Below are positions 1 through 64,000 of a stretch of DNA of 64,000 bases, piece by piece. The stretch spans positions 62,001-126,000 of the forward strand of contig JAANOX010000243.1 in the NCBI GenBank assembly GCA_020184695.1, written 5' to 3'. Origin of the DNA: Histomonas meleagridis 2922-C6/04-290x (lineage: Eukaryota > Protista > Parabasalia). The notes below the pieces were generated by a model. The model was not told the origin of the DNA and did no database searches. It was given only the letters and a program-made list of their open reading frames with translations. How positions within the stretch are numbered: the stretch's first letter is position 1; each line of letters opens with the position of its first letter. The position numbers and the translations under genes are program-made.

Positions 1-1
1 T

Positions 2-180
2 AAAGGAATTCATGTTAATGCTAATGGTATTTATTTGTTTTGTTTAAAATTTATTTTAATGATTTGATATTTCAAAATAATATTTGGAAATTATTTAAAT
101 TATTTGAAACAGCACTTATTTACGCATCCGAAAATGGTCATACAGAAATAGTTAAAATGCTTGAACAGAAAGAGACATAG
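2..180 (+). pseudogene. Ankyrin-repeat gene fragment (runs off the window start), interrupted by an 80-nt frame-breaking spacer
   Basis: nt 2-28 read KGIHVNANG; nt 109-180 read TALIYASENGHTEIVKMLEQKET* in a different frame, a typical ankyrin helix-turn-helix. Confidence 0.75.
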
Positions 181-414
181 ATATCACACATATTTTTTAC
201 ATTAAAAATTTAATATTCTGAAGCTGTGTAGTTTTTTGATATCTAAAAATCTATTACATGTAAAAAGAAAATATTTTTTATTTTTATATGATTTAATAAT
301 AATTTATTTTAAAAATTAATTTACATAAATGTTAGTGATTTCCAAGCTAAGTATTTTTAATATTATCATTAATATCGAATTTCAAAAAATAACAAAATTT
401 TTTATCATATTTAG

Positions 415-2763
415 TTATGTTTGTGTATTTTCTTCTTGGATTTCTTGATATCCGATTTTATTGAGGATGATTTGAATTTCTTTAAAGAATTGCGCATCTT
501 TTGAGGTCATTTCGAAATATTCTTGAAAAGTTTCGTTATCATCAGAAAACATTATTAACAATTCATTTGGAAAGTTTTCTGAGAAATACATCAAAATTTT
601 TATAAGTAATCGATTAAATTTATATGAAAAAATTTGAGTTTTTAAGCACAAAGAAATACATTTTAATATAATATGTGAACATTCATCAATTTCTTCTTGT
701 CTGAAAGCTTCAACCAAAAAATTTAATGAATTCATAAATGAAATTAATGTAAACGAAATATCATCTATAGAACAATTATGAAAAATATATTTAATTATTT
801 GAAATATGATATTTTTCATTTGGATGAATAATTCTTTAAAATTCATTAAGCTCATTAAAAATGTTTCAAATGTATATATTATTGTTATCAAAGGAATTTC
901 ATTATTTCTTAATATGTTAATTTGAAATTCGATAAATTTCGGAAGTATTTCATTTGGAATTAATTTCATTTTTAAAAATTGCTTTATTCCATGATATAAA
1001 ACATTAAGTTCAATCGGATTATTTCTTTGATAAATTACAAAATACATTTGAAGAACACTTTGAAGAAATACTTTATCTAAAGGAACAACAAAACATGAAA
1101 TATAACTTAAAGGAATTATTGAAGAAATTGCAATATCATTTATTGGTGAATTAAACATCTGAATAAACAATATAGAAGTTTCTTCATAATAATTTGATAA
1201 ATCTTTTTGAAATCGTTTAATAAAACAAGAAATAATTAATGATAAATCATAAACAAGCCAATTATAATTAGTTAATGATTGCACTAATAGAAAAAAAACA
1301 AATTTAAATAATGATATAATACAATAATGTGATTCTTTTATCATTTTCCTAATGATTTTAAAATGTTTTATTGTAATTAAATTTTCATAATTTAGTAAAT
1401 TTATTAACATTAATTCAAGCATTTCTTTATCATATTTCATATTAACAACTTGAAAAATTGAATAAAATAATGAATATATATGAATTGATACATTTGGTAT
1501 ATCATTAAAATGTGTTTTGACTATCAAGAAAATTCCATCAGTAATATTTTCTAAGTTTGGAATTTGCGGATTGTTCATAATCATTTTTGTAAATCCATTA
1601 GATATACAAATTATTGACCATTCTCTAATTCTTGGAATTGGATCATTTATAAGTTGTATTAGTCGTTCTAATACATGAAGGAAAATTACAGAATTTGTAT
1701 TTTTAAGGATATATGTTAATATAATTAATGATACAAATCGTTCACCATAATTTTCGGAATTAATTAATATATTTATAATTGACAATAAATCAATTTCAAT
1801 TATCTTTAAAAGAGGAAATAAAGTTGCAATTGCAGATATATGTGGTTCCCAATCTGTGTTTAAATCACATTCTGGTGGGCATGAGATTATAAATTTTATT
1901 ATATTATTAAAGAATTGATTTAAAATATCATTTGTAAATGGATATTCATCAGAATAACGTAAAAATTTCTTTGTTAATAAACAACAATGAATTAAAATTA
2001 AACGATTTGATGAATTAAAAAGATGAAATATAATTTCTATAATTCGAATGAAAAAAGGAGAAATTATTTCTGGAAAAGGAACAAATTTTTTAATACAATT
2101 CATTAAAGAAATATTTAAGTTTTCATTATTAAAAAATGAAATTAATTGTGAGAATATATTTAATGAAATTTCAGAATTTTCTTCGAAAAGTTCAGCAAAG
2201 TTTAAATTAATTAATTGAACTATTAAATTTAATACATCTATGTCTTCTATAGATTTTAAATGAAATAATATTGTTTGAATAATTTCATTAAAGATATCAA
2301 TATCTGGATAAACATTTTTTAGTAATGAATTTAATAATGCATAAATTGAAGAAATAACTTCTTTGTTTTGTGATTGTTTTAGAATTTCATTTAAAAATAA
2401 TATAGGAGAAAAATCTTTTTCATTATTAATATAATAACTTAATATGATTGAACATAATTCAGCAGAAATCAAAGAATTAATTTCATTTGAAACAATTTTT
2501 TGTATCAATAAAAAAGAAAATTGAGAATATATTTCCTTTGTATAAACTAATCCAGATATATTAGATTTAAAAAACCATAATGAAACAATAATAGTATTAT
2601 TATGAATTTCTTTTGAAAATTGGTTATTAGCTAAAATCGAAATTAAATAATTTAAAAAATCGGATGGTTGTTTAGATATTACTTCCATTAATATATTAAT
2701 TGCGTGACTTCTTTTTTCTTCATTTGGATTTTGTGACTCATTAATCAAATTTATTAAATCCAT
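415..2763 (-). CDS. Divergent importin-beta (karyopherin beta-1-like) HEAT-repeat protein
   Basis: 782-aa ORF; N-terminus resembles IBN_N; DLNTDWEPHISA ~ acidic-loop DDDWNPCKAA; LIQLINDPIPRIREWS ~ HEAT LIELMKDPSVVVRDTA. Confidence 0.7.
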   Translation of the reverse strand: MDLINLINESQNPNEEKRSHAINILMEVISKQPSDFLNYLISILANNQFSKEIHNNTIIVSLWFFKSNISGLVYTKEIYSQFSFLLIQKIVSNEINSLISAELCSIILSYYINNEKDFSPILFLNEILKQSQNKEVISSIYALLNSLLKNVYPDIDIFNEIIQTILFHLKSIEDIDVLNLIVQLINLNFAELFEENSEISLNIFSQLISFFNNENLNISLMNCIKKFVPFPEIISPFFIRIIEIIFHLFNSSNRLILIHCCLLTKKFLRYSDEYPFTNDILNQFFNNIIKFIISCPPECDLNTDWEPHISAIATLFPLLKIIEIDLLSIINILINSENYGERFVSLIILTYILKNTNSVIFLHVLERLIQLINDPIPRIREWSIICISNGFTKMIMNNPQIPNLENITDGIFLIVKTHFNDIPNVSIHIYSLFYSIFQVVNMKYDKEMLELMLINLLNYENLITIKHFKIIRKMIKESHYCIISLFKFVFFLLVQSLTNYNWLVYDLSLIISCFIKRFQKDLSNYYEETSILFIQMFNSPINDIAISSIIPLSYISCFVVPLDKVFLQSVLQMYFVIYQRNNPIELNVLYHGIKQFLKMKLIPNEILPKFIEFQINILRNNEIPLITIIYTFETFLMSLMNFKELFIQMKNIIFQIIKYIFHNCSIDDISFTLISFMNSLNFLVEAFRQEEIDECSHIILKCISLCLKTQIFSYKFNRLLIKILMYFSENFPNELLIMFSDDNETFQEYFEMTSKDAQFFKEIQIILNKIGYQEIQEENTQT

Positions 2764-2866
2764 TATTTTTTAAAAAAAGGCTGATCAAATCACGTAAACT
2801 ATACAAAAACAAAAACTGACAAAATTGAAAATGTTTCGAATTAAATTTTTTATTTTCAAACTAAAA

Positions 2867-4147
2867 TTAGTTTGTAGCCTTCGATTCGACAGCTGACTTA
2901 AAAGCGTTATACCATTTGTCAAGTTCATCACTCGAAGAATAAGCGATTACACGTTGTTTCTTTCCAATTGTTAATGTCACCACATTTGTTTTACCCTTTA
3001 AGCCTTTTGATGATTTTTCGACTTTAATCGAAGAGTCGAACAGCAAAAGGCCCTTAATTTCAGGCGCTCCTTTCTTAGATCGCCAAACCAAGCAATGGTT
3101 GTTGGGATAAAATTGAAAGAAACGGCTTTGCCACGAATTCTTTTGAAAACCGCCGAGTTTGAATGCGGTTGATTCGATGATCTCCTTCAATTGTGGCTCT
3201 GGTGCTGCCGCGACAATTGAAGGTCTCAAAGGCTCGCTTGCTTGCGGGATAGTATTATTGAACTTATCAAGACGCTTAGATAAGCTCATGGCGTTGAAAT
3301 TACCTGCTGATTTCTTAGGCTTGGCAGTAATGACATGATTAAACTCACTTACATTGGCTTGCTTACCAAAGGCATCTTGGTTAAGAAGAATACGAGTTAA
3401 TGGCGCTGACATATTCTCAGGTGGAGGTGGCGGAAGCTTTTGTTTATAAAGATAATCAAGAAGATGGGTGTTAAGAGTCTTCAGCTCTTGGCATTGTGGA
3501 ATTTTGGCTTGCATATAACCACTGTATGGAAGAAGATGTTCAATTAAATTGGGTTCAACTGTAACTACTTCATTTAGAATGCGTGTAATGAAAGAAACAA
3601 TGCCTTTGACAAGTGAAAGAAGGCATTGAATACATGTGTTGATTAATTCATCAGATTTTTTGATTATTAAAGGAATTAAATCAGTTTGATATTTTTCAAG
3701 AATGTTGAGAATTTCAGTGCTCTTTGAGGATGCAAGAAGTTTTAATAATGGTTCCAAATAATTTTGAGGTGATACTTTTGAAAAAATTGAGGTGATAGCT
3801 GGAACCGCATCTGATGGTTCAAATGTATGAGCTACGAAAGAATCGGCTTTGAAACCAATGTTTGAAGCATCAAAGCAATAAAAAAAATATGTAAGAATTG
3901 GATTGATGGCATTCGGATTAATATTTGGACCATATTTGATTACTGCTTGGACTAAACGTTCAGATAAGTCGGAATATGCAATAGATAATGATGATCTGTT
4001 ATTTAAAACAAACATGTAAAATGGTAAGTAATCAGAAAAATGATCGAAGACTTCATCCATGTTACTGACAAAGTAAGAATTGTAAAGCTTAAGAGATCTA
4101 GTGAGAGTTTTTAAATTAGTTGTTCCCAGAAGCTTTGCAATTGACAT
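2867..4147 (-). CDS. Protein with a C-terminal PH domain
   Basis: 426-aa ORF; FKLGGFQKNSWQSRFF...KGLLLF...SSDELDKWYNAFKS is a PH-domain signature. Confidence 0.8.
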   Translation of the reverse strand: MSIAKLLGTTNLKTLTRSLKLYNSYFVSNMDEVFDHFSDYLPFYMFVLNNRSSLSIAYSDLSERLVQAVIKYGPNINPNAINPILTYFFYCFDASNIGFKADSFVAHTFEPSDAVPAITSIFSKVSPQNYLEPLLKLLASSKSTEILNILEKYQTDLIPLIIKKSDELINTCIQCLLSLVKGIVSFITRILNEVVTVEPNLIEHLLPYSGYMQAKIPQCQELKTLNTHLLDYLYKQKLPPPPPENMSAPLTRILLNQDAFGKQANVSEFNHVITAKPKKSAGNFNAMSLSKRLDKFNNTIPQASEPLRPSIVAAAPEPQLKEIIESTAFKLGGFQKNSWQSRFFQFYPNNHCLVWRSKKGAPEIKGLLLFDSSIKVEKSSKGLKGKTNVVTLTIGKKQRVIAYSSSDELDKWYNAFKSAVESKATN

Positions 4148-4166
4148 TCAAATTGGAGATAACCAA

Positions 4167-4174
4167 AAAGTGAC
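4167..4174 (-). promoter_or_regulatory. Initiator (Inr)-type element GTCACTTT
   Basis: TCACT about 20 nt upstream of the ATG at 4147; matches the trichomonad Inr consensus TCAY(T/A). Confidence 0.55.
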
Positions 4175-4715
4175 AATTAAATTTGAATTGACACACAATA
4201 ATAAAAGTGACATTCTAAACGGTAAGATAAATTTCTGGAATAATAAATAAAACTAAAATAAAACATCATTAGGAACAGATCTAAATTTTTTTTGAGTGTT
4301 TTTATCAAATGCATAATAATGTTTGGTATTTTTGAAAAAGAATTTTCATTTTTTATGGTTCTTATCATTAACATACGCTCATCTTATTAAGATCATCAAA
4401 TGCTTCACCTGTTTTTTTGAAATATCTTCTTCCTCCGTGATATAAATTGTCTATAATTCTTATAATTCTAATACTTCAACAGTGAAGTAATTCATAAATA
4501 CGATATTTTGATGCAACATTATTATCTTTACATCAGTAGCATTTTGTTCATTAAACTTTCATTTTTGCTTTTAAAAATTATTTAATTAAATCACAAATAA
4601 TATTTCAAAATTCTAATAATTATTACTATTTTAGCCTTACAAGCTCAAAACACAAAAAAATATTCGTCCGATTGAGAATTCATTTTTAACAAAAAAATGT
4701 TTAATAATAATAAGT

Positions 4716-6110
4716 TCATTCTCGTAGCAACTTTTCCATCTTTCTCAACATTTTATTCGCAGTTTTCGAATCCACTTTCGTTTTTATCCACTTCAACAAA
4801 TTATCCATAATTTCTTGTGCGCTTATGCACGCTGTAAATGACCTTCCGTTATATTCTTTTGTTGCGGGCCAAATCGAAACTTGTGGCATATCTGATTCTG
4901 GTATTGAAAGTCCGGGCACATTTTCAGTGTAAGGATTAAACTCGAAGAATTTCACTGTTTTTATATCTTCGAAAGTCTTCATAGTTATCCACATGTTACG
5001 TTTTGCCTCGTTATACATTTTCATTTTGGAATCCGCAACAAATAAAACAGCATCGACATTTTCATCCAAAGCCTTTTGCATGAATTCATTTGCGCGAAGT
5101 TTTGGTATAATAATATCATCATCAACATCAGAATCTTCTTCGTCTTCTTCGATGTTTTGGATTTTAAGTTTTAACCAAGTAAGTAAATCGTTTGGAGTAT
5201 TTAACACTTTACGGAATGGTTCAAATATTTGTTGTCCATTTGGATATTTGATATTGATCAAAAAAATCGGATTTAACGAATTGGCAAGTCCGATTTGTTG
5301 TGTAATCTGTGAACATGTATTAAAGTCGCAATATTGAAAAGATAAATTACCAACAAAGTAATCGCGAGCCGCTTGCATACGAACAATGACGTCATGTAAA
5401 TGAATTGGATCTTTCTCATCAACAAGTGCTAATAATGTGTTGGGAATTGTCGCTGAGCCAACAAGTTCTTGATTTTTGATGTGAACATATGGCGATGTGG
5501 AAAGATAAACTAAATCTTCAGTATTAAGATTAGTAACTTCACGGGAAAATGATTCCTTTGGTCGAGTAAATATAGCTGGAGGAAGACCAAGTTGTTCTGA
5601 AAGTGTATCATTTGTAATTACTCCAATGTGAAATGCTCCACCATAATTATAAAGAATTTTATCGGCTTGCTGAACCATATTAGATGATAATATAAGATTG
5701 GCAGGACTTCTATGTTGGAATTTAAATACATCAAAGGTGCTATTAAGATATGTGATATCAGAAGAAATAAGTCTATCACAAAATCTTGATATACTAGAAG
5801 CAGTCCATTGTCCATAATATTTCTTAATAAGTTTGTCATGACGAAAAACAACGATTTGAGGAGAATATTCAATTCGATATTTTGCAACTATTTCAGTTGC
5901 TTCTCCTATATCAACATAAATCATACCTACTTTGCAATTGAATTTAGTGGAGAGTTCATCCATGATTGAAATGATGCTTTTACAAGGAATACAATGAACA
6001 TTTGTAAAAAGTACCATTGAATAAGGTGTTTTCTTTACTGTTGAAATGAAATTTCTATTTCCTGCTTTAATTGCTTTTGAATAAATTGCGTAGATGAAGC
6101 AAATAAACAT
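4716..6110 (-). CDS. Thioredoxin/PDI-like protein with a signal peptide
   Basis: First in-frame ATG is at 6110 (MFICFIYAIYS, hydrophobic leader); CxxC motif HCIPCK followed by thioredoxin-fold residues (YRIEYSPQIVVF); the ORF-track start at 6155 is not an ATG. Confidence 0.75.
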   Translation of the reverse strand: MFICFIYAIYSKAIKAGNRNFISTVKKTPYSMVLFTNVHCIPCKSIISIMDELSTKFNCKVGMIYVDIGEATEIVAKYRIEYSPQIVVFRHDKLIKKYYGQWTASSISRFCDRLISSDITYLNSTFDVFKFQHRSPANLILSSNMVQQADKILYNYGGAFHIGVITNDTLSEQLGLPPAIFTRPKESFSREVTNLNTEDLVYLSTSPYVHIKNQELVGSATIPNTLLALVDEKDPIHLHDVIVRMQAARDYFVGNLSFQYCDFNTCSQITQQIGLANSLNPIFLINIKYPNGQQIFEPFRKVLNTPNDLLTWLKLKIQNIEEDEEDSDVDDDIIIPKLRANEFMQKALDENVDAVLFVADSKMKMYNEAKRNMWITMKTFEDIKTVKFFEFNPYTENVPGLSIPESDMPQVSIWPATKEYNGRSFTACISAQEIMDNLLKWIKTKVDSKTANKMLRKMEKLLRE

Positions 6111-6155
6111 TTCGCTTAAAAGACCGTTTAATAATAACTTTTTTTTTGAGTGCAT

Positions 6156-6173
6156 CAGTGAAAAAATTCACAG
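6156..6173. promoter_or_regulatory. Back-to-back Inr elements in a 77-bp divergent intergenic region
   Basis: CAGTGAAAAAATTCACAG gives TCACT on the - strand and TCACA on the + strand, between ATGs at 6110 (-) and 6188 (+). Confidence 0.5.
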
Positions 6174-6187
6174 AATTGGTCGAACAA

Positions 6188-8842
6188 ATGGAAGAAGAAA
6201 AATTAGCTTATTTGTTTAAATGCACTTATACTCAACAATCTACAAGTATTGCAGATGCAACAAATGAAATTACACAATTTCTCGCAAATCCGAATTTTTA
6301 TTTATTAACAATTTCAATTATTAATAAACCTGATGTTTATGATGCACAGGTTAGAAATTGTGGAATTTACTGCTTAAAAAAAGGCATCGTTCAATATTGG
6401 GGAAACTTTCCTCCAGATTTTAAACAATTAATAATCAATCATATCCCACAAATTATAATATCATCTTCAGAAGGTATGTTAGGAAATGTTGAATCACTTT
6501 GCAGCATCATCATTAAGTCATCAGTTCTTTCTAATGAATGGCCAATTTCCTCATTTTTAGAAACTATAAATACTTTAATGAGCTCTAATGATGAACGCCA
6601 AGTAACAGCTTCACTAGTATTAATAAAATCAGTTACAAAGTACTTAAAAAATCCCAAAGATGATATGCTATCATTTTATCAATCATTTTCTGAAGCAGTT
6701 TCAGCCTTTATTCCACATTGTATTTGTAACTTTAACAACATTCTTATTCATTCTTATATTTTCCATATTGTTTCAAGATTATCTATCAAAGTCATATCAA
6801 ATGGAATTCAATCCTGTATTCCAAATCTAATTTCTTCATTCCTTACGACCATAGTTTCATTAGATCTTAACAATCCTTATTCACCTCGATACATTATTCA
6901 ATCATCAAAATTCATTGTTCATACATTAAAACTTGGATCAAATCTTATTCCTGATGAACAAAAGCTTCAAATAGTTCGTGTACTTCCACCTTTATTAGCA
7001 TATAAACAAGGCGCCAACACACGTAATTACAAAGGCAAAATAATAAAATTATTAAATGAAATTATTGTTCAAGGCAAAAACATTGATAACTTTAGTTTTG
7101 TTTTAATGCCATTAGTAACCGAAGTTATATATCCTCTCTTTTCACTCACAGAAAATGATATGGAAGAAATGCATAATGATCCTGTTACATTTGTTCAAGA
7201 GAATCATAAAATATGTCCAAATTGGGACGATACGAAAGCATCGTGCTCCCGCTTTTTGTCTAATTTATCCAAAAGTGACGCCTTTGTAGGATCCGTTTAT
7301 CAATTTGCATTAAACGTCTACCAAAGTTCGATACAAACTCCTCAAGGTCATTATCAAATATTTTCAGCATTTCATGTTCTTTCATCAGTTGTCTATAAGA
7401 CAAATAATCATGTCTTTGAATTTATCAAAGCAATTTTTCCAATGTTTAATGATAATAGTCCTATTCTTCGTTGTTCAGCTTTTTTATATCTAAGTCAAGT
7501 TCATAAGATTGAATTTAATGAAGAAATTTTACAACTTTGTTTTTCACATTTAACAGATCCATTTCCTCTTGCATCATATTATGCATCTATCTCATTTTCT
7601 AACCTTCTTAATAGTGCTATTAATACTCCATATCAAGAAAATCTTAAACAAAGTTTATTACCAAATGTCCAAAACTTATATATACATTTTTCTAAAATGG
7701 CAAGTGAATATCAAGATAGTTATTTAGCTGATGGGTTATCTAACATTGTGTTATTATTCCAAGAAGCTGTTTATCCATTTGGCGAGCAACTTTTTGCACA
7801 ATTGTTTTCATATTTCTCAGCTGCATGTATTGATGAGTTGAATGATCCATCAAACTCTGATATTTCAACAGTAACATCTGATTCACTCATTAAAATGATT
7901 GAACTCCTTGGAAAAGATCCAAATCTAAACAACTCTTTCTTTAATATTGTCTCACAAGGATTAGAGCCACTAGCGAAATCAGAGCATTTTAGTGATCTAA
8001 TGAACTTTTGCACAAAAATTATTGAAGTTTCACAAATGTTTAATGATAATTATTGGAATGTTATTCCATTAATCCTTAAAATAATCGAAACAACAAATGT
8101 TATTACATTTGATGAAGTTTGTCCATTTATTGAACAATTAATATTTAAAGATACACAACTACAAAACAAAATCGAAATAATTAATACTTTATCTCCTTTA
8201 ATTATAAATCAAATACAACAAGCATTAAATCAAAATGATGAAATCGATTCTATTTCGTTGGTTGCTTCAGCTTTAATTATTCGTTGTCCAAATAATTTAC
8301 AAATTATTCAGCCTTTAATGCAATTAATCGAAATTGCATCAAACTCGGAATTATGTTTTTATGGAGTATCAATGGTTTTTTCAGCAATAATCATAAATTA
8401 CTTCGAGTTGGCTCAAATGGCTTCACAAAACTTAATAAGAGCTTGGATCGAAGGACACGCTTATCCATTGTATATCGTTTCGATGCTAAAAATGATAAAA
8501 CCGCTGGAGCCGTTACAATGTGAAATGATCGTATCGGCTGTCAAATGTATATCCGATACCGCAAACGATGAAATTGATGAAGACTTATATGGAGGTGATG
8601 AAGATGATGATATGTTCGATGGATACTCAACAAATCCAAGTTCGTTCACTTCAGTAAGTATTAAAAGTCCTCCTCCTTGGTATAATACTAATGAGTTATT
8701 ACAACAATTTTATAATTTGTTGACTGCAATTCAAAGAGAAAATTTGCAATTGTGGCAAAACATTGGAGGCCAGTTGGAACAGACAGATATTGATTTAGTG
8801 CAATTCATGCAACAACTTCCACAAATTGCAACTAAATTGTGA
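6188..8842 (+). CDS. Importin-7/8-like karyopherin
   Basis: First ATG at 6188 (MEEEKL); IBN_N motif VRNCGIYCLKKGIVQYW; DMEEMHNDPVTFVQEN ~ DEELWEEDPYEY; acidic C-terminal patch. Confidence 0.75.
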   Translation: MEEEKLAYLFKCTYTQQSTSIADATNEITQFLANPNFYLLTISIINKPDVYDAQVRNCGIYCLKKGIVQYWGNFPPDFKQLIINHIPQIIISSSEGMLGNVESLCSIIIKSSVLSNEWPISSFLETINTLMSSNDERQVTASLVLIKSVTKYLKNPKDDMLSFYQSFSEAVSAFIPHCICNFNNILIHSYIFHIVSRLSIKVISNGIQSCIPNLISSFLTTIVSLDLNNPYSPRYIIQSSKFIVHTLKLGSNLIPDEQKLQIVRVLPPLLAYKQGANTRNYKGKIIKLLNEIIVQGKNIDNFSFVLMPLVTEVIYPLFSLTENDMEEMHNDPVTFVQENHKICPNWDDTKASCSRFLSNLSKSDAFVGSVYQFALNVYQSSIQTPQGHYQIFSAFHVLSSVVYKTNNHVFEFIKAIFPMFNDNSPILRCSAFLYLSQVHKIEFNEEILQLCFSHLTDPFPLASYYASISFSNLLNSAINTPYQENLKQSLLPNVQNLYIHFSKMASEYQDSYLADGLSNIVLLFQEAVYPFGEQLFAQLFSYFSAACIDELNDPSNSDISTVTSDSLIKMIELLGKDPNLNNSFFNIVSQGLEPLAKSEHFSDLMNFCTKIIEVSQMFNDNYWNVIPLILKIIETTNVITFDEVCPFIEQLIFKDTQLQNKIEIINTLSPLIINQIQQALNQNDEIDSISLVASALIIRCPNNLQIIQPLMQLIEIASNSELCFYGVSMVFSAIIINYFELAQMASQNLIRAWIEGHAYPLYIVSMLKMIKPLEPLQCEMIVSAVKCISDTANDEIDEDLYGGDEDDDMFDGYSTNPSSFTSVSIKSPPPWYNTNELLQQFYNLLTAIQRENLQLWQNIGGQLEQTDIDLVQFMQQLPQIATKL

Positions 8843-8993
8843 ATAGAAATGTAATAAATCTAATTATAATAATAAAATCGAATTACTTATTTTTAACTTT
8901 TTTGTTCATAAAAATGTTTTCATGTTTTGCTTCAAGTTGTAAATAATTATTTTTTTCCAAACAGACCTTCACAATTAGATAAACACGTTATAA

Positions 8994-11900
8994 ATGAATG
9001 GGGTCATAGTAACGCCGACTTTCGTTATATTTCCCCAAACTTACATTGACTCCGTTGCTAGATTTTCAGTACAAATAGAAAACCAATCAGATGAAATAAA
9101 AAAAATTTCATTTCATTCATCGAATAATGATGATGATATAGATATTGATCAAAATAATATTAATATTGATCAAAGGGACCAAGCTGTTAAGGACACTAAA
9201 TTTCAAAATGAAAATTTCTCAATTGAGCCACACCATTTAGAATTATATCCACATTCTTCTCAACAAGTTTCTATTCAATTTCATCCCACAGTTGCAATAA
9301 AATACGAAGTTATTGCTTATGTTCAAATTAATGATTTCTCAATGAGATTACCAATTTTAATTTCTGGTCAAGGATTACCACCAGTTGCATATTTTGTAAA
9401 TGACACTATAGCAATTGGACATGTTAATTTAAATTTTATTCAAGAATATGGAATTGAATTTAAGAACTCCGGAAATGTTGTTGTTGATTATGAAATGGAA
9501 GATCATGATTCATCTGTTCAAATTGACATTTCACCAAAGAAGGGGTCAATTCCTATAGGTCAGTCCATTAAGCTAAATGTTAAACTAATCGCAAATGTTG
9601 TTGGATCATTTAATGAAACATATGTTTTTAAAATTCGTGGAGCTACCACAGATTTCCCACAACTTCATTTATATGGTAAAGTTATTGGACCAACTTTTTT
9701 GGTAAATCCACCAAAAATAAATTTTGGAAATATTAGTTATGGTTTTCTTCATAAGCAAACATTTGAAATTGAAAACAAGTCCGAAATATCTTTTGATTAT
9801 CGCCTACGATTTTCACATAATGGAACCTTTGAAAGAAGAGAATTCCAAATCAATCCCGAGACTGGGACCGTTAAGGAATTCAGTAAAACCGAAATTTCGA
9901 TTGAATTCATACCAATAACCGTCGGCGAGTATTCACTTGGTTTATTTCTTGATATTTTAGTTGGTAAGAGTGGAAACAATATACAAGAAATTCCAATTAA
10001 GGCTACTTGTTTTTGTGCGACGTTTAAATTGAAATCTGAAATTTTAGATTTTGGTAATGTATTTATTGGATATAAAAATACTAAAACAATACAAATACAA
10101 AACATTTCTGATTATCCCGGAAAATTTGAATTTATTTCACCTGATAAAAATACGCAACAATATGGTATTATTGAAATTAATAAAGAGTCTGGAATTATAC
10201 CGGCGAATAATACAAAGAATTTAGAAATTACATTTACTGGTGTTTATATCGGACAAATAACAATTGATTGTTATTTCCGAATATTTGGTTCTGAAGAAGC
10301 TCCATTAAAATTAACAATAAATGCGAATTGTATTGGACCTAAAATTAATATTTCGCCAAGTAATATTAACTTTGGTAATATTGATATGTCATTAACACAT
10401 GAAAAATCATTAACAATTACAAACAATTCACTTATACCTGCATCATTTAAATCATTCTTTGATCCAAACATTGATGTTTTTAAAGTAGAACCGACAAATG
10501 GTAAAATAGAACCAAATCAATCATTAAAGTTATTAATTATAGCTGATTTAAATGATATTTCTAAATTTGTAACAAAACTTATGTTACAATTTGAACATTT
10601 AAATCCTATAGCAATTCCAATCAAAGCAAATGGTACTGGTTCACCAATATCATCATCAACGGATATGGAATTATTTGATTTTGGCGATGTTTTAATTGAT
10701 ATTAAATCGGAAAAAGTTTTTTGTTTAACAAATAAAAGTAATAAAAACTATGAAGTCCGTTGGTGGATATCTAAAAGTAAAAAAGAGAATTTAAATTTCA
10801 CATGTTATATAACACCTGATTATGTAATCATTCCACCATTTCGATCACAAAATTTTATTATTACTATTGAGTCATCGATTATCCAACAAATCCAAACGCA
10901 ATTCCAATGTTCAGTAACATTTAATAAAAATCGAATTGAACCATTTTCACCAATAATTAAAGCTAATTTCGTACAGCCAATAATTAGTTTTAATCCGACT
11001 TATTTAGAATATAAAATAATATTTAATGATAAAGATGATAATCGAACTAAAATTTCACCAATATTAAATAAATCGATAACAAAATCATTTGAAATAAAAA
11101 ATAAGTCGAAATTACCATTAACAGTAGATATTGATTGTCCAAATCCTTTTAATGCTAATAAAAAACGAATTTCATTAAATCCAGATCAAATCGAAAATGT
11201 TGAAGTAACATTTGACACAATATTTAAAAATAATTTTATCACTGAAATTATTAATCAAAAATTATTTTTAACAATAGTAAATTTTCCACAAAAGTTTTAT
11301 ATCAATTTAAAAGGAATTTTAATGTTTCCAAATATCTCATTTTCAACAGAACCTTTTATCGATTTTGGTATTAATATGATCAATTCTGAACAAGAAAGAA
11401 AAATCACATTAACAAATGAATTTAATGATATAATATATTATGAATGGGAATTAACTTCAAATAATCCTTTAAGTTATCAAGTTTTCGATATTTTCCCTTT
11501 AAGAGGTTTTATTGAAGAAGGAAAAAGTATTGATTCACATTTCGGATTTTTTGGCTTATCTAATCTTGAAGGTAAAACACAAGAATTTGAAGCTATAGCA
11601 ATATGCCATGTTAAATCAGGACCTGATTATCAAGTTAAATTAAAAGGTTCTTCTGCTACAATTACATATAAAATCGAACCATTACAAATCAAAATCGAAA
11701 ATGTTAATTTTGTCGAAGAAATTAATAAATCGATTTTTTTGACAAATACATCGAAAGTAAAATTAAAATTTTTAGTAAAAATTCCAAAAAGAAATCATTT
11801 TTCAATATTTACATCTTCACCTAAAGATGGAATTATTGAACCCAATGAATCACAAGAAATTGTATTATCAATTGTTACTGGAATTCCTCAACAATTCCAA

Positions 11901-14900
11901 GAATCATTTTATATACAAATAAATGGTTTAGAAGATGTACGTATTAATATTACTATAAATTCTTTATTTAATTTTGCTGTTTTATCTTTACCTCGAAATT
12001 TAACTGATCCTTCAGCTATAATTTTATCTAAAGAGAAATATAAACATAAAAAATTAAATGTTATTGAAGAGGAAGAAGAAGAAATAAATGAAATTGAATT
12101 TGATAATAATGAACAATTATTTAATATAGAAAGAAAAGTTTTATGTGATTATATTAAATCTAAAAAGAATATAACTTCAACTTATTCATTACAAAAAGTA
12201 AATGTATTATATACTGCTGAATATTTAATCGATTTTGGTGATTTATTTTTAAGTGAAGAACAAACAAAAGTATTTACTATTAAAAATCAAGCTCCATTTC
12301 AATTTTCATGTGATTTTAATATAATAAATATTAAAAACACCGGATTTAAATTAACTCCAATATCAATTAAAGATATTCAACCAAATTCAACTGTTGATAT
12401 TGAGTTAAGTTTTATTCCATCATTAAAAAGTATTAAAGAAGATAATAATAATGTATATTATGATATACCAATTACATTTTCAGATGGACATTTAATATTA
12501 TTAAAAATTCATGCGAATTTAAAGCAACCACAATTAACTATTTCTAATTTATCAACAAATTTTGGAGAAGTTACAATAGGACAAACTAAAGTTATAGCAA
12601 TACAATTACAAAATATGAGTGATATTAAATGTGAATTTAAATTTGGTGAATTAGAACGATTAAATAAATCATTAAAAAATAATAACATTAATACAATATT
12701 TAGTGTATCACCAGAATCAGGTATATTATTACCTTCATCTTTTATGAACATTTTAATACATTTTAAACCTCAACATCCAAAACATTATAAAATGCAATTT
12801 CCTTTATATTTAAAATATGGTTATGAACCATTATATATTAAAGTATTTGGTGTTGGCGTACAATTACAAATAACATTCGAACCAAACATAATTCATATGC
12901 CTTTAATTCAACCATTTTCTTCACAACCATCGATTTATAATGTTATTGTAACAAATCCTACAAATTATCCAATCGAGTTTTATTCATTACAATTCGATGA
13001 ACAATTAAATAATGAACTAAATAATGATCCACGAAATAATGAATCACCATTTGTTACTTATACACCTAAAGCTAAAGCTCCTTCAAATGTTATAAATAAA
13101 TTTGGTTTATGTATATTAATTAGTGGTTCACCTTTAAGTGGTAAAACAATTTTAGCTAATAAATTATCAAAAATATTAAATTTACCAATAATTAATTTAA
13201 ATGAAATTTGGAAAAGTTTTAATGATTACGTAAATAAATTAATTGAAGTTATATCAAACGATGAATATAGAAATGGTTTTATTGTCGATGATTTATATTT
13301 CGAAACTGATAATAATGATAAAGATAATGAATCATTTTTAAATCAATTTAATAAAAATAAGAATTTATATGAAGATATTAAACAATTTCCTCCAATTGTT
13401 ATACAACATTTACATCCATCTATATATGAAAAAGCATTAAATTATTTATTGGCGTCACTTGATGGACATTATATATTTCATATTTCATTAAAAATTCCTT
13501 ATGAAAAAAGTTTGGAACGATTTGAAATGTCACAAAGTAAAAAGAAAAATATTTTAAGAGCTCAATTACATCATGAAAAAGAGAAATTGTTTAATATGTC
13601 TGAAGAAGAATATTTAAAGTTAAATGATGAAGAACGTGAAAAAGTTGACGAGAAAAGAAGAAAATATCGGAAAAAATTACTAGAAAAACAATTACCTAAT
13701 GAAGAAGAAAATAATAAAAATAAAACAACAAAAATTAAAACTAAAACTAAAGTAAAAGTTAATGAAAAACGTAAAATTTCTAAAATAATTGATCCATTAC
13801 AACAAAAATCATTAATTTATTCAATATCGTTAGGTTCATTACTTGAAAAACTTCAAACTTCAACTGAAAGATTTCATATAATTGATCCTAAAACACTTCA
13901 AAACATTAATTTAGAATCCGAAACAATCCAAACCACAATTTTTATAAATGGCGAATTAACAATTGATGAAATATTAAAAGAAGTTTTGATATTTATACCT
14001 AAATTAAATTTATTAAAAGAATCAGCTTATAAAACTCGAATTCCTGAATCATATATTTATGATAATAATGAACAGCAATATCAATTATCAAATAAAATTC
14101 CAAAATATCTTAAAATCATTTCAAATAATATTAATGATTATTCTTATTTAACTCATCGATGGAAACTTAAACCTAATTCACAAACGTATATAAAAATACA
14201 ATTTTTACCAATTTTACCTTTAAATAATATTGATGAATTAACATTTGTTATTGTACATAGTTCATTACCTCCGACAACATTAAAAGTATATACTGAATCA
14301 ACTTATCCTGATATCGATCGAAATATTAAAACGATTTTTACTTCAATCAAACGAAAATTTAATCCTAAAAATCCCGAAATTTCATATATAACAAACACAA
14401 AAGAATTAAACTTTGGATATTGTATCATATGTAAAGAAAAGAATTCAAAGTCACCAATGGAATATAAAACAATTATCACGTTAATCAATCCATCGAAATA
14501 TTTAAATGTTGAAATAACACCAAATTTAATAACAGAAAATAATAATTGTAAAAACTTTTGGGGTATTGATCAATCAACAATAACAATTCAACCTGAAAAG
14601 AAATCAGAATTAATCATTGGTTATCATCCTACTTCTATAGGTATTCATCAAGCAACACTTGTTTTGTTAATTAAGGATAATCCTGATCCATTATTTATTA
14701 ACTTAATTGGAGAATCAGTAATTCCTACGTTAACATTATCAAGTTTAATAATTGATTTTGGACGTATATTATTAAATACTGAAAAAATCAAAAAATTCGA
14801 GTTACAAAATCAAGGCAAAATTCCTGTTTATTGGTCATTAAAGAATATAAATTCATTTAATCATATTATAACATTTGATAAAACTGAAGGTATAATTCAA

Positions 14901-17777
14901 CCAAATGAATCGACATTAATAATATTAAAATATTTTTCGAAAAAGTCACAAATATTAAAGAAATCATTTCAAATCGAAATATATAATCAAAATAAAACGC
15001 ATTTATTTAAAACAGAACAAATTCAAGTTTCCGCCGAATCATTTGATGTTAATTTCGATATTATAACACCTAAAACAGGATTTGATCCAATGAATTTCGG
15101 TATATTTAAATTAGGACAATCGAAAATACTTCAATTACAACTTAAAAACAAAGGTAAATATCCAATACAATTTAAGTTTTTCATTACGGAGAAATCAATA
15201 CAAAAATATTTAACGATTACACCTAATGAAGGATTATGTAATCCAAATGAAAAAAATATTATTGTCGAAGTGAAATTTACTGCTTCTTCAATAGTATCCT
15301 TTAAGAATCAAAAAGGAATACAAATAAAAATCATTGACACACAAACAAATTCTATTGTAACAACACAAAAATTTACATTTTCCGCAGAAACTAATTTTAA
15401 TGATTATACAATTTCTTGTGGTAAAAAAATCGATTTCGGTACATGTCAAACTTCTTTAACACAACGAAAAGAAATTACTATTACGAATACAGGACCATTT
15501 CCATTTGAATATGAAATTATACCAAAACATATTCATATTGAAGAACCAACACAAAACAATTTCAAGAAAAACAAAAAGAATTTGATCAAATTTAATAAAA
15601 AGAATAATAAAAAAGAAATTAATGTACAAAAACAAAGAAATTCATCTAAATCGAATACAACTTATTTGATTTTAGATAAATTTGTTATTAAACCAATTTC
15701 TAATGTTATTCAACCATCGAATTCACAACAAATATTTATTGAGTTTTTATCAAATGAATCTGGTAAATATACGCAATCATTCCAATTAAATGTACCTGAT
15801 TTAGATCCAAATCAACCAAAAAATAATATCATTAAATTATTAGCGAAAGTTTTTGCTCCCGAATTATCTATGAAAGATCACACGAAAATATTTCCACAAT
15901 TACCTTTATGTATTCGAAGTGATATTCTTAAAAATGATATAACTTCATTTATTGAAGATGATAATATATTACATTTTAAACCTTCGTTAATTAATACAAA
16001 ACAATCAATACCGTTTGTATTAATAAATACACAACCTGTTGATTGTAACTTAGATATAAATATAAAATCGAAAAATAAAAATATTCCATTCGAATTAATA
16101 CCGAATAAAAATTTAATTGTTCCAGCAAATGGTCAATTAAATACTGAAATTAATTTTGTTCCAATCGTTTGTGATAAATATAATGCACAATTAGAATTAC
16201 AAGTTAAATCTTCATCAAATTTAACTTATACATTTGGATTAGAAGGTATTGGCGCAATTCCTTCTGTTACAAACATAACAAAATTTGGTAATAATATAAA
16301 CTATGGTAAAACTTTAATTGGGTATGAAAAACAAAAAATTATTTCTTTGAAAAATGATTCTCCTATACCTGCAATAGTTACTTTAAATTATGATCAAAAC
16401 GATGATTTCGAAGTAGTTGGCTTGATATCAAATAAAATTGTTATAGAAGCAAATCATCAGTTTACATTTATCGTCATACATAAACCTCAGGAAATTCGGA
16501 AGTCGCAAATTGAATTGAATTTGACGGTTAAGGATAACCCCAAAAATCAAATTCAAATAAATTGTATCGGCGAAGGATTTAGTGAAGAATTAATATTTGA
16601 TGGTTTAGATGGAGATGATTTTGATATTCATTTACCTGATACTATAGTAGGTAAAAGTACCACGAAAACATTTATAATGAAAAATGTTTGTAGTAAAACA
16701 ATTCGTTTTAATTGGATTTCGCCAACGGAAATACAATTTTCACCAAAATTAGGTCATATTCATCGGAATCAGACAAAAGAAATCACAGTTACATTTAATT
16801 CTGATAAGCCAACAAAGTATTCAGGTGTAAAAGTCACATGTCAATTCATTAAAATTAATTTGGTAAATACTGAAAATGTAGATTGGGACGATACAATGAA
16901 AGTTGTTCGATTTGTACAAAAATCAGAAGTATCGAAAGATAGAAAGAATGCTGACCAAATTATTAAAGCGATATCAATTGTTCCTGAACCTGTTTATACG
17001 AATTTAATGAACAAGCCAAAAGAACTTTTTCTGAAAGTTTACGTCGTATCGGACGACATAAAGTATTCAATTAGCTGTAAGGAAATTTCATTTGCTCCAA
17101 CAATGATGTATCAAACTAGAACATCTTCATTTAAGCTTACTAACAATAGTCAAATTCGATTTATGTATCAATGGAAATTAAAAGAGTTTAAATCATTAAG
17201 AACTGATTATGCTAATACTCAACCGCCAGTTTTTACAATAGAGCCTAATACTGGTTTTATTGAAGCAGGCCAAAGTACATTTTTCCAAGCAAAGTTTTCA
17301 CCTTTAGAAGTCGATGATTTCATTGGTGAATTCCAATGTATAATTCCTTATTTACAAAGCAAACCGCCACTTTTACAATTAAACGGTATCTCGCGGCGAC
17401 CGTTATGCCACTTCAACATAAAAGTGTCAGATTATTTAAAGAGAAGGAGAACCGACTTAAATTATAAATTACCTGATGATGTAAAAGTGATAGAAATATT
17501 TGCAAAAGCTATTGATAATAAAATCATTAAGAAAATCGAAATTATTAATCCAACTGCATCACCATATGATGTAAATTGGAATTTATTAAATGATAATTCT
17601 GATAATACAATTGATGTTATTAACCCTTCTGCTCTTTTAATGAGTGGGAAACATTTCTTTTTCATGATATCATTCAAACCACAAACACAAAAAACTGTTG
17701 AATCATTATGGGAATTTAATATACCAGAACATAATATTAAAATTCCATTTCTTTTTGTTGGAAGATTAATTCATTAA
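8994..17777 (+). CDS. HYDIN: HYDIN-like central-pair protein (tandem ASH/Ig-like domains plus an adenylate-kinase-like P-loop region)
   Basis: 2927-aa ORF; many xDFGxV/I...xLxN...F.I.P..G.I.P repeats; ISGSPLSGKT P-loop followed by a charged coil; Inr TCACA upstream. Confidence 0.8.
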   Translation: MNGVIVTPTFVIFPQTYIDSVARFSVQIENQSDEIKKISFHSSNNDDDIDIDQNNINIDQRDQAVKDTKFQNENFSIEPHHLELYPHSSQQVSIQFHPTVAIKYEVIAYVQINDFSMRLPILISGQGLPPVAYFVNDTIAIGHVNLNFIQEYGIEFKNSGNVVVDYEMEDHDSSVQIDISPKKGSIPIGQSIKLNVKLIANVVGSFNETYVFKIRGATTDFPQLHLYGKVIGPTFLVNPPKINFGNISYGFLHKQTFEIENKSEISFDYRLRFSHNGTFERREFQINPETGTVKEFSKTEISIEFIPITVGEYSLGLFLDILVGKSGNNIQEIPIKATCFCATFKLKSEILDFGNVFIGYKNTKTIQIQNISDYPGKFEFISPDKNTQQYGIIEINKESGIIPANNTKNLEITFTGVYIGQITIDCYFRIFGSEEAPLKLTINANCIGPKINISPSNINFGNIDMSLTHEKSLTITNNSLIPASFKSFFDPNIDVFKVEPTNGKIEPNQSLKLLIIADLNDISKFVTKLMLQFEHLNPIAIPIKANGTGSPISSSTDMELFDFGDVLIDIKSEKVFCLTNKSNKNYEVRWWISKSKKENLNFTCYITPDYVIIPPFRSQNFIITIESSIIQQIQTQFQCSVTFNKNRIEPFSPIIKANFVQPIISFNPTYLEYKIIFNDKDDNRTKISPILNKSITKSFEIKNKSKLPLTVDIDCPNPFNANKKRISLNPDQIENVEVTFDTIFKNNFITEIINQKLFLTIVNFPQKFYINLKGILMFPNISFSTEPFIDFGINMINSEQERKITLTNEFNDIIYYEWELTSNNPLSYQVFDIFPLRGFIEEGKSIDSHFGFFGLSNLEGKTQEFEAIAICHVKSGPDYQVKLKGSSATITYKIEPLQIKIENVNFVEEINKSIFLTNTSKVKLKFLVKIPKRNHFSIFTSSPKDGIIEPNESQEIVLSIVTGIPQQFQESFYIQINGLEDVRINITINSLFNFAVLSLPRNLTDPSAIILSKEKYKHKKLNVIEEEEEEINEIEFDNNEQLFNIERKVLCDYIKSKKNITSTYSLQKVNVLYTAEYLIDFGDLFLSEEQTKVFTIKNQAPFQFSCDFNIINIKNTGFKLTPISIKDIQPNSTVDIELSFIPSLKSIKEDNNNVYYDIPITFSDGHLILLKIHANLKQPQLTISNLSTNFGEVTIGQTKVIAIQLQNMSDIKCEFKFGELERLNKSLKNNNINTIFSVSPESGILLPSSFMNILIHFKPQHPKHYKMQFPLYLKYGYEPLYIKVFGVGVQLQITFEPNIIHMPLIQPFSSQPSIYNVIVTNPTNYPIEFYSLQFDEQLNNELNNDPRNNESPFVTYTPKAKAPSNVINKFGLCILISGSPLSGKTILANKLSKILNLPIINLNEIWKSFNDYVNKLIEVISNDEYRNGFIVDDLYFETDNNDKDNESFLNQFNKNKNLYEDIKQFPPIVIQHLHPSIYEKALNYLLASLDGHYIFHISLKIPYEKSLERFEMSQSKKKNILRAQLHHEKEKLFNMSEEEYLKLNDEEREKVDEKRRKYRKKLLEKQLPNEEENNKNKTTKIKTKTKVKVNEKRKISKIIDPLQQKSLIYSISLGSLLEKLQTSTERFHIIDPKTLQNINLESETIQTTIFINGELTIDEILKEVLIFIPKLNLLKESAYKTRIPESYIYDNNEQQYQLSNKIPKYLKIISNNINDYSYLTHRWKLKPNSQTYIKIQFLPILPLNNIDELTFVIVHSSLPPTTLKVYTESTYPDIDRNIKTIFTSIKRKFNPKNPEISYITNTKELNFGYCIICKEKNSKSPMEYKTIITLINPSKYLNVEITPNLITENNNCKNFWGIDQSTITIQPEKKSELIIGYHPTSIGIHQATLVLLIKDNPDPLFINLIGESVIPTLTLSSLIIDFGRILLNTEKIKKFELQNQGKIPVYWSLKNINSFNHIITFDKTEGIIQPNESTLIILKYFSKKSQILKKSFQIEIYNQNKTHLFKTEQIQVSAESFDVNFDIITPKTGFDPMNFGIFKLGQSKILQLQLKNKGKYPIQFKFFITEKSIQKYLTITPNEGLCNPNEKNIIVEVKFTASSIVSFKNQKGIQIKIIDTQTNSIVTTQKFTFSAETNFNDYTISCGKKIDFGTCQTSLTQRKEITITNTGPFPFEYEIIPKHIHIEEPTQNNFKKNKKNLIKFNKKNNKKEINVQKQRNSSKSNTTYLILDKFVIKPISNVIQPSNSQQIFIEFLSNESGKYTQSFQLNVPDLDPNQPKNNIIKLLAKVFAPELSMKDHTKIFPQLPLCIRSDILKNDITSFIEDDNILHFKPSLINTKQSIPFVLINTQPVDCNLDINIKSKNKNIPFELIPNKNLIVPANGQLNTEINFVPIVCDKYNAQLELQVKSSSNLTYTFGLEGIGAIPSVTNITKFGNNINYGKTLIGYEKQKIISLKNDSPIPAIVTLNYDQNDDFEVVGLISNKIVIEANHQFTFIVIHKPQEIRKSQIELNLTVKDNPKNQIQINCIGEGFSEELIFDGLDGDDFDIHLPDTIVGKSTTKTFIMKNVCSKTIRFNWISPTEIQFSPKLGHIHRNQTKEITVTFNSDKPTKYSGVKVTCQFIKINLVNTENVDWDDTMKVVRFVQKSEVSKDRKNADQIIKAISIVPEPVYTNLMNKPKELFLKVYVVSDDIKYSISCKEISFAPTMMYQTRTSSFKLTNNSQIRFMYQWKLKEFKSLRTDYANTQPPVFTIEPNTGFIEAGQSTFFQAKFSPLEVDDFIGEFQCIIPYLQSKPPLLQLNGISRRPLCHFNIKVSDYLKRRRTDLNYKLPDDVKVIEIFAKAIDNKIIKKIEIINPTASPYDVNWNLLNDNSDNTIDVINPSALLMSGKHFFFMISFKPQTQKTVESLWEFNIPEHNIKIPFLFVGRLIH

Positions 17778-17945
17778 TAGAATTTTTGTTAATAAATTTT
17801 CGAATTTTTAATTTTTGATATTTTTTATATATAATTTTTAAAAACTATTAAAAATTTCATATGTATTAATCATCTCTTTCGAAATATTCATTAAAACACA
17901 ATCATTTTCTGCGCACAACTTTTATTTTCGATCACTTTTTGATAA

Positions 17946-20900
17946 ATGAGTGGAGGTAACAAGAGCTTTCCAAAAGAAGATGACTTCATTACAGACAGCA
18001 CGGAAAAGCTCATTGAATGTATTAAAAAACTCCGCGAGAAAAATATTGAGCCTATTTTAAAAATGAAATTAAATAAAATTCCATCTGATACAATGGATTT
18101 TATTTATAACCATTTGCCAAAAATTTTTAGGCTATCACTTACATCAGAACATCATTCTAGATCATTAATTACAGAAAGTAAGATTTTTGTTACTAAAATT
18201 TGTCAACTAATAGTCCATGTAAATTTACCGCCAAATTTAATCAAAAGCATAATTATTGTTTTAGGGAAAAGTTCACCACCAGATATATTTAAAATAGAAG
18301 AATTTAAAAATCCACAAGTTAAAAAACTATTAGATTTCTCAAAAGAGATTAATGTCCTTAAACCAGATAGAGCACAAACAACAGCAATAAAAACAGCTCT
18401 AGCACAAGCTATTGTTACATCAGGAATCTTTCAACATGCAAAAAAAATGTTTGATCAAAATAATTTAACTATAAATCAAATTTTACCTATCATAAATCTA
18501 TTTAATTATCTTGAACCAATTCTTAAGAAGGATTATGTTAGTATATTTTTACCATATTTAATTGAATTTTCAATTTTTATCCTTAAATCAGAATTTAACT
18601 CAGAGTTATCTGAAATTTGTAAGTTCTTTTCAACATATACAGTTATGATACCAAAAAAGTTAGATGAGATTTTAACAATATTTTCAAATTTAGCTACTGC
18701 CGAATTACCAGTTCAAACACGTTATGTCATTATATCTTCGCTTATTAAAATTGTTCAAACTGCAGGTGTAGGTGATTCATCTGAGATTGTCAAAAAATCA
18801 TTAATTCAATCAACAGCTAATTCCTCACATTTATCTATCTTAAAACAAATATTTTCATTTTTACCAACGCTTTCATCTAAGATGAAGGTTGACTTTTCTG
18901 ATGAAGATTTAATACATTTATTAATATGTTCTAATACAAATGATAGTTTAAAATATGAATGTTTAATAGAAATTATCTCAAGTTTTACTCGACCACTTGA
19001 TGAATTTGCTCAAGTAATTCTTCAAAATGAAGAATTATCGCCAAGTTTTTTATGTGAATTAATTGGTCATGTCGAAAGTGAAGAAGTTTCTCATCAATTA
19101 TTTCATAAGTTAATTCAAACGTCAAGAAAATTCAATACTTTACAAATACAAATGAACGACCGTTTAAACGAATTAATTAAAGAAGCAATGAAGACAAATA
19201 ATGATTTTGAAACCATATATTCGTTATCATTTTTCTTTTTAAACATACCTACATTAGATTCCATCAATAAATTTTCCAAACAATTAATTCAATTAAGTGA
19301 ATCGCATCCTGAATTATTAGAAATTCTTGATAAATTTACACCAATTTTACCTAAATTTAAGTCAGAGAAGATGGTAATTAATTTATTTAATCGTGTATTT
19401 GAAAATTTTATCAATGGTATCACTAATGAATATTCCGAATCATTATTTAACATATTGTCTAATTGGATTGATAATAGTCCCAAAGTTCATTCTGAAATAT
19501 TGTTGCAAAAATTAATTGAAATTGACTTTTCTAATTGTCCTAAATCATTACCATTATTAATATCACGTATTTTATCTAAATGTAACATCTCCAAAAAAGA
19601 TAAAATTATTGAGTTCTTATTTAAAGTATTAAATGATACATTACCGCCGATATTTTCGAGATGGTTTATCGAGTTATTATTTTCATTTATTCATGATAAT
19701 GAAGAAGATGTTTATAAATCGATGGAAATCATATTAAGTAAAATGACTGATGAAACTAAATCATTAAATGCAATTTATTTATTATTTAGTGCAGTGATAT
19801 ATGAAGTTGATTTTTATCGAATTGGTGAAAGTTTTGGATTTACACAACAAATGATTATAAACAAAGAAATTAATTGTAACATAACATTACATCAATTTCA
19901 TTCTACAAAACGAATCTATGCCGAAGTCTCAAAATTATTAGATCTTAAAATACAAGACTTTAATTTAATCATCACAGATATCTCAGAAGATAAACCTTTG
20001 CTTTATAATATGCCATTACAAATCATCAATGAAATCATCGGCACAAATGACATAAAAATAACCGTCGAAACAGAATCGGATGAAATTCTTCATGAAGACA
20101 CAAATGAAATTATACCAATTTTCATGAACTCATTAGAAAATAAGATTGATTTCCTGTTCAATTTCTTAGGAGAAAATGGAACCGAAAATGAAATCAATGA
20201 AATCTTATTTCAAATTCTTTTATTATATACAAATGTTTTGAGTACAGAACAAAACAAATTAAACATAAGAAATGACTTACAACGAATTTTATTTAATGAA
20301 TGTGAAACACCTGAAATTTTTGGTGATTCAATTCGTATATTTCCTTATGCATTAAATGTTAGTAACCATGAAAACATTAACATCGAAAACATATTAAACA
20401 TAATAATATCACATTATTATGATCCAGTTAGTTTATCCATTATATGTAATTATATTAATCGAAATGAATTCCAACGAAATAATTTACCGAAAGAATTAAT
20501 CGAAAATTGTTTAATTCATTATCCAAGTCGAATCTTTCGGAAAACGTTTCAAAAATTCATTGAAGTTAATGAATATAATGAACGAATATTAATATCATTA
20601 ATTGATATCACAACACAAAAAGAAAATCGATCTAAAAGTAAATCGTTTTATGAGTTAATAATGAAATTTAATATTAACAAAGAAATATTTATACCATTTT
20701 ATCTCGAATTAAAACAATTCGAACAAACACATTATTCAGATATCGATGAAACATTTATAGGTTTAATAACATTAATACCTAAAACAGAAGAATTAATTGA
20801 TTTAACTATACAAAGATTATTCTCACCACCAACATGTGATAATCTTCAAGTTCCATTTATCCATACAATTGAATCATGGAATTCAGCATTAAATTATATT

Positions 20901-23675
20901 AAAGACAAAATCACAATAAATAAATTATTACCATTAATTCAAACATTAAAATACCCAATGTTTTATCCTAAAGAATTATCCGATGATTTTACATATAAAG
21001 GAAGATGTGGTATAAAGAATATGGGCTCAACATGTTATTTTAACTCATTATTACAAATATTTCAAATATTTAATAATTTATATTCGGAATTAATCTCATT
21101 AGAAACAAAAGATTTAACAGAATTTGTTGTTAAGTTTCGAGATTTCTTAGCAAGATTACATTATTGTAGAGGCATCACATTAAATATTCAAGAATTAATT
21201 AAAACTATTCCAAAATTCGATGTTAGGATTCAACAAGATGTCGAAGAATTCTTTAATATGTTAGTGAATAGATTACATGATGAATTAAATGAAGAACATA
21301 AATATATTACTGATTATTTACGAGGTGAAATAACAGTAAACATTTATGCGAAAAATGAATTAATATCATCACATAAAGAAGATTTTTATTATTTACAAAT
21401 GCCTACAAAAAATATCTCAAAATTAGATTTATCATTTAAAGAATATTTTAAAGAAGAAATTATCGAAGATTATTCAATAAATGGTGAGAAAACTCAAGCG
21501 TCACGTAAAACATTAATTTCTAATTGGCCAAATTATTTAGTTATTCAATTACAACGTTGGGATTATCAATTAGAAACAAGTGAACGTACAAAATTATTAA
21601 ATGAATTTCAATTTCCAGCATTTTTAAAGACTAATGATATTATTAAATATTCAGATATAACACAAGAAAATGATAAAAATCAAAATATCGATTATATATT
21701 AAATGGTATTATAATTCATCAAGGTGATAATGTAGAACATGGTCATTATATTACTATTGTTCAAGGTGATGATAAAGAATGGTATTTATGTAATGATCAA
21801 GAGATCCAATATTTTGATATTAATTCGATTCCAAATTGGGCATTTGGAGGATATAATAATGATGATACATCTACAGGTTATTTATTGTTTTATAAACGAA
21901 TTGATATTGAAGAAAAAACACCAAAATTACCATTATATCTCGAGGAACAATTAAATAAAGAAAATCAAATTAATTGGCCTTCGATTATATTTAGTTCCAC
22001 ACAATTTGTAGAGTTTTCACGGAATTTAATGTTATTAAATCCAAATGATTTAAATGTAATCGAAATTGGTTTAAATGTATTCTTTAAAATATCAATACTT
22101 GATAATGAATTATTCTTTGATTATATTAATACATTAATGAATAATATATTAATTAATTCCAATTTTTGTAATTATTTTTATGATTTCATTCAAGATAAAA
22201 TTGGGAAAACTCTTTATTTAATAGTTTCAACAAATGATGAAATTACTGAAGAGTTTTCTAATTTATTTATTCATACTTTAAATATTATTAATAATGATTC
22301 AAAACCTTTAATGATATTATTAAATAATTTGGAATTACATGAAAATTCAAGTGGATATAAAATTAATGTAATTAAAATGATTTTTAGAATTATCGATTTC
22401 GTTTTTAATAAAATGAATATCGATTGGTTAAATGAAGATGAACTTTTAAATAAAATATTGGAATATTTAACAAATCAACAAAAAGAAACGATATTACAAA
22501 TACAAAAGATTCATGTAAATGCATTTAATAGCTTCTTAAATATATTAAATGAAATTATAAATATTAAAGGTTGCATAGAAGTAATTTTAAATCTGTTCGA
22601 TATAAATAAAATTAATAAAGTTAATACAAGTATTAAAAAATGCGAAAACTTCTCCAAATTAGTAGTTGCGCTTAATAAAATTCGTCCGGATATATTCCAA
22701 GACTTAACAAATGCGTCACAAATGACTCATAACTTATTGACACATTTGATTCCAGTGACACAGATTTATAACGAAGATGAGGCTTTGGATTTAAACCTTT
22801 CGTTTTATTTCGAAATTTTACATTTGTTAATATTTGCTGATGATTTAAGAATTAGAGTTATGACATATGATGAATTATCCGCAATGTTAAAGTTCCCTGA
22901 ATATGATATAAATCATTATTTAAGGAATTTGTGTTATAATTATAACTTGAATTTGTTGATTAATAATTTGGGGAAAATTAATACTTTCGATTTATACTTG
23001 ACTGGTTTGATACCGAAGTTATTGGAATGTCTAAATAATGGAAATGAAGGAATCTGCGAGCAATACATCCAATTATTAAGGAATTTGGCTGATGTCGCTC
23101 CAAAAGCTTTTGTGCATCAATTCAAACCGTTATTTGAATGTTTGATGTTGTGTCAAAATGAAAATAATCTACAGAATTTATTGATCGTTTTACATCACGT
23201 TTTGACAATATACAGACCGTTAATGGAAGAAATGAACGATGAGAAAATTGAATTCGTAATGTCAAAACATTTCGTGTCAGAATTCGCTTTACAATTTGTT
23301 TTTCTGTTCAAAGAATTCGCTTCAAAAACTGAAATGTTATCGGCTTCAATTGAATATTGCTTAGAAAATTATTCTGAAGAAGACGTTAACGTGCTTTTGA
23401 GTTTATTTAATGAAAATATAATTCCAAATAATGTGAATATACCAGAAAAACCGAAGTCAATATTGGATTTGAAGTTGATAAACGTGTTATGGGATATATT
23501 GGAAAATGAAAGAACATTGATGGCAAAATATATATTAAGCGGATTGGAAATTGGAAAACCTATTAGAGTCTTCATGAAGAGCCCAACATACAGAAGATCA
23601 TTCGAATTATTGAAGGAATTTTGTCCTGAAGAAATTGAATCTTTGTTAAAACGTTTAGGTATTTCAGAAATGTAA
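17946..23675 (+). CDS. Large ubiquitin-specific protease (peptidase C19, USP9/24/34-like architecture)
   Basis: Cys box GIKNMGSTCYFNSLLQ, QQDVEEF, His box GIIIHQGDNVEHGHY, WYLCND; Inr TCACT at ~17931; stop followed by TAAA. Confidence 0.9.
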   Translation: MSGGNKSFPKEDDFITDSTEKLIECIKKLREKNIEPILKMKLNKIPSDTMDFIYNHLPKIFRLSLTSEHHSRSLITESKIFVTKICQLIVHVNLPPNLIKSIIIVLGKSSPPDIFKIEEFKNPQVKKLLDFSKEINVLKPDRAQTTAIKTALAQAIVTSGIFQHAKKMFDQNNLTINQILPIINLFNYLEPILKKDYVSIFLPYLIEFSIFILKSEFNSELSEICKFFSTYTVMIPKKLDEILTIFSNLATAELPVQTRYVIISSLIKIVQTAGVGDSSEIVKKSLIQSTANSSHLSILKQIFSFLPTLSSKMKVDFSDEDLIHLLICSNTNDSLKYECLIEIISSFTRPLDEFAQVILQNEELSPSFLCELIGHVESEEVSHQLFHKLIQTSRKFNTLQIQMNDRLNELIKEAMKTNNDFETIYSLSFFFLNIPTLDSINKFSKQLIQLSESHPELLEILDKFTPILPKFKSEKMVINLFNRVFENFINGITNEYSESLFNILSNWIDNSPKVHSEILLQKLIEIDFSNCPKSLPLLISRILSKCNISKKDKIIEFLFKVLNDTLPPIFSRWFIELLFSFIHDNEEDVYKSMEIILSKMTDETKSLNAIYLLFSAVIYEVDFYRIGESFGFTQQMIINKEINCNITLHQFHSTKRIYAEVSKLLDLKIQDFNLIITDISEDKPLLYNMPLQIINEIIGTNDIKITVETESDEILHEDTNEIIPIFMNSLENKIDFLFNFLGENGTENEINEILFQILLLYTNVLSTEQNKLNIRNDLQRILFNECETPEIFGDSIRIFPYALNVSNHENINIENILNIIISHYYDPVSLSIICNYINRNEFQRNNLPKELIENCLIHYPSRIFRKTFQKFIEVNEYNERILISLIDITTQKENRSKSKSFYELIMKFNINKEIFIPFYLELKQFEQTHYSDIDETFIGLITLIPKTEELIDLTIQRLFSPPTCDNLQVPFIHTIESWNSALNYIKDKITINKLLPLIQTLKYPMFYPKELSDDFTYKGRCGIKNMGSTCYFNSLLQIFQIFNNLYSELISLETKDLTEFVVKFRDFLARLHYCRGITLNIQELIKTIPKFDVRIQQDVEEFFNMLVNRLHDELNEEHKYITDYLRGEITVNIYAKNELISSHKEDFYYLQMPTKNISKLDLSFKEYFKEEIIEDYSINGEKTQASRKTLISNWPNYLVIQLQRWDYQLETSERTKLLNEFQFPAFLKTNDIIKYSDITQENDKNQNIDYILNGIIIHQGDNVEHGHYITIVQGDDKEWYLCNDQEIQYFDINSIPNWAFGGYNNDDTSTGYLLFYKRIDIEEKTPKLPLYLEEQLNKENQINWPSIIFSSTQFVEFSRNLMLLNPNDLNVIEIGLNVFFKISILDNELFFDYINTLMNNILINSNFCNYFYDFIQDKIGKTLYLIVSTNDEITEEFSNLFIHTLNIINNDSKPLMILLNNLELHENSSGYKINVIKMIFRIIDFVFNKMNIDWLNEDELLNKILEYLTNQQKETILQIQKIHVNAFNSFLNILNEIINIKGCIEVILNLFDINKINKVNTSIKKCENFSKLVVALNKIRPDIFQDLTNASQMTHNLLTHLIPVTQIYNEDEALDLNLSFYFEILHLLIFADDLRIRVMTYDELSAMLKFPEYDINHYLRNLCYNYNLNLLINNLGKINTFDLYLTGLIPKLLECLNNGNEGICEQYIQLLRNLADVAPKAFVHQFKPLFECLMLCQNENNLQNLLIVLHHVLTIYRPLMEEMNDEKIEFVMSKHFVSEFALQFVFLFKEFASKTEMLSASIEYCLENYSEEDVNVLLSLFNENIIPNNVNIPEKPKSILDLKLINVLWDILENERTLMAKYILSGLEIGKPIRVFMKSPTYRRSFELLKEFCPEEIESLLKRLGISEM

Positions 23676-23879
23676 ATAAACAGTGTTATTTTATTAATCT
23701 TGTTTTGCTATTTAAAGCATGGATCCAACCAGAATTAAAACGTACAATAATTAAAAATTTTTTGTAAGGGGAAAAAGAACACGTTATCTTTGAGTCCATT
23801 GAAACAATTGCATAAATCACACAAAAAAATAGAAATCTTAACCGTTAATTTTATACGGTTATTATCGTTTCGTTCTCAA

Positions 23880-24796
23880 TGGTTATGCTGCATTTCAATA
23901 TTGTGCATTTAAAAACATAATACTTCCAGATTCTGTAACAGGTATTGGACAACAAGCATTTTCTGAATGTGCTGAACTTGAAATTGTTGTCATTGGTAAA
24001 AATGTGAATAATATTGGAACTAATGCATTTTTTTCGCATTGTACTTCACTCAAATGTATATTTTTATAATGGTGAAACTTCACCAGATTTCAGCGATGCA
24101 GTTTTTGTTAATGTATCAGCATCTGTGATTGTGCCTGAAGGATATGAAAATGAAACATTTGGCGAATTAAATGTAATCAAAGGTACGATAAACGATGAAT
24201 GCCTCCCACCAACGCATACATTTACTCAATCAAACACATACACACGAAGTAATACATTTGTTGAGTCAGATATATTTACTGAATTATATACATTTTATGA
24301 ATCATTACAATTTGATATTACTTTTTCTTATTCAATATTTTATACGCATTTACTCACCAAGACATTTACTTTTCAGTCAATCTTGTCCAATTCCATCACA
24401 TTCACTGCTTTAGGTTCAACATTTTCATATATTGAAACCATATTTATATACTATAAGTACGTGGTTATTGAATATTCATCATATATTTCATATTATTCTG
24501 GCTTTTACACAATTCTTCATCAAGGTGCTGATGATGTTGATCATGACAAAACTAATCAAATCATTATTATTGTTTGCGTTTGTGTTATAGTAATTATAAT
24601 TATTGTAATTATTGTAATTTTACTTGTTCGTTTTCACAATAAAAATAAGAAACAAAACACTGAAGAAAGTATCGTAAATGAAGATAACAAAGACAACATT
24701 AATGTTTTAATGAATAACGTAATGAATTTATCTAACGTTGAAGAAGATCCATTTGCTAACGATTTTAAAGAAAACGAATTCATCAGAAATATATAA
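23880..24796 (+). pseudogene. 5'-truncated, frameshifted BspA-like surface-protein copy (LRR end + stalk + TM + DPF tail)
   Basis: 23880-24258 is a near-identical copy of 26432-26806, with +3 T (in frame) and +1 T (~24061, frameshift); no in-frame ATG or signal peptide; intact TM IIIIVCVCVIVIIIIVIIVILLV and tail EEDPFANDFKE. Confidence 0.75.
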
Positions 24797-25625
24797 ATTT
24801 TTATGTTAATGTTTTTAACATTAATTATATGATTTAATAAATTCTAGTTTTGTATAATTTTAATGAATGAATCAGTTTTGTTAAAGTATTTTAAGAAAAC
24901 ATTAAATAATGAATAACTCAAGTATATAAATAAACATAAACGTACTGATTTTTTACAAATCTTGGAAACTCAAAAGAAATGTGGTTTAACTCATGTAAGG
25001 GTTCAAGTGTTATTCCAATTATACATCCATTGGTGATCAAACTGATTCTGCGGCTCGTAGTATCATCTTATGGATATAAAGAACATTTGTAAAATATTTC
25101 ACATCACATGCGATGATTGAAATAATTCACATGGCTGTTAAATTTTGGCTGCTATTGATTTTTTACAACAAGTTTACGAAAACAATTTTTTACCTGCTTT
25201 CAGATTTTTCAGAAAAAAAATGTTAACTGAAAAGTGATTTCAACGGCTTTTTTCGGCGTTTTCTCAAAAATTTTGATACAATGTGCTTTGGCATGAATCT
25301 GAACTTTCTTCATTCATTATTTTTAACCCGAACTTACTTTGGGATGACATCAATGCAAATGATAGTTAGAGATTATCAACATAAATTATCATGGAATTTT
25401 TTAAAACAATTTTCAAAAAATGATCGAATTAAATTTTTTTTATTCAGAAATCATAACTTCCACTATCATTTTTTATACAATCTTTCAAGCAACCATTACA
25501 AATGTTTTGAATGTTTGCAAATGTTTATTTTTTTCAAATGTCAATATTTAACAAGGTTTATTTATCATTATTTTATAAACATTTTAAAGTCTATTTATAT
25601 TAAAATTAAAGAATTATTGGTTTTT

Positions 25626-27380
25626 ATGCTTTTTATTAAAGGATTCAAAAGAATAAAATTTGATTCAAATAATATTATAAATTGTTTGATAATATTTACT
25701 TTCTTTTTTTCTCATTCTATACAAATGTTTGATGATAAAACATCAACATTAACTATAACAAATTCAGATGAATTTACAGATAATTACAAAAGCACTGCGG
25801 AACATGTTATCATTTCAAATCCAACATATGCTATTCCAAGCAAAGCTTTTTATGAATGGTCATCATTAATTTCAGCAGTGATTAATAAATCAGTCACTTC
25901 AATTGAATCAAATGCGTTTGGTTATTGTTCTAATTTAGAAATAGTTTCATTTGGAGAAGGTATAACATATATTGGAGAATATGCATTTCAATATTGCACT
26001 TCATTAAAAAATATAACAATTGAATGTCCACTTCAAACAGTTGGACAATATGCATTTTGTGATTGCATCAGTCTTGAAACAGCATTTTTCTGTGAAGGTG
26101 TTGAAAAAATTGGAGATTATATGTTTTCTGGCTGTCACAATCTTCAGACAATTACAATACCAAGTACAGTTTCTTCATTAACAAGTTCTTCTTTTTTTGG
26201 ATGCAAAAGTCTTCAATTCATAAATGTTTCTAAAAATAATTCAAAATATTCTAATTATGAATGTGATGGAGTATTATATGATAAAGATATAACAAAACTC
26301 ATTCAATTTCTTCCAGGAAATATCTCAGAAAATTACAAAATTCCAGATTCAGTAACTTCAATTGCAGATTGTGCATTTATTTCATGTTCCAATTTATCTT
26401 CAATTTCATTTGGAAATAGTGTTGAAACGATTGGTTATGCTGCATTTCAATCTTGTGCATTTAAAAACATAATACTTCCAGATTCTGTAACAGGTATTGG
26501 ACAACAAGCATTTTCTGAATGTGCTGAACTTGAAATTGTTGTCATTGGTAAAAATGTGAATAATATTGGAACTAATGCATTTTCGTATTGTACTTCACTC
26601 AAATGTATATTTTATAATGGTGAAACTTCACCAGATTTCAGCGATTCATGTTTTGTTAATGTATCAGCATCTGTGATTGTGCCTGAAGGATATGAAAATG
26701 AAACATTTGGCGAATTAAATGTAATCAAAGGTACGATAAACGATGAATGCCTCCCACCAACGCATACATTTACTCAATCAAACACATACACACGAAGTAA
26801 TACATTCACAAGATCAAACACTTTCACTAAATCAAACACATACACACAAAGTAATACATTCACAAGATCAAACACTTTCACAAAGTCAAATTCATTTACT
26901 ATTTCCAACACATTTTCCGCTTCATTACCACTTGACGGTACATTCACTCGAATATTAATTTCAAAGCACTCGATTACGCAGACGATTATCCCCATTACTA
27001 TCTTCACAAACACAATTGTTGTTACTTTCTTCAACTCTTCATATTATTATATCCAATCCGATTATGTTTTGTATGAATACAAAGTTCACCAATATTCGAC
27101 ATATTACATTTTTTATTCCTACTTATTTACAGTGCTTCAAAGTTATTTCCAACAAGACCAAAAGTTATCTAATGGCCTTATGATTGGCATTATATGCATT
27201 TCGATATATGTTCTTATTTTGATTGTTGGAATTGTTGTGTTTTTAATTAGAAACAAAAAAAAGCAAATTTCAAAGCATAAAACAACATCAAAAAGTTCTG
27301 CTTCAAATAATCATCAAAATGAAATCGTCAATCAAGAATTTAATGATTTATTGCAGGAAGAACAAGATCAATGGATATGA
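25626..27380 (+). CDS. BspA-like leucine-rich-repeat (TpLRR/LRR_5) single-pass surface protein
   Basis: Repeats of IPDSVTSIADCAF..C..L; Ser/Thr stalk; TM GLMIGIICISIYVLILIVGIVVFLI; start moved to ATG 25626 by comparison with the 43815 paralogue (ORF track starts at 25281, so the start is uncertain). Confidence 0.85.
   Translation: MLFIKGFKRIKFDSNNIINCLIIFTFFFSHSIQMFDDKTSTLTITNSDEFTDNYKSTAEHVIISNPTYAIPSKAFYEWSSLISAVINKSVTSIESNAFGYCSNLEIVSFGEGITYIGEYAFQYCTSLKNITIECPLQTVGQYAFCDCISLETAFFCEGVEKIGDYMFSGCHNLQTITIPSTVSSLTSSSFFGCKSLQFINVSKNNSKYSNYECDGVLYDKDITKLIQFLPGNISENYKIPDSVTSIADCAFISCSNLSSISFGNSVETIGYAAFQSCAFKNIILPDSVTGIGQQAFSECAELEIVVIGKNVNNIGTNAFSYCTSLKCIFYNGETSPDFSDSCFVNVSASVIVPEGYENETFGELNVIKGTINDECLPPTHTFTQSNTYTRSNTFTRSNTFTKSNTYTQSNTFTRSNTFTKSNSFTISNTFSASLPLDGTFTRILISKHSITQTIIPITIFTNTIVVTFFNSSYYYIQSDYVLYEYKVHQYSTYYIFYSYLFTVLQSYFQQDQKLSNGLMIGIICISIYVLILIVGIVVFLIRNKKKQISKHKTTSKSSASNNHQNEIVNQEFNDLLQEEQDQWI
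26778..26890 (+). repeat. 18-nt hexapeptide (T-x-S-N-T-F/Y) tandem repeat with a 54-nt higher-order duplication
   Basis: TCAAACACATACACAC begins at both 26778 and 26832, and the two units are near-identical. Confidence 0.85.
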
Positions 27381-27611
27381 TTCGAATTAATTTACTATTA
27401 AATATCTTGAAAAATTTAAAAATGCTATGTAAACAACTTCGTTGTAAATTCTTTTTTTATTAATAATTATTTTATTTTTTTCTTCATTTAATAAAACATT
27501 TCGTTTGATATTTCTTATTTATAATACTTAAGTATTTATAGTTGTTATGTTATAGTCTTTAAAAGTATTAAATAAATGATAATATCAATAATGAATTTTA
27601 GATGATTTTGA

Positions 27612-28286
27612 ATGGTTTATGAAAATTTTAGAGATGAGGAGACACTTTTACACAAGATGAAGGCATCAGAAAGAATGCAATATGCTCCAAAGTTTAAGCA
27701 ATACTTCGGATTGACCCCAAAACAAGTTGCTTCGATGCCAATTCAGGAATTCCAACAAAAACTAAACTTTATCCTTGATCAGCCTCCAATTGAAAAACCA
27801 AAGCCTAAACCCAAAAAAAGAGATACAGCATCTGCTGTAATCAAAAGTAATCAAGACTCAGAGTATGTTGAAGCCTTATCACTTGAAAAAGCTAAAGAAA
27901 TGGAACTCGAATCACAAATGCGCGAAATAGAGAAAATGAAAAAAGAAGAAGACCAAAAGATAGAAGAAGAAAGGGAACAAATGGTTCTACAAAAAAGTGC
28001 AATATTAGAATTAGCAAGACAAATTCCCGAAGAACCTGAAAACGGTGTTTGCATTGCAGTAGTTCTACCCAATGGAAGGAGAGTTCAAAGAAAGTTCTCT
28101 CCGTCAACAAAAGGTGAAGTTATATATCAATGGGTATCAGGATTTGAAGAATTGTTCGAAAATGAATTAAATCCAATTAGCTTCTCACTCGTTCAGGTAC
28201 TTGGTGTGAGAGTTAATGAAGATGAAACAATTGAAGAACAAAAAATGAGAAATCGTGTTCTATTAAATGTTCTCACAGAAGATTAG
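27612..28286 (+). CDS. UBX-domain protein (p97/Cdc48 adaptor family)
   Basis: Charged coiled coil followed by IAVVLPNGRRVQRKF...IYQWV, the UBX ubiquitin-like fold. Confidence 0.8.
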   Translation: MVYENFRDEETLLHKMKASERMQYAPKFKQYFGLTPKQVASMPIQEFQQKLNFILDQPPIEKPKPKPKKRDTASAVIKSNQDSEYVEALSLEKAKEMELESQMREIEKMKKEEDQKIEEEREQMVLQKSAILELARQIPEEPENGVCIAVVLPNGRRVQRKFSPSTKGEVIYQWVSGFEELFENELNPISFSLVQVLGVRVNEDETIEEQKMRNRVLLNVLTED

Positions 28287-28503
28287 ACGGACTTTTAACA
28301 ATGCAAATCAGACATTGCGCTAATGATTCTTGATCTTTAGTGCGTTAAATATAGATACACATTTAAAAATCAGATAGAATAGAAATTTTAATTTTCTAAT
28401 ATACACAATATAGTAAATGTTACTAAGTGGCTGTATTAAAAAAAATTATTCCTTAGATCTGTTTTTTTAATCTTGAAAAATCTTTCTTTAATTCCAACAA
28501 AAG

Positions 28504-28510
28504 AAAAAAA
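28504..28510 (-). terminator. Pol III terminator (T7 run) downstream of tRNA-Trp
   Basis: A7 on the + strand equals T7 on the - strand, a few nt after the tRNA 3' end. Confidence 0.7.
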
Positions 28511-28513
28511 TTT

Positions 28514-28585
28514 TGAGGCCGAAGGGACTCGAACCCCCAACCTTGAGATCTGGAGTCTCACGCAATGCCATTATGCTACAGCCCC
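28514..28585 (-). tRNA. trnW: tRNA-Trp (anticodon CCA)
   Basis: GGGGCTG/CGGCCTC acceptor stem, TGAGA-CTCCAGA-TCTCA anticodon arm, GGTTCGAGTC T-loop; 72 nt, no intron. Confidence 0.95.
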
Positions 28586-28696
28586 TGCTGATAATTTTAA
28601 AATAAATTATTCTAAATTACAATACATTATAAAATTAAATAAAATAAGTTGAATTTGAAATGTTTATCCCAATTATTATCATATCTAAAATATAAA

Positions 28697-29791
28697 TTAT
28701 TTATTTAAAACTCTTTGAAACACATTATCAAACATTTCAACATCTCTTTTTCTGTTTGCAATTCCAAAGGAAGCAACCAAATCATTTCCATCTATTCCGA
28801 ATATTACCTTATTTCTGATAAATTCCATTCGTAGCTCATTTGCATCGACTCCGTCAACTTCAAATGCCACTAATTTTAATTCTTCATTCACCTTAAATCT
28901 TACTTGTGGATATTTTTGTAGCACATCAATAAAAAATTTCATCACTTCATTCACATTTCCAACAACGTCATATTGACTTTTCATTTTCCTCATTAGGTTT
29001 AAGCCTTCGAAAGCTTCAAATATGTTTATCATTGGCGGAGTACCGTTCTCGAGTCTCTTAACGTGCGACTTGAAGCTTCTGTGGATTAAACCACGCGCGC
29101 AACTGAAGGCAACAGCGCCACCGCCATAAAACAGAGGCGAAATTTGTTCTGCTGTATCTAATCGAATTAACGTTGGGCATAATTCAATTCCACAAATTTT
29201 CTTCATCGAAAGTAAAATAAAGTCAACACTATTGTTAGAGAGATCAATCAAATCAAAGGGAGCTGCTTGTGTGGCATCAAAAAGAATATGGTTAAGACCT
29301 GAACTTTTCTTGGCGAAATTCTTGGCTTTTTCTAAATTGGTAGGCGTGTATGTGACACAGAATAATGAATGTGCTGATGATGAGGACTCTGTAGAAGCAA
29401 GAGAAGCGCCAAGTTTTTCGGCAAATAAAATTGCTGTATCATTTTGAATCTGAAAAGATTCATGAAAAATATAATGTGAGCCTCTAGTCCATGGAAAACC
29501 TTCAAATATGCAATCTAGTGCAGCTTGTGGAGATGGAAAAAAAATAACAGTATAATTGATTAAACTTGTCGAAAACATATCAGCAATTGACTTGCGGAAT
29601 AAAGCAGAAATTCTGTCAAACTCACTTTGGTCTTCCGATGAATGTGGAGATGAAAGAATCTGTTGAGAAAGTTCATTTAATCTATCACGTTGAGAATTTG
29701 AAACAAGGCCTGAGGATTTGTAATCAAAATAAGCTGTGTTATTTAGTTGAGGATATTCTTTATCTATAAATTCTTCAAAATCTGATGACAT
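28697..29791 (-). CDS. Class-V PLP-dependent aminotransferase, molybdenum-cofactor-sulfurase N-terminal-like (no MOSC domain)
   Basis: AYFDY, ILFDAT, DFILLSMKKICG (~DFVPISFYKIFG), PLFYGGGAV, RLENGT (~RFEDGT). Confidence 0.75.
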   Translation of the reverse strand: MSSDFEEFIDKEYPQLNNTAYFDYKSSGLVSNSQRDRLNELSQQILSSPHSSEDQSEFDRISALFRKSIADMFSTSLINYTVIFFPSPQAALDCIFEGFPWTRGSHYIFHESFQIQNDTAILFAEKLGASLASTESSSSAHSLFCVTYTPTNLEKAKNFAKKSSGLNHILFDATQAAPFDLIDLSNNSVDFILLSMKKICGIELCPTLIRLDTAEQISPLFYGGGAVAFSCARGLIHRSFKSHVKRLENGTPPMINIFEAFEGLNLMRKMKSQYDVVGNVNEVMKFFIDVLQKYPQVRFKVNEELKLVAFEVDGVDANELRMEFIRNKVIFGIDGNDLVASFGIANRKRDVEMFDNVFQRVLNK

Positions 29792-30012
29792 AGGATTTTG
29801 TCACTTTTTGATTATGACCAAAAGAAACACAAAGTCACATTACAAAGAATGAGAAGCAAATCAGGGCATAAGAGTTCGGTATATAATGGAATAAAAACGT
29901 TAAGAATTGGTTTTTTAATGAACGATTAAATATCTCAAAAATAGTGATATATTGAGTCATGCAGAATTTGTAATTTTTTCGTTTTTGGATTTATTTTACT
30001 TTCGGTGCAAAA

Positions 30013-30528
30013 TTAGTTGTCCTCTTTAGGAACAGCTATTGGAATTTCCTTCAAAATTTCAAGAATTACTTCCGTACAAGGCTTCTGCTGTGAATCTTTG
30101 AGTTGTGCGCTGACTTCGTAGTGGAAAATTTTGAAGATACCGCAGATAACACCTGGGAGCATTGATGTATAGCGAAGACCAGCATAACGTTCAGGAACAG
30201 TTACATTTTGTGTGAAAATTGATTGGTCGAATGTAAGCAAATACTTCTTTGGATCAGAATCACTTAATACTGAGTATGAAACATTTGTTCCTTTACCTGC
30301 TACACTTGGCCAGTTCTTGACAATTATTTCTTTGATAACTTTAGTAGGTGTATCTATGCGTTCAAGACTTCGATCACGGGCAAATTCATGTGCAAGTCGA
30401 ACACCAATTCTACATCCTATTTCGTAAAGTTTCTTGTTTACTTCTTCAACGTTTTCCTCTGTTTCCAATAAGGAATTGACGAGAGATCCATAAATTAATG
30501 ATGAAAACTCGATCGAAGGAGTTGCCAT
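30013..30528 (-). CDS. BET3: TRAPP complex subunit Bet3/TRAPPC3-like
   Basis: EFSSLIYGSLVNSLL...EEVNKKLYEIGCRIGVRLAHEF matches the Bet3 N-terminus; LRYTSMLPGVICG ~ LxYSNLLCGVLRG. Confidence 0.8.
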   Translation of the reverse strand: MATPSIEFSSLIYGSLVNSLLETEENVEEVNKKLYEIGCRIGVRLAHEFARDRSLERIDTPTKVIKEIIVKNWPSVAGKGTNVSYSVLSDSDPKKYLLTFDQSIFTQNVTVPERYAGLRYTSMLPGVICGIFKIFHYEVSAQLKDSQQKPCTEVILEILKEIPIAVPKEDN

Positions 30529-30577
30529 AGCAAATTGACGATTTCACATAACATTTCAGTGTAAAAATTCATATCAA

Positions 30578-31306
30578 ATGTCAGAGGATGGGAAAACAAA
30601 ATATACTGTACAAAGAAGAAGAATTGCATGGTCAATAATGTCACACTCAAGAATAATGCTAAAAATTAGCATACATCCTCATATATCAACAGCTTTTTTA
30701 ATGCTTCACAAATATTATCAAAGATACCCTAATACAGAATACGGACTTTTAACTTTAATTACTTCTTCGATTTTCGTGTCATGTAAATCACACGAAGATC
30801 CACATTCTATGCAAAGTATTTACTCAGCTTTACTTTATTGCAGTAGAAATCTTTCAAAGAAATCAACACCAGAATTTATTTCAGCCATTTTAGAAACAAA
30901 CAATCTTGATGAAAAGAAAATTCCTGATGTTGAGGTTGATCAAATTAATAAATGTGAACTTGATCTTCTTGAATCACTTGATTTCAAACTCGACTATAAG
31001 CTTCCATTTGATTACGTTGATCAATACGTTAGACCTTATCTTTCTAAGCTTGACCTGGAAATACAAAAAAATCTTCAAAACAAATTGCCATGTAATCTTT
31101 GTGTTATCTTATGTTCAGAACGTTGCATAAATTATCCAGCGGAAATCATGGCGGTGGCAGCCACTATTAATTCATTTGAAAATATCCCATTTCCAGAAGA
31201 GATTTTCCAATGGATTTCGTTCGAAAGAGAAAAATTTGGCGCATCTGAAATTGATAATGTTTGTTTGCTTTTGAGGGAAGAACTGGATGCAATTGCATCC
31301 AAATGA
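30578..31306 (+). CDS. Cyclin-fold protein (transcriptional cyclin K/L/T-like)
   Basis: ISTAFLMLHKYY, LITSSIFVSCKSHE, CELDLLESLDFKLDYKLPFDYV cyclin-box motifs. Confidence 0.75.
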   Translation: MSEDGKTKYTVQRRRIAWSIMSHSRIMLKISIHPHISTAFLMLHKYYQRYPNTEYGLLTLITSSIFVSCKSHEDPHSMQSIYSALLYCSRNLSKKSTPEFISAILETNNLDEKKIPDVEVDQINKCELDLLESLDFKLDYKLPFDYVDQYVRPYLSKLDLEIQKNLQNKLPCNLCVILCSERCINYPAEIMAVAATINSFENIPFPEEIFQWISFEREKFGASEIDNVCLLLREELDAIASK

Positions 31307-31514
31307 TATAGATTTATAAATAATTTTTTGTAAATATTTTTTTTTCATGTTTTTATTCTCAAATGATAATTAACATTCAATTTGCGAATGAATTTTTTCT
31401 TTTCATTCCAATGTATTTTTGAATTTGTTTACAATGATACCATGAATGTGTTATATTCATTTAACCTAATAAATTATCAGAACACGAGGAGTAATAATAA
31501 TGCTTGAAAGAAAA

Positions 31515-33360
31515 AAGCACGTTTACAATTTTCAATTGAAATTAATTCACATACGATGTTAATTTTTTAAGGGAAGAAAGACAGAATGGAAAAATTACGA
31601 AATATAGGGAATTCACCATTAGTCCCAATTCCATTTCCAGATGGACGAAATATTACATTACAAGAGGTTAATCAATTTTTACGAGGAAGAAGTCCATTTT
31701 TACCCACAGTTATTTTTTTATTTCGTCAAACAGTTGAATTTCCTAATCCATGTCCTATTGAGTATAAAATTATTTATCTTCCTAAAGGACGTCTTCCAGA
31801 TGGTATTGAGTTTTCATTATTTAAACGTTTTATATCAGAAAGTTTAGATAAGTCACCTACACAATTTATTGGAGTTTGTACACGTCGAAACAGTGATTTA
31901 TGTTATTATTTTATTATTCGATGGTTAATTGAAGAACTTTCATATTCTCTTTCAGAAAGTCTTTCAGTTATTCAAGAATATTATTCTCAAGGTATTACTA
32001 AAACTAAATATCTTCAATCATTAAAAGATATTTATTTAGATATTACAGAAGATGGACGACTAATGAATAAAATTGTTAATAAATCAAATAAATCAAATAA
32101 TAATAACAAAAACAAAACGATTTTATCACGTAATAATAATAACAATGAAATTATAAATATTGAAATAACGAAAGAAATAATTGAAGGAGAAGAAGAAGGT
32201 AAAACAAATTATAAAGAAGAAAAACAAGATGAAACAGTATTCTATAATATTGGCCGAAATGTTGATTATCGAAACAAAGAAAACATCCGTAATTCATTAC
32301 GAATATTATTAGAAGTTCCAGAAGAAAGTATTATATTTTCACGATATTATCAATTTAATTCACGTATTGTTAATCATATTAATAATGATATTACACATCA
32401 TTATATTTGCATGCCAGAGCCACCTGGCAAACGATGTTTATTATTTCTTCGGGGTCCAGAACGCTATTTAATCAGTGACAATGATAATTTTTACACGTGA
32501 AGTTAATATTTATTTACCTGAAAATAATAATCGCACACAATGTTTAACATCTACTATATTAGAAGGTATATTAACATATTCACCAACTAATACACGACAT
32601 AAATATTATTATATTACTGATATTTATCGATATGAAGGCGAAGATTTACAACATAAAACGTATGATTCACGAATGGGTTATGCGTTTAAAGTTATTCAAT
32701 CACGGAAACATCAAGAACGACATAAATTATTTGTTGAAGAATTTCAAAATGATGACTTTAGTATTGAATTACGTCCATATTTACGTTTGAAATATCTTGA
32801 TACATTACTTAATAATCCACATCAATTTTTACCTATTGACCCCATTGGAATTGTATTTTGTAATAAAGATATAAATAATGAGAAATATACTAAATTTTAT
32901 ATTTGGACAGAACATTCACAAGATCCGATTACAGTTCAAATTACTAATGATTATACACATAACGAAAGTTTTGGTAGTGTAGTTTCAGGTTCAGAGATGA
33001 CACCGATTTTTAGTTTTGGACGAATTACTGAAACATTAGAAAAATACGATGGACAATTTGTTGATGTTGAAATGACTGATGTTAAACAGCGAACATGGCG
33101 CGTTTGCGGCTTATCAGAAGAATATACCGCGACGACACTCCGAAACTTTCAACGAATTTTACAACGCGCACAAGGCACATTATATAGCAAAGAAGACTTA
33201 CAACGAGATATTCAACAAAACGATTCAACTTCCTCAATATGTTGATGAAGAACGTGCGATTCAATCACGAAAAAAATAAATGTTATTTTATTAATAAATT
33301 TCTTTTATATGTTCTTTTTATTTTATTATGTAAATTTATGAAATTTTATATTTGAAAATA
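31515..33360 (+). repeat. Left arm of a ~1.85 kb inverted segmental duplication
   Basis: Reverse complement of 34352-36205; identity begins at AAGCACGTTTAC and ends at TTTGAAAATA. Confidence 0.95.
31586..33279 (+). CDS. mRNA capping enzyme (RNGTT-type triphosphatase + guanylyltransferase + OB fold) paralogue, copy 1; two +1 frameshifts
   Basis: ORFs 31586-32500, 32475-33245 and the tail to 33279 join if T5 at ~32490 and A4 at ~33218 are each shortened by one, as in copy 2 (~563 aa); motifs IGVCTRRNSD, PEPPGKRCLL, ILEGIL, YYITDI, PIGIVF. Confidence 0.75.
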
Positions 33361-33463
33361 AATTCAAATACTATATTTCTTTGAATATTTTTCAATAACT
33401 CAAACTTGGAAATTTTCTTATGATTTTTCAAATTGTTGATATTTTTTTTATTAATTTTTTCTT

Positions 33464-33990
33464 TTAAATCATTTTTAATGTATTCCATTTAGAAAATGTT
33501 TGAGTTGGAAAAAAAGATTCATTATACGTTTCTTTGGTGATATTTAATTCACCAAATGTTTCACTTGAATATGCTTCTGATACCATAACATTTGTAGCTA
33601 AAGCATCAGTAAAGCAATCATGCCCAAATAATGGAGAAGATATATAGATATATATATAGATATATATATATTTAGTGAAGCACAATAAGAAAATATATGA
33701 TTTTCAATGGTTATCACATTTGCTCCAGTGATAAGGCTTTATAATTGTTTTCATATTAAAAATGCATTTGATTCCAATTATGCAATTTGGAATTATGAAA
33801 CTTGCGAGTGAACATGAAACAAATGTAGCATAGCAACGAACTTTTCATTATATTTACATTATTTTTTAATGAAATTGTTAATAAGTTGATTGAAATGCAA
33901 ATGATTCAATTGATGTGTCTGAATTTGGAACTTTGAATGTGTTATTAGTATTTCCATTCATAAAAAACATCATATTATTAATAAGATAAT
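33464..33990 (-). pseudogene. Decayed BspA fragment in the spacer of the inverted duplication
   Basis: Reverse strand reads TFKVPNSDTSIESFAF, SFIIPN, GANVITIENHIFSYCASL, FGHDCF...SETFGELN...PTQTFS, collinear with the 43815 gene, with stops and frameshifts. Confidence 0.8.
33640..33670. repeat. (AT)n microsatellite with G interruptions
   Basis: ATATATAGATATATATATAGATATATATATA. Confidence 0.8.
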
Positions 33991-34351
33991 TGTTATTTCA
34001 TTCGAAATGATTACATCCTTTGTATCGCTTATTAATCATTTGTATTTTCATTTGATTTCTTTATATTCAATGTTGGTGTGTCATGATCAAGACATTTGAT
34101 AGCATAATTTGATAGCATGAGAAAAAAATTTTAAATGAAATATTACGAATATTTATTTTAGAATAAATTAAAATATATGATATAATAATATTTTCATTTT
34201 TTTATAGAACCAATACTTAAATATATCATTAAAAAAATCAAAATGAAGGTTTACTTGACTTATGAGAGATTTTAGATCATCATCTTCAATATAAGAATAA
34301 TTATTGCCTCAAAAAATATAAAAACCCAATAGCAAATGAGTTTATTAGATA

Positions 34352-36205
34352 TATTTTCAAATATAAAATTTCATAAATTTACATAATAAAATAAAAAGAA
34401 CATATAAAAGAAATTTATTAATAAAATAACATTTATTTTTTTCGTGATTGAATCGCACGTTCTTCATCAACATATTGAGGAAGTTGAATCGTTTGTTGAA
34501 TATCTCGTTGTAAGTCTTCTTTGCTATATAATGTGCCTTGTGCGCGTTGTAAAATTCGTTGAAAGTTTCGGAGTGTCGTCGCGGTATATTCTTCTGATAA
34601 GCCGCAAACGCGCCATGTTCGCTGTTTAACATCAGTCATTTCAACATCAACAAATTGTCCATCGTATTTTTCTCTAATGTTTCAGTAATTCGTCCAAAAC
34701 TAAAAAAATCGGTGTCATCTCTGAACCTGAAACTACACTACCAAAACTTTCGTTATGTGTATAATCATTAGTAATTTGAACTGTAATCGGATCTTGTGAA
34801 TGTTCTGTCCAAATATAAAATTTAGTATATTTCTCATTATTTATATCTTTATTACAAAATACAATTCCAATGGGGTCAATAGGTAAAAATTGATGTGGAT
34901 TATTAAGTAATGTATCAAGATATTTCAAACGTAAATATGGACGTAATTCAATACTAAAGTCATCATTTTGAAATTCTTCAACAAATAATTTATGTCGTTC
35001 TTGATGTTTCCGTGATTGAATAACTTTAAACGCATAACCCATTCGTGAATCATACGTTTTATGTTGTAAATCTTCGCCTTCATATCGATAAATATCAGTA
35101 ATATAATAATATTTATGTCGTGTATTAGTTGGTGAATATGTTAATATACCTTCTAATATAGTAGATGTTAAACATTGTGTGCGATTATTATTTTCAGGTA
35201 AATAAATATTAACTTCACGTGTAAAATTATCATTGTCACTGATTAAATAGCGTTCTGGACCCCGAAGAAATAATAAACATCGTTTGCCAGGTGGCTCTGG
35301 CATGCAAATATAATGATGTGTAATATCATTATTAATATGATTAACAATACGTGAATTAAATTGATAATATCGTGAAAATATAATACTTTCTTCTGGAACT
35401 TCTAATAATATTCGTAATGAATTACGGATGTTTTCTTTGTTTCGATAATCAACATTTCGGCCAATATTATAGAATACTGTTTCATCTTGTTTTTCTTCTT
35501 CTTTATAATTTGTTTTACCTTCTTCTTCTCCTTCAATTATTTCTTTCGTTATTTCAATATTTATAAGTTCATTGTTATTATTATTACGTGATAAAATCGT
35601 TTTTGTTTTTTTGTTATTATTATTTGATTTATTTGATTTATTAACAATTTTATTCATTAGTCGTCCATCTTCTGTAATATCTAAATAAATATCTTTTAAT
35701 GATTGAAGATATTTAGTTTTAGTAATACCTTGAGAATAATATTCTTGAATAACTGAAAGACTTTCTGAAAGAGAATATGAAAGTTCTTCAATTAACCATC
35801 GAATAATAAAATAATAACATAAATCACTGTTTCGACGTGTACAAACTCCAATAAATTGTGTAGGTGACTTATCTAAACTTTCTGATATAAAACGTTTAAA
35901 TAATGAAAACTCAATACCATCTGGAAGACGTCCTTTAGGAAGATAAATAATTTTATACTCAATAGGACATGGATTAGGAAATTCAACTGTTTGACGAAAT
36001 AAAAAAATAACTGTGGGTAAAAATGGACTTCTTCCTCGTAAAAATTGATTAACCTCTTGTAATGTAATATTTCGTCCATCTGGAAATGGAATTGGGACTA
36101 ATGGTGAATTCCCTATATTTCGTAATTTTTCCATTCTGTCTTTCTTCCCTTAAAAAATTAACATCGTATGTGAATTAATTTCAATTGAAAATTGTAAACG
36201 TGCTT
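34352..36205 (-). repeat. Right arm of the inverted segmental duplication
   Basis: Reverse complement of 31515-33360, with two in-frame 3-nt indels, an I/L substitution and four frame-changing indels between the arms. Confidence 0.95.
34433..36134 (-). CDS. mRNA capping enzyme paralogue, copy 2; frameshifted near the 3' end
   Basis: ORFs 34674-36134 and 34433-34639 join if the extra TT (34702-34708 run) and extra AG (~34672) are removed, as in copy 1 (~565 aa). Confidence 0.75.
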
Positions 36206-36474
36206 CTCATCATAAATAAAAATTAAATTTCCCAAAAAATCATATGTATCTAAATTCAAATTCGATTCTTTTTTAAATTCCAGGATAAAAAATAGTGAAC
36301 TTTCGGTAGCCACTTCAATTTATAACTTCATTCTCATTATTATTCCAAATGATTTAAAAGTTTTCAGCAAACCCACTCATCCTCCTCATGCACATCCATA
36401 ATTTTATGATTTAAACCAAATTAAAAGTAGAATGAAAATGCTATTGGTTTTATGTAAAAACATGTTATACAGCA

Positions 36475-38235
36475 CTAGAGAAACTTCACAACTTCTCTAT
36501 GCACTTCATTTCTTAACTTTGACCTTTTCCACCTTGTCAAGCTATAATTTAAGATTTTTGATATTCCGCTTATTTCACCTGCAATCATTTCAGGAGACCA
36601 ATTGTAGTACATTCCAATCTGCTCTATAAATTCAAGACAGTGTTGCATGTTCCTTAACACGTATTTGTGTAATTCTAGAACATATTTTTCAGGTTTGAAT
36701 ATTACCAAAGTTTCTGTTACGAACTCGGCAAATTCAATGGACTGCGTTATTGGCTTTTCGATTTGATTCTCGATTAGGTCTCTGAGAGATTCTGGTGATT
36801 CATCATTATTTATGTAACAAGTAACAGATGCCATAGCATCATATATTGGCCAGCAATCAATCATTCCAGCTTCGTCAATAGCATAGCTTATCTCAAGATG
36901 GCTATAGAAAGTCGGCCTAAATTTCATATGAATCATCCATGATGAGCTATGAACAAGATGTTCATTATCTGTTTTAACGGCCTCTCTTAGTATACCTAAA
37001 AGAATTTCGTAGTTATAAGGGATTCCATTTGGTGACCCAAAATCTTCGAAACTGCAAAGTCCCTCAACGATAAACTCCATAAAAACCGCTCCAAACCGCT
37101 CCTTTACGTCTGAATGTTCATTCAAAAAGTCAGAGTTATTAACGGTCGCTGCAAATACATCAAGAATTATTTGCATTATATCTGTTTTGTTGATATATTT
37201 CAATTCATTAAGCTGATGAATCAGGTCACACCCTTCGTTGAACATGTCGTCTGTCTTTAAAAGAGAAATTAGATAATCACGAGTCATTCGATTTGACCAA
37301 TATGGACAAATATATCCTGTGGTATTAAACTCATGGATAACACGATCACCGCCAACCGAAGGAAACTCAAAATGGGGGATTTGAGGAAGTAATTTTGATG
37401 TCATCCAATTTTTCTCCCTAGCTTCTAAAAGATCAAGAATTTTGAACCTAAGATGAGATGGTAATGTCCTGGGAATTGCTTTGAGCTTGTTAAAGAATTC
37501 ATTTCCCTTCGGATGATTATCAATAAGTTTTCCACAAGCAATTGCGATATTGAATACGGCCTCAAGAGAACGCACAGTTCCTAGATCAAATTGGCGCGTG
37601 AGAAAATCAAAGGTTTGATCCACAGAAGTTAATCTTAAATTACATAGAAAACCAATAAAAAGTGCTTGTCCAGGAGTGACTTCATTTTGTGGATCAAAAC
37701 AAATCTGCTTTATTTTGTCTATTAGGTCATTTGGCAAGTAGTATTTAAGATTTAATGCACATGTGAAAAAAGCATATAAAGGTGCAAAAGCCCACTGACC
37801 AAAAGCTACTTTCGTGATCGCAGAAGCGTATGTGTCCGAAAAATCATCTATCTTATAAAGCCGTGCAAATTCATCTAGAAAAAAATCAAATTTTGGGAAA
37901 GTAAGTTTGTTGAGACTTAGCGTGATTTCAGTCTTGATTGTTCGTTGTTCTGCTTCTGTTATTACTCTGCGCATTTTCGGGAAAAAGCTTTTACGATAAT
38001 TTTGGAAAGCATTTTGCATTATTTCGAATTCCTTTCCTGTAATTTTTAGATTGTGGCGAAAGCTTATAATTTCTTGAATAGAATACATTTTAGGAATTCG
38101 AAGGGTTTCAGCATTTGAAAAATTAATGAACATTGAAGTCATTTTAAGTTGGACATTTTCTGTTGTTTTAGTTGGGCACCATTCGGTGACAGGCTGTCTT
38201 GCATTTCTAGTTTGATGAGGAATGCACCGAGCCAT
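36475..38235 (-). CDS. eIF4G-like protein (MIF4G plus probable MA3-like helical domain)
   Basis: First ATG at 38235 (MARCIP), preceded by Inr-like TCATA; SLNKLTFPKF, FAPLYA, FIGFL, LRFKILDLLEAREKNW are MIF4G signatures. Confidence 0.7.
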   Translation of the reverse strand: MARCIPHQTRNARQPVTEWCPTKTTENVQLKMTSMFINFSNAETLRIPKMYSIQEIISFRHNLKITGKEFEIMQNAFQNYRKSFFPKMRRVITEAEQRTIKTEITLSLNKLTFPKFDFFLDEFARLYKIDDFSDTYASAITKVAFGQWAFAPLYAFFTCALNLKYYLPNDLIDKIKQICFDPQNEVTPGQALFIGFLCNLRLTSVDQTFDFLTRQFDLGTVRSLEAVFNIAIACGKLIDNHPKGNEFFNKLKAIPRTLPSHLRFKILDLLEAREKNWMTSKLLPQIPHFEFPSVGGDRVIHEFNTTGYICPYWSNRMTRDYLISLLKTDDMFNEGCDLIHQLNELKYINKTDIMQIILDVFAATVNNSDFLNEHSDVKERFGAVFMEFIVEGLCSFEDFGSPNGIPYNYEILLGILREAVKTDNEHLVHSSSWMIHMKFRPTFYSHLEISYAIDEAGMIDCWPIYDAMASVTCYINNDESPESLRDLIENQIEKPITQSIEFAEFVTETLVIFKPEKYVLELHKYVLRNMQHCLEFIEQIGMYYNWSPEMIAGEISGISKILNYSLTRWKRSKLRNEVHREVVKFL

Positions 38236-39067
38236 GAAAAAGTTATGATTAACTCTGCTAAGATTTTCATTCAATTTAGAAGTCAAAACCAATTCAGAAA
38301 AATTAGGATGTAAATTACAGAAATCATTTTGGCGATCGGTTTTTTCCCAGAGAAACACTTCACCTTGCAACCGTCCTTAACGTACGACTCAAGCTCTGAA
38401 ATTATTTCAATTGAATTCTCTCTTCGGTTGTGAGGACGATAAGGGAAAATATTCAAGAAGATATTGGCGTAGTTGTGGAAGCATTAATTTGATGTTTTTT
38501 AAAACAGTAAATTGAACTTCTTTTTTCGAACGAAGTAAGCTAAGAATGGATATAAAGGTCTCTGCTCAAAAAAGAGAGTCATTTATAATGGCTTGTAACA
38601 ACAGAAAAAAGCAGATGTAATTATTCCTGGATTTACACGGAAAAGTTGTGGAAAATTTTTTCTATAACAGATTTGGCGAATTTTGGATCATTTGGAGAGA
38701 AGTCGCGAATAAAATCAAGAAAATGTATAATTTTCCATTCTGATAAATCTTCGATAACTTTGGGTAAATTATCTACTGTTTTAATGTTTATAGTAATTAG
38801 CTGTGTTATCTTTGTTCAATTTATTTCTTGCATTGTGAAAATAGCATTTGGATAAAATTAAAAGATTATTCTGCAAGTTATGAAGTATAAAATCAAATTA
38901 AAACAGAATCAATGCAATTCTTGGTGGAAAATAGAGATTTATTGCCTGATTATTATACATCTGAGCATCGATTGCCACCATTAGATGATGACGATTGCTC
39001 AATAAATAATAAATAAATAAAATGAAAGTATTTTTAATAGTAAAATTATTACAATATATAAAAATTA

Positions 39068-39475
39068 TTATTCGTCGTCAGAAAAAGATGGAACTGATAA
39101 TCGTGTAAGTTGATATACAAGATCAACTAATTGATCTGTCATATATTCATACCCATAGTCTTGAGGTATTTCCATTGGTGGCGCTTCAAGTCTTGTGGGA
39201 ATGAAATTTAATTCAAATTCATATCCTTTTTCAGGTTCATATTTTTGTGTATTTTCAGGTGGTTTTCTTTTAATCTGTGATCTTGGCTTTGGTGGCATTA
39301 CTTCAATTGGTGTTAAATTTTTGCATATTTTAGTTTTGTACTTAACATTTAATTTAGGTGATACTTCATCAATAAGGAATTCTTCATCATCAACAAGTGA
39401 TTGTTCAAGTTCTTTCAGGTGTTCTTCAATAAATTTTGTACTGAACTCTATTGGCTGATCAGAAGGTTGTTCCAT
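39068..39475 (-). CDS. Hypothetical acidic/proline-rich 135-aa protein
   Basis: ATG-started ORF with protein-like composition; TCACA Inr-like elements upstream; no family recognised. Confidence 0.6.
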   Translation of the reverse strand: MEQPSDQPIEFSTKFIEEHLKELEQSLVDDEEFLIDEVSPKLNVKYKTKICKNLTPIEVMPPKPRSQIKRKPPENTQKYEPEKGYEFELNFIPTRLEAPPMEIPQDYGYEYMTDQLVDLVYQLTRLSVPSFSDDE

Positions 39476-40006
39476 TTAACTCATTTCATAAACGTACGAT
39501 GTGAAATGTGATATGAATAAGTTAATGATGCAACAAAATATGAAAACATATCATGTATAATCTGATTTAATAAATTAAAATCAAAAATTTCCATAGGCTT
39601 TGTCTGGGAGTTTTTGTTATACAAACAAATTATTCATTGATTCGATTTCTTATAATCTCGGTAGCAATGCAGCTTGTAGCTCTGCTTGTCTTTTCATGTC
39701 TTCAATAATATTTTCCAAGCGGACTTGCACTGATTTAATCCACGTTGGATTACAAAAGACATTTTTCTTCTTATCAATTTGTTGTAGCACTTATGTATGC
39801 ATCTCAATATGGTCCTACAGAAATAGTTAAATTACAAAAAACAAGGTGTTCATGAAAATATATCAAATAATTCAGACTTTCCCAAAATAAATTACACTAT
39901 AAAAAGTAATGCCGATAGGATTGACATCATTAGAAAAAGTGATAAAAAATAATAACTTTTTCAAGCAATTTGGTATCATACAGTAAACCTTTCAATTTTT
40001 ACAATA

Positions 40007-43000
40007 ATGCATTCGAATGCATCGGACTTTGACGACCCTGGTTCATTTGTTGAAATTTATCCGACAGATGACAACGTTGTATTAATTCTTCTCAAGAAGT
40101 CTACTGCTATTTCTAATTATCTTTTTACAGTTAATAAATTTACTGGTTCAATTGAATCTTTCACTCATACGTCTGGTATTTCCATGTTTACAAGCACCAA
40201 AGAAGCATTAGCATTCATGGAAAAAAACTATAAACTCCGTAAGAATGAAAAGAAACGAGGCATTGCTTTAATTGGTATTGCCAAGTTTGGTCCAATTGTT
40301 TATATCCCCATTGTTACCAAAGTTTCTCTTACTGCTATGGTTCTTAATAAGTGTGCAATTTACACTATCAAAGATGTATACTTTTATTCTTTCAAATTAC
40401 CTTTTCATCCAGCACTTCAAGGCCCAGAAGAGCGTCGCGTTAATCGCATGACCGGTTATCCCTTTACGGATCTCCATTTTTATTGTGAAAACCATGATTT
40501 TACATCTCCAATATGGTCCGATAAACATCATACATCTTTTGTCTGGAATGAGTTTTGGGTCAAACCATTTGAAGCTGTACATCAACGTGATGTTTGTGTT
40601 AATCTTTTACAAGGTACTGTTTCTAGCGAAGTCATCACAATTTTCCCATCTGACATATTAGTACCACGAATCAACCAAAACAACAGCTCCAGCAATAGTC
40701 CTGAGAGCTCTCCACTTAATTCCATTGACAAAGAAAGTACTGAACCACCTGTTGATAGTAATGGCAAGTCATTCAAGATCACACTTATCACGATTCGTGA
40801 AGCAGCCAATGGTGGAACGCGATATTTTGCACGTGGAGTTGATAAGAATGGTTATGCCGGCAATGAAGTTCAATGTGAATTAATTGTCGAGACATGTGAT
40901 GGTCGAGTATGGTCAACAGTATGGCGAAGAGGCACGGCGCCAATCATCTGGCGTTCAATCATCGGTAAGAACTTACCATCAGTATCACATGTTGTTGACA
41001 AATCTTCATTTTATTCTCAATACACGTCAACATATTTCGATCGTCTTAAGGAAGAATTTAATGAAATAATATGTGTTGACTTATTACATAACACATTACA
41101 AGCGAGTCATGATGAATATGAAATTCATAATTCATTTGCAACGACTGTTGCTAAAATTGATAAAGTTTCACATATAAGTTATGATTGGCATAGTAAAGTT
41201 AAAGAAAAGACGATTCCTGAAGCAACTAAAGAATTGTTAAATATCTTTGAACCAGATTATTCATTTTCATTTCCTAAATCTGATTCAGATAAAAATGATT
41301 TCCCTCCACCACCAGAACGAAGTGATAAAATTCCATCATTTTTATTTGGTAATGAAAATGGATGTATTAAATCAGGGAACAATTTCATTGAAGAAAACAA
41401 GCAAAAAATAGTTTATCGCTTAAATTGTTTAGATTCATTAGATCGTACAAACATTGGATGTTTCTTTTATGCGATGAAATGTTTATCCATAATATTACAT
41501 GAATTAAGAATATGTGAACCGATTACTAAAGAATATCCAGTCCATAAATTATTTGCAATGCCAATGAAAGTACGACAATTTATGGCACGAGCATTTATAA
41601 GTATTGGTGATTGTATTTCATTAATATATACGAATACTAATGCTTGTATGACTGATGTGTTATTAGAAATTGGAGGAATTAAAGAAAAGACTGAAAGTGA
41701 TTCAGGTATTAGTGTCCAACGAAGATATCATAACATGGTAACTGATCGAAAACGTAACAAATTATTTGCATTATTTAATGGCCGATTATTTGATACTTAT
41801 TTACCATCAATAGATACTACACCAATACCAATGTTAGTTAGTGGGGATACAGCTCATATATTTCCAAAAATTATTAATAAGAATATTAATTTAGAATGTT
41901 TATTAAGTGATCGTTTAAGCACAATACAAATTTCGGATTTAAAACATTTAAATATTAAATCTGATATTGATAGTATTGAACCTATGCATGCAATACGTAT
42001 TATGTTAAATGATTATTGTTATATTACACAAATAGTAATGAATTTAATACCTCCATTTCCACCTTCATCTATATCATTATATCAATCATTAAATGATCAA
42101 TTTGAACATAAGATAGAATTAGTTAAAAACATAGCAATACCACAAGTTAATACACCTACACCAATTAGTATATTAATACCACCTGATTATTCAACAGCTC
42201 CAATCTTAGCTCGTTATCTTATTATACAATTCCATACTAAAAATCCAATGATTACTTTATCAAATATATATGTCTTTGGATATAAAAAACCAATATATTT
42301 CCAAAAGGCTTATCCAGAAACATTTGCTAACTTACCTATACCTAATGAAAATGACAGTAAAATTACTACTCATATAATGGAAAAGAAAAATCTTGAATCA
42401 TATTTACAAAGTATTCAAGGCGTTGATAATGAAAAGGTGATACAAATTGAATCATTACGTATTAAGAATCGACTTAGTCATTTAGAATTATATTCGAAAA
42501 TACCATTATATAATGCAAATTTAAAGCCATTAGATTGTAACATTAAGAATTTACGATTTAAACCTATCACAGATGACATTTCCGAGAAGATATGTTGTAA
42601 ATGTCATCATAAAGCTGATTTTGTTTGTATGATATGTGAACGTGAGTTTTGTCATGAATGTGTAATTAGTATTGAGGTATTACCTGATTTCTTCTTTGAA
42701 GGAAAAGGTTTCATATGTAATCAATGTGATAATTATTATCAAAAGGTTCGCGCTTCATATTCTGATTTAATGGCTTTAAATTTCGATTATTATCGTACTG
42801 ATCCAATACCATTAGAAGAACAAGAAACATTAGCATTCTTAAGTGCGTATAAATTAAATGTTGTCCAATATGATCCTACGCAATTTCCTTATGCGTTTTT
42901 CCAAAGCACACGAAATTCATATTATAATTTAGTATTAACTAATGAAGGTGGTGAAATTGATTCTTCTGGTAAAAACTTAGTTTTGTCATTAGGATTAACA

Positions 43001-43558
43001 ATGCGAATCATTAAAATTGATATCGAATCATCAAATGATTTACGAATGACAATAGCAGATGAAAGTCAAAGTAAATTATTAAATATCGAAGCTAAAGTTT
43101 CGAAGTCCATAAATTGCGATCTTGAAGGTAACATGTTTTATTTGGGAGTTAATAATGGAACATTAAATAAGTTGGTATTACAAGGAATTCGAAAGCATCA
43201 ACTAATTCAACCACAGAATATGCAAATTAGTAAAGTAAAACAAGAACAAATTAAAGAAGTTAAATGTAAACAAGTACAAGGAAATAATAATCAAACATTC
43301 AAATTAACAATGAAAAATGAAAAAATGGTAAAAGGTTTGATAATGAGGGAATTGGCAGGTGTCAACTCATTGATTATTGTGTTTCACGAGCCAAAAAAAG
43401 ATGAAATATTCTTCACAGAGGCTTACTACTTACCAATGGGAGCGCCGTATTTCGTCCTCAGATTCGAAAATAAAATACCAAAGACAAAACATATCGACGT
43501 GATATTTTATGACGTGGATAGTTCATATAATGAGCCAAAGATAATGTTATTTGAGTAA
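40007..43558 (+). CDS. SAC-domain phosphoinositide phosphatase (SAC9-like) with a C-terminal Cys-rich zinc finger
   Basis: GGTRYFARGVD, NEVQCE, WRRGTAPIIW; catalytic CX5R motif RLNCLDSLDRTN; CCKC..CMIC..FCHEC..ICNQC. Confidence 0.85.
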   Translation: MHSNASDFDDPGSFVEIYPTDDNVVLILLKKSTAISNYLFTVNKFTGSIESFTHTSGISMFTSTKEALAFMEKNYKLRKNEKKRGIALIGIAKFGPIVYIPIVTKVSLTAMVLNKCAIYTIKDVYFYSFKLPFHPALQGPEERRVNRMTGYPFTDLHFYCENHDFTSPIWSDKHHTSFVWNEFWVKPFEAVHQRDVCVNLLQGTVSSEVITIFPSDILVPRINQNNSSSNSPESSPLNSIDKESTEPPVDSNGKSFKITLITIREAANGGTRYFARGVDKNGYAGNEVQCELIVETCDGRVWSTVWRRGTAPIIWRSIIGKNLPSVSHVVDKSSFYSQYTSTYFDRLKEEFNEIICVDLLHNTLQASHDEYEIHNSFATTVAKIDKVSHISYDWHSKVKEKTIPEATKELLNIFEPDYSFSFPKSDSDKNDFPPPPERSDKIPSFLFGNENGCIKSGNNFIEENKQKIVYRLNCLDSLDRTNIGCFFYAMKCLSIILHELRICEPITKEYPVHKLFAMPMKVRQFMARAFISIGDCISLIYTNTNACMTDVLLEIGGIKEKTESDSGISVQRRYHNMVTDRKRNKLFALFNGRLFDTYLPSIDTTPIPMLVSGDTAHIFPKIINKNINLECLLSDRLSTIQISDLKHLNIKSDIDSIEPMHAIRIMLNDYCYITQIVMNLIPPFPPSSISLYQSLNDQFEHKIELVKNIAIPQVNTPTPISILIPPDYSTAPILARYLIIQFHTKNPMITLSNIYVFGYKKPIYFQKAYPETFANLPIPNENDSKITTHIMEKKNLESYLQSIQGVDNEKVIQIESLRIKNRLSHLELYSKIPLYNANLKPLDCNIKNLRFKPITDDISEKICCKCHHKADFVCMICEREFCHECVISIEVLPDFFFEGKGFICNQCDNYYQKVRASYSDLMALNFDYYRTDPIPLEEQETLAFLSAYKLNVVQYDPTQFPYAFFQSTRNSYYNLVLTNEGGEIDSSGKNLVLSLGLTMRIIKIDIESSNDLRMTIADESQSKLLNIEAKVSKSINCDLEGNMFYLGVNNGTLNKLVLQGIRKHQLIQPQNMQISKVKQEQIKEVKCKQVQGNNNQTFKLTMKNEKMVKGLIMRELAGVNSLIIVFHEPKKDEIFFTEAYYLPMGAPYFVLRFENKIPKTKHIDVIFYDVDSSYNEPKIMLFE

Positions 43559-43814
43559 AAACATTTTATAAATGAATTTTTTTTTTTAGTTGTCATATGA
43601 TTTGGCGAAGATTATGATAAAAAATTTCATTTAGAGTTAAAAATTGTTCGAAAATGAATTTGGAAATTTCTTATGAAAACAGTGGTAAAAAAATATTGGA
43701 CATCTTCTTTGTAATTTAAAATAAAATTAAAGTTTTAGTATTCCTTATGTTTCAAAAATAATTATTTATGTCTATAAGTTTTTCATTATTGTCTAAATCA
43801 CAGTTTATATTTTA

Positions 43815-45425
43815 ATGTTGACCAAATTTGCTTCAGTGATTTTTCTTCTCTTTTTTTCTCATGCATTACAAATATTTGATAATAAAACATTAACACTAAA
43901 CGTAACAAATAAAGATGAATTTAAAAATGATTATAAAAACATTACAAAACATGTTATCATTTCAAATCCAATAGATGCTATTCCAAGTAAAGCTTTTTAT
44001 GAATGGTCATCATTAATTACAGCAGTGATTGATAATTCTGTCACTTTAATTGGTGGTCATGCATTTTTTAGTTGTTCTAATTTAGAGCAAGTTTCATTTG
44101 GAAATGGTATAAAAGATATTGGACTATATGCGTTTGGCTACTGCTCTTCATTAAATGATGTTAAAATAATAAGTCCTCTTACATCAGTTGGGTCAAATGT
44201 ATTCGTTAGTTGTACTGGTATAAAATCAGTATTTTTAGGAGAAGGTGTTCAAACGATCGGATCTTTTATGTTTCAAGATTGTCATAATATTTCAAATGTT
44301 ACAATTTCAAGTACTGTTTCTTCAATATTATCAAATCCATTTATTCGTTGTAGCGGCCTTCAATTCATAAATATTTCGAAAGAAAATAAACATTTTTCTG
44401 ATTATAAAAATGATGGAGTTTTATATAATAAAAACATTACAAAACTTATTTGTTATCCAATTGGAAATTTCAGAAAAATATTCAAATTTCCAGATTCAGT
44501 TACTTTAATTCAATCATTTGCATTTACTACAAGTTATAACTTATTAACAATTTCATTAGGAAATAATGTATCTACAATTGAAAGCTCTGTATTTGATTCA
44601 TGTATATTCACAAGCTTTATAATTCCAAATAGCGTTACAGACATAGAATCACATGCATTTTCTCATTGTAAACAATTAGAAAGACTTGTCATTGGGGCAA
44701 ATGTGAATAACGTTGGAAGTTATGCATTTTCAGATTGTATTATACTCAGGTGCATTTATTTTTATGGTGAAACTTCTCCAAATTTTGGAAATGATTGTTT
44801 TTATAAAGTTTTAGCAACAACTGTTATGGTAAATAAAAATTATTCAAGTCAAACATTCGGAGAATTAAAAACAACCAACGAAACAATTGATAAATGTCTT
44901 CCTGTTACACAAACATTTTCTAATTCAAATACATTCACAGAGTCAAATTCATTTTCTAAATCAAATACATTCACAAAAGTCGATTCATCTGATTTAGCTT
45001 CAACACATTCATTTGTCATATCGCATATTTTATCATTTACATTTTCATTCAGTATGTATAGTTTTTATACCAATTCATATATTGCTTCAAAAATTGATTC
45101 AACATTTATATATATTTTAACATCAATTCTATATTATGATTATTCAGCTACTATTTATTCCCAATATTTCACATATTATTCAGATTTATATGTTGATGAT
45201 AATAAGGGAACAAAAAGCGACAATAAAACTCAAACTTATATTGCTGTAGGAGCTACAATTGGAGTAATTGTTCTTGTTTCTTTAATTATTATTTTGATAA
45301 TTTACATTCGAAACAAACAAATAAATAATGAATTATCAAACAATAATAAAGAAAACAAAATAAATAATGTTGAAGATCCAGTTGCAAATGATTCCAAAGA
45401 AAATAATTATGCTTTTCTTGGATAA
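43815..45425 (+). CDS. BspA-like LRR single-pass surface protein
   Basis: Signal peptide MLTKFASVIFLLFFSHALQ; TpLRR repeats; SNTF stalk; TM IAVGATIGVIVLVSLIIILIIYI; tail VEDPVANDSKE. Confidence 0.9.
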   Translation: MLTKFASVIFLLFFSHALQIFDNKTLTLNVTNKDEFKNDYKNITKHVIISNPIDAIPSKAFYEWSSLITAVIDNSVTLIGGHAFFSCSNLEQVSFGNGIKDIGLYAFGYCSSLNDVKIISPLTSVGSNVFVSCTGIKSVFLGEGVQTIGSFMFQDCHNISNVTISSTVSSILSNPFIRCSGLQFINISKENKHFSDYKNDGVLYNKNITKLICYPIGNFRKIFKFPDSVTLIQSFAFTTSYNLLTISLGNNVSTIESSVFDSCIFTSFIIPNSVTDIESHAFSHCKQLERLVIGANVNNVGSYAFSDCIILRCIYFYGETSPNFGNDCFYKVLATTVMVNKNYSSQTFGELKTTNETIDKCLPVTQTFSNSNTFTESNSFSKSNTFTKVDSSDLASTHSFVISHILSFTFSFSMYSFYTNSYIASKIDSTFIYILTSILYYDYSATIYSQYFTYYSDLYVDDNKGTKSDNKTQTYIAVGATIGVIVLVSLIIILIIYIRNKQINNELSNNNKENKINNVEDPVANDSKENNYAFLG

Positions 45426-45658
45426 ATAAAATTGATCTGGCAATTTATTTAAAAAAATGTTATTTAATACTAAAAGTAAACGTTTTAAAGCAAACAATTC
45501 ATTTCTTTTCATGTGAGAAAATGTTTATCCCATTTTTTATATATATTTAAATGTTTTACAATTTATTCCATATAAATTTAAAATTTTGTTTTTTTATAAC
45601 CTTATTTATTTTTGTGTTTTACACCAAAATAATTTCATCTTCGTATGCTATTACAAGT

Positions 45659-45760
45659 AATTTAAAAGATATTAATTTATTTTTTACAGGCTTTTTATAT
45701 GCATGTATCAATGGACTTAATGAAATTGCTAAGATTCTATTGAAACAAATCAATATTGAC
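45659..45760 (+). pseudogene. Single ankyrin-repeat remnant
   Basis: NLKDINLFFTGFLYACINGLNEIAKILLKQINID, inside a low-complexity ORF (45551-45841). Confidence 0.55.
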
Positions 45761-45874
45761 AGTGATTATTTATTATTTTCATTGGTATATTTTTTATTTT
45801 TTTTTAAAACTATATTTTCCCGAAAGGTGAAAAAGAAATGAATAATTTTACCATTGATTATTCTGATATATATT

Positions 45875-45937
45875 GAAGAAGACCCATTTGCAAAAGATTT
45901 TAAAGAAGATAATTTTGTTGTGCACAGATGGGGGTAA
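45875..45937 (+). pseudogene. Orphan cytoplasmic tail of a surface protein
   Basis: EEDPFAKDFKEDNF, the same motif that ends the 24796 and 58520 proteins, with no upstream ORF. Confidence 0.6.
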
Positions 45938-46373
45938 GGTCTTTAAATTTTTTATTTACTATTGAAGTCTTGAGTAAAGAAGAAAATATCTAAATTAACT
46001 GGATTTTAAATTTCTTGAAAATAGAACCTAAAGAAATATTTGAGGAAATAAGGAAGATATGTTTCTTCCTTCTATATGATGCATCTAAATGAGATATTTG
46101 AATTTAAATTCAAAAATATTCTCTCATATGAAATCATTTTCGTTTATTTTATATTTCAAGCAATATAATCAAAAGAAGAAAGGAAATTTCATATAAGTTC
46201 TTTGATTTTTTTGGCTAAATTTCTTTTTTGAACGATAGAAATCCTTTTGCAAAACGAATATTAACTTTAAAAAAACAAACCTTAAACATTTTCAAACTAG
46301 GCACCATCAAATAATACACTTCTTTGCTGCTAAAGATCGAATTATTACCACAAATGAAGATTACCAAAATTTA

Positions 46374-47603
46374 TTGTCACAATTTCCTACTATTCTCCAA
46401 AACCTCAAGAATCGAGCTCAAGTGCAAAGTTCTGCTGAACAAATTTATAAGCTTTTTGGTCATTCTAATTTTTCTCTTCTTCCAATTTTTTTTGATGAAG
46501 ATTTTGTTCAAGCTCTAATTTTTCTTCTTAATTATAATCTTCCAACAAGCATACTTGCGGCACGTGTTATTGGGAACATATGGTATTATCTAAAAGATTT
46601 TGGAAACGTGTTTACATCAGAAAAAATTGTTAAAGCTGTTTACCAAAGTTGCTGTCAATCTCCCTTAGCTGTCAATCTCAGTCCTTACGCATTTTTTGCA
46701 TTTGCCAATTTCAGTGCTATTTCTGTTGAAGCCAGAGATCTTTTATTACACATTATCTATGGTTCATTACTTGGTTTTCTCAAGAGCCACACCTGCAGTG
46801 AGGATCTCAAGGCAGGTTTTAGACTTGTCAACAACATATTTCTCTTTAATTTTGACGATTTTGATTTTATCAATAATCTCATTCCAGTTTTCCGTTATCA
46901 CTTAATGCACATCAATCCTGAAATTCGTGTTTTATCTTCCATTTGCTTGAATCATATTCTAACAGACAATAATTACATCCCACTATGTGTTGAGTATCAG
47001 GTTCCCGTTGCAGTTGCACGTTGCATAACTGAATCAAATTCAAAAAAAACGTATTTTTCTGAGATTTACGAAACCGCCGACCTTCTTGTGGATGTTGGAA
47101 TAATTGATCCGTTTATATCAGAACCTTTATTAATATCATCGAAAGAAATGATAGAACAAGCATTGGACAAAGACTTTTATTCTCTTTTCATATTTTTTTC
47201 CCTTTTAGCTCAGCCTTTTTTGAATAATTTTCCCATCTTTTTATTTGAAGAACTTATACCAATATTAATTGACTTTAGCTTAAATGGCTGTTATAACAGT
47301 AAGATCGGATCAACATTTTGTCTCACAAAAATTATAGATAATATTGATGAAAATAATATCATCAACATATCTGAAAGAGGAGCATTAGAAGCATTAATTC
47401 TGTTGTTATCAAGTGACAATGATAATGAAGCAGGTTGGATCATTTCAGCTATATATAAAATAATTAAAATTGATATATTAAGATTCCAAGAAATATGTGT
47501 TGAACTTAATCTTTTGGACACATTGAATTCAATAAGGACAGAAGATGAAATTCTTCAACAAAAAATAATGCTTATATTTGAACTGTTTAATAATGAAAAT
47601 TGA
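46374..47603 (+). CDS. Divergent importin-alpha-like ARM-repeat protein (start codon unresolved)
   Basis: LAARVIGNI, AFFAFANFSAISVEARDLLL (~AVWALGNIAGDS..RD), GALEALILLL; frame is open from 46239 with no ATG until ~46905. Confidence 0.6.
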   Translation: MSQFPTILQNLKNRAQVQSSAEQIYKLFGHSNFSLLPIFFDEDFVQALIFLLNYNLPTSILAARVIGNIWYYLKDFGNVFTSEKIVKAVYQSCCQSPLAVNLSPYAFFAFANFSAISVEARDLLLHIIYGSLLGFLKSHTCSEDLKAGFRLVNNIFLFNFDDFDFINNLIPVFRYHLMHINPEIRVLSSICLNHILTDNNYIPLCVEYQVPVAVARCITESNSKKTYFSEIYETADLLVDVGIIDPFISEPLLISSKEMIEQALDKDFYSLFIFFSLLAQPFLNNFPIFLFEELIPILIDFSLNGCYNSKIGSTFCLTKIIDNIDENNIINISERGALEALILLLSSDNDNEAGWIISAIYKIIKIDILRFQEICVELNLLDTLNSIRTEDEILQQKIMLIFELFNNEN

Positions 47604-47719
47604 TCTCATGTAAAATATTATTTATGATTTATTTTCTTTTTTGTACAATCGTTTGAAACATTTATTTCAACAACTTTAACACCAACTATTTCTTCTTCAA
47701 GTGAGTTCAGGAGAGACGC

Positions 47720-47907
47720 ATATAAACGTCAAATAGTTGAAAGTGGTGTTGAGGGATTCGTAAATTAATGCTTTTATAAAATCAGTTACATCAATTAGAA
47801 GTTATGCATTCGCGTATTGCTATGACTTAGACAATATTAACATTTGTGAAAACGTTATAGCAATTCAAAATTATGCATTTTATCAATGTTCTTCACTTAA
47901 TATTTAA
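47720..47907 (+). pseudogene. BspA LRR fragment
   Basis: KSVTSIRSYAFAYCYDLDNINICENVIAIQNYAFYQCSSLNI* at 47779-47907; no start, no TM. Confidence 0.75.
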
Positions 47908-48152
47908 TATTATATATATTCTTATCAGAATCTCTTAATTTAGTATTTCTACTTTTTAAAAATTTAAAACCGACTTCAGATGATGCACCCCAAAAAGCAA
48001 TAGACATAAACCATTTAATTTCTATGGCCATCCAATTTTTGTGAGAAACACGTTATTTTCCTTCACTTTTGCACAGCCACAAATTTTTAATTCAAATTTC
48101 ACATGTTAACCGCCCAATAAATAATAACGGACATTTCAGCTCACTCTTCAAT

Positions 48153-49508
48153 ATGCGTGAAGTTATTTCAATCCATGTTGGTCAATGCGGCGTCCAAATC
48201 GGTAACGGATGCTGGGAACTCTATTGCCTTGAACACGGTATCCAACCAGATGGTCAAATGCCATCAGATAAGACCATCGGTGTTTGTGATGATGCCTTCA
48301 ACACCTTCTTCTCTGAAACAGGATCAGGCAAACATGTTCCACGTGCTGTATTTGTAGATCTTGAACCTACCTGTATGGATGAAGTTCGTACTGGTACATA
48401 CCGCCAACTTTTCCACCCAGATCAACTTATCAATGGTAAGGAAGATGCTGCCAACAACTATGCTCGTGGTCACTATACAGTTGGTAAAGAAATCATTGAT
48501 CTTACCCTTGATCGTATCCGTAAACTTGCAGATCAATGTACTGGTCTTCAAGGTTTCCTTATCTTCCACTCCTTCGGTGGTGGTACTGGCTCAGGTTTTG
48601 GTTCACTTCTTCTTGAACGTCTCTCTGTTGATTATGGTAAGAAATCGAAGCTCGAATTCACTGTTTATCCAGCACCACAAGTTTCAACAGCAGTTGTCGA
48701 ACCATACAACTCCATTCTCGCCACCCATGCTATGATTGATCATTCTGATTGTGCATTCATGGTCGATAACGAAGCACTTTATGATATCTGCCGTCGTGCT
48801 CTTGATATCGAACGTCCAACCTACACCAACTTGAATCGTCTTATTGGTCAAGTTGTTTCTTCTCTTACTGCATCTCTTCGTTTCGATGGTGCACTCAATG
48901 TCGATTTCAACGAATTCCAAACTAACCTTGTTCCATACGCACGTATCCACTTCCCAATCTGTTCATATGCACCAGTCATTTCCGCCGAAAAAGCATATCA
49001 CGAACAATTATCAGTTGCTGAAATCACTAACTCACTTTTCGAGCCAGCAAACATGATGGTTAAATGTGATCCACGTCATGGTAAGTATATGGCATGCACA
49101 TTATTGTACCGTGGTGATGTTGTACCTAAGGATGTATCTGCTGCTGTTGCTACAATCAAGACAAAGCGTACAATCCAATTCGTCGATTGGTGTCCAACTG
49201 GTTTCAAGATGGGTATCAACTATCAACCACCAACTGTTGTTCCTGGAGGTGATCTTGCCAAGGTTCAACGCGCTGTTTGCATGTTAGCCAACACCACTGC
49301 TATTGCTGAAGCTTGGAGTAGACTTGACCATAAGTTCGACCTTATGTACGCTAAAAGAGCTTTCGTTCATTGGTACGTTGGTGAAGGTATGGAAGAAGCT
49401 GAATTCCCTGAAGCACGTGAAGATCTTGCACTCCTTGAAAAGGATTATGACGAAGTTGCTTCTGAATCAGTTGAAGATGGCGAAGAAGAAGAAGATGAAG
49501 AAATGTAA
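48153..49508 (+). CDS. TUBA: Alpha-tubulin
   Basis: [11 protein letters not shown] start at ATG 48153 (the ORF-track start at 48069 is TTG); GGGTGSG signature; K40 in DKTIG; strong codon bias; Inr TCACT upstream; TAAA stop. Confidence 0.99.
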
Positions 49509-49590
49509 ACTTCGCAAATTTTGAATTATGATTTTATTTTTTGTGTGGACAATACGTATCGGGGTATTGAAATTTTTGATGTTGGTTGGA

Positions 49591-49598
49591 AACCGTTA
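49591..49598 (+). promoter_or_regulatory. Myb-recognition-like (M3-type) core promoter motif AACCGTTA
   Basis: 36 nt upstream of the TAF5 ATG; similar DRCSGTTD words occur at 6122, 23840, 23854 and 54038 (-), all intergenic. Confidence 0.4.
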
Positions 49599-49633
49599 TA
49601 TGTATATATTAAACGTTCTCTAACTCAGCTGCG

Positions 49634-51517
49634 ATGTCTTTGAGCAACAGAATGGCGCAGAGGGAAAGGGAACTGAGGGAAAACTTACAGAACTCTTTGC
49701 GCGAGTTCTTTGCGTCACATGGATATCAACTTGGTCAGGACGTTGAGCTGAATTCTTTTGGCCAAATTAATAGTAGACAGTTATTTTTAAAACAGAGCGC
49801 ACTGGACTTTTTAATACAACAAGAGGCAATGCTCGAAGACGTACGTGAAATGCCTGAAATGTATAAGGAATTGGTTGACTTTATTGAACAAGTTCCTATT
49901 ATTCAAAAATTACAGTTGAAGCCATTATTATTCGCTTTCTTTTACCATACAGCAGTAAGCCTTTTTGACGCTAAAGAGGTTGATCTTGCTATAAGATTTT
50001 TTGAAAAAAATAGATACTTAGAAGATGGAAGTAAAGCTTTTCATTCAATACATGACCCAGATATTAAAAAACTCGAACAGTATTTAAAAGCAACATCCTT
50101 ATCTAAAGTATCACCTCTTTCAGTTACAACTTTTGCGACATCTTTAACAGAAACTACATATCAAGCCCTTGTATGTTTCCTCATGGACAGGTCATTCACA
50201 CGCTTTCTTTACATCCTTAGTAAGAGGCTTAATGTGACACATGTTCCAATTGATCATTTTACTTCACGACCAGATTTAATTCCCGGATTTATTTTTCATT
50301 CCACAGATCAACCTGAGCATCTTGCCACACCTATCACCGGACTTCTTTCCATTGATCCTATTCAGCAAGCAAAAAAATATCTTGGTGAGAAATGTAATTT
50401 CGAAATATTTGATGATGATCATAATCCAATAGATTGTGGGTTTCCTTTACCAGAAGCTTCACACGATCGAATCCTCTCAATTGCTAGTGACCTTATGAGC
50501 CTTGATTCACTTTCTAAGAATCATTTGCCATCATGCGCATATTTCACTTTCCAACAAGAAAACGTTGCATATGACATCAACAACACAGGAGTTCTCATAG
50601 CCGTTGTTACAGACCGTAATTACATCAAACTTTTGTCGACAAATGCATTTATTGATCTTGATGACAATTTGCCACTTAAACAAATCAACTCTCGGCAAGC
50701 ATCAATGGTACCACGTCCTTCTAATGGACAAGGCTACGAGTTTCCTTTCATGCGAACGATAACAGTTCCGAAAACATATTCGATTCGTTTTTCTCCAGAT
50801 TCTCGTCTATTATTATGTGGGCAAGCTAACACCATACAATTATGGAGTTGTGAAACGTCTACAGGATTTGCAATGATATCTTCTCCTTCTTGTATCATAT
50901 GGTGTGTAGATTGGTCACCTTATGGTTACCATTTTGTTACTGGTTCTGACGATTGTATAGCGATGCTTTGGACAATCGATCGGTCGAAGCCTCTGAGGAT
51001 GTTCGTTAACCATCAAGAGCCGATAACCGCCATTCGGTACCACCCCAACGCATCAACGATAGCAACCGCCTCGTATGATCGGTCTGTGATGTTATGGGAC
51101 ATTCGAACACAATCAAGCGATAAAAATCCGACATCTTCTTGTGCAAGAATGTTCGCAGAAAGTATAGACATTCCAAGGTGTATCGAGTTTACAAGAAATG
51201 GAAGAATTGTGATTTGTGGTGATTCTGGTGGAAAATTATCTACTTGGGATATAGGTGAAGGAAGAAAAATAGGTACAATTAGAGCTCATAAAGGACAGGT
51301 GAGAGATTTGACAATTAGCCAAGAAGGTACAATATTGGCATCAACTGGTCAAGATGGAGAAATTCATTTGTGGGAAATGAGCACACTTTGTAGTACTTCA
51401 GCAAGCGCTGCAGAGCCTTTAAGAAAGTTTCAGACAAAAAATTCTTATACAAATAGAATTGTGTTTAGTACAAGAAATTTGTTACACGCTATCGGAACAA
51501 CAAAAACACCAAAATAA
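49634..51517 (+). CDS. TAF5: TFIID subunit 5 (TAF5-like; NTD2 + WD40)
   Basis: MYKELVDFI..LKPLLFAFFYH (NTD2), LPSCAYFTF, WCVDWSPYGYHFVTGSDD, PLRMFVNH...YHPNASTIATASYDRSVMLWD. Confidence 0.85.
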   Translation: MSLSNRMAQRERELRENLQNSLREFFASHGYQLGQDVELNSFGQINSRQLFLKQSALDFLIQQEAMLEDVREMPEMYKELVDFIEQVPIIQKLQLKPLLFAFFYHTAVSLFDAKEVDLAIRFFEKNRYLEDGSKAFHSIHDPDIKKLEQYLKATSLSKVSPLSVTTFATSLTETTYQALVCFLMDRSFTRFLYILSKRLNVTHVPIDHFTSRPDLIPGFIFHSTDQPEHLATPITGLLSIDPIQQAKKYLGEKCNFEIFDDDHNPIDCGFPLPEASHDRILSIASDLMSLDSLSKNHLPSCAYFTFQQENVAYDINNTGVLIAVVTDRNYIKLLSTNAFIDLDDNLPLKQINSRQASMVPRPSNGQGYEFPFMRTITVPKTYSIRFSPDSRLLLCGQANTIQLWSCETSTGFAMISSPSCIIWCVDWSPYGYHFVTGSDDCIAMLWTIDRSKPLRMFVNHQEPITAIRYHPNASTIATASYDRSVMLWDIRTQSSDKNPTSSCARMFAESIDIPRCIEFTRNGRIVICGDSGGKLSTWDIGEGRKIGTIRAHKGQVRDLTISQEGTILASTGQDGEIHLWEMSTLCSTSASAAEPLRKFQTKNSYTNRIVFSTRNLLHAIGTTKTPK

Positions 51518-51589
51518 TGTTTTTATATCTAAACATAATATTATATATATATATATATCTTTTGGTTAATAGTAAAGAAATATTAACAT

Positions 51590-52250
51590 TCGGGTGTTGG
51601 ATGCTATTTTTTATGCACATAGTTATTTGCAATGTTGAGTTGTAACGAATGATACCAATTTTCCCCAATTCTACAGGGATAATGAAAACCTAACCCCTGT
51701 AACAAATATGTTGATAATAAGAAGAATCTAGAGTTGAACTTTTGGTTGGTTTTAATATACAATTTTACCATATGTCAATTATATATTACTGTGCAGACTA
51801 TTTGACTTAGAAAATGTATCTGATTTAGTAATTGCTTGTGTTATATGAAGATATTCATCTTTGGTTCAAATATTTCATTTAAAATTGTTTCTGTCAAACA
51901 GTTATTACGAAAAAAATTGGTGTAACAAATACTTCCAAATGCTGGGGAACTTCTCCATAAAATTTGCTCCAATATTTAGTCTTTCAAATTGCTTGCATTG
52001 AGAAAATGCATTAGATTCTTGTAAATGAACATGATTGATATGTAGAATTTTTAATTACATTGACATTATTTCCAGATTAAATAGTTAATAAGTTGGAATT
52101 TAATTGAAATGCAAATGATCCATTAATGTAACTGAATTTGGAACTTCGAATATTTTATTCGATAACAAATCAGTTATATGATGTGTTTATCATATAAAAC
52201 TCCTTCATTTCTAATCAGAAAAATATGAATTTTCTTTCGAAATATTTATA
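51590..52250 (-). pseudogene. Decayed BspA gene
   Basis: Reverse strand: KIFEVPNSVTL, ESNAFSQCKQFERLNIGAN, TKSDTFSKSN; collinear with 43815 but with many stops and indels. Confidence 0.75.
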
Positions 52251-52432
52251 TATCGAAGATTATTACAAGGAATTAATAAACACGATAATATTGAAGAAAC
52301 TTTACTTGAAATTGTAACCTATATAAAGTTATTATACATTAAATATTCACTTAACTTCACCAAAAAACACTTTTTCAAGATTATTACATCCGATGAATAC
52401 AAATTAATTTCTATTTTACATACAGTTACGCA

Positions 52433-54013
52433 TTACCATGCATACATTTCATCTTCATATGTATCAGCTTCAATCCATTCAACTTCTTCTTCTTCCTCAT
52501 TAACAACTTCATACTCCTCGAACTCTTCATTCGCTTGCGCATGTTCTTCTTCTTCGCCTTCGCTTTCTTCGTGTTCCATTTCGCTGTATTCGCAAATTTC
52601 AGTCAGTTCACTCAGACGCGTTCGCAGCACTTCGCACATTTCCAACAGTTCCTCGGGCAGTTCCTTGTCAAGTTGCTCATTCACTGCTTCCTCGAGTTCA
52701 TATTCGACGCATTCTTTAAGAACTTCTTTTTTCATTTTGCCATTTAATGCAAATTCGAGAATTAACAAAAGTGTTTCAACTCCAAAATGAATACATTCTG
52801 CCCAATCAGAATCCAAAAAATGTACAATTTCTTTGATCATTTTTGGCCCACAAATTAACATTGTGATGAACGGTTGATTAGAATGTAATGTACAATTTAA
52901 CGCTGTTAATGCTTTCACCTTAACTACATAACGCGCGTTATTGACAAGCTTCATTAAAACTAAAAGTAATTCTGTTTCTAAGATTTTTTGTACAATTTTC
53001 GAATCCGATTGGAATATTTCACATGACATTTCACATAATTTTAGTTCAACTTTTTTATCGCCAATTTTTGGAATTTTGATAAGAAATGTATTCCATTTGA
53101 TGTTATGGAATGATTGTTCACTTACAAGTTCATGTGGACATAAGATCAAAAGTTTAAACAATTCTAATAATTGTACTTGAGTTGCTTCAGAAGTCTTATG
53201 GAACGACGAGGAAATATACTTTAAATCAAATTCTTTTAGAAAATTTAAAGCAATTTCGGGACTAAGTGTTACATATTTGATACATAAGATAATTTCGGTA
53301 CTCTCAGCTGATGGTAATGAATAACCTAAAATGTTTTTAAGCAAATTACAAATCGGAAAAAGCATTTCAATTGTTGGGGTAGGATCGACTGATAACATGT
53401 TGATCAATACCCATATCATATGATCGTGATTGTGATCAAATATTTCGAAGTATAGGGTGGAAATAAGATCTACGCCATTGGCCATAATGAAAAATACACG
53501 ACATTCATTGGAATTATATAGAAGATTTCGGAGAAATGCAAGTGAAGCTGTACCTATAGATCTATTGCCATCAAAGTTTGGATCAGATAATGAAATTATT
53601 GTGATACGAATTAAAAAATTGATGAATTCTTGGTTTTCAAAATATTCGGAAGATTCACTAACAATCCCTGTTAAGGCAACAGCAGTACATAAAGCTTCAT
53701 AAAGTATAAGATTGTTTTGTTTAGGATTGATTAAATTAAATAAAATTCTGGAAATTTCTTCAATTGAAATTATTTCATTAACTTGAGTTGAATTATTAAT
53801 TAAAGCTGCTTTTAAGAAAGCAAGTTGGCGAGTAATCAAAACAGCATCCGAAGAATTTAATGATTCTTTAAATTGGAAGTAGTGAGAATTTAAATCAAAT
53901 TTATATGTTACATTTGATGGTGTAGTTGTTGGGAAAACAGGGTCGCATTCATCAAAATCGAAGTCAGGTTTGATAAATCCATCAAATACAACAGATTTCT
54001 TATACTCTGTCAT
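52433..54013 (-). CDS. Importin-alpha-like ARM-repeat protein with an acidic C-terminal tail
   Basis: SLAFLRNLLYNSNECRVFF, WVLINMLSVDPTP (~WxLSNLCRGKxP); Glu-rich tail. Confidence 0.65.
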   Translation of the reverse strand: MTEYKKSVVFDGFIKPDFDFDECDPVFPTTTPSNVTYKFDLNSHYFQFKESLNSSDAVLITRQLAFLKAALINNSTQVNEIISIEEISRILFNLINPKQNNLILYEALCTAVALTGIVSESSEYFENQEFINFLIRITIISLSDPNFDGNRSIGTASLAFLRNLLYNSNECRVFFIMANGVDLISTLYFEIFDHNHDHMIWVLINMLSVDPTPTIEMLFPICNLLKNILGYSLPSAESTEIILCIKYVTLSPEIALNFLKEFDLKYISSSFHKTSEATQVQLLELFKLLILCPHELVSEQSFHNIKWNTFLIKIPKIGDKKVELKLCEMSCEIFQSDSKIVQKILETELLLVLMKLVNNARYVVKVKALTALNCTLHSNQPFITMLICGPKMIKEIVHFLDSDWAECIHFGVETLLLILEFALNGKMKKEVLKECVEYELEEAVNEQLDKELPEELLEMCEVLRTRLSELTEICEYSEMEHEESEGEEEEHAQANEEFEEYEVVNEEEEEVEWIEADTYEDEMYAW

Positions 54014-54088
54014 GTCGCCAAAATGGATTTTAATTTTAAACGGTCATTGAGTTCAGTCATTGTCACTTTTTAATAACAAAATACTGTG

Positions 54089-54697
54089 ATGAACTTTGGT
54101 GGGTTTGGCTACACAACAAACACTGATCAAGTTACCGATGACCAAAGAAACGAATTTAAGCAACAATTCACTGGGAAAACAGTACAAGAAGTTTTAGAAT
54201 ATTTTGAAACAAAATTGGAGAAACAAGAAAATAAATATCTAAAAACATCTCGTTTTGTGCTCAGAACAGATAGAAAAATATTTGAGTGCTTAGAGGTATT
54301 GGCCCACCTTAATGATCAAACCAAAAAAATCGAACAAATTTTTGAACAATTAAATGAAGATTTAAAAAAATTGCAAGAAGAACAAAAACAATTTATAAAA
54401 GGTTTAGACAATGACAAAACGCCACCCCAAAAGAGTGGATCCATTATAGATAGAAGACTTGAATTATATCAATTAGCAGAAGATCTCCACACAGAATTAT
54501 TATCAATGTCAAAGAAACTCTCAGAAATATTCCAAAAAATGAGGGATCAAAAGCAGCAAAGTGAAGCAAATGATGACATCGAAAAAATATCAGCTATTGC
54601 AAATTTCCATTACAAATCTCTTGCACACCTTGACACCACAACGAACAAAATGAATGAAAGGTTAGAAAAACTCAGAAATAAGCTTTCTTCGCATTAA
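54089..54697 (+). CDS. NUP62: Nsp1/Nup62-like C-terminal coiled-coil nucleoporin with almost no FG region
   Basis: ATG at 54089 after Inr GTCACTTT; KTVQEVLEYFETKLEKQENKYLKTSRFVLRTDRKI, RRLELYQLAEDLHTELLSM and IEKISAIANFHYKSLAHLD align by eye with the three Nsp1_C helices. Confidence 0.7.
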   Translation: MNFGGFGYTTNTDQVTDDQRNEFKQQFTGKTVQEVLEYFETKLEKQENKYLKTSRFVLRTDRKIFECLEVLAHLNDQTKKIEQIFEQLNEDLKKLQEEQKQFIKGLDNDKTPPQKSGSIIDRRLELYQLAEDLHTELLSMSKKLSEIFQKMRDQKQQSEANDDIEKISAIANFHYKSLAHLDTTTNKMNERLEKLRNKLSSH

Positions 54698-54749
54698 AAA
54701 ATAAAGATATATAAAAGTTTTATTTAATACAAAAAACATGATTTTATTT

Positions 54750-57700
54750 TCAAATTTTGCGTTTTTGAGTTATTTTTTGCACAAGTTTGATTGTTTCTTG
54801 GCTTAATGTTTCATTTTTTGTTGTGCATAATTTTAATAATGTTTGAATAAAATCATCACATTCCAAAATAATCTGTGGGTCTATTTCTATTTCTAACATT
54901 TCTTTTATCATTTCGATAAAATCTATATATTTTTTCTCATCAAGAACAGATCGAATTATTTTTTCTTCATTAATTAATTTCATTATCATTTTATCAAATC
55001 CTTTTTGTATCATTTCTAAATTACTAAATGCAAATGAAATCAATTCTTTTTTATTGTTTTCTTGACAAAAGCATTTAAAAAATAACGTATAGAAAACCGG
55101 TTTTTGTAAACCAAACAAAACGAACAAATTCAAATCGAACAAATTCAACAAATTCATTTTCGGTTCTATTATTTGTATAATTTTATTTTTCAATACATTA
55201 TAATTTCTTCCTGTAACTATTAAATCTTTTATTAACAATGAATCATTTAAAAACATATCCAATGAAATAGGAAATTCGAAAAATTTTTGTATATAATTTA
55301 TATCAAATCGATCGAAATAACATAAAATTTTCTTTAAACAAAAACAGCGATTTTCTTCAACAAAAGAATTGGAATAAAGTGATAAAATCGAATCAATTGA
55401 TTTTGTTATTAAAATTTTATATTCCAATAGATTTAATAAGAAATCAATTAATTCCAATAACTTTGAAACATTTAAAATTCTTAAATTCGAAATTGCATTA
55501 AAAACTGAATGCGTTGCAACATGAAGAAAAGGTTTATCAAGTTGGAAAGTACAAAACAAAAACATGATTTTTATCCATATATTAAACAATGACGAATCAA
55601 TTTTATCTGCGATTTTCGGAAATGTTTCAGATAAAACTGTTGAACATCCATGTAAATCGAATTTGTTTGGATTTTTCACATAATTTTCAACAATTTTTAA
55701 GTATATGTTTGTAGATTTAGAAATAACTTCAATGTTATCACATAATAATAATGTTATAAATGAACGAGTTATTTCTCCAGCTTTAATTGAAGAATTCGAT
55801 TTATTATTCATCGATAAATCATAAATAACTAATAATAAGTCATCAATAAGTTCGTCATAGCCTCCAATGCATTGACAACATTGGATAATGCCTTGAATGA
55901 CCATAAGCGATGATTCGATTTGAGAGATATTAAAGATAAGGGGATGAAGTATCATATTTATTATGAAGTTTAGTAAGTCTTCATTAAATTGTTGATAAAA
56001 TGTATTAACTAAATTAAAAAACGTTTGTAATGATGATTCTTGAATATTTATTCGTGTATCATTAAAAAACCTCATGATAGTCTTAAATAAATATTTCCAT
56101 GTGGCACTATTTCCATTCGTTAATAAAGTGGTTCCAATATTCCATAATAATCCAATTGATCCTAATGCAATATTAATCTCTTTATCTTGTGAAATATATG
56201 TTGATATAGTAGATAAACATACTTCTAAATCTGTCGTCTGTAAATTCATTATACAATCATTACAAATATAAGTTAAAGCACGAAATCCATTTTGAATGTT
56301 CTCAGGAAATGGGGTGGTCCAAACAACCTTCAAAATTGTGAGGATTTTGATCCAATCATTACTCATATTTTCAATTGATATTTCGGCTAAAAACGATGGA
56401 AGATAAGAAACGGTCGTAACCGAAACATCACGATACGAAGAATTTGTTGCAATAAAAATTGTATCATAAACATATCTTCGACAAGATTCAGGTGCTTCTT
56501 TAGAGTTTAGCACAGCTTTTGATATCTCAAATAATGAATTTACTGCTTGTAATCTACAATCAGTTGATTCACATTGAAAGTTTTGGTCGAAAAAATCAAA
56601 AAAATCATTTTCGATTAAATTTGTTCTTTGGATATTATTTAAGAACACGTAACATAACGTTTTAATTGGCCAATGATTTGGTACTGTACTTTTATTTTCG
56701 GAAATAATTTTTAGATCATTTTTACACAAGGTTAATATTATATTAAACAAATCAATAAATTTCTCATTTTCCAAATTAGAAGAAAAAGATATTAACGAAG
56801 GCTGTATTAAACCTAATGCTTTTATATCAGCGTTACTTCTTTTATGTGACGCTGTATGATAACATTTCGATATAGTTTCGAATATTAATGGCCAAAATTT
56901 ACATAATTTTGCTCCATCAGTTTTAGTTATTCGTATTAAATATTTTAACGCTATAAAACCTTTCGGCTCAAGTGGATATGCTGCACTTTCAGGTACTGCT
57001 AATCCACAAATGGATGCAAAAATGCGATTTGCTGGATCAATGTCATTAATCTTTAATGATGAAGTAATACATTGTAATGATACTTCTAATGATGAATTAA
57101 GTGTTACATAATTATTTGTAGAATGTATAACACGTTGCCATATAAACTCAAAATTATTATAAAAATCATGAAAACTTTCAATAAAAAAATCAATTTGAAG
57201 AATTTGGAAATATATAATAACTATACATGAAATAATTGTTCTGTTTTGATTTGGATTATATGGATCAAATGACTTTAAATAAATTCCATTGTTATGATAA
57301 AGTTTGATTTCTTCTGTTAAATTCCCTTTAAAATTGGATAAAAAATATGAAATCGAATTTTGTGATATTTGTAACATTTGTTCTTTGGTAAATAGTAAAT
57401 GTTGAAGATATGGATTACTCGAAACAATTGCTGCTATCGCATCTAAAACTAAAGGTGTCTTCCCTAAATAATTCATTAGTTTTAAAAAAAGTTGTTTTGC
57501 TTCAGTTTGATCAGTTTGAGTAAAATGAATAATTAGGTGAACTGAAAAAAGTGACAACAGTTCGAAAGCCGTTTGCAAATTAACGTATTTATAAAGTAAA
57601 TTTTCTGTTTTGGCGAATTCTTCATATCTTGAAAGTAAATCAAAATAGTAATCAAGAATGTGTTTAAGGAGTGATGAAGGAAATTTGGTGTCTTTAAATG

Positions 57701-58388
57701 TAAATTCTTTTGTTTCAAGATTATTTAAATAAAATAAAATATCATTGACTAAAATGAAAAAATATTTAACTGCCCAATGATCTTCTGGAACAATCTGAAA
57801 GTCTTGCGCATTCATTTGATGCGATGATGAACTTGAATTTGTATCATCAAAATTTTGAATTCTTTCGCTTTTAATTGAATTTTGTATTGTTCTACCAGTA
57901 ATTTGCGTGTAAAGTGCATCTGTTATTTGATAAGAAGTTGCTTCTGCAACTTGCTGAACTAAAACAGAGGATGAATAGATCATTGAAAAAACCCATTTCG
58001 AAGTTTTGATTCTTGGGTCTATAAAATTGCTTTTGGATAAAAATACTGATAATGTGAGTTGGAGGATTTTTAAGGAAATTGTTTCATTTTGGATTGGTAA
58101 TAATTTTTCAATATTCTCTAAAATGAAAGAAATGGCTGAAGCAGAAAATGAATTAATTTCTATTAATTTTCGGATAACAGAGATCCAAGAAAGTATGTTA
58201 TTAGATTTTTTTTGTGAATTTACTAATTCTTGGAATAATAATAAAAATGGATTTGATTCAGAAATTTCTAATGTTGTCTTTGACTGAAGCATCGAAATTA
58301 TTGAGTTAATTGCATCCTTTGCAGCTGCCCTTGTTTCGGATGAAATTAAAGACTTGAGATCAGATAATAATTGTTTCTTTGTTTCCAT
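54750..58388 (-). CDS. MON2: MON2-like Arf-GEF-family scaffold
   Basis: DCB-like N-terminus KQLLSDLKSL; YISQDKEINIALGSIGLLWNI and FNDTRINIQESSLQTFF are Mon2_C motifs. Confidence 0.8.
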   Translation of the reverse strand: METKKQLLSDLKSLISSETRAAAKDAINSIISMLQSKTTLEISESNPFLLLFQELVNSQKKSNNILSWISVIRKLIEINSFSASAISFILENIEKLLPIQNETISLKILQLTLSVFLSKSNFIDPRIKTSKWVFSMIYSSSVLVQQVAEATSYQITDALYTQITGRTIQNSIKSERIQNFDDTNSSSSSHQMNAQDFQIVPEDHWAVKYFFILVNDILFYLNNLETKEFTFKDTKFPSSLLKHILDYYFDLLSRYEEFAKTENLLYKYVNLQTAFELLSLFSVHLIIHFTQTDQTEAKQLFLKLMNYLGKTPLVLDAIAAIVSSNPYLQHLLFTKEQMLQISQNSISYFLSNFKGNLTEEIKLYHNNGIYLKSFDPYNPNQNRTIISCIVIIYFQILQIDFFIESFHDFYNNFEFIWQRVIHSTNNYVTLNSSLEVSLQCITSSLKINDIDPANRIFASICGLAVPESAAYPLEPKGFIALKYLIRITKTDGAKLCKFWPLIFETISKCYHTASHKRSNADIKALGLIQPSLISFSSNLENEKFIDLFNIILTLCKNDLKIISENKSTVPNHWPIKTLCYVFLNNIQRTNLIENDFFDFFDQNFQCESTDCRLQAVNSLFEISKAVLNSKEAPESCRRYVYDTIFIATNSSYRDVSVTTVSYLPSFLAEISIENMSNDWIKILTILKVVWTTPFPENIQNGFRALTYICNDCIMNLQTTDLEVCLSTISTYISQDKEINIALGSIGLLWNIGTTLLTNGNSATWKYLFKTIMRFFNDTRINIQESSLQTFFNLVNTFYQQFNEDLLNFIINMILHPLIFNISQIESSLMVIQGIIQCCQCIGGYDELIDDLLLVIYDLSMNNKSNSSIKAGEITRSFITLLLCDNIEVISKSTNIYLKIVENYVKNPNKFDLHGCSTVLSETFPKIADKIDSSLFNIWIKIMFLFCTFQLDKPFLHVATHSVFNAISNLRILNVSKLLELIDFLLNLLEYKILITKSIDSILSLYSNSFVEENRCFCLKKILCYFDRFDINYIQKFFEFPISLDMFLNDSLLIKDLIVTGRNYNVLKNKIIQIIEPKMNLLNLFDLNLFVLFGLQKPVFYTLFFKCFCQENNKKELISFAFSNLEMIQKGFDKMIMKLINEEKIIRSVLDEKKYIDFIEMIKEMLEIEIDPQIILECDDFIQTLLKLCTTKNETLSQETIKLVQKITQKRKI

Positions 58389-58519
58389 CCGAGGGCAGTT
58401 GCTTCATAAAGTATTCAAAACGAGCACAACGATAAGTATACAAATTTTTCATTTGGTTTAAAGGAATTCATTTTTCATTCTCATTAAGTCAAAAATTTAA
58501 AAAATATAAAAATATTTAC

Positions 58520-60652
58520 TTACAAATGCGGGATTTTATTGTCTTCTATGAAATCTATTGCAAATGGATCTTTTTCTTCAACTGTGAAACTGTTATTGAA
58601 GTCATGAAGAACTTTATTTGCTTTTTCTTTTTCAAGTTCGATATCACTTTCAGTAATTTGCTTTTTATTCTTTATATGAACAATTACTACAACAAGTATA
58701 ACGACAATAATAACAACAGCGACAACTACACATACAATAACAATTATAGTGACTGTATTTGTATTAGAAATAGTCGATGAAACAATTTGATTATTCGTAA
58801 AGAATTTAATATAAGAGTTATAATATGTTGTGTAAAAAACTATTGTGTAATTATAAAATATAAAGTGTGTATACAAATATGTAGATTCAGATGCAATGAT
58901 TGTGTTAATGTAAGTGCCTGAAGTAAAGGAATAATGAGAAAATGTATTTACATATGACAAAATATAACTATAAGAAAATGTCGCCTCAAATAATGATTCC
59001 GAATATAAAAATGTACTTGAAGCAATAAAACTATTTGATTGTGTAAATTTATTCGATTGCGTTATAGTATTCGATTGTGTAAATGTATTCGATTGTGTAA
59101 ATGTATTCGATTGCGAAAAACTTTTTGTTTGTGTAAATGTATTCGATTGTGAAAATGTATTCGATTCAGTATATGTGCATGTGCTTGTAAATGATTTTGT
59201 TTGAATAAATGGAATTTTAATTGTTATTATTTCGCCCACATTCTCAGCCTCATCAACAGGTGCAATGTGAACGTACATTTCCTTAACAATTTCTTCAATT
59301 GTTAATTGAATATAATTATTAAATGTTTCTTTAACAAGCTCAGACTCATCATAACATTCACTAATTTCATTTATCGAATATATATATTTCTTTATACCTG
59401 TTGCAACATTAATTGTTAAATGATTTGATTCATCAATTAAATTACCATTTTCATTATATGCGCAAACTTTATAAGTTTGTTGAGGACCTAAATCTATTGC
59501 ATTAATTTTAATTAAGTAATTGTTACTATCAAAAGTAACATTTTCTATTTTTGGAGGTGATAAATCATTAGAAAAAAGAGAAACATCAAATTCTTCTTCG
59601 ACTATTCTTTGTTTAAGGTAAAATATTGTGTTAGCTAATATTTTCTTTTCAATATCATATGCATTACATTCACTATGACCGATTTGGATCATTGCAGTAT
59701 TACCATAAGTTGTAAGATAAAAATTATGAATAAGTTCTCCATCAAAAAGAAGACTATGTTCACCTAATGAAAACCAAACATCACCTAATGCTGCATGACG
59801 TGTAGTATGAGTTGAATATATATCATATGTAGAATTGATATCACCATTGATTTCCCATGGATATTCAAGTATATGACCTTTCTTTTCTAATTTAATATTT
59901 GTGGAAAATAGAAAATCATGAAATGTGCCTTCATCAATTATTTCCAACTTAATCCCAAATAAATCACGGATTGTTACTAAGCCAGTCGCCTCCGGAAGAG
60001 ATCCTTCCTTGAGAAAGGCATATGATATTGTGTCATGTCCTATGATAAATCCATAGCCTCGATTAATATAATCTTTAACTATAGTTTGGGAACTGTCAGT
60101 AGATAAAAGAAATCCGGCACTGGAATCCCAGAACCCAAATACAGTTACATCGAATTGATATAGCCAAGATGAGTTTTCATGAACAGAATTCTCAAATTCA
60201 TCTATAGAATTAAGTGTTACATTCATTATCACTTCTTCATTAGATCCAATGCCAAAGGCTTGCGTTTCTATATCGTTAATAATCCCACCTTCCATCCATG
60301 CCTTAAGAGATGCAGACTTAGGATATATGTATGAATTTCCATCCGGATCAGTATTAAAGCTCATTGCAACATTGTAGGTACTAAAGCTAGCTTGGTCGTA
60401 CCGTATTTGACCTTTAGTGCTAGACGAAGGGTAAATTCCTAAAACATTAATGAGTTTACCTTCTTTGTGGGTGCTTACTGCATCCCATTCATCATTTTCA
60501 CAAGACTTTTGAAATATTTTATAATATATGTGATCGATTTTTGAGTTATTTCCCCATTGAAGGTGAACACCTCCTTTCCCTCCTGATAGAGTCGGATTTA
60601 CATATCCTTCAAGTATTATTTCTCCTGATAATACCCAGAATAAAAGAAGCAT
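58520..60652 (-). CDS. Single-pass surface protein with a non-LRR head, SNTF stalk, TM and DPF tail
   Basis: Hydrophobic leader MLLLFWVLS; stalk FSQSNTFTQ repeats at ~59030-59180; TM VTIIVIVCVVVAVVIIVVILVVVIV; tail EEKDPFAIDFIE. Confidence 0.85.
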   Translation of the reverse strand: MLLLFWVLSGEIILEGYVNPTLSGGKGGVHLQWGNNSKIDHIYYKIFQKSCENDEWDAVSTHKEGKLINVLGIYPSSSTKGQIRYDQASFSTYNVAMSFNTDPDGNSYIYPKSASLKAWMEGGIINDIETQAFGIGSNEEVIMNVTLNSIDEFENSVHENSSWLYQFDVTVFGFWDSSAGFLLSTDSSQTIVKDYINRGYGFIIGHDTISYAFLKEGSLPEATGLVTIRDLFGIKLEIIDEGTFHDFLFSTNIKLEKKGHILEYPWEINGDINSTYDIYSTHTTRHAALGDVWFSLGEHSLLFDGELIHNFYLTTYGNTAMIQIGHSECNAYDIEKKILANTIFYLKQRIVEEEFDVSLFSNDLSPPKIENVTFDSNNYLIKINAIDLGPQQTYKVCAYNENGNLIDESNHLTINVATGIKKYIYSINEISECYDESELVKETFNNYIQLTIEEIVKEMYVHIAPVDEAENVGEIITIKIPFIQTKSFTSTCTYTESNTFSQSNTFTQTKSFSQSNTFTQSNTFTQSNTITQSNKFTQSNSFIASSTFLYSESLFEATFSYSYILSYVNTFSHYSFTSGTYINTIIASESTYLYTHFIFYNYTIVFYTTYYNSYIKFFTNNQIVSSTISNTNTVTIIVIVCVVVAVVIIVVILVVVIVHIKNKKQITESDIELEKEKANKVLHDFNNSFTVEEKDPFAIDFIEDNKIPHL
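59030..59180 (-). repeat. 18-nt tandem repeat encoding (T/S)QSNTF hexapeptides
   Basis: GTATTCGATTGTGTAAAT-like units repeated about 7 times on the + strand. Confidence 0.85.
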
Positions 60653-60899
60653 CGAGAGTTGTAACTTTCACCTGAAGTTTTTGTTTTACAACACATGTGT
60701 TAAACCACTTTTTGATACAAATACAAGAGTATTAAAAGTATCTTCTCAATTTTTTCTGATAATTTTTGTCAAGCAGTTTCATAAATAAACCGGTTTTCGA
60801 GTTCAAAAAGTAACTATTCAAATCGATTCGATTTGATGAAACAACTCTTGATTTAAGTGAAGGTATCAAAAAATATGTTATATTACGAATGAATCTTCT

Positions 60900-62050
60900 A
60901 GGATATTTATAAAAAATTATTTAACGATGGAGTTGATCCCAATGAATTTCAAAAATAATTCGAAATGAAGAAATAGATAAACTCCAAGAAATATCATCAC
61001 AAACAAATTTTGATAATAACCAAATTTTGCTTATTGATTGTAAACCATCAATTTATGAAAAGTATTCACTTACTAATCAAGAGAATGTTACATTAATTGA
61101 TTTTGCAGCGTTTTTTGGTTCTGTTAAATGTTTTAAATATTTATTATTTAAGGTGCAAACGTAGCCACTATCCTTTTATTTGTATTTTTAGAAAAAACAT
61201 GTAAACAATGAAGTTGCAGGTGGAAATTGAACATGTTCAAATTTAATATGGAAATAAATTCGTTGATTCTCTAAAAAAAATTAGCACTTTTGTATTTCTT
61301 AAGGAATTGTGATATGAAAAATGTTCTCGAAATCTCTTTGTGAAAATAAAATTGTTAAAGTTTCTTCAGTAAAATTTAGTATTCAGTTAACTAAAAATGT
61401 ATCAATAAACATTGAACTGTTTAACTTTTTGGCAGAACAAAAGCTAATAGAAATTAATGAAAATTTAATTGTTTTATTTTGATGTTTTAAAGTCAGATTT
61501 GAAAATTATTTAAATTATTTTGTACAAAGCACTTATGATTGTATATAATGATGGCAACATAAAAATACAAATGGAAGGATAGTAACTTCTCCCGTACACT
61601 GAAAAATGGATAATTTCTTCGCCAACTAAAACTATTCAAATTGTGAACAAACTGAACTCAGGCCAAGCAAAGTAAATAATGTCGTTATTGTTTTGGGGTA
61701 TTATTTGATTTGATTATGGTTGTTCAGTGAGAAATATTTTTCAAATTATTTTTGGATAAAATGTTATAAAAAAAAGTAATTACTAATTAGTTACATGTAA
61801 TATTCGGAAATTATTTAAGTTAATTTGAACAGCAATTACGTGTGCAGTTAATATTGGAAATATGAAAATATTTAAATTGCTTATTGAACAAGAAGGAATT
61901 AATGTTATTATCAAAGATTTATATTTATATAGTTTTATATTAATTGTTAAATTGATATTTTAAATTATTATTTGGAAATTATATATAAGATATTTGAAAC
62001 AGCACTTATTAAAGCTTCTGAAAAAGGAGATGCAGAAAATTTTTGGTTAT
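60900..62050 (+). pseudogene. DUF3447/ankyrin-repeat gene remnant
   Basis: IIRNEEIDKLQEIS..SIYEKYS..VTLIDFAAFFGSVKCFKYLL (60955-61160), VAGGN (61213), then ankyrin units TAITCAVNIGNMKIFKLLIEQEGINV and TALIKASEKG. Confidence 0.8.
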
Positions 62051-62446
62051 TTCTTCTAAATAAATATTTTTTAATTATATAAAGTTTATATGTTTTAATA
62101 AACACTTTGGATATATCAAAACTAAACACATAAATTAATACATGTATAAATATTTTTGCTCTACAGCTTTTCGTTTATTTTTTGTGTTAGACATATTTTT
62201 GATAATCACAATAAAAATGAAAAATTATTTTAAACCATCAGAGTTTCACTTATAAAATATGATTGTACCCCTTGCAAAAGATTTTCTTTCCTTCAATAAA
62301 CAGCCAATACCTTTTGTCATTTTGAAAATTACATTGTCAATAAATACAAAATTTCAGTATCTAATTAGTAATGTGAAAGTGTTTTCATTAAAATCTTTTA
62401 AGAATTAAAACAAAAATTCAGTTTATTTCAATCTACAGATAAGCCC

Positions 62447-63457
62447 TTACAGTTCCCACCATCTCTTTTTTCTCTCATTCGTTGTTCCTTTGTAATTGAA
62501 GAACTTTGGTATTTTTATGTTTGTGTTTTCTTTGTATTCTCCGTTTTCGAACTTTTCGAATATTTCTTTCAGTTGTGGAATTTGCGTTGTGTTATGTTCA
62601 ATGTGAAAACTGCTTTTGTCTTCGCTCGCAATGGCTATAGCAGGCGGCACAACATTATACTGCGGATATGTTTCGTTGAACACCTTAAATTCGATCTGAC
62701 CAAAGAGCGTCGTGTTTTCGATTAGCTCGATCTCATTTCGGAATTTTTCATATATTTGTGGATAGTTATGGATAATGAACATGAATTTACGTGTTGACTT
62801 TTCTGCTGCACTAAGATTCCAATTACCTAATGATGACAATGAATATTCATCAACAAATTTGCTAATTGCCTGTGGATTAAAATCACCAGTATATTCAACG
62901 GATACGTTCTTGTTGAGGTATGCAATCAACGTTGGCTTGGCAGTGCTCTCTCCGAAGTAAATTCGGTTTTTGAGGAATGGTATCCTTTCTTGAATATCGC
63001 GAACAAATAAACATTGGTCACGATAATTTCGTTGAGAGGAAAATGCAAAAGCTGGATATTCACTTGTAAATTCAATAGGATATTTGAAACATGGGATGTT
63101 GAGATCAACTTTCTTTAATTCTTCAGTAAGATTAATAAATGTTTCTAAATCCCTCTTTGGCCGAAGACGATTTGGTTTTCCTCGTAAAAATGTGACAAAT
63201 GAGGGAAATGATGGAGCTTGATATATCGCACGATAATATGGATTTGATTCACATTCTATTTGGCCCACTGCAACAGAAGTATCGTTCTCATAGAGATCCA
63301 TTAGTTCTGCCCATGCTGGGAGCACTTGTTTGCAAAAACCACAATAATCTGCATAAAATAGTATAAAACTTGGAATAAATGTGCTATTTTGAACAAATTC
63401 TTGACAGTTCTCTTGGGTAACTATCACTTTATATGTAATCAAAAACGAGAGAATCAT
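62447..63457 (-). CDS. Thioredoxin/PDI-like secretory protein
   Basis: Signal-like N-terminus; FYADYCGFCKQV active-site motif; C-terminus ...WWEL. Confidence 0.8.
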   Translation of the reverse strand: MILSFLITYKVIVTQENCQEFVQNSTFIPSFILFYADYCGFCKQVLPAWAELMDLYENDTSVAVGQIECESNPYYRAIYQAPSFPSFVTFLRGKPNRLRPKRDLETFINLTEELKKVDLNIPCFKYPIEFTSEYPAFAFSSQRNYRDQCLFVRDIQERIPFLKNRIYFGESTAKPTLIAYLNKNVSVEYTGDFNPQAISKFVDEYSLSSLGNWNLSAAEKSTRKFMFIIHNYPQIYEKFRNEIELIENTTLFGQIEFKVFNETYPQYNVVPPAIAIASEDKSSFHIEHNTTQIPQLKEIFEKFENGEYKENTNIKIPKFFNYKGTTNERKKRWWEL

Positions 63458-63600
63458 GAAAACTTATGTTTTATATACCCTATACAAAAAGTTTTAAATG
63501 AACACAAAACCGTTTTAATGTGGCACAAAATTTTTTATTTGGATTTCTTATCAACACAATAATTGGTTTATATAACAAAAATCATATAATATAACAAGAT

Positions 63601-63999
63601 TCAAGCCTTGATTTTGGATAGTTGATATTTACATTTATCTAGGATTTGTTGTTGTTTCTTAAGATTCAATAAATCACTTTCTATGGATTGCTCTAAATGA
63701 TTCATTGCTTCCTCTAATTGTAAAAGTGATTTTTCACACCAATCATTAGTGTCTTCTAATGAATGTTCTTCGCTTAAATCCAAATTCTTTTCATTATTTT
63801 TTTCAATTGTATCAATATTAAAAATATTATCTTGGCTTTGTTGGTCAGCATCTGATATTTGTGAATTTTCATTTGAATAATTTTGCATAATTTCATTTGA
63901 ATCAGAAAAAGAAAATGATTGGTTACTTTTCTTTAACTCAATGAGTTCATTAACTTCTTTGTCTAAGCTCTCCAAAAAATATTGTATTTCATCTGGAGT
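63601..63999 (-). CDS. Coiled-coil hypothetical protein, 5' end beyond the window
   Basis: Frame is open from the window edge (TPDEIQYFLESLDKEV...) to TGA at 63601. Confidence 0.6.
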   Translation of the reverse strand, partial: TPDEIQYFLESLDKEVNELIELKKSNQSFSFSDSNEIMQNYSNENSQISDADQQSQDNIFNIDTIEKNNEKNLDLSEEHSLEDTNDWCEKSLLQLEEAMNHLEQSIESDLLNLKKQQQILDKCKYQLSKIKA

Positions 64000-64000
64000 A

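What the first reader, a model, noticed from the sequence alone, without database searches (positions are those of the whole stretch)
31586..36134. Full-length mRNA capping enzyme paralogue with every catalytic motif degenerate (double pseudo-enzyme), present in two copies
Seen: the reconstructed ~565-aa protein follows the metazoan-type bifunctional capping enzyme along its whole length (triphosphatase, linker, nucleotidyltransferase, OB fold ..TETLEKYDGQFVD..WRV..). Known: that family needs HCxxGxxRT, motif I KxDG (the Lys forms the GMP adduct), motif V K-W-K and motif VI RxDK. Here the P-loop reads IGV-CTRRNSD (no His, Arg replaced by Asp), motif I reads PEPPGKR (no Lys; similar to the PxGKR of the cap-binding snurportin fold), motif V reads YIWTE and motif VI reads LSEE. 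The structural motifs III/IIIa/IV (ILEGIL, YYITDI, PIGIVF) persist. Inference: a retained non-catalytic cap- or RNA-5'-end-binding, or Pol II CTD-scaffolding, protein; a possible regulator or partner of the active capping enzyme that has recently been amplified.
Basis: partly seen in the sequence, partly recalled or inferred. Interest (0 to 1): 0.78.

Follow-up and report, generated by a model that had tools for sequence, protein, structure and literature searches.

The report
Dead capping-enzyme paralogue, two copies
A poultry-parasite (Histomonas meleagridis) genome carries two identical, expressed copies of a gene that keeps the whole shape of the enzyme that caps messenger RNAs but has lost the catalytic residues of both its active sites, and it belongs to an old, undescribed family of such 'dead' capping enzymes in parabasalid protists.

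Summary
Two inverted, tail-to-tail copies (31515-33363 + and 34349-36205 -) encode a 563-aa protein that is collinear with the bifunctional mRNA capping enzyme. The family profile matches human RNGTT at E 5e-29. The model of the window's own first 477 residues gives Z 22-23 for the guanylyltransferase domain and Z 15.5 for the phosphatase domain.

Short-read contigs, polyadenylated RNA contigs and a second assembly of the same locus (H. meleagridis WSYJ01000029.1) all support an intact ORF and identical copies.

The catalytic residues are gone: P-loop His, Cys and Arg; motif I Lys; motif III Glu; motif IV Asp; motif V K-x-K; motif VI R-x-D-K. This is not decay. An orthologue at 65% identity keeps the ORF (dN/dS 0.27; 0.13-0.18 in the guanylyltransferase and OB parts). 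At least 25 degenerate relatives, including Tritrichomonas foetus TRFO_30168 and TRFO_36643 and a second Histomonas protein, form one clade apart from the canonical enzymes. H. meleagridis also has an intact canonical capping enzyme.

What the protein binds or regulates is inferred only.

The parts
31515..33363 (+). Copy A of the duplicated unit: 71 bp upstream, the gene, and 84 bp downstream
   Evidence: Inverted-repeat arms and pairwise alignment. A single 1844-bp short-read contig at 2x depth spans 31515-33360.
31586..33279 (+). Copy A coding sequence: 563 codons plus stop once the two spurious bases at 32488 and 33217 are removed
   Evidence: Both bases are absent from DNA contig X1, RNA contigs X5 and X6 and assembly L007.
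34349..36205 (-). Copy B of the duplicated unit, inverted and tail-to-tail with copy A
   Evidence: An 'opposite strands' junction contig joins 33360 to 34345. The inverted copy is also present in L007.
34433..36134 (-). Copy B coding sequence, broken in this assembly by +TT (about 34707-34708) and +AG (about 34674-34675). Three further in-frame differences from copy A lie at 35493-35607.
   Evidence: In L007 the 35493-35607 differences are absent and the two indels are shorter. The collapsed 2x contig shows no variants.
31586..32050 (+). Triphosphatase-like (cysteine-phosphatase fold) domain, residues 1-155
   Evidence: Model of the window's own protein: VIA Z 15.5 to baculovirus RNA 5'-phosphatase 1yn9. 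Orthologue model: Z 16.7 to 1yn9 and Z 15.5 to the Mce1 triphosphatase 1i9t. Profile match to RNGTT residues 84-183.
31868..31903 (+). Degenerate P-loop IGVCTRRNSDLC: His becomes Cys, nucleophile Cys becomes Thr, Arg becomes Leu
   Evidence: Across the 25 clade members: His 0, Cys 1, Arg 0.
31919..31936 (+). RWLIEE helix after the dead P-loop, a clade-specific conserved signature
   Evidence: R112 and W113 in 23 of 25, E117 in 25 of 25 clade members, against 7, 0 and 3 of 18 canonical enzymes.
32051..32227 (+). Low-complexity Asn/Lys/Glu-rich linker, predicted disordered
   Evidence: pLDDT below 50 for residues 155-206. dN/dS 0.56.
32228..32912 (+). Nucleotidyltransferase-like domain, residues 215-442
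   Evidence: VIA Z 22-23, rmsd 2.5-2.7 A over 215-224 residues against Pce1, Cgt1 and human GTase. Pfam PF01331 E 1.9e-6.
32414..32434 (+). Motif I remnant PEPPGKR: catalytic Lys becomes Glu278; Gly and Arg are kept
   Evidence: Across the clade: Lys 1/25, Glu 15/25, Gly 24/25, Arg 20/25.
32556..32573 (+). Motif III remnant ILEGIL (DGE becomes EGI)
32607..32624 (+). Motif IIIa YYITDI, Asp retained
   Evidence: Asp in 25 of 25 clade members.
32841..32858 (+). Motif IV remnant PIGIVF (Asp becomes Ile, Gly kept)
32898..32912 (+). Motif V remnant YIWTE (K-W-K becomes I-W-T)
32913..33137 (+). OB-fold domain, residues 443-517, containing the motif VI remnant CGLSEE at 33105-33122 (RxDK becomes LSEE)
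   Evidence: The orthologue model aligns to GTase+OB chains through residue ~540. for the motif.
33138..33276 (+). Conserved helical C-terminal tail, residues 518-563
   Evidence: pLDDT 94-98 in the orthologue model. The tail is almost identical to the orthologue; OB+tail dN/dS is 0.13.
33298..33298 (+). Poly(A) addition site of the transcript
   Evidence: Contig X6 ends at 33298 with 14 non-templated A (table 7). The genomic sequence continues TTCTTTT.
33364..34348 (.). Unique 985-bp spacer between the two copies, with no recognisable gene
   Evidence: No RNA contig depth over most of it.

Best explanation
SHOWN: This is a real, intact gene present as two identical inverted copies in Histomonas meleagridis and transcribed into a polyadenylated mRNA. 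It encodes a 563-aa paralogue of the metazoan/plant/parabasalid-type bifunctional mRNA capping enzyme. The protein keeps all three folds (cysteine-phosphatase, nucleotidyltransferase, OB). It has lost every residue that does chemistry in either active site. It belongs to an old family of such proteins, with at least three subclades, that split from the canonical parabasalid capping enzyme before Histomonas and Tritrichomonas diverged. Both dead domains evolve under purifying selection. The species keeps a separate, fully intact capping enzyme for the catalytic job.

INFERRED: The protein works without catalysis, as a binding or scaffolding module that reuses capping-enzyme surfaces. It most likely acts in RNA 5'-end or transcription-coupled processes. 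It could dock where the active enzyme docks (Pol II, Spt5 or the capping machinery) and so regulate or partner it, or it could hold a nucleoside or cap-like ligand in the remodelled cleft, as snurportin does with the same fold. The clade-specific invariant RWLxEE helix next to the dead P-loop and the conserved PEPxGxR loop suggest new, selected interaction sites rather than leftovers.
For: Intact ORF and expression:
- DNA contig X1 (1844 bp, depth 1053 against about 500 in the flanks) and RNA contigs X5 and X6 (31598-33294 and 31608-33298) carry exactly the two corrections that restore the frame.
- X6 ends in a non-templated A14.
- The spacer has no RNA contig depth over most of its length.
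- A second assembly, L007, differs from the window only at indel sites inside the two copies.
- P0008, a 93-aa gene call on L007, is 100% identical to the corrected C-terminus.

Homology:
- RNGTT E 4.8e-29, collinear.
- Foldseek E 7e-25 to full-length RNGTT.
- VIA Z 22-25 for the GTase domain and 15.5-16.7 for the RNA 5'-phosphatase fold.
- Model pLDDT 91.1 and 86.2.

Catalytic loss is family-wide. In 25 clade members: P-loop His 0, Cys 1, Arg 0; motif I Lys 1; motif III Glu 0; motif IV Asp 2; motif V first Lys 0; motif VI Arg 4. In 18 canonical enzymes these residues are intact in 16-18.

Selection:
- The orthologue L001 is 64.6% identical with an intact 546-codon ORF at dS about 1.2.
- omega is 0.27 (0.21-0.33) overall, 0.35 for the TPase-like domain, 0.18 for the NTase domain and 0.13 for OB plus tail.

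Clade: SH-aLRT 100 for the 25 degenerate proteins, which include TRFO_30168, TRFO_36643 and H. meleagridis GPJ56_004347. The canonical parabasalid enzymes form a separate 100-supported group.

Intact paralogue in the same species: P0103 'mRNA-capping enzyme [Histomonas meleagridis]' has HCTHGYNRT, KSDGTR, LLDGE, DGIIF, KWK and RTDK.

Precedents:
- T. vaginalis TvCE is an active enzyme of this type, and H125S, C126S or R526A impair or abolish its activities (PMC2904801).
- Snurportin's cap-binding domain shares the fold at Z 15.2.
Against: - No ligand or partner has been shown; the mechanism is inference from fold and conservation.
- Most residues conserved in the cleft (Gly of motifs I, III and IV; the Asp345-Arg362 pair; Trp of motif V) are also conserved in active enzymes and may be purely structural.
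- The NTase and OB domains are on average more acidic than in canonical enzymes (net charge +1.0 against +3.0 and -2.4 against -0.9; the window's OB domain is -7). This speaks weakly against binding a triphosphate bridge or RNA backbone.
- Absence of the canonical residues does not by itself prove absence of all catalysis.
- Runs X5 and X6 are labelled RNA only as a guess, although the poly(A) end and the gene-shaped coverage fit RNA.
- X1 may come from the sample used for the assembly.
- dS is near saturation, so omega is approximate.
- Only five clade members carry an organism name; the rest come from metagenomes or Logan assemblies.
Confidence: 0.72

Rival explanations
1. Cap-reader or transport adaptor of the snurportin type. 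The Lys-less guanylyltransferase fold binds a (hyper)methylated cap dinucleotide and the protein escorts capped RNPs. It would be the parabasalid counterpart of, or a convergent analogue to, snurportin-1.
For: - Pfam PF21974 (snurportin m3G-cap-binding domain) E 1.1e-5, almost as good as PF01331 for the single sequence.
- The family profile hits snurportin chains at E 3e-4 to 1e-3.
- Foldseek E about 1e-6 with 20% identity.
- VIA Z 15.2, rmsd 3.2 A over 174 residues.
- Motif I Lys is absent while Gly-x-Arg is kept.
Against: - The capping enzyme is far closer: 104 bits against 22 bits, and Z 23 against 15.
- The N-terminus is a phosphatase fold, not an importin-beta-binding domain, and Pfam finds no snurportin N-terminal domain.
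- A full OB domain is present.
- The cleft has lost its basic residues and the OB domain is acidic.
- Cap-contacting residues of snurportin were not mapped here.
- From my own recollection, unverified: T. vaginalis spliceosomal snRNAs have been reported to lack a cap.
Confidence: 0.12
2. Still an enzyme, with non-canonical chemistry. For example it could be a phosphatase using Ser or Thr or another nucleophile, or a nucleotidyltransferase that works without a lysyl-NMP intermediate or on a new substrate.
For: - Strong purifying selection on both domains.
- Conserved new signatures at or near the old active sites: PEPxGxR with Glu in 15 of 25, Ser or Thr at the old Cys position in 20 of 25, and the invariant RWLxEE helix.
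- From general knowledge: some 'pseudoenzymes' have later been shown to be active.
Against: - All phosphate-contacting basic residues of both sites are missing at once (P-loop Arg 0/25, motif V first Lys 0/25, motif VI Lys 0-2/25).
- The replacing residues vary among orthologues: P-loop RRNSD against RKLGS, and motif III Glu against Tyr between the window and L001. That is not what a new active site would look like.
- In TvCE single substitutions of these residues impair or abolish activity (PMC2904801).
Confidence: 0.08
3. Binding module recruited to a process unrelated to RNA 5' ends. The fold would be reused as a protein-protein interaction scaffold, as in STYX-type pseudophosphatases.
For: - Acidification of the former nucleotide and RNA cleft.
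- The family has expanded into at least three subclades, with members of 1000+ aa carrying long extra regions that match no Pfam domain. This suggests diversified roles.
- Nothing in the genomic context links it to RNA processing.
Against: - All three capping-enzyme domains have been retained together and collinear in nearly all members for a long time. This is easier to explain if the whole capping-enzyme surface, including its docking on the transcription machinery, is what is used.
- There is no positive evidence for any other pathway.
Confidence: 0.15
4. Recently duplicated pseudogenes in decay. On this reading the frameshifts in both copies are real and the motif losses are part of the decay.
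For: As assembled, both copies are interrupted. The other public assembly also shows interruptions, at partly different sites.
Against: - The interruptions differ between the two assemblies and are absent from short-read and RNA contigs.
- Six of the seven inter-copy differences are indels and only one is a substitution. This is the signature of unpolished long-read error in a two-copy repeat.
- The orthologue and 25 relatives keep long intact ORFs with the same motif losses, and omega is 0.27.
Confidence: 0.02

Closest known systems
Bifunctional mRNA capping enzyme, cysteine-phosphatase triphosphatase fused to guanylyltransferase (human RNGTT/Mce1; Trichomonas vaginalis TvCE TVAG_187730; H. 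meleagridis P0103)
   Same: Same three-domain architecture in the same order and of similar length (563 against 560-597 aa). Collinear profile match at E 4.8e-29. Folds at Z 22-25 and 15-17. Retained: Gly and Arg of motif I, Gly of motifs III and IV, Asp of motif IIIa, Trp of motif V.
   Different: No HCx5R(S/T), no KxDG lysine, no motif III Glu, no motif IV Asp, no K-x-K, no RxDK. About 15-25% identity only. Clade-specific RWLxEE and PEPxGxR signatures and a conserved helical C-terminal tail. It forms a separate clade with 100% support.
Snurportin-1 m3G-cap-binding domain (PF21974; PDB 1XK5)
   Same: Guanylyltransferase-type fold without the catalytic lysine, used for binding rather than catalysis. 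Weak but significant sequence and fold similarity: Pfam E 1e-5, profile E 3e-4, Z 15.2.
   Different: Snurportin has an importin-beta-binding N-terminus and no phosphatase domain. The match is much weaker than to capping enzymes. Cap-contacting residues were not compared here. No cap binding has been shown for this protein.
STYX-type pseudophosphatases (general knowledge; not searched here)
   Same: A dual-specificity or cysteine-phosphatase fold whose nucleophile Cys is replaced, here by Ser or Thr in 20 of 25 members, and which is retained under selection as a non-catalytic domain.
   Different: Here the P-loop Arg is also lost, with an Asp sitting beside it. The domain is the RNA-triphosphatase subtype (closest to BVP, Mce1 and PIR1/DUSP11). 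It is fused to a second dead enzyme domain.
Other lineage-specific degenerate capping-enzyme-like proteins found here (Adineta steineri CAF1513430.1, Globisporangium ultimum K3WGD1, Chytridium lagenaria KAI8850409.1, Anaeramoeba flamelloides KAJ3432976.1, Allacma fusca CAG7834741.1)
   Same: Bifunctional capping-enzyme architecture with partly degenerate P-loop and/or motif I.
   Different: They group with the canonical enzymes, not with the parabasalid clade. They retain more motifs (for example Adineta keeps LKWK and RSDK) and appear to be independent, younger events.

Membership tests
Bifunctional mRNA capping enzyme (RNGTT/TvCE type) | N-terminal cysteine-phosphatase-fold RNA triphosphatase domain | tested here: met
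   Window model: VIA Z 15.5 to BVP 1yn9. Orthologue model: Z 16.7 to 1yn9 and 15.5 to Mce1 1i9t. The profile aligns to RNGTT 84-183.
Bifunctional mRNA capping enzyme (RNGTT/TvCE type) | P-loop HCxxxxxR(S/T) with nucleophile Cys and phosphate-binding Arg | tested here: not met
   The window reads IGVCTRRNSDLC. Thr sits at the Cys position and Leu at the Arg position. Across the clade: His 0/25, Cys 1/25, Arg 0/25.
Bifunctional mRNA capping enzyme (RNGTT/TvCE type) | Nucleotidyltransferase plus OB fold of the covalent NTase superfamily | tested here: met
   Z 22-25, rmsd 2.5-2.7 A over 215-231 residues against Pce1, Cgt1 and human GTase. The full-length orthologue model aligns through the OB domain.
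Bifunctional mRNA capping enzyme (RNGTT/TvCE type) | Motif I KxDG lysine that forms the enzyme-GMP adduct | tested here: not met
   RNGTT K294 aligns with Glu278 (PEPPGKR). Lys is present in 1 of 25 clade members.
Bifunctional mRNA capping enzyme (RNGTT/TvCE type) | Motifs III (DGE), IV (DG), V (KxK) and VI (RxDK) catalytic side chains | tested here: not met
   They read EGI, IG, IWT and LSEE in the window.
Bifunctional mRNA capping enzyme (RNGTT/TvCE type) | Pfam PF01331 at or above the gathering score | tested here: not met
   28.3 bits against a cut-off of 29.6 (E 1.9e-6). 11 of 20 clade members match at E <= 0.01.
Bifunctional mRNA capping enzyme (RNGTT/TvCE type) | GTP-dependent enzyme-GMP formation and gamma-phosphate hydrolysis | not testable with these tools
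   Needs recombinant protein assays.
Snurportin-1 | Lys-less GTase-like cap-binding domain (PF21974) | tested here: inconclusive
   26.0 bits against a cut-off of 27 (E 1.1e-5). Profile against PDB snurportin E 3e-4. Z 15.2. In every test the match is weaker than to capping enzymes.
Snurportin-1 | N-terminal importin-beta-binding domain | tested here: not met
   The N-terminal 155 residues are a phosphatase fold, and Pfam returns no such domain.
Snurportin-1 | Aromatic residues that sandwich the m3G cap | not tested
   No residue-level alignment to snurportin was obtained.
Pseudophosphatase (STYX-like) | Phosphatase fold with the catalytic Cys replaced, retained under selection | tested here: met
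   Fold at Z 15-17. Cys becomes Ser or Thr in 20 of 25. omega is 0.35 (0.24-0.52) for this domain.
Parabasalid capping-enzyme-like clade (defined here) | Groups with TRFO_30168, TRFO_36643 and GPJ56_004347 to the exclusion of canonical enzymes, and shares the xEPxGxR and RWLxEE signatures | tested here: met
   SH-aLRT 100 for the 25-row clade and 96 for the 12-row subclade holding the window's protein. Signatures.

The most novel reading that the evidence does not exclude
Parabasalids carry an old, expanded family of 'double-dead' capping-enzyme paralogues that has become a new class of non-catalytic factor. It could be a reader of cap or 5'-end structures, or a decoy or partner that occupies the capping enzyme's docking site on the transcription machinery. 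Its own selected interaction sites would be the RWLxEE helix and the PEPxGxR loop. This would be a second, independent conversion of the guanylyltransferase fold into a binding protein, as happened for snurportin, and here the triphosphatase domain is converted as well.
Probability: 0.3. Interest if true: 0.75.

Novelty: new variant of a known kind. Interest (0 to 1): 0.6.

Why it matters
Capping is essential and is being pursued as a drug target in trichomonads (TvCE: PMC2904801; TvRNMT preprint 10.64898/2026.09.09.750033).

A conserved, expressed family that mimics the whole capping enzyme without its chemistry would be an unrecognised layer of that pathway in parabasalids. These include pathogens of poultry, cattle and humans.

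It is also a clean natural case of a two-domain enzyme in which both active sites were lost together while the protein was kept for a long time.

Practically, the gene is missing from the public H. meleagridis annotation except for a 93-aa fragment. The cause is that long-read indel errors were left unpolished in this two-copy repeat. This shows how duplicated genes can be hidden by assembly artefacts.

The family members in T. foetus, T. musculus and H. meleagridis are annotated only as hypothetical proteins. I found no paper that mentions them.

Tried and rejected
- The word-index protein search with the 486-aa ORF found only one relative, and with a 20-sequence profile only four. The exhaustive HMMER search was needed to see the family.
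With the orthologue as query it found nothing.
- Cluster look-ups gave organism names for only a minority of members. I could not establish whether T. vaginalis has a member. Contig look-ups of P0058, P0033 and P0003 gave only metagenome or Logan sources.
- Pfam on the long family members (P0019, P0022, P0023, P0087, P0009, P0020) found no extra domain that might hint at function.
- ESM Atlas searches only returned canonical capping-enzyme clusters.
- Literature searches found nothing: capping enzyme with pseudoenzyme, and the locus tags. The snurportin/guanylyltransferase search returned 17 papers, none about this family. The supplements of the H. meleagridis genome paper do not mention a capping enzyme.
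- Scans for a sigma-70-type promoter and for a trichomonad Inr-like TCAYW upstream of the ATG were uninformative.
- The YN00 dN/dS estimator failed with a math domain error, probably because dS is near saturation, so NG86 with a codon bootstrap was used.
- Rejected readings: pseudogene decay; assembly-artefact palindrome (unique 985-bp spacer, four junction contigs, 2x depth, two assemblies); snurportin orthologue.

Full report
WHAT IS IN THE SEQUENCE

The interval holds two near-identical copies of one gene in inverted, tail-to-tail orientation. Unit A is 31515-33363 (+) and unit B is 34349-36205 (-), separated by a unique 985-bp spacer. Each unit hugs the gene, with 71 bp upstream of the ATG and 84 bp after the stop.

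As assembled, neither copy is one ORF. Copy A is split at 32488 (T5 against T4) and at 33217 (A4 against A3). Copy B is split by +TT near 34707 and +AG near 34674. Over about 1850 bp the copies differ by one substitution and six indel events. That ratio is typical of uncorrected long-read error and not of divergence.

THE BREAKS ARE ASSEMBLY ERRORS, AND THE GENE IS EXPRESSED

Public runs were laid on 31400-34345.
- In DNA run X1 a single 1844-bp contig covers 31515-33360 at k-mer depth 1053. The flanking and spacer contigs have depth about 480-520. Its only differences from the window are the loss of one base at 32488 and one at 33217.
- That contig joins two different contigs on each side: the two outer flanks, and the two ends of the spacer, one of them in opposite orientation. 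This is the graph signature of an exact two-copy inverted repeat.
- Runs X5 and X6 come from a different study and are labelled RNA by guess. They give contigs 31598-33294 and 31608-33298 with the same two corrections.
- X6 ends in 14 non-templated A at 33298, and the spacer has no depth over most of its length.

This is a discrete polyadenylated mRNA with an intact ORF.

Removing the two bases gives a 563-codon ORF. A 93-aa gene call in the protein collection (P0008) is 100% identical to the corrected C-terminus. It lies on NCBI WSYJ01000029.1, and WSYJ is one of the two Histomonas meleagridis genome projects (PMC8529796).

That locus (L007) is 99.9% identical to window 26997-39287 and differs only at indel sites inside the two gene copies.
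- It lacks the extra bases at 32488 and 33217.
- It lacks all of copy B's N-terminal differences.
- It has shorter versions of copy B's two indels.
- It has a spurious T of its own at 32599.

Two assemblies with different frameshift patterns at the same error-prone sites, and clean short-read and RNA contigs, mean the gene is intact and the copies are identical. The window is therefore H. meleagridis. Its G+C content of about 28% fits.

The likely reason the errors survived is that short reads cannot be placed uniquely in an exact repeat during polishing. This is inference.

IT IS A CAPPING-ENZYME PARALOGUE OVER ITS WHOLE LENGTH

Sequence evidence:
- The single protein hits human RNGTT at E 5e-6, with two collinear stretches, one in the triphosphatase and one in the guanylyltransferase.
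- Pfam PF01331 scores 28.3 bits, just under its cut-off.
- A profile of 20 family members hits RNGTT at E 4.8e-29 in one stretch, profile 59-512 to RNGTT 84-563. It also hits PIR1/DUSP11 at 2e-15 and snurportin at 3e-4.

Structure evidence:
- AlphaFold models are confident. The orthologue has pLDDT 91.1. The window's own first 477 residues have pLDDT 86.2. Only the Asn/Lys/Glu-rich linker is disordered.
- Foldseek's best hit is full-length RNGTT in the Pol II capping complex (8p4c_M, E 7e-25, 538 columns).
- Domain by domain for the window's own protein, the nucleotidyltransferase domain gives Z 22-23 (rmsd 2.5-2.7 A over 215-224 residues) to Pce1, Cgt1 and human GTase, against Z 15.2 to snurportin.
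- The N-terminal domain gives Z 15.5 to the baculovirus RNA 5'-phosphatase.
- The orthologue model adds the OB domain, with Z 23-25 to GTase+OB chains.

BOTH ACTIVE SITES ARE STRIPPED

From the profile alignment to RNGTT and a 43-sequence alignment:
- P-loop IGVHCTHGFNRT becomes IGVCTRRNSDLC. His becomes Cys98, nucleophile Cys becomes Thr99, and Arg becomes Leu105 with Asp104 beside it.
- Motif I KADGTR becomes EPPGKR, so Lys294 becomes Glu278.
- Motif III DGE becomes EGI.
- Motif IIIa keeps its Asp.
- Motif IV DG becomes IG.
- Motif V KWK becomes IWT.
- Motif VI RxDK becomes LSEE.

In T. vaginalis TvCE, which has the human P-loop and all six motifs, R526A abolished guanylyltransferase activity, and H125S or C126S affected both activities (PMC2904801).

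IT IS NOT DECAY BUT AN OLD FAMILY

The only close relative in the word-index search was a 1985-bp metagenome contig (L001). Its third frame is an intact 546-codon orthologue at 64.6% identity.
- Conservation is high in the three folded parts and the C-terminal tail, and low in the linker.
- NG86 omega with a codon bootstrap is 0.27 (0.21-0.33) overall, 0.35 (0.24-0.52) for the dead phosphatase domain, 0.18 for the dead transferase domain, 0.13 for OB plus tail and 0.56 for the linker. dS is about 1.2.

The exhaustive HMMER search found 77 proteins at E <= 1e-3.
- The top ~28 lack both HCx5R and KxDG. Most carry xEPxGxR in place of motif I.
- Canonical enzymes (HCTHGFNRT, KxDGxR, DGE, KWKP, RxDK) appear only from E 1e-10 downward.

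Counts for 25 clade members against 18 canonical enzymes:

| Site | Clade (of 25) | Canonical (of 18) |
|---|---|---|
| P-loop His | 0 | 18 |
| P-loop Cys | 1 | 18 |
| P-loop Arg | 0 | 18 |
| Motif I Lys | 1 | 18 |
| Motif III Glu | 0 | 17 |
| Motif IV Asp | 2 | 16 |
| Motif V first Lys | 0 | 17 |
| Motif VI Arg | 4 | 16 |

In a maximum-likelihood tree the 25 degenerate proteins form one clade (SH-aLRT 100) with three subclades. The window's protein sits with T. foetus TRFO_30168.

Named members are TRFO_30168, TRFO_36643, TRFO_39731, T. musculus M9Y10_040794 and H. meleagridis GPJ56_004347. All are annotated as hypothetical proteins.

The canonical parabasalid enzymes form their own 100-supported group. 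It includes 'mRNA-capping enzyme [Histomonas meleagridis]' (P0103), which has every catalytic motif and is only about 26% identical to the window's protein.

HOW IT PROBABLY WORKS

Shown: the fold is retained, the chemistry is lost, the gene is under selection, it is expressed, and a separate active enzyme exists.

Inferred: the protein has a non-catalytic binding or scaffolding role. Two features look selected rather than residual.
- The helix after the dead P-loop is RWLxEE in nearly all members (R112 and W113 in 23 of 25, E117 in 25 of 25), but not in canonical enzymes.
- The loop replacing motif I is conserved as PEPxGxR.

I consider two sub-models about equally likely.
- (a) It docks on the same partners as the active enzyme (the transcription machinery or the enzyme itself) and regulates or accompanies capping.
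- (b) It holds a nucleoside or cap-like ligand in the remodelled cleft, as snurportin does.

Against (b), the cleft has lost its basic residues, and the NTase and OB domains are more acidic than in canonical enzymes. A role outside RNA metabolism cannot be excluded. Residual or novel catalysis is unlikely, because the replacing residues differ even between close orthologues.

COMPARISON WITH WHAT IS KNOWN, AND NOVELTY

The protein is a homologue of the bifunctional capping enzyme but fails every catalytic membership criterion. It resembles snurportin in principle, as a Lys-less GTase fold, and STYX-type pseudophosphatases in principle, as a Cys-less phosphatase fold. It is a member of neither family.

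I found no paper on it. The TvCE paper reports a single capping-enzyme gene found by BLASTp.

I rate it a new variant of a known kind: a conserved double pseudoenzyme family derived from the capping enzyme.

Partly degenerate capping-enzyme-like proteins also turned up in a rotifer, an oomycete, a chytrid, Anaeramoeba and a springtail. They group with canonical enzymes and look like separate, younger events.

LIMITS

- No ligand or partner has been tested.
- Only five clade members have organism names.
- Presence in T. vaginalis was not established.
- X1 may come from the assembly's own sample, and the RNA label of X5 and X6 is a guess, though it is supported by the poly(A) end.
Its intactness rests on the collapsed 2x contig and on L007.
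- dS is near saturation.

Noticed in passing
window 32488, 33217, 34672-34708, 35493-35607; L007:5602: All differences between the window and the public H. meleagridis contig WSYJ01000029.1 over 12.3 kb are indels (plus one substitution) inside the two gene copies. Each assembly has its own spurious frameshifts. In the gene calls listed for that contig, only a 93-aa C-terminal fragment (P0008) of this gene is called. Exact repeats in these assemblies seem to have escaped polishing, so other duplicated genes may be hidden in the same way.
   Followed up: yes
P0028 (H. meleagridis GPJ56_004347, 466 aa; not in the window): A second member of the dead-capping-enzyme clade in the same species, in a different subclade. 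It is the only one of 25 that keeps a Lys at the motif I nucleophile position (TPKPHGIR), but it lacks motifs III, IV, V and VI.
   Followed up: partly
P0032, P0044, P0049, P0060, P0074 (other organisms): Partly degenerate bifunctional capping-enzyme-like proteins occur in Adineta steineri, Globisporangium ultimum, Allacma fusca, Chytridium lagenaria and Anaeramoeba flamelloides. They group with canonical enzymes, which suggests repeated independent birth of capping-enzyme pseudoenzymes.
   Followed up: partly
P0022, P0023, P0087, P0019 (T. foetus TRFO_39731, T. musculus M9Y10_040794 and unnamed relatives): Family members of 770-1080 aa carry long extra regions with no Pfam match. UniRef labels one of them 'DEP domain-containing', which Pfam did not reproduce here.
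   Followed up: partly
L001:15-17: The orthologue contig has an in-frame TGA one codon before the conserved N-terminal SPLVPIPFPDG, only 14 nt from the contig end, and no ATG upstream. This is probably a contig-end error or a missing start, but it is unresolved.
   Followed up: no
window 33364-34348: The spacer between the copies has no recognisable gene. Short-read contigs break at an imperfect (TA/ATAG)n run at 33633-33680. A 33-nt piece (33531-33563) matches other contigs and transcripts with 3 mismatches, so it may be part of a dispersed element.
   Followed up: no
window 30013-31306 and 36475-38370: Neighbours are a TRAPP subunit (PF04051, E 9e-18), a weak cyclin-N-like ORF (E 2.6e-4) and a 631-aa ORF with no Pfam match. 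Nothing links them to RNA processing.
   Followed up: partly
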